A DNA stretch of 25,930 nt from assembly GCA_902384455.1 (NCBI GenBank), contig CABMCB010000074.1:1-25930 (forward strand), in the 5' to 3' direction. The notes beneath the pieces are model-generated. The model was not told where the DNA came from. It searched no databases and saw only the letters and a program-made list of their open reading frames with translations. This document shows, one piece after another, positions 1 through 25,930 of this stretch (its first letter is position 1; every line of letters begins with the position of its first letter). The DNA is from an uncultured archaeon. GTDB lineage: Archaea; Altiarchaeota; Altiarchaeia; IMC4; SCGC-AAA252-I15. Both the position numbers and the translations under genes were made by a program.

Positions 1-1
1 A

Positions 2-415
2 AAACCAACATCATCATACCAACGCCCCGCAATCACCCCACGCCCGCAAAACCCATCGCCTACACCCCAACAGGCGCCCACGCAAACAGCAGAAAGACAA
101 CGACCACAACCAATCCCCCCCGCAGGAAGCCCAATAAGAAACCGCATACAAACAGTCGCCGAAACAGTCGCCCGCTGGGAAAAACGCCCAGTAACAGACG
201 TGCTGTCAACTGAAAAAGAACTGATAACCCAAATAATACTCCTATCCGACAAAAACAAAGACAAAGGCATAACAGAAAACCACCTCCTATCTGCCGCAGA
301 AGAAATGGTGGCCGGCGAATTCCACGACGTACGCCTACACAGGGAAACATTCGACCCCAAGCACGTCTCCGAACTCATAAGGCGGGCGGAAAACGCGGCA
401 GCCAAAGGCAAATAA
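2..415 (+). CDS. Hypothetical protein, 3' part (5'-truncated by window edge); Pro/Gln-rich linker followed by a helical C-terminal domain
   Basis: Frame 2 is open from base 2 (KPTSSYQRPAITPRPQNPSPTPQQAPTQ...) into the listed 200..415 ORF; the stop lies 5 nt before the thiI ATG. Confidence 0.7.
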   Translation, partial: KPTSSYQRPAITPRPQNPSPTPQQAPTQTAERQRPQPIPPAGSPIRNRIQTVAETVARWEKRPVTDVLSTEKELITQIILLSDKNKDKGITENHLLSAAEEMVAGEFHDVRLHRETFDPKHVSELIRRAENAAAKGK

Positions 416-420
416 GCCCA

Positions 421-1038
421 ATGGAACAAAAGGGCCTTCTTCTTATCTCCGGGGGCGTAGACAGTCCCGTCGCAGGGAAAATCCTGATTGACCAAGGAAT
501 CAAGCTTACGGCAGTGCACTTCGACCTGCAGCCGTACACCGATGACGCCCCAGCAAAAAAATGCGTTCAACTAGCGCGCCAACTGGGAATAAATCACCTA
601 ACGATAGTCCCAATGGGGCCCGCATTCGCCGCAGCATCCCACGTAGAACACCGCCTATACTTCGTGCTAACCAAACGAATGATGATAAAAGCAGCCTCAG
701 ACCTCGCAAAAAAAGAAGGCATACCCTTCCTTGTGACAGGCGAAAACCTCGGGCAAGTAAGCAGCCAAACACTAACAAACCTCTCCGTCATAGACGCAGC
801 AAGCCCCATACCCGTAATCCGGCCTCTATTAGCCTACGACAAGGAGGAAATAATAGACCTCTCGCGGAAATTGGGTCTTTTCGAGGTGAGCAGCGGCCCT
901 GAAGTCTGCGACGTATTGGGTCCGACGCACCCAAAGACGAGGGCGAAAATAAGGGACGTCCTAAGGGAAGAAGAGACGATAATGCCCCAAAAACACATTG
1001 ATGAGGCGCTTTCCAAGGCCGTAGTGCACGATTTCTGA
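421..1038 (+). CDS. thiI: ThiI-family PP-loop sulfurtransferase, catalytic domain only (no NFLD/THUMP, no rhodanese)
   Basis: LLISGGVDSPVA PP-loop, TGENLGQVSSQTLTNL, PVIRPLLAYDKEEII, PEVC..P.HPKT; 205 aa with the PP-loop at about residue 10. Confidence 0.85.
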   Translation: MEQKGLLLISGGVDSPVAGKILIDQGIKLTAVHFDLQPYTDDAPAKKCVQLARQLGINHLTIVPMGPAFAAASHVEHRLYFVLTKRMMIKAASDLAKKEGIPFLVTGENLGQVSSQTLTNLSVIDAASPIPVIRPLLAYDKEEIIDLSRKLGLFEVSSGPEVCDVLGPTHPKTRAKIRDVLREEETIMPQKHIDEALSKAVVHDF

Positions 1039-1044
1039 GGTCGT

Positions 1045-1614
1045 CTACATAAGTCCTTTTATTCCTGCGGCGAGCATTTCGATTCCGAGCGCCAGGATGA
1101 ACAGTCCCAGCAGTCTTCCTGCGAATTTCAGCAGTTCCAGGTTTATGTTGGGTATCAGCCGGGCTGTTGCGTTGAAGAATATTCCAACGAGTATGAACGC
1201 GAGCAAAAGGTTGGCGAACACGTTTGTTATGCCTACTTCGGCGGTGGTGAGAATAAGGTACGACAAGGTTGCCGGGCCCGTAAGCAGGGGTGTCGCCACC
1301 AGCGAAATCACCGATTCCTCCTTGCTTATGTCGCCTTCCTCGTCTTTGCTTTCCCTGGCCATGCTCAGCCCCAGAAGAGTGATTATGATTCCCCCCGCGG
1401 TGCGGAAGGAATTCAGGCTTATCCCGAATACGTCAAACAAAAGCGGGCCGAAAAACAAAAACATTAGCGCAACAAGGAACGCCAGCAAAGTGGCTTCTAA
1501 CGCGATTTTCTTTTCGTCCATCCCTTTTCTGCAGGCCACAAAAAGCAGGGGCATTGAGGCTAGGGGGTTGAGCAGGAAGAATATCTTGATTATCATGGGG
1601 ACGTCAACGTTCAT
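1045..1614 (-). CDS. marC: MarC-family integral membrane protein
   Basis: FFLLNPLASMP, FGISLNSFRTAGGII, ATPLLTGPATLS, RLLGLFILALGIEML; ATG at 1614 is preceded by AAGGTG (ORF track start 1623). Confidence 0.9.
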   Translation of the reverse strand: MNVDVPMIIKIFFLLNPLASMPLLFVACRKGMDEKKIALEATLLAFLVALMFLFFGPLLFDVFGISLNSFRTAGGIIITLLGLSMARESKDEEGDISKEESVISLVATPLLTGPATLSYLILTTAEVGITNVFANLLLAFILVGIFFNATARLIPNINLELLKFAGRLLGLFILALGIEMLAAGIKGLM

Positions 1615-1757
1615 GAGGCACACCTTGTTTTTTTTTCTGTTAATTGATTTTTGTCGCGCAAATATAAGAGGGTGGTTTTGGTTGGGAAATGGCTTAGTTA
1701 AGGGTCTTTGTTGCGCGAAGTGCCTTAATTGTGCGGTGGGTGCGTTTTTATACTTAA

Positions 1758-1815
1758 GTTATATATTTATAACATTAAGTGAATTTATTCTAACAGAATG
1801 TGTTAAATAAATCAC
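1758..1815 (+). promoter_or_regulatory. Three phased 16-bp imperfect palindromes, putative XRE operators overlapping an AT-rich promoter
   Basis: GTTA-N8-TAAC (1758-1773), GTGA-N8-TAAC (1779-1794), GTGT-N8-TCAC (1800-1815); exact 21-bp period; directly upstream of the DUF2178/XRE pair. Confidence 0.55.
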
Positions 1816-1842
1816 TAAAATAATGTGGGGTAAGCAACTGAA

Positions 1843-2250
1843 ATGAAAGAAAAACAATTCAAAATAACCCGGATTATAATAGCGGCAATACTCTCCGCAA
1901 TAGTGGGAACCAGCATAATACACGGCAACACTACATTGCCCATAATTGCGGTCATAACTGCAGTGGCCATCATGCACATACTGAAACGCCAAGTCACAGA
2001 CGTGCTCGTGGACGAAAGAATAGAAAAAGTCGCAGGAAAAGCCGCGCAAAAAACTCTCACAATATGGGCAACAGCAATGGCCGCAATAAGCGTACTGCTT
2101 ATCGCCTACAAGGATGTCCTGCCTCAATACACCCAAACAGCATACGCCCTATCATACTCGACGTGCGGCTTACTTCTTCTGTATAGCGCACTATACCATC
2201 ATCTTTACGGTAAACCAGATGAAGACCCGGATAAAAGAATTCAGGGCTAA
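1843..2250 (+). CDS. DUF2178-type small membrane protein
   Basis: About 4 hydrophobic segments around a [15 protein letters not shown] motif; typical partner of the overlapping XRE regulator. Confidence 0.8.
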
Positions 2251-2425
2251 ATACGACCTGACTCAGGAAGACCTAGCAAAAAAAGTCGGCGTAAGACGGG
2301 AGACCATAGTCTTCCTGGAAAAAGGAAAATACAACCCAAGTCTGCGGCTTGCCTACGACATATCCAAGACGCTTAACTCAAAAATAGAAGAACTATTCCT
2401 ATTCGAAGACGAAGACGACGACTAA
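2219..2425 (+). CDS. XRE-family helix-turn-helix transcriptional regulator (68 aa)
   Basis: [45 protein letters not shown]; ATG at 2219 inside the listed 2114..2425 ORF. Confidence 0.92.
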
Positions 2426-2453
2426 AAACGTGAATTACCGCCTTCATCCATCT

Positions 2454-3620
2454 TCACCAACCATAGCTGTGCGCGCGAGAATAACCCAACGCCTTAAACG
2501 CAGGAAGCGCTTTAGGGAAATTTTTCGGCGAAGAAAAAAGAATTCTAAGGCCAGTTGTCACCTTATCCCACGCCGACAAACTACCCATCTCAACAGGAAG
2601 AAGACCGGCCAACCGGGACAACTCACTTTCCTGCAAAGAATACAGCATGTTCTTCCCCGCAAGAATCTTCTCGTAAGGCGGAAACTCCTTCCTCCAGCCG
2701 GCCTCATAAAAAGACAACCGGGCTTTAGACGTATCATTTGCGGATAAAGCATCAAATGCCACCTTAGCGGCAATCTCCCCAGACTTCATCCCCAACGCCG
2801 TCCCACCCTCAAATAAAGGGGACGTGAAACCTGCAGCATCACCCACAACCATAACCCCGTCAGAAAAAGTACGCGAAACAGGCCCGCCAGCCGGAATAAG
2901 TCCGCCGAACGTCTTCACAATACCTTTTCCTTCAAGGCCTATTTCGGCGATGAAATTGTCAAGGTATTTCTTCGCGTTGGTGTTGTCGTCCGTCACGAGG
3001 CCTACGTTAGCCCTGCCGCCGCTTTTAGGTATCACCCACAGGTATCCGTGGGGGGCAAGGTGCGGCCACAGGTAGAAGTCCAGGTATTCTCCTACTTCTA
3101 TGCCCTTCATTTCGTATTGGATGCCTACGACGGTTTTGCTTCTTTCGTTTAGAGAAATTAGGCGTGAAACTACCGATTGGACTCCTGAAGCGTCTATCAC
3201 TATCCGCGCTTCCTCCTTTGAGTTTCCAATCTCGGCCTGCCAGATGCCGCTATTTCTGCTTATTCTGGTGAGTCTGCTGTTTGTGCGGACTTCGGCTCCT
3301 ACGTCTTGCGCTTCCTTAGCCAGCCACCCTTCAAATAAATGTTTTTCAAGGACGTAGCCCGGCTCAGTCACATTACGTGCTATGCCCGCAGGAAATATTG
3401 CGCGTATGCCCTTGACGGAACGGGAAAAAACAGACGACGGCGGCTTTTTGGGCAGCCGGTTTAAAGCGGTTTCAGATAAGCATTCGCCGCAATGAACCGG
3501 TTCGCCGACATTAGGATGCTCTTCCACCACGAGGGTTTTAAGACCTGCGGAAGAGGCGGTCCATGCGGCCGAGCATCCTGCCGGTCCTGCGCCGATTATC
3601 AGAACGTCCCAGGTGGTCAT
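2454..3620 (-). CDS. Geranylgeranyl reductase-family FAD oxidoreductase (DGGGPL reductase-like)
   Basis: DVLIIGAGPAG, VGEPVHCGE, APHGYLWVIPK, ANVGL, VVGDAAGFTSPLFEGG. Confidence 0.88.
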   Translation of the reverse strand: MTTWDVLIIGAGPAGCSAAWTASSAGLKTLVVEEHPNVGEPVHCGECLSETALNRLPKKPPSSVFSRSVKGIRAIFPAGIARNVTEPGYVLEKHLFEGWLAKEAQDVGAEVRTNSRLTRISRNSGIWQAEIGNSKEEARIVIDASGVQSVVSRLISLNERSKTVVGIQYEMKGIEVGEYLDFYLWPHLAPHGYLWVIPKSGGRANVGLVTDDNTNAKKYLDNFIAEIGLEGKGIVKTFGGLIPAGGPVSRTFSDGVMVVGDAAGFTSPLFEGGTALGMKSGEIAAKVAFDALSANDTSKARLSFYEAGWRKEFPPYEKILAGKNMLYSLQESELSRLAGLLPVEMGSLSAWDKVTTGLRILFSSPKNFPKALPAFKALGYSRAHSYGW

Positions 3621-3676
3621 CCTAAGTCAATAAGAAGCGTACATAAAATATTCCGGTGTCAGTTGTACGGCTGAAT

Positions 3677-4963
3677 CTACCGTAAGTAACCCCAGGTGTG
3701 GAGTCTGTCGCTGTCTTCAGTCCAGCGTTCCCCAATGTCTAGGCGGTAGTATTTGTTGGGAAGTATCAGGTTGTTCACTCTGTTGTACGCCTGGTTTCTG
3801 GCCTGCTGCATAGTGTACCCGCATCCTACGACTGTGAGGACTACTCCGGCTCTGCCTGCCACGACCCATTCGTCATCGACAATTTTCACGTCTTCAATGT
3901 GGATTCCGTCCTTGTTGGGTTTCTTGAATATTATTACTGCCTCTTTGGAGTGAGTGTTGAACGCTTCGTCGTCGTCGAAGGGATACGGGGAGACGACTAC
4001 GCGCACTCCCACCTGAAATCCGCTTCGCGCCTTAAACGGCGTCTTCTCGCCCTTAGCAAGTTGATAGAGGAAGTCGCTGATTGGCGTCAACATACCGTCC
4101 GCTTGAATGAAAATCGTCGGATAACCGAACCGCGACGTGAACTCCAGCGGATACACTCCATTGCTGTTGACGATACAGTTGATGTCAATGTAGCCCACAT
4201 AATGCTCCTCCCTCAACTTAGGCTCCATCTTAAGCAAAGTAGCGTTAAACAAACTGTTAGGCGGACTCCAAAACATGCTCGTACCCATCTCACCAGTTGA
4301 AGGCCCGATGTTGCCCGGGAAAAGCTTCTTGTGCTCGAAGTTAACGTTAATGGGATGGACGAACTCGTGGCCGTTGAAGAACGCTCCCACAGCGACCTCT
4401 ACTCCGCTGATTCTTTTTTGCAGCTGGAATTCCTTCACCTTATCCGACCAAACTCTCTTGTAGTGCTCGAGCACCTCAACGACGTCCCGTCCTGTCTCGT
4501 CTTCGCCAACGAAAAGAAGCTGCTTCTTGTTCTGCGCTTCGCCGCTGGGCTTAATCACATACTTGTTGGGGTGATTCTGAACATAAGCGATTGCGTCATC
4601 AAACGAAGTGAAATTTTCCTGAGGAATAATTGCGATTCCAGCCTTCTTCAACTCCTGCTGGCCGAAGCCCCTGTCGTCCTCAAGCTTGTCCGTGTAAGGA
4701 GTTCCTCCGACAACAAGCTTCCCTTCATCACGCATTTTTTTCGCCTTAGTGCCTTCACCCAAAACGTCGTCAAAAACGATGACGTCGGCCCATGCGACTT
4801 CGTTTTCCCAGTTGTCTACTTTGGGCACGAAGCCGTCTGCGATGTCTCTTTGGTTCGGGTCTTGAATGTAGTATTTGACGTTGTGTCCTTCTTTGAGCAC
4901 CTGCCAGGCGGTGTCTCCAATAAGCGCGTCAAGTGAAATGAAAAGAAAATTTTTTGGCTCCAT
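3677..4963 (-). CDS. PurD-like ATP-grasp ligase (divergent phosphoribosylamine-glycine ligase family)
   Basis: YVIKPSG, GVEVAVG, HKKLFPGNIGPSTGEMG (cf. PurD GPNTGGMG), LEFTSRFGYP (cf. EFNxRFGDPE), YYRLDIG; lacks the N-terminal GxGGREHA. Confidence 0.8.
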   Translation of the reverse strand: MEPKNFLFISLDALIGDTAWQVLKEGHNVKYYIQDPNQRDIADGFVPKVDNWENEVAWADVIVFDDVLGEGTKAKKMRDEGKLVVGGTPYTDKLEDDRGFGQQELKKAGIAIIPQENFTSFDDAIAYVQNHPNKYVIKPSGEAQNKKQLLFVGEDETGRDVVEVLEHYKRVWSDKVKEFQLQKRISGVEVAVGAFFNGHEFVHPINVNFEHKKLFPGNIGPSTGEMGTSMFWSPPNSLFNATLLKMEPKLREEHYVGYIDINCIVNSNGVYPLEFTSRFGYPTIFIQADGMLTPISDFLYQLAKGEKTPFKARSGFQVGVRVVVSPYPFDDDEAFNTHSKEAVIIFKKPNKDGIHIEDVKIVDDEWVVAGRAGVVLTVVGCGYTMQQARNQAYNRVNNLILPNKYYRLDIGERWTEDSDRLHTWGYLR

Positions 4964-5021
4964 GTAATTTACTTCGAGAATGAATATGCACGCGTCTGAA
5001 TAAAAAAAGGCAGCATTTTTT

Positions 5022-5525
5022 CTATTGATTCTGTTTTATCCTTTTTGAGTAAACCACTTTGTCGTCGCCGTCGTCGAAGTAGTCTTTGACGCTCCCTTCT
5101 CGGACGTAGCCCATCCTCTCGTATAGGTGTCTTGCGGGCTCATAGTCCTTCTTCGACGAAGTTTCAATAAAAATGATTCGCCCACCCTTAGATTTAACAA
5201 GCTCTTCGACGAACCTTAGTATCTTAGAGCCTATGCCGGCGCGCTGCCTCGTCGGCGAGACGCCAAGCCAATAAATCTCATAAGTCTTGTTCCCCAAACC
5301 CAAACCGAAAGAAACGAATCCGGCCACATCCCCATCTACATTATAGACGTAAGTAAGAAGTTCGTCCCCCTCAGGGAACTTCTCATAATGCTGGATGCTG
5401 TTCGCAATCTCATCAACCTCATCCTTGATGAAAACCCTGACGTCAGAGGCGATGCTCTTTATCCTAACTATGTCCTGAGGCTCAAACTTCCTAAAATGCG
5501 CATCAACAGCAATGGAAGAAGTCAT
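5022..5525 (-). CDS. GNAT-family N-acetyltransferase
   Basis: YWLGVSPTRQRAGIGSKIL (acetyl-CoA motif A), IETSS..DYEPARHLYERMGY; start moved to ATG 5525 because the listed start overlaps tRNA-Asp. Confidence 0.9.
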   Translation of the reverse strand: MTSSIAVDAHFRKFEPQDIVRIKSIASDVRVFIKDEVDEIANSIQHYEKFPEGDELLTYVYNVDGDVAGFVSFGLGLGNKTYEIYWLGVSPTRQRAGIGSKILRFVEELVKSKGGRIIFIETSSKKDYEPARHLYERMGYVREGSVKDYFDDGDDKVVYSKRIKQNQ

Positions 5526-5561
5526 CAAACCACCACACACAAAAAGCATGCGGATGAAGAG

Positions 5562-5634
5562 CGCCCCAGCCGGAATTCGAATCCGGGTCACGGCCTCGAC
5601 AGGGCCGTATGATAGTCCGCTACACCACTGGGGC
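5562..5634 (-). tRNA. tRNA-Asp (GTC), no intron, CCA not encoded
   Basis: Reverse complement GCCCCAGTGGTGTAGCGGACTATCATACGGCCCTGTCGAGGCCGTGACCCGGATTCGAATTCCGGCTGGGGCG folds as a cloverleaf; anticodon arm CGGCC-CTGTCGA-GGCCG. Confidence 0.96.
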
Positions 5635-5723
5635 TTTTGTGCTCTTTGCTTTTTTTTTCCTCCGTTTTTGTTTTAACGGCCCGCGCCGTTTTTTTTTTGT
5701 TCGACGCGTTTTTGAGCCGTTTA

Positions 5724-5843
5724 TCCCGCCTCCCGGATTTGAACCGGGGATCTTCCGGTGGCCGCTGGTTATGCGGAAAACAGCTTATAGTACTGTTTGC
5801 CCAACTACAGCCAGACGCGATAACCAGGCTACGCCAAGGCGGG
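5724..5843 (-). tRNA. tRNA-Tyr (GTA) with a 45-nt intron at 37/38 (intron 5760..5804)
   Basis: Acceptor CCCGCCT/AGGCGGG-A (archaeal C1-G72), T-arm CCCGG-TTCAAAT-CCGGG; BHB: CTGT pairs with GCGG, 3-nt bulges AG|T and CC|A. Confidence 0.95.
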
Positions 5844-5870
5844 ATTAGCTTACAATATACACTTCGTCTC

Positions 5871-5886
5871 TATTTAAATCTCTTTT
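5871..5886 (-). promoter_or_regulatory. BRE/TATA promoter of the tRNA-Tyr/tRNA-Asp unit
   Basis: Minus strand reads AAAAGAGA-TTTAAATA, ending 27 nt before the tRNA-Tyr 5' end. Confidence 0.65.
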
Positions 5887-5992
5887 CGTGTGTCGGCTTT
5901 GGGTGGCGGTTTATTAATGTGGTTGTGTGGTTTGCTGGTGGATTCTTCTTGTTTTATCCTATTGTTACATATACTCAATTGGGTCTTCCAGT

Positions 5993-8041
5993 ATGGCTGT
6001 CGCTAAGCGACCTAAAGGCGTCATTCATGAGCATGAGGGCATAGAGATTCGTCCTGAGGGTCTTGTCGTTAGGGATCCTGATTTGTTGTCTGGTCTTCCT
6101 GCTGACGCGAAAGTAACTGATGTTTTCGGGCAGATGACCCCTAAGCAGTTGGGTGCGTTCGCTAAGGGGGTTCATCGTAGGATGCAGGATAAGGGTTTGT
6201 CTGCGGATGAGCAGAAGGTTCTTGGGCAGACTCTTGCGGCGGTCAGCCATCATATTCTGGAAGAGCATGCCGGCAGGTTTCTTACTGCTGACGGCGGCAT
6301 CCCTAAGGAGTTGAGGGAGAAAAGGCAGAAGGAAATTTTGAGGGAGCAATTGGACATTCGGGCGAAAGAAGCTGACGTTTTATTGCAGCATTGGAAGAAT
6401 AGGTCTGCCGGCCAACTGGCGGTTGATTCCCTCAGGGTTGAGACTCCTGTTTCGCACGAGGAACGCATTAGACGGGAGGAAGTTTGGAAGAACGTGACTT
6501 CTCCGGAGGCTTTAGACCGTCTTGTCGGAGCCACGACTTTCCAGCCTGGCGGAGTCGATGTTCTAAGGCGTGGCCGCGTTGATGAGTGGGGGAGCAGGAC
6601 GGGTGGCGGCGACTGGAGTATGACCGTAAAATTTGATGACGCTAACGTTACGTTCAGTTCTAAAACAAATGGTTATACGATAAGTTTGGCTGATGATGCG
6701 GAGCACGTTTACTTGGTTCGTAAGGATGGTCGTGTTGTTCGCGCAGGCAGGGAGGTGGCTGAGTCGGCTAAAGAGGCCAGCGGTTTTTCGCGTCCTGGCA
6801 GCGTTGAGGAAGTAACTGATGATGCTCTTTGTGCGCGGCTTCGGGGTCTAAGTGACCAGGTGGCGGGCGGCGAAGGGCGGTTGGCTTCTCTTACTGTGCG
6901 GCGGAATTTGGCTGGTCGGCAGGCGTTGACCGCTAAATACCAGTATGGGGAGGACGGCAGATGTAAAGCCACTTATGGTTACTGGCGGTTGTCTGAGGTT
7001 CCTGGTCCGGAGGGTTCTCCTCCTGTTCAGCAGTGGGAGCTTGACCGTGAAAAAAGCACGACTGCAGATAAAGCGCCGTTAATCCGCAGGACTAAGACGC
7101 CTGTTGAAGCGGATGCTGCGCGCGAAGTCCGAAACGCAGCCGCACCAGGGGCTTTCGGCGCTGTTGCGGCAGGTTTGGCGGTTGGCGTCGAAGGCGACGA
7201 AATAACTCGCGCATCCCACATACGCACGCGAGCGCTTGGAATCCTTAATAGCGACGCAGTTAAGAACGCTCAAGACGAAACTCAAGCCGATGATTTCGAC
7301 GCCCCAAAGGCGAGAAAACTGGGTGAAGCCGAGTTGTCTCAAAGTCGGTGGACTTTGTGGCAGAAAATTTGGGGGCGCAAAAACGACAAAATCCAGATGT
7401 CCGGCGAAAGGCAGCATGTAGCAGATGCGGCTTGGAGCCAGCTTTCAAGGGAAGAGCAAACAGAAATAACCGCAGGAATACGCAGGCAATACCCTAAACT
7501 GCCCTCAAGTCAAGTTGAAATAGAAGCCAAACGGCTCACCCTCAACTTCCTGCAGAACATGTCGCAGGAAAAAGACATTACTACCGCTTCAACGAACGCC
7601 GACGTGGGCCGCAGAGAAAGAGCCGAACTTCTACGCGAGCAGCAACGCCAGCAAGCGCCTCAACGACAACAACCCCCTCCTCAAACCCTGCCAGAACAAA
7701 GAATAGACGCTCCTCCCCTCGAATTACTCCGGGATGACTCCACAGAAGAAATCCGGCCGCCCAGACGGCCCGTAGGGCAAGTACTTACCGGATTTTTCAG
7801 AGGCCTTTTCAGAAGAAGGTCGGAATCGATGGACAATTTAGCTCCGCTGCCTCCGGATCAGTCGCATGTGATAGATTCTATGCCCCATGAGAGTGATGAT
7901 CCGAACGTGAATGCCCGAAAGCAGCCTGTCTCAGACGATACGCCCGCCATAAAGCCCCCCAGAAGACGGTTTTGGGAAGGCTGGCTTAGAGGTCACTCCC
8001 AGCAAGAAGACGGCGACGAAGCAGAGAGAAAAGCCGCATAA
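5993..8041 (+). CDS. Large hypothetical protein (682 aa), charged, with a Pro/Gln/Arg-rich probably disordered C-terminus
   Basis: 2-kb open frame; probable start MAVAKRPKG at 5993 (listed start 5927 lies in promoter-like sequence); no family recognised. Confidence 0.75.
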   Translation: MAVAKRPKGVIHEHEGIEIRPEGLVVRDPDLLSGLPADAKVTDVFGQMTPKQLGAFAKGVHRRMQDKGLSADEQKVLGQTLAAVSHHILEEHAGRFLTADGGIPKELREKRQKEILREQLDIRAKEADVLLQHWKNRSAGQLAVDSLRVETPVSHEERIRREEVWKNVTSPEALDRLVGATTFQPGGVDVLRRGRVDEWGSRTGGGDWSMTVKFDDANVTFSSKTNGYTISLADDAEHVYLVRKDGRVVRAGREVAESAKEASGFSRPGSVEEVTDDALCARLRGLSDQVAGGEGRLASLTVRRNLAGRQALTAKYQYGEDGRCKATYGYWRLSEVPGPEGSPPVQQWELDREKSTTADKAPLIRRTKTPVEADAAREVRNAAAPGAFGAVAAGLAVGVEGDEITRASHIRTRALGILNSDAVKNAQDETQADDFDAPKARKLGEAELSQSRWTLWQKIWGRKNDKIQMSGERQHVADAAWSQLSREEQTEITAGIRRQYPKLPSSQVEIEAKRLTLNFLQNMSQEKDITTASTNADVGRRERAELLREQQRQQAPQRQQPPPQTLPEQRIDAPPLELLRDDSTEEIRPPRRPVGQVLTGFFRGLFRRRSESMDNLAPLPPDQSHVIDSMPHESDDPNVNARKQPVSDDTPAIKPPRRRFWEGWLRGHSQQEDGDEAERKAA

Positions 8042-8068
8042 TTTTTTTGCCTCCAACGTCCCTCTTCC

Positions 8069-9118
8069 CTACTCCTTTTCCCACAGCCGCAGTACGTCGT
8101 GCGTCAGTCCCATGTATATTGACGCGGCGACGCCGAACAGTATGGTCAGCCAAAACAGGTAAAATCTTTCCACGAGTGTGGCCGCAAGTGACACTGACGC
8201 TGGGACGCCCGCCAGGCTGAAGACTCCGGTTCCGGCCGTCTCCCATAGGCCTATGGCGCCGGGGAATATTGATATGTATGCGGTGGCTGCGACGGTTATT
8301 CTTCCGGCTGTGACTTCTCTCAGTCCGAGTGGGTAGTTTAGCCACCTGAATATGAAGAATAATCTGAGTATTGAGACCACCCAGACCATAAGGCATGTTA
8401 CGAATCCTCCTATCATGACTACGGGGTCGTAGGCCGTCTTCTTCATTGTTCCTCTGAAGTGTACGAGCACTCCGTCTATGCGGCTTGCTGCGTCTAACGC
8501 GTGTTTCCTTAGGAATGATATGGGGATTTTGGTTCCGACTTTGATTGTGTAGTGTATTACTCGGCGGCTTACCTTCTCGCTGACGATGAGGATGCCGCAT
8601 GTGGCGGATGTGGCTACGACTATGAATCCGCACGCTATGAGCAGGGCGGTGACTTCCCCAGTCCCCCATAAGCTAAGGCTGATGAGGAGCGCTATGGGGA
8701 TAAGGCACAAAGCGACTAGAGTCTCAATGAACATGTCCACGACAACAGACGCGGTAGACTGGCCTGTGGAAATGTCTTTGTGCACCTTAGGCAGCAAATA
8801 CGCCCTAAACAACTCTCCGCCTGCAAGCCCTATCGGCGTAAGGTTGTTCATCATCCCGCCGATAAGCGACAAAGGAAAAACCTTCTTGAACGGCACATGA
8901 TGATGGCGCAAAACAATCCACCACTTAACAGTCCACAAGAAAGCAAGCAAAACCTGCGAAACAAAAAGAAGAAGAAACTGCTCGAAAGTAAGCTTCTGAA
9001 ACTCATGAAGAACCTTCTCAGGCCCAACGTAACTTAAAACGGCGCCGATAATGAAAAAACCCACGGCCAACAAAATAATCGTTGTCCCGTGCTTTATCCC
9101 GCGCTTAAGCAAACCCAT
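8069..9118 (-). CDS. Flippase-like / lysylphosphatidylglycerol synthase TM-domain protein (UPF0104, AglD2-like)
   Basis: MNNLTPIGLAGGELFRAYLL, ASVVVDMFIE, SIFPGAIGLWE, ATLVERFYLFW; multiple TM segments. Confidence 0.88.
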   Translation of the reverse strand: MGLLKRGIKHGTTIILLAVGFFIIGAVLSYVGPEKVLHEFQKLTFEQFLLLFVSQVLLAFLWTVKWWIVLRHHHVPFKKVFPLSLIGGMMNNLTPIGLAGGELFRAYLLPKVHKDISTGQSTASVVVDMFIETLVALCLIPIALLISLSLWGTGEVTALLIACGFIVVATSATCGILIVSEKVSRRVIHYTIKVGTKIPISFLRKHALDAASRIDGVLVHFRGTMKKTAYDPVVMIGGFVTCLMVWVVSILRLFFIFRWLNYPLGLREVTAGRITVAATAYISIFPGAIGLWETAGTGVFSLAGVPASVSLAATLVERFYLFWLTILFGVAASIYMGLTHDVLRLWEKE

Positions 9119-9196
9119 GATTTACCTAAGAAGATGCTCCGTTAAAAAACCAACGAAAAACCAGGAAACACACAACACCCAACACCTAACGCGCGC

Positions 9197-9204
9197 TTAT
9201 AAAG
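9197..9204 (+). promoter_or_regulatory. Probable TATA box of the tRNA-Met locus
   Basis: TTATAAAG, 34 nt before the first GCCGAAGTAGCTCAG copy (9239); no equally good box immediately before 9338. Confidence 0.45.
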
Positions 9205-9238
9205 TCTGCTTCCATCGTCCTATTCACCCAACAAAACC

Positions 9239-9352
9239 GCCGAAGTAGCTCAGGAACCTTTTTCTTTCTTTAGGAAAGAAAGAAAAACGTTCACGAAAAA
9301 GAAAGAAAACAACAAAACCAAAAAAACACATAAAAAAGCCGAAGTAGCTCAG
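9239..9352 (+). repeat. 15-bp direct repeat of the tRNA-Met 5' end flanking an 84-nt insert
   Basis: GCCGAAGTAGCTCAG at 9239-9253 and 9338-9352, identical. Confidence 0.95.
9254..9308 (+). repeat. Hairpin + mirror-repeat element, copy A (potential intrastrand triplex)
   Basis: TTTTTCTTTCTTT (9259-9271), loop AGG, AAAGAAAGAAAAA (9275-9287), spacer CGTTCACG, AAAAAGAAAGAAA (9296-9308). Confidence 0.85.
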
Positions 9353-9519
9353 TTGGTTAGAGCGCCAGACTCATAAGCAGAACCCCTTTTCTTTTTGAGA
9401 AAAAGAAAAGGTGTTTCATCCCCAAAAGAAAAAAACTTTTGGCGGGCGCAAGAAATGCTGGGACTTCAAGATAACGCTGAGTTATCTGGAGGCCGCGTGT
9501 TCAAGTCACGCCTTCGGCA
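9338..9519 (+). tRNA. Elongator tRNA-Met (CAT) with a 108-nt intron at 37/38 (intron 9376..9483)
   Basis: GCCGAAG/CTTCGGC-A acceptor, anticodon stem CCAGA/TCTGG, T-arm GCGTG-TTCAAGT-CACGC; BHB: CTCA pairs with TGAG, bulges TA|A and TT|A; G1-C72 and no triple G-C anticodon stem argue against initiator. Confidence 0.92.
9380..9433 (+). repeat. Hairpin + mirror-repeat element, copy B, inside the tRNA-Met intron
   Basis: CCTTTTCTTTTT (9385-9396), loop GAG, AAAAAGAAAAGG (9400-9411), spacer, AAAAGAAAAA (9424-9433). Confidence 0.85.
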
Positions 9520-9528
9520 AATTCTTCT

Positions 9529-10893
9529 TTATCCTTCAGTGCAGCATATTTTCATTCCGCCCTTCTGGTCGGAGCATAACCCCCAGGCGCAATTCGTGCA
9601 CACAGGATCTTTGTGGCCGCAGAAACTGCATGTGGCTAGAGTTTGGTTTCTGATTATGCCTTTGGAGTTGTTGCCAACTAAGGTCTCGCATTTTTTAATT
9701 GCTTGGGGGGCGACTGTTGCTGCGACGGCGTTGGAGTCCATGCAGGGCGCTGCGAAGCCGAATGGTCCTTCCGGGTGGTCCGGCGGGCAGTCGTTGCAGC
9801 AGTAAACGTAAGTTGTTGCTCCTCCGGCGTTTGTGTATGTGGGGTATGAAAATAGGGATATTCCCTTTCCAAAACCCTTCTTGTTGCAGAAACCCTTGAT
9901 GGGATTAGGTTCGGTAGTCAGCTTGTTTGAGCTCACGAAAGGCCCCTTCTCGTACCCTGCCGGGCAGGTGAAGCAGGTTGCCGGTTGGCTGGGGTCGAAG
10001 TTGTGTGGTCCGCCGAAGTAGTCGCATGAGTGGGTGCTTATGCCATTATCCTGTAGGTACATGGAGCACGAGTTGTCCCTCGTGGGATTCAAGCCTCCTT
10101 GCAGTGGGTCAGTGGTCACGCAGACGGACGGCACTCCCTGAGGCCCGTTGGTGAGGCATTCTTTGTAGCAGCCGCAGCAGTCTGATGCGGTGAATCTGCG
10201 GCCTGCTTTCTGGGCTGCAAGGGTTGCCTTGCATGCGCAACTGTCAATCGTCTTGGTGTAACCGAAGAAGACGGCTTCGCTGCATGCGCGGTTGCAGTTC
10301 ATGTTCCTTGTGGGGGTTGTGCCGGAGCAAAAGACGTTTGCCATGTCGGCAACGCACACCTTCTCAGGCACTTCAGCAAGGGGTTCCTGACAGGCGACAG
10401 GATAGTCAATGGGGTTCGGCCAGCCGCCTGTGTGGGGGAAGCAGCTGTGTCCTACTTCATGGGCGAGCTGGCAGTTGGCTTTGCATTTGTCGAAGGAGTC
10501 TCCAGTCTGGCATTTCATTGCCCGAAGTGTGCTGCTTGGGTAGCTTCCGGGCGTTATCCTCAGAAGGTCGCATTCGCTTTGCTTCATGCACACGCTGCAG
10601 CTTGCTGCAACGCATGATGCAACGTCCGCTGTGCGGGAGCAGCCTATCGTAACGGTAGGGCAGTTTTGGTCGCACATTCCCCCGATTTGACTGAAGTATC
10701 CGCCTCCTTGTTGGCCTAGTCCTGCGGGCGTTGGGCCTGCGCCGGTGGGAACTCCCATAGGGGAAGTGAACAATCCGCCTGGCAGCCCAATCGGACTGGT
10801 CATCAATAAGACTGCAAGAGCCAGCAAGAACAGAAGCGGAGTACTCCAACGGAGGTTTGATGCGTTTAAGCCATCCACACTACGAGAAGTCAT
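9529..10893 (-). CDS. Exported or membrane-anchored cysteine-rich protein with an HExxH motif (putative zinc metallopeptidase)
   Basis: N-terminal hydrophobic stretch PLLFLLALAVLLM, Gly/Pro linker, about 40 Cys in 454 aa, AHEVGH followed by CQEPLA. Confidence 0.7.
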   Translation of the reverse strand: MTSRSVDGLNASNLRWSTPLLFLLALAVLLMTSPIGLPGGLFTSPMGVPTGAGPTPAGLGQQGGGYFSQIGGMCDQNCPTVTIGCSRTADVASCVAASCSVCMKQSECDLLRITPGSYPSSTLRAMKCQTGDSFDKCKANCQLAHEVGHSCFPHTGGWPNPIDYPVACQEPLAEVPEKVCVADMANVFCSGTTPTRNMNCNRACSEAVFFGYTKTIDSCACKATLAAQKAGRRFTASDCCGCYKECLTNGPQGVPSVCVTTDPLQGGLNPTRDNSCSMYLQDNGISTHSCDYFGGPHNFDPSQPATCFTCPAGYEKGPFVSSNKLTTEPNPIKGFCNKKGFGKGISLFSYPTYTNAGGATTYVYCCNDCPPDHPEGPFGFAAPCMDSNAVAATVAPQAIKKCETLVGNNSKGIIRNQTLATCSFCGHKDPVCTNCAWGLCSDQKGGMKICCTEG

Positions 10894-11005
10894 GTTAAAT
10901 TACTTGTAGAAAATCCTATTAAATTAAATTTGAAAAAAAGAGTTTTGCTCGCATTCGGCACTGTCAATTTAACCGTTTTTTGCTTTTGGTTTCCTATTTA
11001 TTACT

Positions 11006-13009
11006 GTGTCTAAGGACGCCCGTAAGCGTGAGGCGGACAGGCAGGCCAGGCAGGATGAGCAGGTGCTTCCTCATCTTAGGGATGCGAGGCCTGATTTTGT
11101 GGCTCAGCTTAGGGAGTTGAAGAAGGCGACTTTAGGACCTGAAGATTCGCAGCGGGCTGAGGGTATGGCACCTAAGGATGTTCTGGATTTTGCTCGCAGG
11201 CACGCTGGGCGGCTTGGTTATACTGACGGCGATTTGGCTCTTTTGAGGGACGCTTTGCATGCGGGAAGCAAACGGCTCAAGGACACGAGCATTGGGCTTC
11301 GTACTGGGGAGTTTGTGTCGCGGTTTGTTGCTCACGTGGAGGAGCACGCCGGCTTAAGTGTAGGTAAGCCTGCGCGTAGGGCGGCGGTTCCTTTGGATTT
11401 GACTGCAGCTTTAGGTGCTCCTGTTCCGTCTGTTGGTAATATCCCTTCGGCATCTGTGTTGCGGATTCTCGCCGAGATGGGAGTTAGCATTAGAGGATCC
11501 CCTTCCGAGACGGTTGACCCTAACAAGCTGTACATTGGGCCGAGTAAGCCTGTGGACGAGTGGTTTGAGCATATGAACAGGGTTTTTTACGGGGTGACTG
11601 GTCGGGGCCTCTATTTTTATTTTGATACTTTGGTTAGTGAAGACCCTATGACTGGGTTTGGGTTGGCTAATGATTTTCATGCTCACCTGAGGGGTTTGGC
11701 TAAGGTGCCTGATGAGTTGGTTGTTCATGAGTATGGGATTGGAAACGGGAATTTGTCTGCGGCTTTCCTCTACCGCATGAGGGCGCTTGATGTAGAAAAT
11801 GGGACTGATTATTTCAGGCGGACGAAGTGCGTCTTGTGTGATTTCTCGGATGAAGTGCTTACGACAGTGAGAACTAACCCTTTTCTAATGCAGTTTGAAG
11901 ACAACCTTGTTTTCGCCAAACTCGATGGGGAAAAAATGCAGCCCTCAGACTCTGCGGTAGCTCCTTACTTTAGGGACGGGTGCGTCCAGAAGATGTACTC
12001 CAATGAGCTTGCCGATGCGCTCCCTGCACAGGTTGTGACCCGGCCCGAGGGAACACTCGGAATCGGGTACGTCCGGCCTTATTTGAAGAAGGATGTGCTT
12101 TCTCATCTTGGTATCACTGACTTGGATGGTCTTGTAAGGGATTATGCTGCCGGGGACGTCGAGGCATTGAAGACGTACCCCGACTTTTTTCTGGCGCTTG
12201 ACGTAGAAACCCCTTTTGTTCCTGCAGCTCCTTCTGAAATCCGGGAGTGGAATTTAGTGGACGGTTTCCTTAAAGAGACTGGTGGGGCGAGCTGTACGGT
12301 AAACTACGGTTTCCACAATCACCTTAGGGCAGTGCGCCGTCTTATGGACGTTGAATGCGGTCAAGGATACGACATTTTCGACGTCGGAATAAGGAATCCC
12401 TCAGAGGTTCGTGAGGGAGGTACTATAGCGAACACTCGCGGAGACATGTGCTTTTGCGTGAATTTCGTTTTGGCCTCCCGCAAGTGCCCTAGTTTGGGTT
12501 TGGGGGTTGTTGCTCTTGAGCCTCAACTTACTTTCATAGGGCGGGAAGTTGAGCCTGCAGTGCCTCTAATAGACTTACTCGCTACTCACCCAGGTTACCC
12601 TCAGATAAAAGACGACGATCCGACTAAGCAGGAATTCATTAAGCTGGTGAGCGCCTGCTTGAATCCTCACATAGATAACGTCATTCACCGTTTCAGCTTC
12701 AAGGAAGCTCTCGGAGAATTGGTTAATGGCCTGGCTGCAGAAGGTGCCCTCGAAGGTGTGCCCCCGGATTGGGTCCGTTACCTGCGTTCTGAACATGTAA
12801 TAGATGCAGAATACGAGAGACTACAACAGGATGGGACACTCGGAATAAGGCACCAGTTCATCCTACTTCCCAGAAAAACACTCGAAGCATCCATGGAAGG
12901 CCTCGAAGAGTTGGGCTTCTCCCGCGAGGCCGTCTTAGGGTTGTTTGACCGCTCTGTGGAAAGGAGCGAGACAGGCGAGTTCACCCACATGCGGGTTACG
13001 CCGTCTTAA
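11006..13009 (+). CDS. SAM-dependent methyltransferase, MidA/NDUFAF7-like, with long N- and C-terminal extensions
   Basis: VHEYGIGNGNLSAAFL (motif I), VLCDFS, YSNELADALP (MidA-type NE..DALP); GTG start uncertain. Confidence 0.7.
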   Translation: MSKDARKREADRQARQDEQVLPHLRDARPDFVAQLRELKKATLGPEDSQRAEGMAPKDVLDFARRHAGRLGYTDGDLALLRDALHAGSKRLKDTSIGLRTGEFVSRFVAHVEEHAGLSVGKPARRAAVPLDLTAALGAPVPSVGNIPSASVLRILAEMGVSIRGSPSETVDPNKLYIGPSKPVDEWFEHMNRVFYGVTGRGLYFYFDTLVSEDPMTGFGLANDFHAHLRGLAKVPDELVVHEYGIGNGNLSAAFLYRMRALDVENGTDYFRRTKCVLCDFSDEVLTTVRTNPFLMQFEDNLVFAKLDGEKMQPSDSAVAPYFRDGCVQKMYSNELADALPAQVVTRPEGTLGIGYVRPYLKKDVLSHLGITDLDGLVRDYAAGDVEALKTYPDFFLALDVETPFVPAAPSEIREWNLVDGFLKETGGASCTVNYGFHNHLRAVRRLMDVECGQGYDIFDVGIRNPSEVREGGTIANTRGDMCFCVNFVLASRKCPSLGLGVVALEPQLTFIGREVEPAVPLIDLLATHPGYPQIKDDDPTKQEFIKLVSACLNPHIDNVIHRFSFKEALGELVNGLAAEGALEGVPPDWVRYLRSEHVIDAEYERLQQDGTLGIRHQFILLPRKTLEASMEGLEELGFSREAVLGLFDRSVERSETGEFTHMRVTPS

Positions 13010-13078
13010 CGGGCGTTTTCGGCTTATTGCGGCCTCTTTTATCCTTATGACGTGATGATTTAATCCTTATTTCGTTGT

Positions 13079-15643
13079 ATGGCCCGTTTAGCGCACGTTT
13101 CTGGTATTGAGGGCATCAGGGGTCTTACGGAGGATGAGGCGGCTCGTAGGTTGAAGGAAGACGGTTTTAATGAGCTTCCTATGGGTAAAAAGCGCACTAT
13201 TTTCGATATTGCGTTGGAGGTTTTGAAGGAGCCGATGTTTTTGTTGCTTCTTGCTTGTGGGAGCATTTACTTGTTTTTAGGGGACGTTGAAAGCGCATTT
13301 ATGCTTTTGGCTTTCGTTTTCGTGGTCATTGGGATAACTATTTATCAGGAGCAGAAGGTGGAGCGGGCGCTGGAGGCTTTGCGCGACTTGTCGAGTCCTC
13401 GTGCGCTTGTGATAAGAAACGGCGAGTCTAAGAGGATTGCTGGCCGGAACGTTGTGCGCGGCGATTTCATCGTTCTTACTGAGGGTGATAGGGTGCCTGC
13501 GGACGCAGTGATTATTTCATGCAGCAACCTGCTTGTGGACGAATCATTGCTTACTGGGGAATCTGTTCCGGTTAGGAAAGCGGTTCCTGAAGGTTCTGTT
13601 GCGTTAAGTCGGCCGGGAGGGGATGACCTGCCTTTCGTTTATTCGAGCACCCTTGTCGTTCAGGGTCACGGTATTGCTGAAGTGAGGGAGGTGGGATTGC
13701 ATACTGAAATAGGCAAGATTGGGAAGGTGCTTCAGACGCTTGAGCCGCAGAAGTCTCCCCTGCAGAAGGAGACTGAGCGGCTGGTTGAGGTTTTCGCCGC
13801 AGTCGGATTGGTGGTGTGTTTAATCGTGGTTGTCGCTTACGGGCTTACTAGCGGCAGCTGGATTGCCGGCATACTTGCGGGATTGACTCTTGCTATGGCG
13901 CTTATTCCGGAGGAGATTCCCGTGGTTTTGACCCTATTTTTGGCGTTGGGCGCCTGGCGCATGTCGCAAAGGAACGTCCTCACCCGCCGGCTTCAGGCGA
14001 TACAGACGCTGGGCTCCACCACAGTGTTATGCGTGGACAAGACGGGGACGCTGACGTTAAACCGCATGACGATAAAGAAACTGTTCGTCCCCCAAGAATT
14101 ATACACAATAGACGCCTCCACATCAACTCTCCCGGACAACTTCCACGAGCTCGCTGAATTCGCAATACTCGCCAGCCAAAGAGACCCTTTCGACCCCATG
14201 GAAAAAGCGATAAGAGAACTGGGGAAAAAAACGCTATCGCACACGGAGCACCTGCACGACAACTGGAACCTAGTGCAAGAATACGCCCTGTCAAAAAAAC
14301 TCCTCGCACTATCACACGTCTGGAAATCCCCCGACGGAAACAACTACGTGATTGCCGCAAAAGGAGCGCCCGAAGCAATATTCGACCTATGCCACCTACC
14401 AAAAGACAAAACCAAAGAACTAAACGTCAGCGTACAAGACATGGCCTCAGACGGCCTAAGGGTTTTGGGTGTGGCGCGGTCTAAGTTCAGGCATCAGGAG
14501 CTGCCAGACGACCAGCACGACTTCAACTTTGAATTTCTGGGCCTCGTAGGGTTTCAGGACCCAGTTCGGCCGATGGTGTCTGAGGCTCTTGAGGAGTGTT
14601 ATGAGGCGGGTATTCGCGTTGTAATGATTACTGGAGACTATCCTGTCACCGCAGTTAATATCGCCAGGCAGATTGGTCTTAGGCCGAATGATTCTGTGAT
14701 TACGGGTTGGGAGCTTGATGGGATGGAAGATAGGGAGCTGCAGAAGCGCATTAGGTCGACTAATATTTTTGCGCGTGTTGTGCCTGAGCAGAAGCTGAGG
14801 ATTGTGGATGCTTTGAAGGCGAATGGCGAGGTGGTGGTTATGACTGGCGACGGGGTTAATGATGCGCCTGCGTTGAAGTCTGCGAACATAGGTATTGCTA
14901 TGGGAGGGCGGGGGACTGAGGTTGCGCGGGAGGCGAGCGCATTGGTTCTGTTGGACGACGACTTTTTGTCTATTGTGGCTGCCGTGCGTACTGGGCGGCG
15001 GATTTTCGACAACATTAAGAAGGCGATGGCTTACATACTTGCGATTCACGTTCCCATCGCGGGCATGTCTCTTTTGCCTGTGCTTTTGAAGTGGCCTATC
15101 GCTTTGTTTCCGGCTCACATCGCTTTTTTGGAGTTGATTATCGACCCTGTTTGTTCTATTGTTTTTGAGGCGGAGCCGCAGGAGAAGGACGTGATGAAGC
15201 GCAGTCCCCGGCGGTTGAATGAGCCTTTGTTCGATAGGAAGACTATTGTGCTGAGCCTTATGCAGGGTTTGTTTGTCTTGTTTGTCGTGGCGTTGGTCTT
15301 CAGGGTCGCTCCTTTGTTGGGGGAGTCTGAGAGTCAGGCTCGCGCTCTTGCTTTTACGACGCTGGTGCTGGCTAACATACTTTTGATTCTCACCAACCGT
15401 TCTTGGAGCAGGACCATATGGGAGACGTCAAAGACGCCCAACAGCGCTCTCGTGTGGGTGTCGGCGGGGGCGCTTATTTTCCTGTCGCTAGCGCTTTATG
15501 TGCCGTTTCTGGCGTCCGTATTCAAGTTCGGGCCTATGCATCTTACCGACCTAATCATATGCGGCGTAGCAGGTGTCGTGAGCATAATGTGGTTTGAGGC
15601 GCTCAAGATGCTCCACAAAAGAAAACATTCGACTGGATTTTAA
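13079..15643 (+). CDS. Cation-translocating P-type ATPase (P2-like, PEEIP subgroup)
   Basis: LTGES, IPEEIP, CVDKTGTLT, KGAPE, DPVR, MITGD, FARVVPEQK, TGDGVNDAPALK. Confidence 0.96.
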   Translation: MARLAHVSGIEGIRGLTEDEAARRLKEDGFNELPMGKKRTIFDIALEVLKEPMFLLLLACGSIYLFLGDVESAFMLLAFVFVVIGITIYQEQKVERALEALRDLSSPRALVIRNGESKRIAGRNVVRGDFIVLTEGDRVPADAVIISCSNLLVDESLLTGESVPVRKAVPEGSVALSRPGGDDLPFVYSSTLVVQGHGIAEVREVGLHTEIGKIGKVLQTLEPQKSPLQKETERLVEVFAAVGLVVCLIVVVAYGLTSGSWIAGILAGLTLAMALIPEEIPVVLTLFLALGAWRMSQRNVLTRRLQAIQTLGSTTVLCVDKTGTLTLNRMTIKKLFVPQELYTIDASTSTLPDNFHELAEFAILASQRDPFDPMEKAIRELGKKTLSHTEHLHDNWNLVQEYALSKKLLALSHVWKSPDGNNYVIAAKGAPEAIFDLCHLPKDKTKELNVSVQDMASDGLRVLGVARSKFRHQELPDDQHDFNFEFLGLVGFQDPVRPMVSEALEECYEAGIRVVMITGDYPVTAVNIARQIGLRPNDSVITGWELDGMEDRELQKRIRSTNIFARVVPEQKLRIVDALKANGEVVVMTGDGVNDAPALKSANIGIAMGGRGTEVAREASALVLLDDDFLSIVAAVRTGRRIFDNIKKAMAYILAIHVPIAGMSLLPVLLKWPIALFPAHIAFLELIIDPVCSIVFEAEPQEKDVMKRSPRRLNEPLFDRKTIVLSLMQGLFVLFVVALVFRVAPLLGESESQARALAFTTLVLANILLILTNRSWSRTIWETSKTPNSALVWVSAGALIFLSLALYVPFLASVFKFGPMHLTDLIICGVAGVVSIMWFEALKMLHKRKHSTGF

Positions 15644-15652
15644 CGGTGTGCT

Positions 15653-16930
15653 TTACTCCAGGAACCTGTGCGTAAGGTTCATCACGTCCCTGTAGGGGAC
15701 TGCCCCCATAAGCTTCCCATTTTCGTCAGTGATGGGTATGGCCCTAAACCCGTACCTTGCGAATATCGCGTAAGCGTCTTTGAGGGTGCTCTCAGGCTTA
15801 AGGTCGATTATTGTGGCGCTCATTATGTCCTTAAGGTGGGCGTCGTCTTTAGCCTGCATAAGCTCCTTTATGTCTATGACGCCCAGAAGCTTCTCATCCC
15901 CGTCCACGACGTACATGTACATCACGACGTCCTTGTCTCTTGCCTTAATGTGGAACTCCTTCCTAACTTCCTCGGCCGTGTCGTCTGGGTCGAACTTAAT
16001 GAGGTTGACTGTCGCAAAATTCTGAATCTTTTCTTCCTGCTTCTCAAGGATGGACTTAATCTTCTTAGACTTCTCCTTGTTCAACAGCCGGATTATCGCC
16101 TTGGCTTCTGTAAAAGGGAGCGCAGACAATACGTCTGCCGCCTGGCCGGGCGTCATCTCGTTGATGAGCTGCACAACCTTCTCTTTTCTTAATGACGCAA
16201 GAAGCTGCCTCTGAACGTTTGGGTCAATTTCCTCCAGAGTATCCGAAGCGTGCTCTGTGTCCAGTTCGGCAAAAAGCATAATCCTCTGCTGGGGATCCAA
16301 CTCCTCAAGGATGTCTGCAAGGTCCACGGGCGGAATGTCAGCAAGCCTCTCCTTAAGCACCTTAAGCTTCACGTCCCCCCTGAAACTGCTTATCTGAGTG
16401 GGAAGAGGCTGAATGTACGTCCAAGAAATAGGCTGATCCCTGATTTTATCCGCAAGCCGATAAATGAAATTAGCGACACGCTTGAGGCCCATACGCCTTA
16501 GCAGGCCGTATTTGCTGAGGTCGACTTCGCTGGCGTAAAGCTTGTTGTTTCTTAGCGCCATTTTGACGTCGTATACGACTTCGACTTCCCTGTCTTCCAT
16601 GTCCAGCACTTTTTTGTCCAGAATGTGGTCTTTCAATAGAACAGTTTCTTCGCTGGGTTCGCCTTCGTATTTGCCTAAGCTTTCGATGTCTACGGCGATT
16701 TCCTTTGGGGTGATTGACACTACTTTCACCCATGGTATAAGGAGTGAGGGGTTGCCGAATGAGCGTGTTACGTAGAATTGCGTGACTTCGGGGAGTTTGC
16801 CTTTGTCGTTAATGACCATGTCTGCGAGTTTGCCTATTTTCTTGCCGTTTTGCGTCACGCGGGCTCCCAGTATCTCGCTTAAGTAATATGGCTGTTCAAC
16901 GAGGTTGTTCCCCAAGCCGTTCTCGTTCAT
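15653..16930 (-). CDS. PRC-barrel + MgtE N-terminal + CBS-pair protein (soluble magnesium transporter-associated subunit)
   Basis: IGKLADMVI..LLIPW (PRC), PVDLADILEELD..ASDTLEEID (MgtE_N), YMYVVDGDEKLLGVI and AIPITDENGKLMG (CBS); no TM domain. Confidence 0.88.
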   Translation of the reverse strand: MNENGLGNNLVEQPYYLSEILGARVTQNGKKIGKLADMVINDKGKLPEVTQFYVTRSFGNPSLLIPWVKVVSITPKEIAVDIESLGKYEGEPSEETVLLKDHILDKKVLDMEDREVEVVYDVKMALRNNKLYASEVDLSKYGLLRRMGLKRVANFIYRLADKIRDQPISWTYIQPLPTQISSFRGDVKLKVLKERLADIPPVDLADILEELDPQQRIMLFAELDTEHASDTLEEIDPNVQRQLLASLRKEKVVQLINEMTPGQAADVLSALPFTEAKAIIRLLNKEKSKKIKSILEKQEEKIQNFATVNLIKFDPDDTAEEVRKEFHIKARDKDVVMYMYVVDGDEKLLGVIDIKELMQAKDDAHLKDIMSATIIDLKPESTLKDAYAIFARYGFRAIPITDENGKLMGAVPYRDVMNLTHRFLE

Positions 16931-16940
16931 GTTCCATACC

Positions 16941-17150
16941 TCATGTCTTCACCAGGGTAATAAACTTGTAGAACAGAAGCGCCACCAGAAAAAGTAGGTA
17001 AAGCCTAAGCATCAGAAGGGAGAAGCTGACCAGCGGCGTAATCTTTATGCGCGGCGTTGCATATTTGCGGTTTATCTCAAAGATTTTCGAGAAGTTCTCC
17101 TCTATAAAACCCGACACGCCCTCCCTGATTGTCTCAATCATCTTTCCCAT
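16941..17150 (-). CDS. Small single-TM protein within the NRAMP/MgtE-N operon
   Basis: 69 aa, 8- and 10-nt gaps to neighbours, C-terminal SLLMLRLYLLFLVALLFYKF helix. Confidence 0.75.
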   Translation of the reverse strand: MGKMIETIREGVSGFIEENFSKIFEINRKYATPRIKITPLVSFSLLMLRLYLLFLVALLFYKFITLVKT

Positions 17151-17158
17151 TTTTTAAC

Positions 17159-18469
17159 CTACCCCTGTCCCGAACCAAATAATCCGGGGAACAACGCGCT
17201 TACTCCGTATAAAGTGGACAGGACGATTATGACAATGACAATAGTGCCGCTGATGACGTTCTGCATTGTCGTGTTCTTGTACTTCCCCATAAGCTCCTCG
17301 TTGTTCAGCATGAGTATCAAGAAAACAAGGATTGCCGGAAGCAGTGTTACGGCGATGACTTGAACGAACAGGGTTATCAAAACAAGAGGTGCTTTAGGGA
17401 TTAGGGTCACCATCCCTGCCGTAATGAGCGCAAAAAAGTAGAACGCGTAAAACCAGGGTGCCTCCCTCACCTTGTTGTTGAGGGAATGCGCCCACCCGAA
17501 TACTTCGCCGAATGCCCATGAACTCGCCAGTGAAATGCATATAGCGCCAAGTAGCCCTGCGTTGAAGAGGCCTATTGCGAGGAATGTGCCGACGAATTTG
17601 TCTATTCCCATTATGACTTGTGCTGCTTGTGCTGCGCTTTCTATGTTCATTCCTTTCAGGACTGTTCCTGTCACGATTATGACGAAGACGGCTACTAGGA
17701 CTGTGAACATTGAGCCGAGCAGTGTGTCTACTTTGCCCCAGATTATGTCTTTTTCCCTCATTCCTTTGTCGACTACTGCGCTTTGCTGGAAGAATATCAT
17801 CCAGGGGGCGATTGTGGTTCCTATGTTTGCCATCAGGAAGAAGAATATTGTCTCGTTGAATCCTCCGGGGAAGTGTGGGATGAGCCCTTGTGATATGATG
17901 TTTGAGACTGTGGGTCGCACTAGGAAGGCGCAGGGTATGTAAATGAGGTTTAGGGCGCAAAACAGCATGGCGATTTTCTCCCACGTCCAGTAGCGTCCCT
18001 GAAGAATCATGGCCCCCATTATCATGATGACCACGAATATGGTGATTACCGGCGGGATGTTGAATATGCTCATGGCGGCGGTCATTCCTATGAACTCTGT
18101 GACGAGCGTCAGCCAGTCTACAAGTATGAGGTCAAGCAGCGAGAACCATCCCCAGAATTGGCCGAATGCGTCGAATATTGATTCTGCATGTCCTCTTTTG
18201 GTTACTGCTCCGAGGCGGACGGTCATTTCTTGGACGTAGTATGCGACTGGCAGAAGCAGGACTAAAAACCATATGAGTTCGTATCCGTATTTTGAGCCTG
18301 TTGCGGCGTATGTCGTTATTCCTCCGGCGTCGTTGTCGGCTAGCATAACTATGATTCCGGGGCCGGATAGTATGAGGTATAGTTTTATTGCTTTGGCGAA
18401 CCTGCGGTATCTGTAGAAAAGTTTCGAGAAAAAGTTCATACCCCCCACAGATCCGTTTGATGTCATCAC
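17159..18469 (-). CDS. NRAMP-family divalent cation transporter, magnesium (NRMT-like) subgroup
   Basis: GPGIIVMLADNDAGGITTY (instead of DPGN), QEMTVRLG, IGTTIAPWMIFFQQS; start could alternatively be 18466 or 18439. Confidence 0.9.
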   Translation of the reverse strand: MMTSNGSVGGMNFFSKLFYRYRRFAKAIKLYLILSGPGIIVMLADNDAGGITTYAATGSKYGYELIWFLVLLLPVAYYVQEMTVRLGAVTKRGHAESIFDAFGQFWGWFSLLDLILVDWLTLVTEFIGMTAAMSIFNIPPVITIFVVIMIMGAMILQGRYWTWEKIAMLFCALNLIYIPCAFLVRPTVSNIISQGLIPHFPGGFNETIFFFLMANIGTTIAPWMIFFQQSAVVDKGMREKDIIWGKVDTLLGSMFTVLVAVFVIIVTGTVLKGMNIESAAQAAQVIMGIDKFVGTFLAIGLFNAGLLGAICISLASSWAFGEVFGWAHSLNNKVREAPWFYAFYFFALITAGMVTLIPKAPLVLITLFVQVIAVTLLPAILVFLILMLNNEELMGKYKNTTMQNVISGTIVIVIIVLSTLYGVSALFPGLFGSGQG

Positions 18470-18576
18470 AATACCCAGATTGTTTGATAAGGAGGGGTAT
18501 TCAGGGTATAAAAACGTTTAAGGACTTTTCCTTTGGTGACGCTTCTGAGAGGGTCAATCTGCCGCCCAAACTAAAA

Positions 18577-19089
18577 TCAGGTTATGTACTGCCTAGTGTT
18601 TGACGAATCGAACTGCTTGACTATCTCTATGGGCGCACTGCCGTCGGGCTGAAAGCCGTATGACGGATAAATCAGGCTGGGCAGGTACGGCTGTATGTCA
18701 AATGCAAGCTGGGTTGCGGTGTCGAACTCCCCCCACGCTCTTTTGCTGATGTCATATGATTTCCGCCGGGTCTCATCCTCATCCTCAAAGCCCAAACTGT
18801 GTATGTACTCGTGAAGCAGAAGATGGCGGCCGTACGGCTCAAGCAGGCTTGGTTGCGTCTCCATTATTCTTCGTATGGGCGTCTTGTTGATGACTATTAT
18901 GTTGGAGTAAAGCGGATAGTACGCTCCTATGAATCCCTGCGGCATAGTTCCCATCTCCTGCAGGCCCAGCATCAGTCCGGCTCTAGAGCGTCCTTCGTGT
19001 TTTCGGACTGCCTCTTTGACTTCCTCGAAGCTTTCAGTAAATACTTTGTTTATGGAGCGCCAGCCTGGCTCTAATTCTTCTTCCATCAT
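18577..19089 (-). CDS. Small HExxH-containing protein (putative zinc-dependent hydrolase)
   Basis: FIGAYYPLYSNIIVIN, LLHEYIHSLGFEDE. Confidence 0.75.
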   Translation of the reverse strand: MMEEELEPGWRSINKVFTESFEEVKEAVRKHEGRSRAGLMLGLQEMGTMPQGFIGAYYPLYSNIIVINKTPIRRIMETQPSLLEPYGRHLLLHEYIHSLGFEDEDETRRKSYDISKRAWGEFDTATQLAFDIQPYLPSLIYPSYGFQPDGSAPIEIVKQFDSSNTRQYIT

Positions 19090-19221
19090 CTGTCTTGTTG
19101 GCGCGCAATAATTTAAATCCGCCGGTAACCAGAAGGAAACCTGATTACGCAGGCAAAATACGTATGTGCGGCTTTTGTGTTCGCCGTCTTTTTATCCTTC
19201 TTAGCCAATTCTTCAAGGAAC

Positions 19222-20091
19222 ATGTCCTCCAAGTTCAAGCCGATTACACTCAACGACAAGCCCCTATTTGACGGCTTCTTCAGAAAGCACCCCCAGAAAA
19301 TATCAGAGTACACTTTCACCAACCTGTTCTGCTGGCGCAGAATGTGGAACTACCGCTACGCAGTCATAGACGGCCACTTAATCGTGGAGTCGGACGAAAA
19401 GCAGGGGCCTGCCTTTTACCCTCCAGTCGGTCCAGATCCTGCGGGAATGATTAAGGCACTTTCTAAGGAGTATCCGGATTGGCATTTCAGCATGGTCGAG
19501 GAGGATGTGGCGTTAAAACTGAAAGACTCCTTCCTGGTGCGCAAGGACGAGGACCAGCGGGACTACGTTTACCTGACAGAAGACCTTCGCGCTCTCCCCG
19601 GAACAAAGTACTCCGTCAAAAGAAACTTCATCCGCAGATGCCAGCAGCATAATCCGGAAGTATGCGCTCTCTCCGACGAAAGAGTCCGCGAATTCATAGA
19701 AATGCAGGAACGCTGGTGCGACGAACACAAATGCCTAAGCAACAACCAGCTTACCTCCGAAGACGACGCAATAAAGCAACTGCTTACAAACCACAAAAAA
19801 CTAGGCGTCTTGGGCGTCTGCGTCACAATCAACGGACAACTAGAAGCGTTCGCACTCGGCGAACCAATCAACCCCTCAACATACATAGAACACTTCGAAA
19901 AAGCCAGCGTAAAATACGACGGACTATACCAGTTTGTTCTGCATGAGTTCGCTAAGTCCATTCCCCCGCAATTTAAGTTTCTAAACCGCGAGCAGGACCT
20001 GGGTGTGGCCGGGTTGAGGAAGGCGAAGTTGAGCTGGCATCCTGTCGGGTATGTTGAAAAGTATTCCCTTCTGCCGTCGGCCTCAGATTAA
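19222..20091 (+). CDS. DUF2156 protein (phosphatidylglycerol lysyltransferase C-terminal / tandem GNAT fold)
   Basis: SEYTFTNLFCW, DYVYLTEDL..LPG.KY..KRN, HFEKA, GLYQ, LNREQDLGVAGLRKAKLSWHP; ATG 19222 lies about 25 nt after TTTTTATC. Confidence 0.9.
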   Translation: MSSKFKPITLNDKPLFDGFFRKHPQKISEYTFTNLFCWRRMWNYRYAVIDGHLIVESDEKQGPAFYPPVGPDPAGMIKALSKEYPDWHFSMVEEDVALKLKDSFLVRKDEDQRDYVYLTEDLRALPGTKYSVKRNFIRRCQQHNPEVCALSDERVREFIEMQERWCDEHKCLSNNQLTSEDDAIKQLLTNHKKLGVLGVCVTINGQLEAFALGEPINPSTYIEHFEKASVKYDGLYQFVLHEFAKSIPPQFKFLNREQDLGVAGLRKAKLSWHPVGYVEKYSLLPSASD

Positions 20092-20093
20092 TT

Positions 20094-21230
20094 TTAGTCG
20101 ACGAGCATTGCTCCCGCGTAGTCGGGGCTGTTTAGGAAGTGCTTTAGCAGCGGGCTTATTCCTTCTGTGTCCAGCATTTTGGCGTAGGCGAAGAACGTCC
20201 TATCAACTGCGTTTATCGCTTTTTCGACGTCGCCTTTTTCCACGCTGCCTCTGCCTGCAACTGACGCAAACACCTTGCTGTACCATTCGATTGAGGCGTA
20301 GGCGAGCATCATTATGCGGTAGTTGTCTTGAATCTCGCCTCTGGCGAGAGTCTTCCTGTACTTGACGTTGTGGATGAAGTACCTGTCCACAAGCCCGTCT
20401 TCCGCCCACCTGACCTTAGACACCTTATCCGGGTCTATCAGTCCGACGCCTTCCACCATAACCTGCCTGCCTTGAGTCAGTTTAAGGTAAGTCGCCGCCT
20501 TAGTGATGGAATGAGCCAACTTGTTCTTGCCTTTGAACCTGAACGCAGTAACCACAGAAAGTATCACTCTACGTTTACCCGGAGAAGGCCGTATTCTTTC
20601 TGCTTCTGTGTTAATCTCCGTCAATTTGGCGGTTTTGAAGTATTCTTCAATGTTTGGCTTGTTTTTTCCTTCTTCAATGAGGATAAACCCTGTAAGCAGG
20701 CGTTTCTTCATTGGAGTTGTGTCGTTGAAAACGTCCAGAATCCTCTCTTCAACGGCTTTGTAAGATTCCCAATCAAGTAGTTTTCCGTTGTATTTTGGAG
20801 TTGCAATATGCATCTTTTTTCGGGCAGCTGCTTCTTCTGCGAGCGCAGCAATCTCTTGGTCCTCCTTAACGTGAGGTCCTTTGTTTGCCGTAACTGCCGG
20901 GCAGGCAAACGACAGGTCCACGTAAGTGCCCTCCGGCGTCTGGATGAAACTGTAAGGGAAAACCCGGCAGGTGAAAGGCTTGGAGCTCGAACCCAACTCC
21001 CCGTGTATCCTGCATTTGTTGTCCGACAGGAAAACGCATTCGTCTTTATCGTTCAACTCAAGATACAGTTTTCCCCCAACCTTCTTGAAAGGGTTGCTCA
21101 ACGGATCCTTAATCCGAGAGGACTCAACCTTAACCTTAGAGTCCTCATCCCCTTCAATCACCCACCTCATGCAGCACTCCCCGCACAAACTGCATGAGTA
21201 ATTAGCTTCCGGAAAAATCAGGTCCAACAC
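20094..21230 (-). CDS. YkgJ / FliB-like cysteine-cluster (probable Fe-S) protein
   Basis: CSLCGECC, CVFLSDNKCRIH, KPFTCRVFPY, LSFACP, plus a long helical C-terminal region as in FliB-length members. Confidence 0.8.
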   Translation of the reverse strand: MLDLIFPEANYSCSLCGECCMRWVIEGDEDSKVKVESSRIKDPLSNPFKKVGGKLYLELNDKDECVFLSDNKCRIHGELGSSSKPFTCRVFPYSFIQTPEGTYVDLSFACPAVTANKGPHVKEDQEIAALAEEAAARKKMHIATPKYNGKLLDWESYKAVEERILDVFNDTTPMKKRLLTGFILIEEGKNKPNIEEYFKTAKLTEINTEAERIRPSPGKRRVILSVVTAFRFKGKNKLAHSITKAATYLKLTQGRQVMVEGVGLIDPDKVSKVRWAEDGLVDRYFIHNVKYRKTLARGEIQDNYRIMMLAYASIEWYSKVFASVAGRGSVEKGDVEKAINAVDRTFFAYAKMLDTEGISPLLKHFLNSPDYAGAMLVD

Positions 21231-21231
21231 T

Positions 21232-21603
21232 TCACCTTGCGTTACTATCCTCCTCCCAGAGGCCGAAAACGTTCCCTTCAGTGTCCTCGCAGGTCGTCAA
21301 GTATCCCCAGCCTGGCACAATCATCTTCCTTTGAAGCACTTTGCCGTGGGCTTCCTCCACCAGTTGGGCGTATTTCTCGACGGATTCCACTCCGAAGTAG
21401 TTGGTTATCTTCTGGTTGGGTGCCCCCCTCTTGCCTAATCCTCCCGCCACGCCGTCCTCTCCCTTGAGGCCTTTTGTCTCAATGAGGTAGTACTCAATGG
21501 GGCCGGGCGGCCGTATGATTTTCCAGCCGAAAATTTTTTCGTAAAACTTTTTTGCCCGTTCGGGGTTTTCTGCGGCTACGTCGAAGTGGACTATAGTCGG
21601 CAT
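21232..21603 (-). CDS. VOC / glyoxalase-bleomycin resistance family protein
   Basis: IVHFDV..NPERAKKFYEKIFGWK, NYFGVESVE, DTEGNVFGLWE. Confidence 0.92.
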   Translation of the reverse strand: MPTIVHFDVAAENPERAKKFYEKIFGWKIIRPPGPIEYYLIETKGLKGEDGVAGGLGKRGAPNQKITNYFGVESVEKYAQLVEEAHGKVLQRKMIVPGWGYLTTCEDTEGNVFGLWEEDSNAR

Positions 21604-21615
21604 ATCAATTACCTC

Positions 21616-23265
21616 TTACTCGAGCACTGCGCCCTTGTCTGCTGTGGAAACGTGTTGAGCGTAACGCTTCAGGTACCCTGTGAGCTCTTTCTTGAGGATT
21701 TTGCAGGAACTCATCCGTTCTTTCAGCTGCTTGTCCGTGAGTTTGACGTTAATCTTCCTCTTGTGAATGTCGATTTCAATCACGTCCCCGTCTTGCAGAG
21801 CCGCTATCGGTCCGCATGCGGCTGCTTCCGGGCTTATGTGGCCTATGCATGGTCCGCGTGTTCCTCCGGAAAACCTTCCGTCTGTAATCAGTGCGACGGA
21901 ATCCGACAGCCCCATCCCTGCGATGGCGGAAGTCGGAGAAAGCATCTCGCGCATCCCAGGGCCTCCCTTTGGTCCTTCGTAGCGTATGACTACGACGTGG
22001 CCGCCTTTGACTTTGCCGGATGTTATGGCTTTCATTGCGTCTTCTTCGCTTTCGTACACCATTGCTTCGCCCGTAAACTTCATCATTTTGTCGCTTACTG
22101 CGCTTTGTTTGACTACGCAGCCGTCTGGGGCTATGTTTCCTTTCAGTATGGCCATTCCCCCCTCCTTGTGGTAGGGGTTAGAGAGCGGTCGGATGACGTT
22201 TGGGTTTGTGACGTGGCCGAGTGAGGCGATTTCCTTTATTGTGAGTCCTGACACTGTGGGGTTGTTTTTGAGTTTGGGGTTTAGTACGTTTAGCATTGCG
22301 GGTATTCCGCCTGCGTATTCGACGTCTTCCATGAATGTTTCTCCTGAGGGGCGCATGTTGGCTATGTGCGGAGTTTTGCGTGAAACGTCGTCGAAGAGTT
22401 TCAGCGGGAGTGTTTCGCCTGCTTCGCGGGCTATTGCCGGCAGGTGGAGGGTCGTGTTTGTTGAGCCGCCCATTGCGTTGTCCAATACGACCGCGTTGTA
22501 AAGAGAGTTCTTGTTGATAATCTTCTTCGTTGTGATTCCTTTCCTGACGAGCTCAACTATTCTTATTCCGCTTTCGTAGGCGATGCGCTTCTTCTTCGCA
22601 GACACCGCAAGCGCGGTCGCGCAACCAGGCAGACTCATACCCAACGCCTCAGTCAAGCAGGCCATGCTGTTTGCGGTGTACATACCCTGGCAGCTTCCGC
22701 ACCCCGGACAAGCCTCCAACTCAAGGCTGCAAAGTTCTTTCTCAGATATCTTGCCCGCCTCAAACTGCCCCACAGCCTCAAAAGTGTCTCTAACGAGATC
22801 CAACCGTTTGCCCTCATACCTTCCGGTAAGCATGGGGCCGGCAGTCACGACGATAGCGGGAACATCCAAGCGGCTTGCGGCCATAAGCATTCCGGGAGTA
22901 ATCTTATCGCAGTTAGTCAGAAGCACAAGCCCGTCCAAAGCGTGCGCTGAAGTCACGGCCTCTATTTCATCCGCAATCAGCTCTCGGGAGGGGAGCGAAA
23001 AGCGCATTCCAGAGTGGCCCATCGCAATCCCATCGCATATTGCGGGCACGCCGAATATGAAAGGTGAGCCGCCTCCAGCCTCTACGCCGCGCTCAATGTA
23101 GCGCTCAAGCTGCCGCATGTCCACGTGACCCGGCACCAAGTCCGAGTAGGATGAGGCGATGCCTATGAACGGCTTTTTCATGCTACGCTGCGATAGGCCT
23201 GTAGCGTAAAGTAGCGCCCTGTTTGGTACTCGCTCGAACCCTTTCTTGATTCTGTCGCTCCTCAT
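21616..23265 (-). CDS. ilvD: Dihydroxy-acid dehydratase
   Basis: [74 protein letters not shown]. Confidence 0.97.
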
Positions 23266-23304
23266 GTTAAACCATCATTTGCTCAAGAGAAGTTAAAAGA
23301 GGTG

Positions 23305-23676
23305 CTATTGTTCTCCTAACGCTGTTTTTACGCGCTTTAGTAGGTCGTCGTTGTCGAATGGTTTTTGTATGAAATCCACGATTACTCCTTCCTTAATCAT
23401 CTTTTCTTTCTGGTCGTTGGTGAATGGGACTGCGCTGACGTACATGCATTTTATTTTGGTCAGCTCGTGGTCTCTTATGTTGCGGATGAGGTCTACTGGT
23501 CTGGTGCCGGGCATCATTAGGTCGAGAAGTATGAGGTCGGTGTTTTCGTCAATCAGCTTCCAGGCTTCATCCGCGTTGGATGCGCGCTTAATGTCGTATC
23601 CCTGGCCGCTTAAGGCGAGTTCTATCGCCTTTGCTATGTGCGGTTCGTCGTCCACAACAAGAATTTTTTTTGTCAT
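23305..23676 (-). CDS. Stand-alone response regulator receiver domain
   Basis: ILVVDDEP, DLILLDLMMP, VSA, FIQKPF; 123 aa, no output domain. Confidence 0.93.
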   Translation of the reverse strand: MTKKILVVDDEPHIAKAIELALSGQGYDIKRASNADEAWKLIDENTDLILLDLMMPGTRPVDLIRNIRDHELTKIKCMYVSAVPFTNDQKEKMIKEGVIVDFIQKPFDNDDLLKRVKTALGEQ

Positions 23677-23677
23677 C

Positions 23678-25792
23678 CTACTTCCCCCCGTTCTTTTTTG
23701 GTAGTGTGAAGTAAAAAGTGGTTCCTTTCCCCAGTGTGCTGTTGACCCAGATTAGCCCGTTGTGCGCCTCGACTATTTTCTTGCATATGTACAGTCCTAG
23801 GCCGCTTCCTCCTATTACGCCTGTTTTTGATGGGTCCACTTGGTAGAATTTGCTGAATATCTTGCTTAAGTCTTCTTTGGATATCCCTATTCCAGTGTCT
23901 GACACCAAGATTAAGATGTCGTTGCCCCGTGATACTGCTTCGACTGTTATGCTGCCTTGGGGTCCGGTGAACTTTATGGCGTTGCCAATTAGGTTGTTGA
24001 GCACGTCCGTTAGCCTGTCTAAGTCGCCGTAAGTAAGCGGCAGCTTTTCAGGGATACGTTTAAGGAGAGTAATCTGCTTGTCCTTGGCCGAAAGCGCGAA
24101 AGAACTCAATGCCTTGTCTATAAGGGCTTCAATGTCGACGTCGCTCATGTGCATCTTGATTCCCACGTCAACCTTGGAAAAAGTAAGTATCCTGTCTACT
24201 ATCTGGCGCAGGCGCACAGCATCCTGGACGATGTACTCCATCACTTCCCTCTGATTTTCGCTTATAGGCCCGACTTTGTTCGTACGTACCGATTCGGCGA
24301 AACTGAGCATGCTGGTTATAGGCGTCTTCAGTTCGTGCGTGACTGAAGCGAAAAATTCCTCCTTTAGCCTGTCTATCTTCTTGCGTTCGGTCACATCCCT
24401 GAATATGACCTGAATAGCAGACTTCCCCTGGTACGTCAACGGCGCCGCAGCAATTTCGGCTTCGAATGAGTTGGTGTCAAGCCTAAAGAGCGTCATCTCC
24501 ATCTTCTGGATGCTAGATTCATCCTTTTCCATCTGCCGGAATTTCTCTTCAATACGCGCTATTGAGTCCGGGTCAACGAAGTTTGCCATGCTGCTGCCCA
24601 AAAGTTGTTCTGAATTTGAGGCGCCAAGAAGCATAGCCCCCGCCGTGTTGATGAATGCGAGTTTGCCTTCTATTACCACCGTTATGCCGTCTGGAGACAG
24701 CTCAACCAGCCGGCGGTACCTCTCGTTAGTCTCAACCTGATCATTTTGGGCGCTCTCCAATATGCTGAGCATGTCGTTGATGGAATTCCCCAAACTGGAA
24801 ATCTCATCGTCGCCTGCCGTATTAACCCTCGTTGTGAGGTCGCCTTGCGTCCCAATGTCCTTAACTGAGAAACTCAAGCGCGTCAAACGGGACAACACAG
24901 TGGTTTCCAAAAGAAACATCATGACCACCTCAATAACCACTCCGGCAGTAACCAGGTACAGCAACAAATAACGGATTGTGCTCTGTCCCTGCTGGTATAT
25001 GCTCCGCGGGGTATCCACGCGCATCACAAGGGCAGGTCTGCCGAAAATGTCCCCCATTAAAGTATAACCTGCGATAGTGGTCTCGTTGATTGTATGGACA
25101 TAAACAGGGGTCTCATTAGACAGAACTAACTTAGCCTCCTCAACGTCAGAAGGCGCATCCAAACCGTTCAACTGGCTGACTCGTATGGACAAACGCGTAA
25201 TTTCCTCCAGCTGACCTACCTCATCGGCGTCTAAATAGCGCCCCATAATAAGGGTGCCACGTATAGGGCCAGTCTCATAGCTTGTCACAATAGGCCGTGA
25301 AGCAACAAGCATGGGCCCTTCAGGCAGAATGATTATTCCCGCTATGTAGGACGTGGGTTCGGTGTGGTTTAACAGGGTGCTTTCAGTCAGGTACTCTTGC
25401 ATGCCTGCGGGCGCGTCAGTCCTGTACCCTTCCTTGTAGTTGTAGTACTTTCCGTACATTACCTGATCTGAGGAGTTGACGTAGAGCATAAGGTTGAGTT
25501 TTAATGCCACTATTGCCTTGTCCTGTAGGTTTGATTGTATGTAATCTTCGTTTGAGTCTTCGACGAATCTGTACGTGTCGTCCCATGCGGCCCAGTCTAT
25601 GGACAGTGTTTTCAGGGTTTCGATTTCGTCCTGGAAGGCGTTTGTTGCTCTCTCCACGTTTTGGCGGGTGTTCTGCTCTTCTAATTCAGAAAAACTTTTT
25701 AGCAAGATGATTTGGGATGTGGCGTACACCACCAGGAAGAGGCTTAGGAACGTTACTCCAATGATAAGAAGGGTCTTCCTGCGAAGCTTCAT
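23678..25792 (-). CDS. Sensor histidine kinase: TM-CHASE4-TM-HAMP-PAS-HisKA-HATPase
   Basis: DWAAWDDTYRFV (CHASE4), GDDEISSLGNSINDML (HAMP), YRRLVELSPDGI (PAS), THELKTPI (H box), NLIGNAIKFT, DTGIGI, GSGLGL. Confidence 0.95.
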   Translation of the reverse strand: MKLRRKTLLIIGVTFLSLFLVVYATSQIILLKSFSELEEQNTRQNVERATNAFQDEIETLKTLSIDWAAWDDTYRFVEDSNEDYIQSNLQDKAIVALKLNLMLYVNSSDQVMYGKYYNYKEGYRTDAPAGMQEYLTESTLLNHTEPTSYIAGIIILPEGPMLVASRPIVTSYETGPIRGTLIMGRYLDADEVGQLEEITRLSIRVSQLNGLDAPSDVEEAKLVLSNETPVYVHTINETTIAGYTLMGDIFGRPALVMRVDTPRSIYQQGQSTIRYLLLYLVTAGVVIEVVMMFLLETTVLSRLTRLSFSVKDIGTQGDLTTRVNTAGDDEISSLGNSINDMLSILESAQNDQVETNERYRRLVELSPDGITVVIEGKLAFINTAGAMLLGASNSEQLLGSSMANFVDPDSIARIEEKFRQMEKDESSIQKMEMTLFRLDTNSFEAEIAAAPLTYQGKSAIQVIFRDVTERKKIDRLKEEFFASVTHELKTPITSMLSFAESVRTNKVGPISENQREVMEYIVQDAVRLRQIVDRILTFSKVDVGIKMHMSDVDIEALIDKALSSFALSAKDKQITLLKRIPEKLPLTYGDLDRLTDVLNNLIGNAIKFTGPQGSITVEAVSRGNDILILVSDTGIGISKEDLSKIFSKFYQVDPSKTGVIGGSGLGLYICKKIVEAHNGLIWVNSTLGKGTTFYFTLPKKNGGK

Positions 25793-25844
25793 GGTTTTTC
25801 CCCAACTTGATTAGGGCTTCATAGTTTATCTACTGTTGAGTCCT

Positions 25845-25930
25845 CATCTGACGAGGCGGCCGGCCCGCGGGGGCCGCGGCGCGCGGGGGGGGGGTCGGGT
25901 GGATCGGGGGGGTTAGGGGGGGGTGCCGGA
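25845..25930. other. G/C low-complexity tail, probably a contig-end sequencing artefact
   Basis: Abrupt change to near-pure G/C with long G runs at the very end of the window. Confidence 0.65.

What the first reader, a model, noticed from the sequence alone, without database searches (positions are those of the whole stretch)
9254..9433. Two divergent copies of an A-rich intrastrand-triplex element at an archaeal tRNA-Met gene
Seen: both copies have the layout GAACC - pyrimidine tract - 3-nt loop - complementary purine tract - short spacer containing GTT(T)CA - exact mirror image of the purine tract. Copy A: TTTTTCTTTCTTT / AAAGAAAGAAAAA / AAAAAGAAAGAAA (13 nt). Copy B: TTTTCTTTTT / AAAAAGAAAA / AAAAGAAAAA (10 nt). 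The tracts differ between copies, but all three arms change together, which is three-way covariation. Established: a Y/R hairpin followed by a mirror purine arm is the geometry of a purine-motif (reverse Hoogsteen) intramolecular triplex; G-rich versions are known as PIT/TM repeats in enterobacteria. Inference: this is a structure-selected, dispersed, possibly mobile triplex element family in an archaeon. I do not know of such a family being described at tRNA genes.
Basis: partly seen in the sequence, partly recalled or inferred. Interest (0 to 1): 0.85.

Follow-up and report, generated by a model that had tools for sequence, protein, structure and literature searches.

The report
Triplex-shaped mobile repeats at tRNA genes
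Two copies of a small, widespread and apparently undescribed repeat, whose three arms always change together as expected for a hairpin clasped by a third strand, sit in the intron and the leader of an archaeal tRNA gene, and the family behaves like a tiny insertion element.

Summary
Both copies have the stated layout at the stated coordinates. Copy B (9380-9435) lies inside the 108-110-nt intron of a CAT-anticodon tRNA (9338-9519). Copy A (9254-9309) is a 56-nt unit lodged between two copies of a 25-nt stretch (leader plus tRNA bases 1-15). The noted GAACC and GTT(T)CA are the two halves of a 4-bp lower stem. The own genome holds 15 such loci, 13 of them at 12 of 47 tRNA genes, against 0 pyrimidine/purine hairpins in shuffles. 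A complete relative holds 38 loci, mostly intergenic. The third arm follows the first arm's run lengths in the same 5'-3' order, so it is a mirror and not a direct repeat; 94 exact matches in 23 of 61 genomes of the phylum stand against 0 for the reversed pattern. Named DPANN, Altiarchaeota and ANME-1 records carry it, and rumen bacteria carry analogues with 23-26-nt arms. Many copies are flanked by 13-30-nt direct repeats of the target. No Rfam family or paper found describes it. Best reading: a structure-constrained, non-autonomous insertion element of the intrastrand-triplex type. Triplex formation, the working strand (RNA or DNA) and the mobilising enzyme remain unproven.

The parts
9197..9204 (+). 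TATA-like box TTATAAAG, probable promoter of the whole unit
   Evidence: Read. It lies 35-42 nt upstream of the LEFT copy of the tRNA 5' end (9239). That is the same spacing as TTTAAATA upstream of the neighbouring tRNA-Tyr. Inference only; no transcript data.
9229..9253 (+). Left copy of the 25-nt direct repeat: 10 nt of leader plus tRNA bases 1-15
   Evidence: The 15-nt part is identical to 9338-9352 and the 10-nt part is identical to 9310-9319.
9254..9309 (+). Copy A, a 56-nt unit. Lower stem 5' half 9254-9257; mismatch C 9258; Y arm 9259-9271 (T5-C-T3-C-T3); loop 9272-9274; R arm 9275-9287; C 9288; lower stem 3' half 9289-9292; linker 9293-9295; mirror R arm 9296-9308(9)
   Evidence: The same 56 nt (query 65-120) match at up to 100% in other genera. 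Contig pieces in an environmental DNA run start and stop at 9256/7-9308/11.
9310..9337 (+). Right copy of the 10-nt leader repeat (9310-9319) followed by an 18-nt A-rich insert (9320-9337)
9338..9375 (+). tRNA (anticodon CAT) exon 1; its first 15 nt are the right copy of the repeat
   Evidence: Rfam tRNA 57.5 bits; ARAGORN with introns.
9376..9483 (+). Intron at position 37/38 (108 nt; the boundary is ambiguous by one A)
   Evidence: I read a bulge-helix-bulge by hand: CUCA (9370-9373) pairs with UGAG (9479-9482), flanked by 3-nt bulges. This is inference.
9380..9435 (+). Copy B. Lower stem 9380-9383 / 9413-9416 (with a G.U pair); clamp CC 9385-9386 / GG 9410-9411; Y arm 9387-9396 (T4-C-T5); loop 9397-9399; R arm 9400-9409; linker 9417-9423; mirror arm 9424-9433(5)
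   Evidence: Orthologous introns in relatives carry the element with changed arms, for example T3-C-T4 / A4-G-A3 / A3-G-A4.
9436..9442 (+). Short fourth segment complementary to 9422-9428 (the start of arm 3)
   Evidence: RNAfold. Covaries in orthologues L002-L007 (read by eye).
9484..9519 (+). tRNA exon 2

Best explanation
The two copies belong to a large, unannotated family of small non-coding repeat units. The core is about 50-70 nt and grows to about 150 nt when extra hairpins sit in the spacer. The units spread by insertion in uncultivated archaea.

Each unit is built for a fold of one strand:
- a 4-bp lower stem;
- a 1x1 mismatch;
- an 8-13-bp stem with all pyrimidines on one side and all purines on the other;
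- a 3-nt loop and a short turn;
- a 3' purine arm that mirrors the stem's purine strand.

This is the class II (purine-motif) intrastrand-triplex layout on the strand shown. On the complementary strand it is the class III (T.A-T / C+.G-C) layout.

Shown:
- the three arms co-vary;
- the unit has fixed polarity;
- it is dispersed across an archaeal phylum and beyond;
- many copies are bounded by 13-30-nt direct repeats of the target.

Inferred:
- the folded single strand (hairpin plus third arm) is what selection keeps, because the element needs it to propagate, being recognised or stabilised as a folded strand;
- copies survive where they do not break genes, that is in tRNA introns, leaders, trailers and gene ends;
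- copy B is an old resident of the intron, shared with the whole family of relatives;
- copy A is a later insertion into the 5' end of the tRNA gene that duplicated 25 nt. The tRNA is now transcribed from the old promoter through copy A.
For: Family and chance; 15 loci in the own genome against 0 hairpins in shuffles; 38 loci against 0, 0, 4 strand hits; 94 matches in 23 of 61 genomes against 0 for the reversed pattern; element-only hits listed for 25 of 40 relatives, up to 100% identity over the 56 nt; more than 119 stretches in named DPANN, Altiarchaeota and ANME-1 records, among others.

Three-way covariation.
- of 205 hairpins with a third A/G tract, the first run of arm 3 equals the outer run of arm 1 only in 113, the last run only in 8, both in 42, neither in 42. 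Run vectors such as (4,3,3), (3,3,4), (5,3,4), (4,5), (5,1,4) and (3,1,3) are reproduced in the same order.
- 87 against 32 of 126.
- mirror beats direct in 16 of 24, ties in 8, loses in 0.
- bacterial analogues with 23-26-nt arms are perfectly mirrored.

The arm is kept across long spacers: 58-67 nt and about 118 nt.

Lower-stem covariation: 49 of 93 score 3.5 or more out of 4, against 268 of 1860 with shuffled partners. G.U pairs number 17 against 5 A.C, which favours folding of the strand shown.

Insertion signature.
- Flanking direct repeats of 12 nt or more occur at 8 of 15 loci in the own genome. One of these is a paralogous tRNA and should be discounted.
- They occur at 10 of 24 oriented loci in the complete relative, against 42 of 3000 random positions.
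- The left repeat ends 5-9 nt before arm 1.

One copy splits the 5' end of dapF between perfect 27-nt repeats. The six orthologous dapF loci I could parse, of 14 fetched, have no element.

Recent amplification: three copies of about 150 nt at 97-99% identity and a subfamily of six or more near-identical units in the complete relative.

The same subfamilies occur in trailers, introns and leaders of different tRNAs.

Promoter spacing fits the left repeat of copy A.
Against: - No mobilising enzyme was found. There is no Y1 transposase in the own genome and no Cas1 in 5 of 5 genomes. Reverse transcriptase appears in only 1 of 5, a group-II-intron-like ORF on a 3.2-kb contig, and none appears in the complete relative that has the near-identical copies.
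- I saw no terminal inverted repeats. This was by eye only, not a systematic test.
- 7 of 15 loci and 14 of 24 loci lack flanking repeats.
- At two protein genes the repeat has a perfect 27-30-nt zone next to the element and a diverged zone further out. This fits att-type recombination, or conversion, better than a simple target duplication.
- tRNA-Leu plus element plus tail plus 3' fragment recurs in two families, so some 'insertions' are old or maintained.
- The intron copy is orthologous across the family and has shrunk in some genera, so it shows no recent mobility.
- Chemistry. Holder et al. 2015 (passages read) state that purine-motif triplexes are driven by G.G-C triplets and cannot form in RNA. 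The arms here are A-rich.
- In type A units only 3 nt link the lower stem to arm 3, which is tight for folding back.
- In copy B part of arm 3 can pair with a fourth segment instead.
- No hairpin mismatch of either kind was seen in 140 stems, so the G.U test of the working strand rests on the lower stem alone. There, 13 of the 17 G.U pairs come from two subfamilies.
Confidence: 0.5

Rival explanations
1. RNA end-protection or processing module. The unit is transcribed with its host gene and released by tRNA-processing enzymes (RNase Z after the discriminator base, the splicing endonuclease in introns, RNase P in leaders). Its hairpin plus A-rich 3' arm then folds into a triple-stranded cap that hides the end from exonucleases. 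In function it would resemble the MALAT1/ENE triple helix.
For: - Orientation is mostly co-directional with transcription. In fetched loci 47 tRNA-linked copies are sense and 9 antisense. All 13 tRNA-linked copies in the own genome are sense. In the complete relative 15 copies share the orientation of both neighbouring genes and 5 oppose both.
- The unit starts 1-10 nt after a processing site.
- Bacterial analogues start a few nt after stop codons.
- G.U pairs in the lower stem favour the transcribed strand.
- Five DPANN loci have the unit in reverse, 15 nt or less upstream of a tRNA 5' end. On the tRNA strand this gives the order U-rich, U-rich, A-rich, tRNA, which is the MALAT1 order as I recall it.
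Against: - On the usual (sense) strand the RNA has one U-rich and two A-rich arms, which is not the U.A-U type.
- Purine-motif RNA triplexes are reported not to form (Holder et al. 2015, passage).
- No RNA data exist; no RNA run was listed.
- This reading explains neither the flanking target repeats nor the insertion inside dapF.
Confidence: 0.2
2. Transcription terminator or insulator. Arm 1 is the oligo-T signal for the outgoing polymerase. The two T-rich arms on the other strand stop incoming polymerases. The hairpin or an H-DNA-type triplex would strengthen the stop.
For: - tRNA genes of the own genome without the unit are followed by T6-T9 tracts at the place where arm 1 sits in the others.
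- In the complete relative 31 of 38 loci are intergenic, several 2-25 nt after a stop codon.
- Bacterial analogues occur as convergent pairs between genes.
- A purine mirror repeat is the classic H-DNA motif (Holder et al. 2015, introduction).
Against: - Copy A (T5) and copy B (T4, T5) lie upstream of sequence that must be transcribed for the tRNA to exist.
- 27 of 128 fetched loci are sense copies inside introns.
- T runs are only 3-5 long and interrupted.
- Termination needs T-richness, not exact three-way covariation.
- The third arm is kept across spacers of 58-118 nt, which is unfavourable for H-DNA.
Confidence: 0.15
3. Remnant or miniature attachment-site structure of integrative elements that recombine at gene ends. 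The unit would be the architectural or folded-strand part next to the att core. The flanking repeats would be attL and attR, and the diverged outer zone would be the replacement gene end brought in by the element.
For: - The two-zone repeats at dapF and at a second protein gene.
- Repeats that cover the last 20-21 nt of tRNAs, the classic integrase target.
- Five tyrosine-recombinase hits in the own genome.
Against: - The DNA between the repeats is only 56-250 nt at every locus.
- No integrase gene is adjacent to any copy examined.
- Different targets would each need a matching core.
- Intron copies have no repeats.
Confidence: 0.1
4. Chance low-complexity sequence, or a plain A/T-rich hairpin followed by an unrelated A-rich tract.
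For: A8-mer scan cannot tell mirror from direct repeats, because cores such as A3-G-A3-G-A3 are symmetric.
Against: Shuffle controls; the reversed-pattern control; asymmetric arms.
Confidence: 0.02

Closest known systems
BoxC / PIT / TMECO repeats of enterobacteria (Hoyne et al. 2000 as cited in, and Holder et al. 2015, PMC4666352; abstract, sections 15 and 16 and passages read)
   Same: - A dispersed intergenic repeat with the class II layout: pyrimidine block, loop, purine block, loop, mirror purine block.
- The complementary strand is class III.
- Function unknown.
- Linked to local rearrangement.
   Different: - TMECO is G/C-rich, with 9-nt stems and a 3-nt second loop, and is confined to Proteobacteria. 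It has no lower stem.
- Here the arms are A/T-rich and 8-13 nt long, or 23-26 nt in the bacterial analogues.
- The second spacer is 8-14 nt and can hold 50-115 nt of hairpins.
- A 4-bp lower stem is present.
- Hosts are archaea.
- Copies sit in tRNA introns and flanks and carry 13-30-nt target repeats.
ENE / MALAT1-type RNA triple helices
   Same: - An A-rich 3' tract clamped onto a U/A helix.
- In MALAT1 the helix lies next to a tRNA-like RNase P site.
- ENE-like structures occur in transposable-element RNAs.
   Different: - Those use two U-rich strands and one A-rich strand (U.A-U).
- The tRNA-sense strand here has one U-rich and two A-rich arms; only the antisense strand has the ENE composition.
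Bacterial small intergenic repeats (REP/BIME and the like) and MITEs (recalled)
   Same: Short, non-coding, structured, multi-copy units that lie between genes, show subfamilies within a genome and can be nested into one another.
   Different: - No terminal inverted repeats were seen.
- Target repeats are long and variable (13-30 nt).
- The defining feature is a three-arm fold rather than a palindrome.
Transposed archaeal tRNA introns and split-tRNA leaders (Fujishima and co-workers; recalled, not read)
   Same: Related sequence shared by introns at different tRNA positions and by tRNA flanks.
   Different: - Here a discrete unit is defined.
- It also occurs in protein-gene ends and intergenic DNA.
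- It is found outside the Thermoproteales.
GAA.TTC 'sticky DNA' purine-motif triplexes (recalled)
   Same: A-rich purine mirror sequence able to form A.A-T / G.G-C triplets in DNA.
   Different: Those are long tandem repeats in duplex DNA. Here the unit is short and has its own pyrimidine partner on the same strand.

Membership tests
Intrastrand triplex motif, class II (as defined in Holder et al. 2015) | 5' pyrimidine block followed by a Watson-Crick complementary purine block on the same strand | tested here: met
   perfect stems of 13 bp (copy A) and 10 bp plus a 2-bp clamp (copy B).
Intrastrand triplex motif, class II (as defined in Holder et al. 2015) | 3' third block that is the mirror of the purine block (antiparallel A.A-T / G.G-C register) | tested here: met
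Intrastrand triplex motif, class II (as defined in Holder et al. 2015) | Loops of 1-6 nt (ITxF search rule) | tested here: not met
   Loop 1 is 3 nt. The second spacer is 8 nt in copy A and 14 nt in copy B. ITxF as described would therefore not list them.
Intrastrand triplex motif, class II (as defined in Holder et al. 2015) | Physical triplex (CD, NMR, footprint) | not testable with these tools
   The folding tools model Watson-Crick and G.U pairs only.
BoxC / PIT / TMECO | G/C-rich consensus with 9-nt stems, as printed in Holder et al. 2015, section 16 | tested here: not met
   The arms are A/T-rich with isolated C/G.
ENE / MALAT1-type U.A-U triple helix | Two U-rich strands and one A-rich tract on one RNA | tested here: not met
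   Not met on the tRNA-sense strand. The composition is met only on the complementary strand (read). No expression data.
MITE / non-autonomous insertion element | Many short non-coding copies, including near-identical ones | tested here: met
MITE / non-autonomous insertion element | Target-site duplication | tested here: met
   The repeats are unusually long and variable (13-30 nt) and are absent at about half of the loci.
MITE / non-autonomous insertion element | Terminal inverted repeats and an autonomous partner | tested here: inconclusive
   None seen by eye. No Y1 transposase or Cas1 found, and reverse transcriptase in 1 of 5 genomes. DDE transposases were not searched.
Archaeal oligo-T terminator | Run of five or more T directly after a gene, ending transcription | tested here: inconclusive
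   Arm 1 sits where T6-T9 tracts sit at other tRNAs. Yet copies A and B lie upstream of essential tRNA sequence.
Archaeal bulge-helix-bulge intron (host of copy B) | Intron at 37/38 with a 4-bp helix flanked by 3-nt bulges | tested here: met
   Position. The helix and bulges were read by hand; the RNAfold minimum-energy structure does not show them.
Any Rfam 15 family | Match at the gathering score | tested here: not met
   Only tRNA matched in the window and in 14 loci. The permissive scan gave only noise.

The most novel reading that the evidence does not exclude
These units are the vehicles by which archaeal tRNA genes gain introns and become fragmented. On this reading a tiny element, recognised as a triple-stranded fold of one strand, inserts at tRNA D-loops, anticodon loops, T-loops and gene ends with a long target duplication. 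Copy A would then be a proto-intron caught just after insertion. Parallel families in rumen bacteria would mean that an intrastrand triple helix is a general, cross-domain signal for a still unknown mobilisation machinery.
Probability: 0.2. Interest if true: 0.9.

Novelty: new variant of a known kind. Interest (0 to 1): 0.78.

Why it matters
Intrastrand triplex motifs are known as enigmatic G/C-rich repeats in a few bacteria, and A/T-rich ones have been set aside as mostly chance. This case differs in three ways.

- An A-rich family shows exact three-way covariation over dozens of arm variants. That is the strongest comparative evidence one can get, without a bench, that a three-stranded fold is under selection in nature.
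- The family populates tRNA introns (canonical and, in at least one DPANN record, D-loop and T-loop), leaders and trailers, and carries insertion signatures. The old question of how archaeal tRNA introns and tRNA fragments arise therefore becomes directly testable.
- The family is a ready-made set of natural sequence variants for biophysical work on A.A-U/T and T.A-T triplexes. It is also a marker that annotators of DPANN, Altiarchaeota and related genomes currently miss.

Tried and rejected
- Expression. The look-up of sequencing runs listed one DNA run with a 0.07 share of words and no RNA holder. When laid, that run covers only the tRNA and the units, with contigs of other organisms. It gave no empty-site evidence for copy A.
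- An exact 8-mer three-arm scan could not separate mirror from direct repeats, because the cores are symmetric.
- Two mismatch-tolerant hairpin finders slipped register in the periodic arms and gave spurious T:G and C:A counts. I replaced them with a run-length parser.
- The G.U-versus-A.C test on the main stem found no mismatch at all in 140 stems, partly because of how the stems were selected.
- No covariance model was built. Such a model cannot encode the parallel arm 1 / arm 3 relation, and low-complexity arms align poorly.
- Ideas considered and dropped:
  - C/D-box or H/ACA guide RNA. No boxes are present, and the TGATGA-like spacer is not conserved.
  - Split or permuted tRNA. A full gene is present.
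  - Casposon- or Cas1-type insertion. No Cas1 was found.
  - Retroposition. There is no reverse transcriptase in the complete relative.
- The sigma-70 and intrinsic-terminator scan only re-found the copy B hairpin and does not apply to archaea.
- Orientation relative to replication was not tested.
Full report
**1. What is at the locus**

The sequence and exact-string positions confirm both copies as described. Rfam finds a tRNA at 9338-9519 with 110 extra bases after the anticodon. A CAT anticodon may mean Met or Ile2, and I did not resolve which.

Copy B (9380-9435) begins five bases after the 5' splice site. Copy A (9254-9309) lies upstream of the gene and is immediately preceded by a second copy of tRNA bases 1-15 (9239-9253).

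Ten further bases of leader are also repeated (9229-9238 = 9310-9319). The unit therefore sits between two copies of a 25-nt stretch, and the right copy is interrupted by 18 A-rich bases.

A TATA-like box at 9197-9204 has the same distance to the left copy as the TATA box of the neighbouring tRNA-Tyr has to its gene. I infer that the gene once started at 9239. I also infer that the present tRNA is transcribed through copy A.

**2. Anatomy**

RNAfold pairs GAAC with GTTC (copy A) or GTTT (copy B) across a single mismatch, below the pyrimidine/purine stem. I examined 93 distinct archaeal units for this 4-bp lower stem.
- It scores 3.5 or more out of 4 in 49 units, against 268 of 1860 when partners are shuffled.
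- It shows many compensatory forms (CAAC/GTTG, GAAC/GTTC, GAAA/TTTC, TAAC/GTTA and others).
- G.U pairs number 17 against 5 A.C pairs, but 13 of the 17 come from two subfamilies.

The full unit is lower stem, mismatch, Y/R stem, triloop, short linker, then third arm.

**3. Is the third arm a mirror?**

Cores such as A3-G-A3-G-A3 read the same in both directions, so short exact scans cannot decide. Run lengths can, and four tests agree.
- One search covered 402 distinct Y/R hairpins from the own genome and all fetched loci, of which 205 have a third A/G tract.
  - Its first run equals the outer run of arm 1 only in 113.
  - Its last run equals it only in 8.
  - Both hold in 42 and neither in 42.
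  - Whole vectors are reproduced in the same 5'-3' order, for example (4,3,3) 15 times and (3,3,4) 11 times, as well as (5,3,4), (4,5), (3,4), (5,1,4) and (3,1,3).
- An earlier test on one subfamily gave 87 against 32 of 126.
- In hairpin-first samples, which do not presuppose a third arm, mirror beats direct in 9, ties in 4 and loses in 2 of the 15 loci of the own genome. In the second genome the figures are 16, 8 and 0 of 24.
- The opposite orientation of the same hairpins scores only 3-7 of 8-13.

Copies are related, so these counts overstate independence. The number of distinct arm patterns is the better measure.

**4. Beyond chance, and polarity**

Local shuffles give no Y/R hairpin of 9 bp or more against 30 strand hits. 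In the second genome they give 0, 0 and 4 against 76.

An exact pattern for one subfamily matches 94 times in 23 of the 61 genomes held for the phylum. The same pattern read backwards matches 0 times in all 61. The order is therefore always Y-R-R on one strand and Y-Y-R on the other.

**5. Distribution**

- All 41 genomes searched had matches to the 341-nt locus. Matches to the unit alone were listed for 25 of the 40 relatives, reaching 100% identity over the 56 nt in another genus (284 further rows were not listed).
  - The record titles name Iainarchaeota/Diapherotrites, Micrarchaeota, Aenigmatarchaeota, Woese-/Nanoarchaeota, Altiarchaeota, ANME-1 and 'Methanobacteriota'.
  - They also name bacteria, above all rumen Selenomonadaceae.
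- The bacterial units are a separate lineage. They have 2-nt loops and 4-nt spacers, and some have arms of 23-26 nt mirrored without error. They lie just after stop codons, sometimes as convergent pairs.

**6. Context**

In the own genome 13 of the 15 loci lie at 12 of the 47 tRNA genes found outside three tRNA arrays.
- Eight sit directly after the discriminator base.
- Two sit in 37/38 introns.
- Three sit in leaders after a duplicated 5' fragment.

Among 128 units in fetched loci:
- 27 are sense copies in introns;
- 14 are sense copies within 15 nt of a tRNA 3' end;
- 5 are sense copies in leaders;
- 9 are antisense, and 5 of these lie within 15 nt upstream of a tRNA 5' end;
- 72 have no called tRNA within 150 nt. 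This group includes the bacterial units and tRNAs that ARAGORN missed, for instance a multi-intron tRNA with units in D-loop and T-loop introns.

I fetched the complete 1.39-Mb relative whole.
- Only 4 of its 38 loci are near the 23 tRNAs called.
- 31 of the 38 are intergenic by a crude ORF call in a genome that is 84% coding.
- Of the 24 oriented copies, 15 share the orientation of both neighbours, 5 oppose both, and 4 are mixed.

**7. Insertion signatures**

Direct repeats of 12 nt or more bracket 8 of 15 loci in the own genome. One of these is merely the next paralogous tRNA-Ser. They bracket 10 of 24 oriented loci in the relative, against 42 of 3000 random positions. The left repeat ends 5-9 nt before arm 1.

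The repeats are tRNA 5' parts, the last 20-21 nt of tRNAs, or the starts of protein genes.

In contig C18 a unit splits the start of dapF between perfect 27-nt repeats. The six orthologous dapF loci I could parse, of 14 fetched, have one N-terminus and no unit.

At dapF and at a second protein gene, the repeat continues outward in a diverged form. A simple target duplication does not explain this; att-type recombination or conversion might.

Further signs of amplification and nesting:
- Tandem arrays of fragment plus unit occur three times in the relative.
- Three units of about 150 nt are 97-99% identical. They carry four extra hairpins in the spacer, yet one keeps a perfectly mirrored third arm about 118 nt away.
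- The same subfamilies occur in trailers, introns and leaders, so units have moved between contexts.

Orthologous tRNA-Met loci differ.
- A 5' fragment is present upstream in 4 of 11 loci.
- The intron unit is present in all but has decayed in some.
- Among orthologues all three arms change together.

**8. What moves it is unknown**

- The own genome has no Y1 transposase. It has one group-II-intron-like reverse transcriptase, below the curated cut-off, on a 3.2-kb contig, and five tyrosine-recombinase hits.
- Cas1 was found in 0 of 5 genomes and reverse transcriptase in 1 of 5. Neither is in the complete relative.

**9. Known families**

Rfam 15 has nothing but tRNAs here and in 14 loci.

Holder et al. 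2015 (PMC4666352; abstract, sections 15 and 16 and passages read) define four classes of intrastrand triplex. This unit is class II, and its complement is class III. That paper describes the G/C-rich TMECO/BoxC/PIT repeat, treats A/T-rich motifs as largely chance, allows loops of 1-6 nt, and never mentions tRNA. It also states that purine-motif triplexes do not form in RNA.

Searches for archaeal tRNA intron, trailer, triplex or miniature-element descriptions found nothing on point. The library holds open-access papers only, and the ITxF supplements could not be opened.

**10. Reading**

The comparative data show a fold of three arms under selection and a history of insertion. The fold probably belongs to a single strand, because the third arm survives long structured spacers.
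- The transcribed strand is favoured by orientation and by the lower-stem G.U pairs.
- Its chemistry (A.A-U) is doubtful, whereas the complementary strand would make a strong T.A-T or U.A-U triplex.

My preferred explanation is a non-autonomous insertion element whose propagation depends on the fold (0.5). The rivals are:
- an RNA end-protecting module (0.2);
- a terminator or insulator (0.15);
- an att-site remnant (0.1);
- chance (0.02).

The first three are not mutually exclusive with a mobile origin.

Noticed in passing
G000 contigs C4 (2065-9860), C38 (18856-28629), C59 (49310-58891): Three dense arrays of 22-39 tRNA genes without introns. They make up most of the 136 tRNAs called in this 2.4-Mb bin and look like foreign (viral or bacterial) or mis-binned contigs.
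   Followed up: no
G000 C18:70961-71330 (locus L140): dapF is preceded by a 19-codon fragment of its own start and then by a repeat unit. The full ORF starts 5 nt after the third arm, and the fragment's reading frame ends at a stop codon inside the unit's spacer.
   Followed up: partly
G000 C19:2625-2740, C94:47754-47880, C71:134503-134600; G026 at 152236, 394679, 701781, 1132973: Modules of two to four short hairpins are inserted in the spacer between the stem and the third arm. The hairpin modules are near-identical between units whose arms differ. They therefore look like a second small repeat family nested in the first.
   Followed up: partly
G000 C23 and C71:84405 upstream regions; loci L003, L004, L012: Upstream of several tRNA genes lies a 'minihelix': the 5' acceptor strand, a hairpin, then the 3' acceptor strand with the discriminator base. 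It looks like a tRNA gene collapsed to its acceptor stem.
   Followed up: no
81 archaeal units listed: The 2-4 G/C bases just 5' of arm 1 recur unchanged, not complemented, just 5' of arm 3. The last 3 nt are identical in 39 of 81 units, against a mean of 15.5 and a maximum of 26 with shuffled partners. This is not explained by a simple purine-motif register.
   Followed up: partly
Loci L056, L078 and about 40 other bacterial loci: Rumen Selenomonadaceae, other Clostridia and a Spirochaetota MAG carry many class II units with arms of up to 26 nt. The units start a few nt after stop codons and are followed by conserved hairpins. No Rfam family matches them.
   Followed up: partly
G000 C94 about 47890-47915; L020; G026 near 806900: A conserved stretch containing GGATTAACCTAAAACTG follows units in three genomes of different families. 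Its nature is unknown.
   Followed up: no
window 5723-5844, minus strand: This intron-bearing tRNA is called Gly(TCC) by default ARAGORN and Tyr(GTA) with a 45-nt intron when introns are allowed. Its intron has no repeat unit.
   Followed up: partly
G000 C67:1020-2069: A group-II-intron-like reverse transcriptase ORF (166 bits, below the 300-bit cut-off) on a 3.2-kb contig. It is the only RT hit among the five genomes searched.
   Followed up: partly
Locus L082:3760-4010: A DPANN-type tRNA appears to carry repeat units in a D-loop intron and a T-loop intron, in addition to an anticodon-region intron. ARAGORN does not call it.
   Followed up: no

Follow-up and report, generated by a model that had tools for sequence, protein, structure and literature searches.

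The origin of interrupted archaeal tRNA genes, whether they carry odd introns, are split or are permuted, is the question at stake in this analysis. For the transposed tRNA introns of Thermoproteales, Fujishima et al. reportedly took, in 2010, the related short sequences common to the introns of different tRNA genes as evidence of movement. A documented natural intermediate is a recombinase-bearing insertion of about 1.9 kb in Caldiarchaeum subterraneum, where a tRNA-Thr fragment (positions 1-27) and the intact gene flank 1.87 kb of recombinase-encoding DNA; its authors connect this arrangement with the gain of introns and the splitting of genes (Sugahara et al. 2012, PMC3293823). A different kind of short repeat is represented by the bacterial PIT elements, BoxC and TMECO, which are described as intrastrand triplex repeats around which the genetic context is more variable (Holder et al. 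2015, PMC4666352). The words 'tRNA' and 'duplication' are absent from the main text of that paper.

The window analyzed here, by which we mean the whole stretch of DNA, is an entire contig (C74; 25,930 nt) of an assembly that totals 2.41 Mb in 103 contigs. It contains a tRNA gene on the + strand at 9338-9519 (Rfam tRNA, 57.5 bits), to which ARAGORN assigns the anticodon CAU and a 108-nt intron at the canonical position. The gene is of the methionine type, and its anticodon is compatible with both elongator tRNA-Met and tRNA-Ile2. Exon 1 extends from 9338 to 9375 (the splice point is ambiguous by one A), the intron occupies 9376-9483, and exon 2 (9484-9519) ends without an encoded CCA. Drawn by eye, the intron forms a bulge-helix-bulge in which the anticodon region pairs over 4 bp with the 3' end of the intron, with a 3-nt bulge on either side.

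The first 15 nt of this gene occur twice. An exact copy of tRNA positions 1-15, comprising the 5' strand of the acceptor stem, the 5' strand of the D-stem and the start of the D-loop, lies upstream at 9239-9253 (hereafter, the relic), and the gene itself begins with the second copy at 9338-9352. Both copies are on the + strand, the window has no other match to the 15-mer, and none of 100 dinucleotide shuffles contained two or more. The two copies are separated by 84 nt of non-coding DNA (9254-9337). This insert opens with a hairpin at 9254-9292 (17 bp in total), in which an outer stem, GAAC/GTTC (9254-9257/9289-9292), encloses a 13-bp pyrimidine/purine stem made up of a pyrimidine arm (9259-9271), a 3-nt loop (9272-9274) and a purine arm designated R1 (9275-9287). 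Folded as DNA, the hairpin has a predicted free energy of -12.4 kcal/mol (z -3.4), and none of 200 shuffles was equally stable. Beyond a linker lies a second purine tract, R2 (9296-9308), which mirrors the first and ends the repeat element that we call E (copy A, 9254-9308, + strand). The 3' part of the insert, 9309-9337, is an A/C-rich linker (76% A) that consists of a 10-nt sequence repeated from the native leader (9310-9319) and 18 further A-rich nt, and it forms the -1 to -29 leader of the intact gene. The initial annotation of this stretch had described a 15-bp duplication of the tRNA 5' end around an 84-nt hairpin insert with an A-rich end, and both the coordinates and the shuffles agree with that description.

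The promoter appears to belong to the relic. A TATA-like octamer on the + strand (9197-9204) sits 34 nt 5' of the first 15-mer, within the 27-36 nt that separate TATA box and gene in ordinary tRNA genes of this genome (flanks read by eye). No comparable TATA box or separate promoter is visible by eye in the region before 9338, which takes in the whole insert. The earlier suggestion that the best TATA box is spaced for the upstream copy is thus borne out. With its upstream 5' fragment, its intact copy and its dead copy on the promoter side, the locus resembles those produced by archaeal virus, plasmid and IS integration, of which the SSV1 and pNOB8 types and the Caldiarchaeum tRNA-Thr gene are examples. 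It differs from the Caldiarchaeum case, as that case is described (1.87 kb, a recombinase and an att repeat; PMC3293823), in that the insert is an 84-nt non-coding structured repeat without a recombinase; in addition, the length of the flanking repeat varies by locus here, and the same arrangement is found at tRNA 3' ends and at a protein gene. E presents the signature of the documented intermediate in a far smaller, non-coding form.

E is 55 nt long and consists of the pyrimidine arm, a 3-nt loop, the complementary purine arm R1, a linker of 7-12 nt and the second purine tract R2. The 13-nt arms of copy A pair perfectly, and in comparison with R1 its R2 tract scores 11 when R1 is taken as its mirror image and 10 when it is taken in the direct reading. 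We extended this mirror test to 79 E copies from this genome and its relatives, which represent 67 distinct arm combinations: R2 fit the mirror of R1 better than the direct reading in 56 of the 67, the two were tied in 11, and the opposite was never seen. Variant bases also covary, such that a GAG variant in R1 is mirrored in R2 at one locus (L037), and an extra A is mirrored at three others (L014, L044 and L051). The three tracts of E are the sequence code of a purine-motif intrastrand triplex, a structure that is predicted from this code. In combining a pyrimidine/purine hairpin with a mirrored third tract, E is like the bacterial PIT elements, BoxC and TMECO (PMC4666352), a likeness of code and not one of sequence comparison. 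Those repeats, as described, differ from E in being intergenic in Enterobacteria and not tied to gene ends. The literature listed on archaeal tRNA gene disruption, on tRNA introns of Altiarchaeota and DPANN archaea and on intrastrand triplex repeats gives, in its titles and abstract openings, no account of E or of mini-insertions of this kind.

Copies of E in this genome are concentrated at tRNA genes, a link that extends to the archaeal order as a whole. Using nhmmer with a model built from the genome's own copies (E<1e-3), we found clear copies at 11 loci, all 11 of them at tRNA genes: seven in trailers (0-6 nt past the tRNA 3' end), two at the start of canonical introns and two in leaders. 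Weaker matches add three more tRNA loci and two locations elsewhere. Copy A (E=2.2e-11; match 9253-9312) lies in sense orientation directly 3' of the tRNA fragment, its first base (9254) adjoining the relic, and over 54 nt it shares 92.6% identity with the trailer of a tRNA-Met gene on another contig (C11). A second copy, B, is located within the intron of the same tRNA(CAU) gene (9379-9437; E=4.9e-10) and is similar to a tRNA-Ser trailer. A duplicated tRNA 5' fragment precedes both of the leader copies as well as a third, weak one. As in the transposed introns of Thermoproteales, a short module is common to the introns of different tRNA genes; unlike those introns, E is also present in trailers and leaders, and in a leader it is no intron, the duplicated 5' end making splicing unnecessary. 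The E parts of our query are 96-100% identical to copies in other genera (G002, G007 and G010). Because the protein encoded next to the tRNA is only 35-39% identical across genera, E would appear to be either constrained or spreading.

To place the locus in the context of its genome, we surveyed 49 ARAGORN tRNA calls for similar relics, leaving out of all counts three foreign-looking contigs (C4, C38 and C59), on which intron-less tRNA genes form dense arrays. Five of the 49 have their own first 10-20 nt repeated exactly 89-104 nt upstream. Besides the 15-nt relic of the tRNA(CAU) gene, these are a 19-nt relic of the tRNA gene at 59039-59134 on C71, relics of 20 nt (or 25 nt with one mismatch) at a tRNA-Gln gene and of 10 nt at a tRNA-Thr gene, both on C32, and a 12-nt relic with a decayed continuation at a tRNA-Asn gene on C20. 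The relic is followed directly by E in three of the five cases and by other hairpin modules in two, and each of the five inserts amounts to one discrete structured module plus linker, 70-92 nt in all. By eye, a TATA-like box stands at the normal distance before every one of the five relics. The 3' ends of tRNA genes are duplicated as well: at four tRNAs the 3' end recurs 50-229 nt downstream, and in three of these cases E immediately follows the live gene; at two further tRNAs the repeated end lies about 600 nt downstream, in one case with a small ORF in the interval.

The same arrangement recurs across the order. A pair of the same 15-mers spaced 40-260 nt apart is present in six of 49 genomes, representing five of 26 genera, and a reversed-pattern control returned none. 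The relics are 15-23 nt long and the inserts between the paired 15-mers differ by genome: one holds E-like hairpins (G008), two hold other hairpins (G005 and G007), and two congeneric genomes (G022 and G027) carry a two-hairpin module together with a further exon piece. Among 30 tRNA-Val loci of the order, four of which had less than 210 nt of upstream sequence, seven have a 5' relic (12-27 nt, located 90-240 nt upstream) and five have a 3' relic, and the presence of a relic varies inside one genus. In G002, the E copy behind a tRNA-Val relic (27 nt, one mismatch) is 96% identical to copy A, the loop alone differing. Some relics have decayed, including those at C20, L043 (3 of 26) and L083. 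The arrangement also extends to a protein gene: at a GatE-like ORF (N-terminus read by eye), E comes between the full gene and an upstream piece made up of the start codon and 15 codons. Order-wide, the succession of relic, insert and intact gene is seen repeatedly, at the 5' and the 3' ends of many tRNA genes as well as at one protein gene.

Loci without the insert exist too. The gene upstream of tRNA(CAU), which encodes a 349-aa membrane protein, also adjoins the orthologous tRNA in G006, G008, G022 and G027. In G006, which belongs to another genus and whose version of the protein is 35% identical, the syntenic locus has neither relic nor E, and only 68 nt, comprising promoter and leader, separate this gene from the tRNA. 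In two more genomes (G016 and G011) the promoter stands directly before the tRNA and the relic is absent. An empty site in related genomes, which the initial annotation had named as a check, was therefore found, although its value is reduced by the fact that the sole syntenic locus without the insert comes from another genus. A scan of metagenome contigs with the upstream 349-aa protein returned no confirmed relative and no strain-level allele lacking the insert.

We then asked how often E is bounded by direct repeats. The sample consisted of 40 loci from the top of the E match list, 36 with a type A match and 4 with a type B match, of which 11 have an intronic central copy. Among the 29 non-intron central copies, 14 (counted by hand) have a direct repeat of at least 10 nt whose left copy ends at E or within a few nt of it. 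Random positions gave such repeats in 121 of 3000 trials in this genome and in 40 of 669 in the fetched loci, or 4-6%. Flanking repeats are thus a property of E, as anticipated by the earlier proposal to look for them at other copies of the element. The outcome on which that proposal would have abandoned an insertion, namely no duplications at other copies together with no empty allele, is not what we observed, since flanking repeats were found and G006 lacks the insert.

The duplicated segment is not confined to the tRNA. At our locus, a local alignment of the 45 nt before the relic with the 45 nt before the gene showed that the last 10 nt of the native leader (9229-9238, + strand) recur exactly at 9310-9319, one base past E, a similarity reached in 12 of 1000 shuffles. 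The target duplication here may thus have covered at least 25 nt, in which case the 18 A-rich nt would be a later addition. The exact 15-mer of the initial annotation stands, but its reading as a strict 15-bp duplication is not supported. The linker behind E likewise resembles the native upstream region at C20 (5/1000 shuffles) and L040 (21/1000), and at L048 it resembles upstream coding sequence (0/1000). To go by these similarities, the duplication can take in the promoter. At four loci (C20, L016, L040 and L043) a TATA-like box precedes both copies at equal spacing, judged by eye. It does not always visibly reach into the flank: the similarity of linker and native upstream sequence was not significant in eight of the 18 cases tested, and L030 was borderline (48/1000). 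The duplicated tRNA part measures exactly 10, 12, 15, 19 or 20 nt in this genome and 12-27 nt in relatives. Overall, duplications span 10 to about 70 nt, made up of 10-27 nt of tRNA and up to about 45 nt of upstream flank. E is short, non-coding and multicopy, with loci that have it and loci that lack it, and in these respects it is like MITEs and SINEs. It differs from both in several ways: its insert has no terminal inverted repeats; the duplication is unfixed at 10 to about 70 nt and far longer than is usual; its placement is extremely restricted (tRNA and gene ends); and a partner Y1 transposase was not found, while the sole RVT_1 gene lies on a 3.2-kb contig.

Searches for an enzyme covered the genome, which is 92% complete, and gave no match to the Y1 transposase family (Y1_Tnp) and no Cas1. 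The RVT_1 match is a single ORF of 349 aa on contig C67, whose origin is uncertain. All five tyrosine-recombinase matches lie outside the window, one of them about 400 nt from a tRNA-Ser gene, and no integrase was found within the 25,930 nt. Terminal inverted repeats are absent from the insert ends at 9254 and 9337, the inverted repeat being internal (9254-9292); together with the variable duplication length, this argues against a transposase. The A-rich end of the insert is ordinary for its position. Across 33 tRNA genes of this genome, positions -12 to -1 have a mean A content of 0.45 and a mean A+C content of 0.75, and several are at least 67% A. The earlier caveat that an A/C-rich background makes the tail weak evidence was well placed, and the SINE-like, target-primed insertion offered in the same annotation is not supported, given that the A-rich end has normal leader composition and E itself ends at its second purine tract. 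The other enzyme it put forward, an integrase of which this would be a remnant, fares no better: the window has no integrase, and inserts of 70-160 nt at many loci, with duplications of varied length, are a poor fit to one site-specific enzyme.

We consider the locus to be, probably, an insertion footprint, in which E was placed in the D-arm region of the tRNA(CAU) gene with duplication of its target by a recombination or repair route. That an insertion with duplication had restored an intact tRNA was already the proposal of the initial annotation, and the anatomy accords with it, the relic keeping the promoter and the downstream copy being complete. On this account, a copy of E would have come to lie in the D-arm region, and the duplicated segment would have comprised tRNA positions 1-15 at a minimum and, probably, the final 10 nt of the leader. 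The old promoter would now drive a dead 15-nt relic and then E, and the complete gene would start 99 nt further on. The gene should then be transcribed through a structured leader of about 110 nt, to be cut off by RNase P at 9338. A full-length match to RNase P RNA is present in the genome (71.6 bits, under the Rfam cut-off of 84), so a long leader would be removable. E would be copied between gene ends without a classical transposase, integrase or reverse transcriptase, presumably by recombination or replication repair, for example through template switching at a structure-forming repeat or homology-anchored illegitimate joining. A repair route of this type would be expected to produce target duplications that are long and variable in length, and the pattern points to a recombination process with that property. 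The survivors would be only those insertions whose duplication rebuilds the gene.

The pattern of E may bear on how interrupted tRNA genes arise. It suggests a two-step route, in which a harmless insertion with duplication is followed by the loss of one copy, which would give an intron or a split gene. More tentatively, and with less conviction than we attach to the insertion itself, E and its sister hairpin modules could be an undescribed form of mobile DNA in Altiarchaeota and DPANN archaea, one that has no enzyme or an unfamiliar one. Such DNA would home to tRNA and gene ends and to loops, generate gene-rebuilding duplications of 15-70 bp, and feed tRNA introns, leaders, split genes and scattered fragments; its relics would either stay identical to the live gene through gene conversion over short tracts or serve precursor processing as a second acceptor strand.

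What fits an insertion footprint least well is the conservation of the relics. Between the congeneric genomes G022 and G027, the exon-like parts of the relics are identical at 35 of 36 positions, while the linker is identical at 20 of 28 (~70%) and the inserted module is less than 80% identical; the inserted hairpins show compensatory pair changes. Relics also carry the genus-specific bases of their own gene. They are thus better conserved than a neutral remnant should be, which gene conversion, selection (through a role in processing) or very fast turnover could explain. At the syntenic locus of G008, where the flanking protein is 39% identical, the relic measures 16 nt, against 15 here, and a pyrimidine/purine hairpin again comes next. 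A junction so nearly identical in the two genomes indicates either that the arrangement is old and maintained or that insertion is strongly site-preferring. Finally, when the whole precursor is folded as RNA, it is the relic and not the true 5' end that pairs with the 3' acceptor strand. If the predicted pairing forms, the relic could be harmful or could be used. All of these observations speak for a leader that is functional, in which relic and hairpin are a maintained part of the precursor, acting as a decoy or outer acceptor strand that pairs with the tRNA 3' strand, or with a 3' relic, and so steers processing, or as an attenuator in which the T-tract of E would stop most transcripts past the relic, and the 96-100% identity of E across genera in which the flanking protein has drifted to 35-39% can be added to them. 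We nonetheless regard this explanation as unlikely. For this tRNA just 6 of 49 genomes have the arrangement, as do only 7 of 30 tRNA-Val loci, and the loci without the insert clearly function. The end points of the relics are spread from position 10 to 27, several relics have decayed (C20, L043 and L083 among them), and a protein gene, too, shows the arrangement at its start.

Five further explanations are less probable still. Direct repeats of part of a tRNA around foreign DNA are a hallmark of archaeal integration (Sugahara et al. 2012, PMC3293823), and a virus or plasmid could have integrated at an att site overlapping the tRNA 5' end, with a later deletion leaving 84 nt. This genome does have tyrosine recombinases, including the one near a tRNA-Ser gene, and two tRNAs are separated from their 3' relics by about 600 nt of inserted DNA, in one case with an ORF, as such a history could leave. 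We find it quite unlikely for our locus, where the insert has no element genes and the window no integrase; all five 5' inserts are one discrete module plus linker of 70-92 nt, unlike the result of random deletion, E is a host-wide tRNA-flanking repeat and not virus DNA, and the duplication includes diverged promoter sequence at some loci. A tandem duplication of the whole tRNA unit (promoter, gene and E as its trailer), followed by deletion of positions 16-76 from the upstream copy, would account for the normal place of E directly behind tRNA 3' ends and for the equally spaced TATA-like boxes, seen by eye, on both copies in C20, L040, L043 and L016. It is decidedly unlikely, however: the deletion would have to end exactly at the left edge of E in C74, C71, C20, L016, L040, L046 and L028, the left end points are scattered over the D-arm, the C74 linker has no promoter, and the 11 tRNA-Met loci that we read include no intermediate with two full genes separated by E. 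Retroposition of the SINE type, by target-primed reverse transcription with an A-rich tail and a target duplication of variable size, draws on the varying duplication length, the A-rich 3' end of the insert and the one RVT_1 gene, and is very unlikely when set against the rest: the A-rich stretch has the composition of a normal leader and is missing from other relic cases (L028 and L030), the E copies in trailers and introns are tailless, E has no promoter of its own, and the reverse transcriptase gene sits on a contig of uncertain origin. Non-canonical tRNA introns are common in some archaea, and removal of a 99-nt D-loop intron (9254-9352), or use of the relic as an alternative first exon, would yield the same mature tRNA. 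This too has very little probability. No bulge-helix-bulge could be drawn by eye for 9254-9352, nor does the fold contain one; read by eye, the D-stem strand has its helix partner in the downstream exon and not at the 3' end of the insert; relic end points differ among genomes for the same tRNA; and the intact gene downstream makes splicing unnecessary. Lastly, E is present in multiple copies in the genome, and the contigs of relatives often break off at it (L002, L013 and L040), which might raise the prospect of an assembly artefact at a repeat. We took the assembly as correct because the same architecture recurs in independent assemblies; moreover, relic, E and linker together span just 99 nt inside a 25.9-kb contig, and such an artefact is extremely improbable.

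Besides the insertion of E, two other views of the element itself were considered. E has a T5 tract on its sense strand, which, judging by its sequence, could terminate archaeal transcription before the gene is reached, a point against the insertion account with its transcription through E. The pyrimidine arm of E resembles the T-rich trailers of tRNA genes that lack E. A role as a plain terminator is insufficient on its own, as E is also found in sense orientation in essential introns and in leaders. The other candidate was a purine clamp that inserts beside an existing T-rich terminator; it fails for the leader copies, the D-loop having had no T-tract. This second idea came from contig C94, where the pyrimidine arm occurs a second time, behind a 3' relic.

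Copies of the roughly 55-nt repeat E, a pyrimidine/purine hairpin followed by a second purine tract that mirrors its purine arm, also occur at the start of a protein gene. At locus L048 from a related genome (G015:C135, 440-640), the beginning of a GatE-like gene, so labeled from our reading of its N-terminus, is duplicated (the start codon and about 15 codons) with E between the copies. The reading frame of the duplicated fragment, or relic, crosses E, and its stop falls just past the real start codon of the gene. In a second genome, E lies behind the start of the same gene at a contig end (L013, G040:C18). Contigs of related assemblies often end at or beside E copies (L002, L013, L040 and others), which makes it likely that such genomes are under-assembled at tRNA loci carrying these repeats.

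A second structured module, distinct from E and composed of a closing stem and two hairpins, sits in relic loops and within E itself. It was found in the relic D-loop at L025 and L026, on contig C71 of the source genome (about 58440-58500), and within the E linker, the short stretch between purine arm and mirror tract, on source-genome contigs C19, C71 (at tRNA-Lys) and C94 and at L005. These inserts are flanked by short repeats of 2-5 nt, and comparison of relatives G022 and G027 revealed compensatory changes in the module's stems.

Leader regions of tRNA genes also carry "minihelices", in which the 5' acceptor strand of the neighboring tRNA is followed by an inner hairpin and then the 3' acceptor strand. 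Examples occur in the source genome on C23 (about 3830-3880) and C71 (about 84340-84395), and upstream of tRNA-Met at L003, L004, L025 and L026. G022 and G027 share one minihelix whose outer strands have hardly changed, and a second is present in G022.

Larger inserts of ~600 nt separate a tRNA from its 3'-end copy at two source-genome sites: C71:58420-59039, which holds an ORF of about 130 aa, and C71:49057-49678, which has an E-like hairpin at its end, adjoining the relic. On C78, about 400 nt separate a tyrosine recombinase gene (3989-4483; 115.9 bits) from tRNA-Ser(TGA) (4908-4998), which makes this site a candidate classical integrated element.

In the window, tRNA-Asp and an intron-bearing tRNA-Tyr (5561-5844, minus strand) lie 3.5 kb upstream of the tRNA(CAU) gene; the divergent tRNA-Tyr/tRNA-Met linkage is kept in G005, G006, G012 and G022. 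The 155-nt intron of the source genome's tRNA-Arg(CCT) (C71:49678-49907) holds words similar to guide RNA C and D boxes. Outside the window, source-genome contigs C4, C38 and C59 bear densely packed tRNA genes, in arrays of 25-34, that have no introns, in contrast to the intron-bearing archaeal tRNAs; these contigs are probably of phage or bacterial origin and binned into this genome.
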